A stretch of DNA of 6,866 nt. Source: a virus. The DNA is taken from the IMG/VR virus record IMGVR_UViG_3300017967_000005; one strand, given 5' to 3'. The notes under the pieces are model-generated. The model searched no databases. It worked only from the letters and a program-made list of their open reading frames with translations, and was not told the origin of the DNA. This document shows positions 1-6,866 of this stretch, piece by piece (positions within the stretch are counted from its first letter, which is position 1; each line of letters begins with the position of its first letter). The translations under genes and the position numbers were made by a program.

Positions 1-29
1 ATTTAACATAAAATTACGTTATGCGACAT
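1..29 (-). other. dif-like XerC/XerD site 2, inverted orientation (same sequence as 6744..6772)
   Basis: The reverse complement reads ATGTCGCATAA-CGTAATT-TTATGTTAAAT. The XerD arm matches E. coli dif (GGTGCGCATAA-TGTATA-TTATGTTAAAT) at 11/11 positions. The XerC arm matches at 7/11 (CGCATAA core). The spacer is 7 nt rather than 6. Confidence 0.65.
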
Positions 30-93
30 TCGGCTATGAGCCAATAGGGGATTAATTCTAACTTTTAGAAAGCCTATCCGGAGAATTAGAAAA

Positions 94-120
94 GGGAGTT
101 TTAAAAACTCCCTTTTTTTT
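94..120. terminator. Bidirectional rho-independent terminator (second copy at 6837..6863)
   Basis: GGGAGTTTT (94..102) and AAAACTCCC (104..112) form an inverted repeat. It is followed by T8 (113..120) on the plus strand and preceded by AAAA (T-run on the minus strand). It lies immediately downstream of the minus-strand 70-aa ORF, whose stop is at 119..121. Confidence 0.75.
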
Positions 121-331
121 ATCTTGGAATAATTATTTTTCCAGATTCAGTGATTTCTATTAGCTCTATCCCTTGTTCTAGGACGATATGAGCCAATTCA
201 GTATCTTTAACAGGCTCTAACTTTTTATTGATTAAGACTTTGTTTATTTCAACTGCCTTATTTCTAAGGAGTTCTTTTTCCCTTTCATTTAGTCTCAACA
301 TTTGAGCCATTGCTGTTTTCTTCCGAATCAA
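119..331 (-). CDS. Small divergently transcribed protein (70 aa), putative phage transcriptional regulator or repressor
   Basis: The ORF has a TTG start at 331 with GAGGG (complement of 338..342) about 6 nt upstream. A terminator hairpin lies directly after the stop. It sits divergent to the replication module, as rstR does in CTXphi. The N-terminal 'MLRLNEREKELLRNKA' could form a ribbon-helix-helix strand plus helix. Function is inferred from position only. Confidence 0.55.
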   Translation of the reverse strand: MIRKKTAMAQMLRLNEREKELLRNKAVEINKVLINKKLEPVKDTELAHIVLEQGIELIEITESGKIIIPR

Positions 332-355
332 TTTAATCCCTCAATTCTATAGATA

Positions 356-426
356 CTTGTATACACGCTTTACATGATACATGTAAATCTGTTATCTTTT
401 TCCAAAATAGAAACATGTATACATGC
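356..426. promoter_or_regulatory. Divergent control region with three related palindromic operator-like sites
   Basis: TGTATACA (358..365) is a perfect 8-bp palindrome. TACATG-ata-CATGTA (371..385) is an inverted repeat. CATGTATACATG (414..425) is a perfect 12-bp palindrome. All three share TGTA/TACA or ATGTA/TACAT half-sites. They lie between the minus-strand regulator and the plus-strand operon. I could not assign convincing -10/-35 boxes. Confidence 0.5.
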
Positions 427-679
427 TATGCAAAGAACAACATTTGATAGTCCACAAGAATTTACTCAGGCTGCTTTTAACAGGGTGGCAGAGCTTGTTT
501 CTCAACATGGCCAATGTGCATTAGATAACTTTGTACCTGCTTTCTCCACAGAGCAGTGTTTAGAGCACTTAGCATTAGTTGCGTCTGAAATGGCTTATGA
601 CTATTCGTTGATTGATGTTCATGCAGATTTATACAAAAAAACAAACGCTGAATTAAAAGAAGAAATGGGGGATTGCTAA
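374..679 (+). CDS. Hypothetical protein (101 aa; 83 aa if translation starts at ATG 428)
   Basis: This is the first ORF of the plus-strand operon. Its stop overlaps the next ORF's start (TAATG at 677..681). The ATG at 374 lies inside the second palindrome and lacks a clear SD. Met19 (428) is an alternative start, also without a clear SD. I recognise no motif. Confidence 0.5.
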   Translation: MIHVNLLSFSKIETCIHAMQRTTFDSPQEFTQAAFNRVAELVSQHGQCALDNFVPAFSTEQCLEHLALVASEMAYDYSLIDVHADLYKKTNAELKEEMGDC

Positions 680-789
680 TGAAAATTTTAAGCATCGTTC
701 TAGGATCTGTTGATGTTGAGTGCCCGAAGTGCTTCTCAAGATTTCATCACCAGTATTTGCCATTTCATATGTCTAAGTGTGAGGGCTGA
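679..789 (+). CDS. 36-aa Cys/His-containing mini-protein (MKILSIVLGSVDVECPKCFSRFHHQYLPFHMSKCEG), not in the ORF track
   Basis: It has a TAATG overlap with the upstream ORF and GGGG at 667..670 as SD. Its stop (787..789) is 3 nt before the rep ATG, and its last codons carry the rep SD (GAGGG 781..785). CPKC plus HH, H and C residues suggest a possible zinc-binding knuckle. Confidence 0.45.
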   Translation: MKILSIVLGSVDVECPKCFSRFHHQYLPFHMSKCEG

Positions 790-792
790 TTC

Positions 793-2226
793 ATGACTTA
801 TAAATCTAAATACACAAAGACATATCCAAAAAGTCAGGGCAACACAGAAACTCGCTCAGAAACAACTCTGAAAAAACCTGTACAAAAAACAACCCAAACC
901 CGTAAAAACACGGTGGAAAGCCCTAAATCTGCACAATTCTTCTCAGCAGAATCTAGTCGCCTGACTGATTTTTCTACCCCCATTTATAACATGGGGGTTA
1001 CTACATTGGATCCTCGTCTCCAATACGATGAATTCACCTTCCCTCGTCGCCTAGACAATTGCAAAATGGTTCTCACGGAGAAAGGAAATGTTCCAGTTTT
1101 ACATTCTGTACCATGTGATGAATATGGGATTGCTTCGCACGATTGGATTACTTTTGGATTTTGCCAGTCAACTTTAGGCCAAGAATATTATTCACTTGAT
1201 CCGATGACTGCTGATTCAGAGCTAACCTATGGAATAGAAACGTTTTTAGATCATCATTTGCATGAAATATTCGGCTTTGGTCTTGGTGAAAAACGACAAA
1301 ACGGTATGCATAACTACAAGTTTGCATATGAATTACAAGACAAAATGGGCATGGTTTTATACGGTCATAGCTCTCGTCGTATTTCAATACAAATCAATGG
1401 TACTGGGTGTGCTCTAGCTCGTAAGGGTTGGCAAGTCCGTTTATATCAATACCTCACGTCTTACCAAAAATTTTATGATCCTCAAACAGGTTTCTTAAAA
1501 GAAACTGGCCCACGTGAGCCTAAATTAACCCGCGTCGACCTTGCCTATGATGACTTTGAGGGGCAATACATCACTGTAGATATTGCAGATGAATGGGATG
1601 ATGTAGGCGGATTTTGGTGTGGTGGTCGTCAACCTAAAATCGAAAAGATTGGCCCTTGGAAACGTCCAAACGGTAAAGGCCGTACCTTTGCTGTCGGTGA
1701 TCGCACCAGTGGGAAATATGCACGTTTTTATGAACGTGGAAAAAAAGAGGGTAGTCCTTTAAGCCCTTGGGTACGTGCTGAAGTCGAATTTAAGTCTAAA
1801 GACCGCTATATCCCGCTTGATATTTTGCTTTCTCCGTCTCAGTACTTTTTAGGCGCTTATCCTTGCTTTGAGTGGCTTGCCAAGCAATTAGAAAAAGATT
1901 TTTGCACCCCTGAAAAAACAAAAGTTGTTAAAAAACAATCTGAAATCAGTTGGGATAAAGCAATCGACGTTCTTAAAGTGCAATTCGGAAAATACATTCG
2001 TCAATTTGCCAAAGTGGTCGAACCTCAAGAATTAATTAATATGATTTCATCCGATAAAGATGAAGTTCCAAAACGTCTTAAGTTTTCACACGCTGCTGTC
2101 ATGCAGTCAATTCGTTTAAATCAACACTTTGAAACTAAACCAACATCACTGGAAGAGATGCCACTTTTTGTCGGTAAACCACTGGTGAACATGTCTGCTT
2201 ATAAGGAATTTGTCCATGCAATTTGA
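793..2226 (+). CDS. Rolling-circle replication initiation protein, Rep_trans/RstA-like (477 aa)
   Basis: GAGGG lies 7 nt upstream of the ATG. From memory of the Rep_trans (pT181 RepC / CTXphi RstA) family I recognise three motifs: 'IQINGTGCALAR', 'RVDLAYDD' (1531..1554) and 'ARFYERGKK...WVRAEVEFK' (Tyr codon at 1729..1731). Its position upstream of the ssb and coat genes is typical. Confidence 0.85.
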   Translation: MTYKSKYTKTYPKSQGNTETRSETTLKKPVQKTTQTRKNTVESPKSAQFFSAESSRLTDFSTPIYNMGVTTLDPRLQYDEFTFPRRLDNCKMVLTEKGNVPVLHSVPCDEYGIASHDWITFGFCQSTLGQEYYSLDPMTADSELTYGIETFLDHHLHEIFGFGLGEKRQNGMHNYKFAYELQDKMGMVLYGHSSRRISIQINGTGCALARKGWQVRLYQYLTSYQKFYDPQTGFLKETGPREPKLTRVDLAYDDFEGQYITVDIADEWDDVGGFWCGGRQPKIEKIGPWKRPNGKGRTFAVGDRTSGKYARFYERGKKEGSPLSPWVRAEVEFKSKDRYIPLDILLSPSQYFLGAYPCFEWLAKQLEKDFCTPEKTKVVKKQSEISWDKAIDVLKVQFGKYIRQFAKVVEPQELINMISSDKDEVPKRLKFSHAAVMQSIRLNQHFETKPTSLEEMPLFVGKPLVNMSAYKEFVHAI

Positions 2227-2512
2227 AACAACAATCGTGGTACTGGGTGCTAAAGCCTCTAAGGGTGAATACAACGGCCGACCGTTCGATTCAACCAAAA
2301 TTTTTGCACAAGCTGAATTACAGGAAGGTGAAAACTTCGCTGGTTTCGTTTCTACAGATTACACGTGGGGCACATCGTTCAATTTTGAACGTATTAAAGG
2401 CCTTGAATACCCATTCAAAGCCAAAGCAACCATGAAAAGTGTATCGAACGGCAAAGATTCAAAAACCATCTTGGTTGATCTAGTCCCCGAAAAAACAGCC
2501 CCTAAGGCTTAA
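2216..2512 (+). CDS. Putative ssDNA-binding protein (gpV/RstB analogue), 98 aa
   Basis: The track ORF begins with TTG at 2210. I prefer the ATG at 2216, which has AGGA (2204..2207) 8 nt upstream. The gene overlaps the rep stop (2224..2226). Its size (about 100 aa) and its position directly after rep match inovirus ssDNA-binding proteins. No motif-level confirmation is possible by eye. Confidence 0.6.
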   Translation: MQFETTIVVLGAKASKGEYNGRPFDSTKIFAQAELQEGENFAGFVSTDYTWGTSFNFERIKGLEYPFKAKATMKSVSNGKDSKTILVDLVPEKTAPKA

Positions 2513-2524
2513 GGATTTTAAAAA

Positions 2525-2701
2525 ATGGCATACGAGTGCAAAACATTACAGATTCAAGGTGAATTGCCCGTATGTACAGAATGGCAAGAAGCTAGCTTTT
2601 TGCCTGAATTAACCTCTGCGGATCGTGACTTGATCCTCCAGTGGGCTATAGGGATTTTCGCATTGGTCTTTGTAGTCAAAAAAATAATGCGGTTCTTTTA
2701 A
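2525..2701 (+). CDS. 58-aa small membrane-anchored protein, possible minor virion or morphogenesis protein; not in the ORF track
   Basis: AGGA (2512..2515) lies 9 nt upstream of the ATG. The translation is MAYECKTLQIQGELPVCTEWQEASFLPELTSADRDLILQWAIGIFALVFVVKKIMRFF. It has a C-terminal hydrophobic helix followed by a basic tail and lies between the ssb and major coat genes. Confidence 0.55.
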   Translation: MAYECKTLQIQGELPVCTEWQEASFLPELTSADRDLILQWAIGIFALVFVVKKIMRFF

Positions 2702-2722
2702 CAATTAATTGAGGCTCATCTC

Positions 2723-2962
2723 ATGAATAAAACTTTAAAACAACGTCTTGCTATCGTAAATAGCGAAAACATTGCAACTTATGGCACTGGTGCTGTTGTT
2801 TCTACTGCTCTTATGTCAAGCAATGCCAATGCTCTTGATGTTTCAACCGCTTTAACTGGTGCTGATGCAGAAGCAAACATTGAAACTGGTGCTCTTTGGG
2901 CATTGGGTATCGTGGTTGTAATTTACGGTGCTAAAAAAGTTATCGGCTTCTTCGGTCGTTAA
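2723..2962 (+). CDS. Major coat protein precursor (pVIII-like), 79 aa
   Basis: GAGG (2711..2714) lies 8 nt upstream. A long leader ends in ANA before LD. The predicted 42-aa mature peptide (2834..2959) is LDVSTALTGADAEANIETGALWALGIVVVIYGAKKVIGFFGR. It has an acidic N-terminus, a hydrophobic core and a basic C-terminus (K, K, R), the hallmark of inovirus major capsid proteins. Confidence 0.85.
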   Translation: MNKTLKQRLAIVNSENIATYGTGAVVSTALMSSNANALDVSTALTGADAEANIETGALWALGIVVVIYGAKKVIGFFGR

Positions 2963-2979
2963 TTTTTGGAGCCAAGAAA

Positions 2980-3051
2980 ATGACAGATTCAGATATTAAT
3001 TGGATTATTTTAGCTGTTGTTTTCTTGGCTTTTTATCGCTTATTTAAATAA
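2980..3051 (+). CDS. 23-aa hydrophobic peptide (MTDSDINWIILAVVFLAFYRLFK), pVII/pIX-like minor coat candidate; not in the ORF track
   Basis: GGAG (2968..2971) lies 8 nt upstream of the ATG. It has a single hydrophobic helix with an acidic N-terminus and a basic C-terminus. It sits between the major coat and pIII-like genes. Confidence 0.5.
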   Translation: MTDSDINWIILAVVFLAFYRLFK

Positions 3052-3074
3052 GAAACTAAATATTTGGGGGTTCT

Positions 3075-4064
3075 ATGAAAGCGTTTAAATATTTGGTTTT
3101 TCTTTTTTTCTTTTCAGCTCATGCAAACGCTGACTATTGGACGAATCCATATACTACTTCACGTGCTTCTAGTGCTTCTCAAGCCTGTTCTGATGGCGCA
3201 TCTTTCTTAAATAAGATCGTTCTCGATGTTACTATCAATTCTGCTTCAAGTGCTGCCTCTTGTGCTGTTTCCACTTCTAATGATTCACCCTACGTTTCTT
3301 ATTTTGATGTTACTTTTTATGAAGATGTTGAACCCAAAAAATGCGAAGCTGGAATTGTCCCTGTAACTTTAAAAGTTCCTGTAAGTTCAGGAAAAATGGT
3401 TTGTGTTGATAGCTGTCAATATTCTTTAACAAAGTGTGTTGATGTAGATTTTGAATCAGGTATGACCTGCGATGGTGTTAATGAGGGTCGAGAGTGTGGA
3501 ACACCTCCACCAACAACAACACCAACAACTCCGCCAGTAACCCAAGACCCAACAAACTCAACTGATAAAACTGACGAACAAAAAACATTCGAAAACATTA
3601 TGCATGTTATCGGTGAAAAATTAGATGGTATTAAAGACGCTATAACTGGCGGTAATCAAAATCAGGATGGTGGTGACACTGGCGGATCTAACGGTGGAAC
3701 AACTGGCGGTGACGTAAACGTCAATGTCGATATGTCCGAAACCAATGCCAAAATTGATGAAACCAATTCATTAATTGATGAATTAACCAAATGGCTTCAA
3801 GGTGAAGACTTCGGCGATGACATTTTTGGCGATAGTGAACCACCCGAAAAAGAATTAACCCCACAACAGTTAGACACAAATATATTTTCAGGCCGTGCGC
3901 AATGTCCTCCCGATGCAAGGCTGAGTTTCAATCTATTGGGTGGCAAGACATTTACCAAGACTTTCGAGTTTAAAGACTGGTGTGACAATCTCGAAATCTT
4001 TGGTTCATTAATTCTCATTGCTTCGTATCTCTACGGTGCTTACATCATAGTGAGTAAATCATAA
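3075..4064 (+). CDS. Minor coat / host-adsorption protein, pIII-like (329 aa)
   Basis: GGGGG (3066..3070) serves as SD. The signal peptide is MKAFKYLVFLFFFSAHANA, cleaved before DY. The N-terminal domain has 8 Cys. A Pro/Thr linker TPPPTTTPTTPPVTQDPT spans 3501..3554. A Gly-rich linker GGNQNQDGGDTGGSNGGTTGGD lies at about 3645..3713. The C-terminal domain ends in the membrane anchor LEIFGSLILIASYLYGAYIIVSKS. This is the classic pIII architecture and position. Confidence 0.8.
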   Translation: MKAFKYLVFLFFFSAHANADYWTNPYTTSRASSASQACSDGASFLNKIVLDVTINSASSAASCAVSTSNDSPYVSYFDVTFYEDVEPKKCEAGIVPVTLKVPVSSGKMVCVDSCQYSLTKCVDVDFESGMTCDGVNEGRECGTPPPTTTPTTPPVTQDPTNSTDKTDEQKTFENIMHVIGEKLDGIKDAITGGNQNQDGGDTGGSNGGTTGGDVNVNVDMSETNAKIDETNSLIDELTKWLQGEDFGDDIFGDSEPPEKELTPQQLDTNIFSGRAQCPPDARLSFNLLGGKTFTKTFEFKDWCDNLEIFGSLILIASYLYGAYIIVSKS

Positions 4065-4342
4065 TGCCTGCTATTTTAATCACGATTCTAGCTGCATTTG
4101 CTTCGTCACTCGTGGCAAAGCTAATGCTCGGTGCTGGTCTCGCATTTCTATCCTATACATTCATTAACGATTTAGTCGGTCAAGCTCAATCTGCAATGCT
4201 AGGCCTTTACTCCAATATTCCTGCAAATATCATGGGTATTTTGGGTATTTTAAAAATACCTCAAGCTTTGTCCGTGATTATGTCTGCAATTGGTACAGCA
4301 GCCTTTATTAAGTCATCCAAGCTCGCACTTGGGAAACAATAA
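4064..4342 (+). CDS. Minor coat protein, pVI-like (92 aa, polytopic hydrophobic)
   Basis: It has a TAATG overlap with the pIII-like gene (4062..4066). The protein is very hydrophobic with about three helical segments. Its size and its position between pIII and the assembly ATPase match pVI/Ace-type proteins. Confidence 0.7.
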   Translation: MPAILITILAAFASSLVAKLMLGAGLAFLSYTFINDLVGQAQSAMLGLYSNIPANIMGILGILKIPQALSVIMSAIGTAAFIKSSKLALGKQ

Positions 4343-4384
4343 CAAACGCACTAGAAGGAGGAACGACGTCCGCAGTGCGGTGTT

Positions 4385-5734
4385 ATGTTTCTCAAGTGGG
4401 GCAATATGGCAATTTTAATTACTGCGCCTTTGGGTACAGGCAAAACCCTCAAAACCATTGAGCTAATCTTTGAATACCTCAACCAAGGCCGTGAAGTTTA
4501 TACCAACATTATTGGCTTAAAAATCACGGGTGTTCGCAATATCGAATCAACGCCCAATGATCCATTTGACTGGCGTGATTTACCGCCTGAATCTGTGCTT
4601 GTCTACGATGAAGCACATGAACATCCTGCATTTTCTGAGCGTGATTTACTCAAAAACCTGAAAAATGAATATTATGAAGATCGTTTAAAAGCAATTCTAA
4701 AAATGTCTGGTCTATCAGATACAAAACGCAAAAGCTTGTATGCTGAGGTTGAAAAAGAATATTCAAAATTCATCAAGGATCGTAAAGAGCAGATTCTAGA
4801 CATTGGCCTAACCATGTCTATGCATCGACACTTTGGGCAAGAAGTTGTTTTAATTACTCAAAACCCAACCAAGCTCAATAAAGATACGCTTTCCAATGTC
4901 ACCATTCATTACGTCATGCGTCGCAAGTTTGGATTTGAAGCTGCCAATATTTGGACATTTGGTGAAGCCATGACAACCTGGGGCAAATCTGTTGCAGATT
5001 CTGCCTTGGTTAAAACCTATTGGAAATTCCCTAAGCATCTATACAAATTTTATGTTTCATCTGAAAAACACAACGTAAAAAAATACTTTCCTAAAAAGTA
5101 TTTTGCTTATGCTTGTATTCCGCTTTTAATCTTCGGCCTTGGCTATTCCAAAGCACGTGAAACTGGTTTCATGGGCTTAGTTCCAAAAGCTGAGCAGGCT
5201 GAACAAATTGAAAAAGTACCAACGGATCTCCCACAAGCTGAAATTGTTAGTTATACACCTGAACAACAAAAACAGATTGATACAAAAAGGGCTGAGTTCA
5301 TGGGCTTAACTTATGAGCAATATATGGATTTACAAAACCCTCAAGCCCAAGATGCCAAAAACTTAGCAGCTAACCAAAATTCAATCGATCAAATTGTAAA
5401 TACTTACAAGGCTGATAATCCATTTGATTATTCATACCTCACACCGCCACCAGTAACCGCACATCGAGTCTTTTCAGGTTGTATGAATGGTGTTGCATAC
5501 GACACACAAGGGACAATTCTCCATGATGCCCCTAAAGACCTATGCAAACGTGTAATGAAAGGCGATAGACCCTTTAACCCCTATAAACAACCTGAACAGG
5601 CAGTAAATTATGAGTATGCATCTGCTAAAGAAAACCCTCAAATACCTAATCATCCAAATCCTCAGGAAATGGTTGAACCGATTCCTTTAGATCAAAAAGT
5701 TTCAAGGGTGATTACTGGAGCGCATTCACTATGA
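4385..5734 (+). CDS. zot: Zot / pI-like morphogenesis (assembly) ATPase, 449 aa (442 aa if translation starts at ATG 4406)
   Basis: The N-terminal P-loop is 'MAILITAPLGTGKT' (Walker A at 4424..4447). Walker B is 'VLVYDEAH' (4595..4618). A single transmembrane segment 'FAYACIPLLIFGLGY' lies at about 5102..5146, followed by a C-terminal domain of about 190 aa. Zot-family proteins normally begin right at the P-loop strand, which favours Met8 (4406). The upstream ATG at 4385 is 23 nt from the AAGGAGG at 4355..4361. Confidence 0.9.
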   Translation: MFLKWGNMAILITAPLGTGKTLKTIELIFEYLNQGREVYTNIIGLKITGVRNIESTPNDPFDWRDLPPESVLVYDEAHEHPAFSERDLLKNLKNEYYEDRLKAILKMSGLSDTKRKSLYAEVEKEYSKFIKDRKEQILDIGLTMSMHRHFGQEVVLITQNPTKLNKDTLSNVTIHYVMRRKFGFEAANIWTFGEAMTTWGKSVADSALVKTYWKFPKHLYKFYVSSEKHNVKKYFPKKYFAYACIPLLIFGLGYSKARETGFMGLVPKAEQAEQIEKVPTDLPQAEIVSYTPEQQKQIDTKRAEFMGLTYEQYMDLQNPQAQDAKNLAANQNSIDQIVNTYKADNPFDYSYLTPPPVTAHRVFSGCMNGVAYDTQGTILHDAPKDLCKRVMKGDRPFNPYKQPEQAVNYEYASAKENPQIPNHPNPQEMVEPIPLDQKVSRVITGAHSL

Positions 5735-5811
5735 ATGAGATCGTAAATGGTGTGATTGTAGGTTTTGGAATTGGTCTTCTGATTCTGTATTTTATGTACA
5801 GGCAAAGGTGA
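5731..5811 (+). CDS. 26-aa transmembrane peptide (MNEIVNGVIVGFGIGLLILYFMYRQR); not in the ORF track
   Basis: It has an ATGA overlap with the zot stop (5731..5734). GGAG (5717..5720) lies 10 nt upstream. It has one Gly-rich hydrophobic helix and a basic tail. Confidence 0.4.
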   Translation: MNEIVNGVIVGFGIGLLILYFMYRQR

Positions 5812-5825
5812 AATGATTCAGTCTA

Positions 5826-6086
5826 TTAGCATCTGAAATTAACAATAACCTTGGTCTTGGTTTTTTTATTATTGAGGTGTTTTTTAATTACACGTTTTGC
5901 TGATTCGCTTTTTGCTTCTTTGTCGCAATACTCTGTGCTATTTGATTTTGATAAGATTTTGATTTCTTCTGTTTTAGTATTGTATTCAAGCTTGTATGTT
6001 GGGTGTTTAGGTTCTAAATCTGATAATTTCAATTCTGTTGCAAATGTATTTGCTGAGATTAGGCTTAGTAAAATTATTCTTTTCAT
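5826..6086 (-). CDS. Small secreted or periplasmic protein (86 aa), accessory (moron-like) gene on the opposite strand
   Basis: It has an ATG start with a weak AAGAG about 9 nt upstream. The N-terminal signal peptide is clear: MKRIILLSLISANTFA, cleaved before TE. The mature part is hydrophilic and Lys/Glu/Thr-rich, with 2 Cys (one is the C-terminal residue). The competing plus-strand ORF looks like its mirror image. The region is markedly more AT-rich than the core genes. Confidence 0.5.
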   Translation of the reverse strand: MKRIILLSLISANTFATELKLSDLEPKHPTYKLEYNTKTEEIKILSKSNSTEYCDKEAKSESAKRVIKKHLNNKKTKTKVIVNFRC

Positions 6087-6228
6087 TCAAATTATCTCTT
6101 GTATTTATAGAGCGAGTGTCTACGAGTGATTCGAGGTTTCGATTTTATGACCATCTTCTCCTTGATTACAAGCTCCCATATATACTTGATCGGTAGGGGC
6201 AGAGCATCCCGAATGGGTGTGAACTGAT

Positions 6229-6429
6229 ATGAGTAATAGACACGTGTATAGCACAATTGCATACAGTAGAAATAAAGGCGTTTTACGCAAAGAAGACTTT
6301 ATTTTTATGCGTGAATGTCTAGAAAAGCATTTAGAAAACATGCAGTTATCTGATTTTGACTATTCACAGCAAATTGATGATTTAAAACAGCTTTTTATTA
6401 AATTGGATCACACAATAAATAGGCTGTAA
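6229..6429 (+). CDS. Hypothetical 66-aa protein, predicted helical and charged
   Basis: It has an ATG start with a weak GGGTG (6215..6219) upstream. Its composition is protein-like (MSNRHVYSTIAYSRNKGVLRKEDFIFMRECLEKHLENMQLSDFDYSQQIDDLKQLFIKLDHTINRL). It overlaps a 73-aa minus-strand ORF (6120..6341) that cannot be excluded. A 26-codon upstream ORF (6147..6227, GAGG at 6133..6136) ends 1 nt before its ATG. Confidence 0.4.
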   Translation: MSNRHVYSTIAYSRNKGVLRKEDFIFMRECLEKHLENMQLSDFDYSQQIDDLKQLFIKLDHTINRL

Positions 6430-6497
6430 TGCCGAACTAGCGGCTTATAACATGCGGGTTACGATTGACTAAATTTGAATCAAAATAGGGTGTTTTT

Positions 6498-6611
6498 ATG
6501 CGAATTGATTTGAATGCTTTAATTTTTGCGTTGGTTCTTTTGGCATTCCAGCCATTTTTGTTTTATGGATTGGCTTATCTATTTTTTCCAAATCTAATCG
6601 GATTAAGGTAA
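6498..6611 (+). CDS. 37-aa hydrophobic peptide (MRIDLNALIFALVLLAFQPFLFYGLAYLFFPNLIGLR); not in the ORF track
   Basis: It has an ATG start with AGGGTG (6487..6492) 5 nt upstream. It is a single long hydrophobic segment. It ends 10 nt before dif-like site 1. It could equally be non-coding. Confidence 0.3.
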   Translation: MRIDLNALIFALVLLAFQPFLFYGLAYLFFPNLIGLR

Positions 6612-6621
6612 AGCTCACGGA

Positions 6622-6649
6622 TTTCGGCATAACGTATATTATGTTCATT
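6622..6649 (+). other. dif-like XerC/XerD site 1 (attP candidate) with canonical 11-6-11 spacing
   Basis: The site reads TTTCGGCATAA-CGTATA-TTATGTTCATT. E. coli dif reads GGTGCGCATAA-TGTATA-TTATGTTAAAT. By hand count the match is 7/11 in the XerC arm, 5/6 in the central region and 9/11 in the XerD arm (21/28 overall). It lies in the non-coding region, and the element has no integrase. Confidence 0.7.
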
Positions 6650-6655
6650 AGGATA

Positions 6656-6697
6656 CTCAGCAACGTGAATATAATTTTACAGATTCACGTTGCTGAG
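6656..6697. repeat. Perfect 15-bp inverted repeat with a 12-nt loop (hairpin A)
   Basis: CTCAGCAACGTGAAT (6656..6670) pairs with ATTCACGTTGCTGAG (6683..6697), and the loop is ATAATTTTACAG. No T-run follows on either strand, so it is not a canonical terminator. It is a candidate ssDNA structural element such as a packaging signal or minus-strand origin. Confidence 0.8.
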
Positions 6698-6730
6698 CTG
6701 TGGCACCAACTAAGGTTGCGTAGGCCACAG
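6698..6730. repeat. Imperfect hairpin B, directly abutting hairpin A
   Basis: CTGTGGC (6698..6704) pairs with GCCACAG (6724..6730). An inner CAAC (6707..6710) pairs with GTTG (6715..6718) around a TAAG loop. Confidence 0.6.
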
Positions 6731-6743
6731 TCTTGGATATTCT

Positions 6744-6772
6744 ATTTAACATAAAATTACGTTATGCGACAT
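6744..6772 (-). other. dif-like XerC/XerD site 2 in its genomic context, 94 nt downstream of site 1 and inverted
   Basis: The sequence is the same as 1..29. Its reverse complement shares GCATAACGTA and TTATGTT blocks with site 1, so the two sites can base-pair in single-stranded plus-strand DNA. Confidence 0.65.
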
Positions 6773-6836
6773 TCGGCTATGAGCCAATAGGGGATTAATT
6801 CTAACTTTTAGAAAGCCTATCCGGAGAATTAGAAAA

Positions 6837-6863
6837 GGGAGTTTTAAAAACTCCCTTTTTTTT
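6837..6863. terminator. Second copy of the bidirectional terminator (same as 94..120)
   Basis: It lies within the terminal repeat and has the identical hairpin plus T8. On the circular or tandem map it would stop plus-strand transcripts leaving the accessory/att region before they run into the convergent regulator gene. Confidence 0.7.
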
Positions 6864-6866
6864 ATC

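Follow-up and report, generated by a model that had tools for sequence, protein, structure and literature searches.

Relatives of the inovirus analyzed here are integrated at the chromosomal dif site of Acinetobacter, where the phage is located between the XerD arm and the central region of the second of its two inverted dif-like sites (6754/6755). The region spanning positions 6613-6784 is probably a folded single-stranded attP, comparable to that of CTXphi and recombined by XerD, not XerC. The position of the crossover, the polarity of the prophages and the fold itself are described below together with the rival explanations.

Genome, host and dif-like sites

The window, i.e. the whole stretch of 6,866 nt that was analyzed (IMG/VR record IMGVR_UViG_3300017967_000005), corresponds to a complete circular inovirus. 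Its first 123 nt (1-123) are identical to 6744-6866, and this terminal redundancy defines a circular unit of 6743 nt. All major genes are carried by the plus strand. The small size of the circle, the presence of Rep_trans, Zot and DUF2523 proteins and the small coat proteins are those of the Inoviridae, and the PHROG families match as well. The main genes, along with two small ones located near the putative attP, are as follows.

793-2226, plus strand: RstA-like initiator (Rep_trans, 1.2e-20)
2210-2512, plus strand: small protein of the size of a ssDNA-binding protein
2723-2962, plus strand: coat-like protein of 79 aa
3075-4064, plus strand: pIII-sized protein
4064-4342, plus strand: DUF2523/pVI protein (DUF2523, 8e-15)
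4385-5734, plus strand: Zot (1.1e-13)
6229-6429: orf66, small conserved protein near the putative attP
start at 428: orf101, small conserved protein near the putative attP, probably of 83 aa

No recombinase domain was detected in the 10 ORFs scanned, Rep_trans, DUF2523 and Zot being the only matches, and the absence of an integrase gene noted in an earlier sequence-only reading of this DNA is thereby corroborated. Comparison of the whole window to the GenBank phages using megablast returned no match, and the nearest GenBank phage proteins are Rep proteins displaying about 30% identity. Searches based on Rep led to a family residing in Acinetobacter (A. johnsonii, A. tianfuensis, A. bouvetii, A. 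indicus and others). The element is a temperate inovirus that lacks an integrase and has Acinetobacter as its host. The strand packaged by inoviruses is the plus strand, and the plus strand of the window would be packaged likewise.

The features of the attachment region are listed below in order of position.

6613..6622, plus strand: 5' half of the outer stem, GCTCACGGAT, which pairs with 6771-6784 in the minimum free energy (MFE) fold and closes the structure outside the dif-like sites
6622..6649, plus strand: site 1, "top strand" of the dif mimic, TTTCGGCATAA-CGTATA-TTATGTTCATT
6622-6632, plus strand: XerC-type arm of site 1, TTTCGGCATAA
6633-6638, plus strand: central region of site 1, 6 nt, CGTATA
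6639-6649, plus strand: XerD-type arm of site 1, TTATGTTCATT
6649..6655, plus strand: 5' half of the stem extension below the XerD arms, TAGGATA, pairing with 6738-6744
6656..6697, plus strand: hairpin A, first prong of the fork, a perfect stem of 15 bp with a loop of 12 nt
6698..6730, plus strand: hairpin B, second prong of the fork
6738..6744, plus strand: 3' half of the stem extension, pairing with 6649-6655
6744..6772, minus strand: site 2, the recombining half, reverse complement ATGTCGCATAA-CGTAATT-TTATGTTAAAT
6744-6754, read on the plus strand: XerD arm of site 2, ATTTAACATAA, identical to the host arm
6754..6755, plus strand: crossover point, from the comparison of attB, attL, attR and attP; here XerD is expected to cleave the viral strand (bottom strand of the dif mimic)
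6755-6761, read on the plus strand: central region of site 2, 7 nt, AATTACG
6762-6772, read on the plus strand: XerC arm of site 2, TTATGCGACAT
6771..6784, plus strand: 3' half of the outer stem in the MFE fold, ATTCG-GCTA-TGAGC
1..29, minus strand: second view of site 2, the same site seen twice because of the terminal redundancy

The two sites are inverted with respect to each other and separated by 94 nt, and their sequences and coordinates are those originally proposed. The core GCATAA-N6-8-TTATGTT, for which the chance expectation is 0.01 in the window, was found at both sites and in the redundant copy (5-24). Compared to the host dif, site 2 matches at 11/11 positions of the XerD arm and at 8-9/11 positions of the XerC arm, and its central region measures 7-8 nt across the family, unlike TGTATA. 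In the central region of site 1, the XerD-proximal ATA is that of the host dif in 31 of the 35 junction-bearing copies, and the XerC-proximal half is never host-like and covaries with site 2. Site 1 is present in every relative having a site 2 with a 7-8-nt central region that is not a left junction.

Prophage junctions at the Acinetobacter dif

The published dif of Acinetobacter ADP1 reads GATTCGTATAA-TGTATA-TTATGTTAAAT (PMC2731167) and the sites observed at the junctions read ATT(T/A/G)CGTATAA-T(G/A)TATA-TTATGTTAAAT. This match establishes integration of the relatives at dif, and the resemblance between the host dif and the phage sites anticipated from the sequence was found. The left end of a prophage consists of the host flank followed by 6744-6772 and the phage: the chromosomal flank adjoins ATTTAACATAA, then the phage central region and the phage XerC arm TTATGCGACAT (L006, L018, L025, L041). 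At the right end, the phage continues up to 6754, through an intact site 1, both hairpins and ATTTAACATAA, and is followed by the host central region and the host XerC arm (L003, L005, L029, L046). Right ends number 35 and left ends at least 9; among the former, 26 downstream flanks are distinct and the XerC arm occurs in 12 variants. Since the 11-nt XerD arm (6744-6754) is common to the phage and the host, the crossover can be placed anywhere within it, and the resolution of the junctions is that of the shared arm and its border, not of a single phosphodiester.

Occupied and unoccupied forms of the locus were available in one genome background. The attB (L098) reads flank1-ATTTAACATAA-TATACA-TTATACGAAGC-flank2, and the lysogen (L071) reads flank1-ATTTAACATAA-AATGAAG-TTATGCGACTT-(7.5-kb relative)-site1-hairpins-ATTTAACATAA-TATACA-TTATACGAAGC-flank2, with 100% identity of flank1 over 1022 nt. 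The prophage of L071 is a relative of the window phage, the Rep proteins being 53% identical. The same pattern was obtained with the window's own type (attL in L018, L006 and L041, attR in L005 and L046, attB in L077), for which the L018 flank is 92% identical over 725 nt to the L077 flank adjoining a complete dif. XerC is known to exchange the top strands at the border of the XerC arm, and XerD the bottom strands at the border of the XerD arm (PMC4246890; bioRxiv 10.64898/2026.06.12.731946). As the phage is located between the XerD arm and the central region, its plus strand is continuous with the bottom strand of dif, the one that XerD cuts, and the position of the junctions fits cleavage by this recombinase.

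The sequence-only reading had placed the junction at 6632/6633, the boundary between the XerC arm and the central region of site 1. This is where XerC would cut the top strand in a true CTXphi-type reaction, leading to a prophage colinear with the top strand of dif. The plus-strand geometry is indeed the same as in CTXphi, with paired bases on the XerC side of the central region and the bubble on the XerD side. The attR predicted by such a reaction, TTTCGGCATAA followed by the host central region (TRTATA) and TTATGTTAAAT, nevertheless gave 0 matches in 2.9 million viral contigs and 241 million metagenome records; the junction type described above gave 25 matches in the metagenome collection alone. 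In addition, site 1 is intact in 35/35 right ends and the polarity of the prophages relative to dif is the opposite of that of CTXphi. The CTXphi-type reaction is refuted for the lysogens sampled, and as a general explanation it is close to impossible. The prophages are flanked by the chromosomal dif, as foreseen, with a junction found instead at the XerD arm of site 2. The other suggestion, that site 1 alone might act as a double-stranded attP, had to be abandoned as well, site 1 being never split and the breakpoint being the XerD arm of site 2.

A few loci were discarded during this survey. L001 (A. johnsonii CIP 64.6), whose scaffold has gaps, insertions of the IS1/IS30/IS5 type and an aberrant right end, was rejected as a clean lysogen. 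What is left of the phage at the left ends of L005, L034 and L054-56 is old and truncated, and these relics were not retained as junctions. L044 is not a phage-host junction either, the neighbor being a different inovirus that occupies the XerC side of dif.

Tandem arrays and short derivatives (mini-elements) are frequent beside full prophages. The host dif keeps its XerC arm and central region; later phages would insert adjacent to this dif, so that the arrays would grow on its XerD side. Where an array is made of different phages (L029 X/Y/Z), the internal att associates site 1 of the left phage with the central region and XerC arm of the right phage. These hybrid att regions are mismatched, and re-pairing the two ends of each individual phage restores complementarity.

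Other Acinetobacter inoviruses were observed on the XerC side of the same dif, in opposite polarity. One is a G2P-type phage (L044) with a TLC-like attP, ATTGCGTATAA-TGTATA-ATATGTTAATA; a second Rep_trans phage, 40-44% identical, is also located on the XerC side (L077, L071). With these phages on one side and the window family on the other, dif is sandwiched between two arrays established by different routes. In at least 3 species, some arrays stop 4 nt into the XerD arm, with ATTTAAC directly followed by TTATGTTCACC, and the break of the old L005 relic falls on this very base. The unoccupied form of this "type B" end was sought in all loci and none was found.

Fold of the attachment region and its covariation

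When 6610-6785 is folded as single-stranded DNA of the plus strand, the forked hairpin is the MFE structure at -44 kcal/mol, compared with -15.7 +/- 2.7 for shuffles of the att region (z -10.7; 0/200 as good). The favored fold is exactly the one that had been drawn from the sequence, with helices 6628-6636/6758-6766, 6639-6645/6748-6754 and 6649-6655/6738-6744, to which an outer stem absent from the original drawing is added (6613-6622/6771-6784). The minus strand folds slightly worse (-41.6 kcal/mol). A search of Rfam with the att region returned no family, and nothing useful was obtained from a promoter and terminator scan of the same region.

Covariation was evaluated on an alignment of 15 att regions from diverged relatives, restricted to free phage genomes or to re-paired ends of the same prophage in order to keep hybrids out. 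The consensus structure is the same forked hairpin. Paired cells amount to 93.3% across the 15 regions, versus 27-44% when the partners are slid by 1-3 columns, and compensatory changes affect 24 of the 44 pairs; none of 500 shuffles reaches the observed values. Such changes are found in the capping hairpins (11/12 pairs of hairpin A and 4/6 consensus pairs of hairpin B) and extend beyond them, to 4 of the 7 pairs of the stem extension (e.g. G-C to A-T), to the outer stem (GCTCA/TGAGC, GCGC/GCGC, GGCGT/ACGCC, GCAA/TTGC and TCTGA/TCAGA) and to the four central-region pairs beside the XerC arms (CGTA/TACG, CGAA/TTCG and CTTA/TAAG). G-T wobbles exceed A-C oppositions by 41:11 in the 15 sequences and the plus strand gives the more stable fold in 14/15, which indicates that the plus strand is the folded form. 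Judging from these substitutions, the fold is under selection; covariation per se does not prove a use in recombination. The att stem could serve packaging or minus-strand synthesis instead, and hairpin A may also be a packaging signal or a minus-strand origin.

Proposed mechanism and comparison with known systems

The proposed mechanism can be briefly summarized as follows. The packaged plus strand would fold so that site 1 (top) and site 2 (bottom) form a dif-like duplex, made of the XerC arm, four paired central bases, a small bubble beside the XerD arm and the XerD arm itself, with the two-hairpin fork on top. XerC and XerD would bind this mimic and bring it into synapsis with the chromosomal dif. 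A single pair of strands would then be swapped at the XerD position: cleavage of the phage plus strand immediately behind ATTTAACATAA (6754/6755) would be followed by its ligation to the bottom strand of dif. The host strand that enters the mimic, 5'-TATACA, would find its partner in the central region of site 1 (complement TATACG), and presumably a better one than the resident phage strand does since the latter lies in the bubble. Two observations count against this mechanism: among the first 3 bases of the phage strand that leaves the bubble (AAT, TAG, TTT or TCC versus TAT), only 1-2 are those of the host central region, and the aberrant array ends described above break inside the XerD arm. 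Replication would finally turn the pseudo-Holliday junction into a prophage. Starting from the host flank, it would show an XerD arm and the central region and XerC arm of the phage; past the body of the phage would come site 1, the hairpins and a second XerD arm, then the central region and XerC arm belonging to the host. With these last two elements the host would retain a functional dif, and the far junction, with its 7-8-nt spacer, would presumably be dead.

By themselves, the junctions are equally compatible with a single- or a double-stranded substrate. Double-stranded site 2 in the replicative form might accordingly be the attP, with XerD acting first as in TLCphi and resolution by replication or XerC, in which case the hairpin, site 1 included, would fulfill another single-stranded role such as packaging signal or minus-strand origin. 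The near-perfect match of site 2 to dif, a 7-nt spacer that resembles the 29-bp VGJ-type attP (PMC4246890) and the placement of hairpins A and B where intergenic hairpins are usual in inoviruses all agree with this explanation, which we consider unlikely without being negligible. Four points favor the fold. Site 1 accompanies site 2 in every lineage; the central regions of the two sites covary in their pairing, which is needless for a site used only in double-stranded form; the dif-like ATA of site 1, beside the XerD arm, is kept where the stem leaves the bases unpaired; and the ends of array members become complementary upon re-pairing. Furthermore, the host TATACA would face AATTACG on double-stranded site 2, a poor match, compared with TATACG on the fold. 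All junctions display the bottom-strand pattern; the other pattern, which should also appear if two strands were exchanged and left a heteroduplex spacer, was seen in none of them. The high frequency of tandem arrays and mini-elements is also in keeping with irreversible integration of the CTX type. An explanation independent of Xer was raised by the aberrant array ends and the L005 relic, which break exactly at ATTTAAC^: the Rep_trans protein (793-2226) would itself integrate the phage by nicking a pseudo-origin in the XerD arm (ATTTAAC^ATAA) of both phage and chromosome. The XerD arm shares T.TAACAT with an 18-nt repeat (6444-6461 / 984-1001) that is the join point of deletion derivatives, and the normal junctions leave the exact crossover undefined over the 11 nt common to phage and host. 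Integration by Rep is nonetheless very improbable, as the target is always a complete dif and never another TAACAT sequence, Rep would have no need of the covarying duplex, complete with XerC arm, spacer and XerD arm, that the phage maintains, and the use of Xer is well established for integrase-less inoviruses (PMC4246890).

A folded attP recombined by XerD is therefore retained as the preferred reading, single-stranded DNA being supported indirectly as the integrating form by the covariation and the excess of G-T over A-C. XerD normally requires FtsK or a Xaf factor. No Pfam match to XafT (DUF3653) was obtained even at E <= 10; searches of orf66, orf101, orf70, orf37 and orf86 against Pfam (E <= 10) and NCBIfam returned nothing, and no similarity to ORF136 of VGJphi (XafV) was detected by hhalign or BLASTP. 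For orf66, AlphaFold predicts a hairpin of two helices (pLDDT 82) to which nothing in BFVD corresponds in a meaningful way, and the helical model of orf101, of low confidence (pLDDT 65), gave no structure match. The XerD of A. baumannii does not cleave dif in the absence of FtsK-gamma and cuts certain plasmid sites alone (bioRxiv 10.1101/2024.04.09.588662), which provides a precedent for activation driven by the substrate.

No description of an attachment site for this Acinetobacter phage family was found in the literature. To our knowledge, all three characterized IMEX routes (CTX, VGJ and TLC) leave the element on the XerC side of the rebuilt dif, and the only known single-stranded route uses XerC. 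The window family has no integrase of its own and its copies lie at dif with junctions that are dif/attP hybrids, as in IMEXs, and the evidence points to a new IMEX variant using the strand cleaved by XerD. Whether it amounts to a fourth class of Xer-exploiting element is, in our estimate, evenly balanced; in such a class a folded single-stranded attP would be joined by XerD to the bottom strand without FtsK or a recognizable Xaf, dif would be left untouched, and prophages and mini-satellites would stack on its XerD side, the XerC side being the one used by conventional inoviruses. If true, the hairpin-attP strategy goes beyond XerC, and XerD can be activated on a non-canonical substrate without FtsK, a central question in the control of Xer. 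For in vitro studies, the family supplies a defined substrate of 170 nt and a set of compensatory variants that exist in nature; it also explains the arrays found on both sides of the Acinetobacter dif and provides exact rules for delimiting prophages and mini-elements, which are merged by current tools. As Acinetobacter Xer sites are implicated in the movement of resistance genes, the host factors or site features unlocking XerD are also of practical interest.

Integron recombination (attC x attI) likewise involves a folded single (bottom) strand, a tyrosine recombinase, a single exchange and resolution by replication (PMC4792948); it differs by its dedicated integrase (IntI), unrelated sites and absence of dif mimicry. 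VGJphi (VGJ-type IMEX) also has a 29-bp dif-like site with a 7-nt central region (PMC4246890), in the form of a single double-stranded site with an exchange catalyzed by XerC and the XafV protein (ORF136), whereas the window family has two sites, XerD-side junctions and no similarity to ORF136. TLCphi (TLC-type IMEX) shares the XerD-side exchange without a phage integrase and an XerD activity independent of FtsK, which would be required here too (PMC4246890, PMC6744903). Its attP is however double-stranded, of 28 bp, and combines the central region of dif itself with an XerD arm that is degenerate; the second exchange is performed by XerC, and XafT (DUF3653) is a product of the phage. In the window family, by comparison, the XerD arm matches perfectly, the 7-8-nt spacer is unlike that of dif, a second inverted site and the fold are conserved and no DUF3653 protein was found.

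The closest parallel is the attP(+) of CTXphi from Vibrio cholerae (CTX-type IMEX, which also comprises RS1 and, by sequence, YpfPhi and CUS-1), an integrase-less inovirus with an RstA-like Rep_trans as well. Both have two inverted dif-like sites about 90 nt apart, the 5' site reading XerC arm, central region and XerD arm on the plus strand, a forked hairpin whose central region contains a bubble and whose outer XerD arm is mismatched at two positions, and both integrate at dif and form tandem arrays and satellite-like derivatives (PMC4246890). The arrays and short derivatives resemble those of CTX/RS1, for which integration is irreversible. This geometry was verified in NC_015209, where attP1, with a 12-nt spacer, is followed after about 90 nt by an inverted attP2 on the plus strand, and where the prophage starts at the border between the XerC arm and the central region of the 5' site. 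The CTXphi-style attP exploiting the host Xer system suggested by the sequence-only reading thus holds for the geometry, the fold and the location at dif, and fails for the XerC-type junction and strand. In CTXphi, XerC cuts the 5' site, the prophage is colinear with the top strand of dif and dif is rebuilt on the right from the phage XerC arm (PMC4246890). In the Acinetobacter family, it is the 3' site that is broken, at its XerD arm, and the bottom strand with which the prophage is colinear; the host dif stays intact, no new dif being made from the phage XerC arm. The XerD-proximal part of the central region is the one homologous to dif, and the host-like ATA of site 1 on this side, opposite a non-host XerC side, mirrors the arrangement in CTXphi. 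With the same geometry and the opposite junction side, the Acinetobacter family is the mirror image of CTXphi.

Genome unit and surroundings of attP

The first 123 nt of the window (1-123) are identical to the last (6744-6866). This overlap is terminal redundancy from the assembly of a circle; the genome itself therefore measures 6743 nt, and site 2, the second of the two inverted dif-like sites of attP, is present in a single copy rather than two. Directly after attP, at 6833-6859 (equivalent to 90-116), comes a perfect 13-bp hairpin with a T run behind it (AAAAGGGAGTTTT A AAAACTCCCTTTTTTTT). It is likely to be a bidirectional terminator separating attP from the leftward regulator gene (119-331); a simple terminator scan made no call on this hairpin. 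The attP is flanked by the genes of two small proteins, orf66 (6229-6429) and orf101 (428-679), both confined to the phage family of the window. The former is confidently predicted to fold as a two-helix hairpin. Both are obvious candidates for an Xer activation or regulatory factor.

Occupants and debris of the dif region

On the side away from dif, the arrays end in the truncated relic of an old prophage, composed of a Zot C-terminal fragment and an orf66 homologue; it is common to several genomes and more eroded in some of them. This arrangement fits with new copies always being inserted beside dif. An aberrant array end, ATTTAAC|TTATGTTCACC, is also recurrent: the XerD arm has lost 4 nt and is joined to an arm-like 11-mer. 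This end was found in three or more species; its flanks there are orthologous but have diverged. A relic in locus L005 (~7150) is broken at that very base. In A. johnsonii genomes the dif region carries in addition a heavy load of insertion sequences (IS5-type DDE, IS1, IS30-like, IS3 and IS66), which interrupt prophages as well as neighbouring genes, the VF530 gene among them.

Features of the dif region (L-numbers designate loci in other genomes or contigs; L001 is A. johnsonii CIP 64.6)
Aberrant end: L001 16123-16143; L028; L045 2949-2966; L059 10875-10892
Distal relic: L005 7150-8983; L034 1741-2190; L054-L056 ~4700-6300
Insertion sequences: L001 7714-8646, 16605-17306 and 20298-21323; L054-L056 3447-4681 and 10274-12668

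Other Acinetobacter inoviruses occupy the same dif on its XerC side, with a polarity opposite to that of the family of the window. The inovirus of L044 (1-7273) encodes a G2P-type Rep, and its TLC-like attP (110-137, ATTGCGTATAA-TGTATA-ATATGTTAATA) has a degenerate XerD arm. The XerC-side inovirus of L077 and L071, located downstream of dif, encodes a Rep_trans 40-44% identical to that of the window. A Rep 100% identical to that of the window is found in L002 (NZ_JBMOSL010000023.1), a 6.2-kb contig labelled Brevundimonas sp., an alphaproteobacterium. All the other hosts are Acinetobacter, and the label probably reflects contamination of that assembly.

An 18-nt repeat and dif-integrated mini-elements

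An 18-nt direct repeat, TTATAACATGGGGGTTAC / TTATAACATGCGGGTTAC, may be the nick site of Rep.
984-1001: copy within rep
6444-6461: copy upstream of attP

Several species have mini-elements of ~1-2 kb integrated at dif, either single or in tandem, whose joint falls exactly at this repeat (L001 10001-10401, L003 7463-7993, L005 10001-10641, L046, L054-L056 and L119 2336-3378). Each holds the attP, the regulator module and the first 70 Rep codons; orf101 is kept in each as well. These mini-elements look like RS1-like satellites or miniphages.
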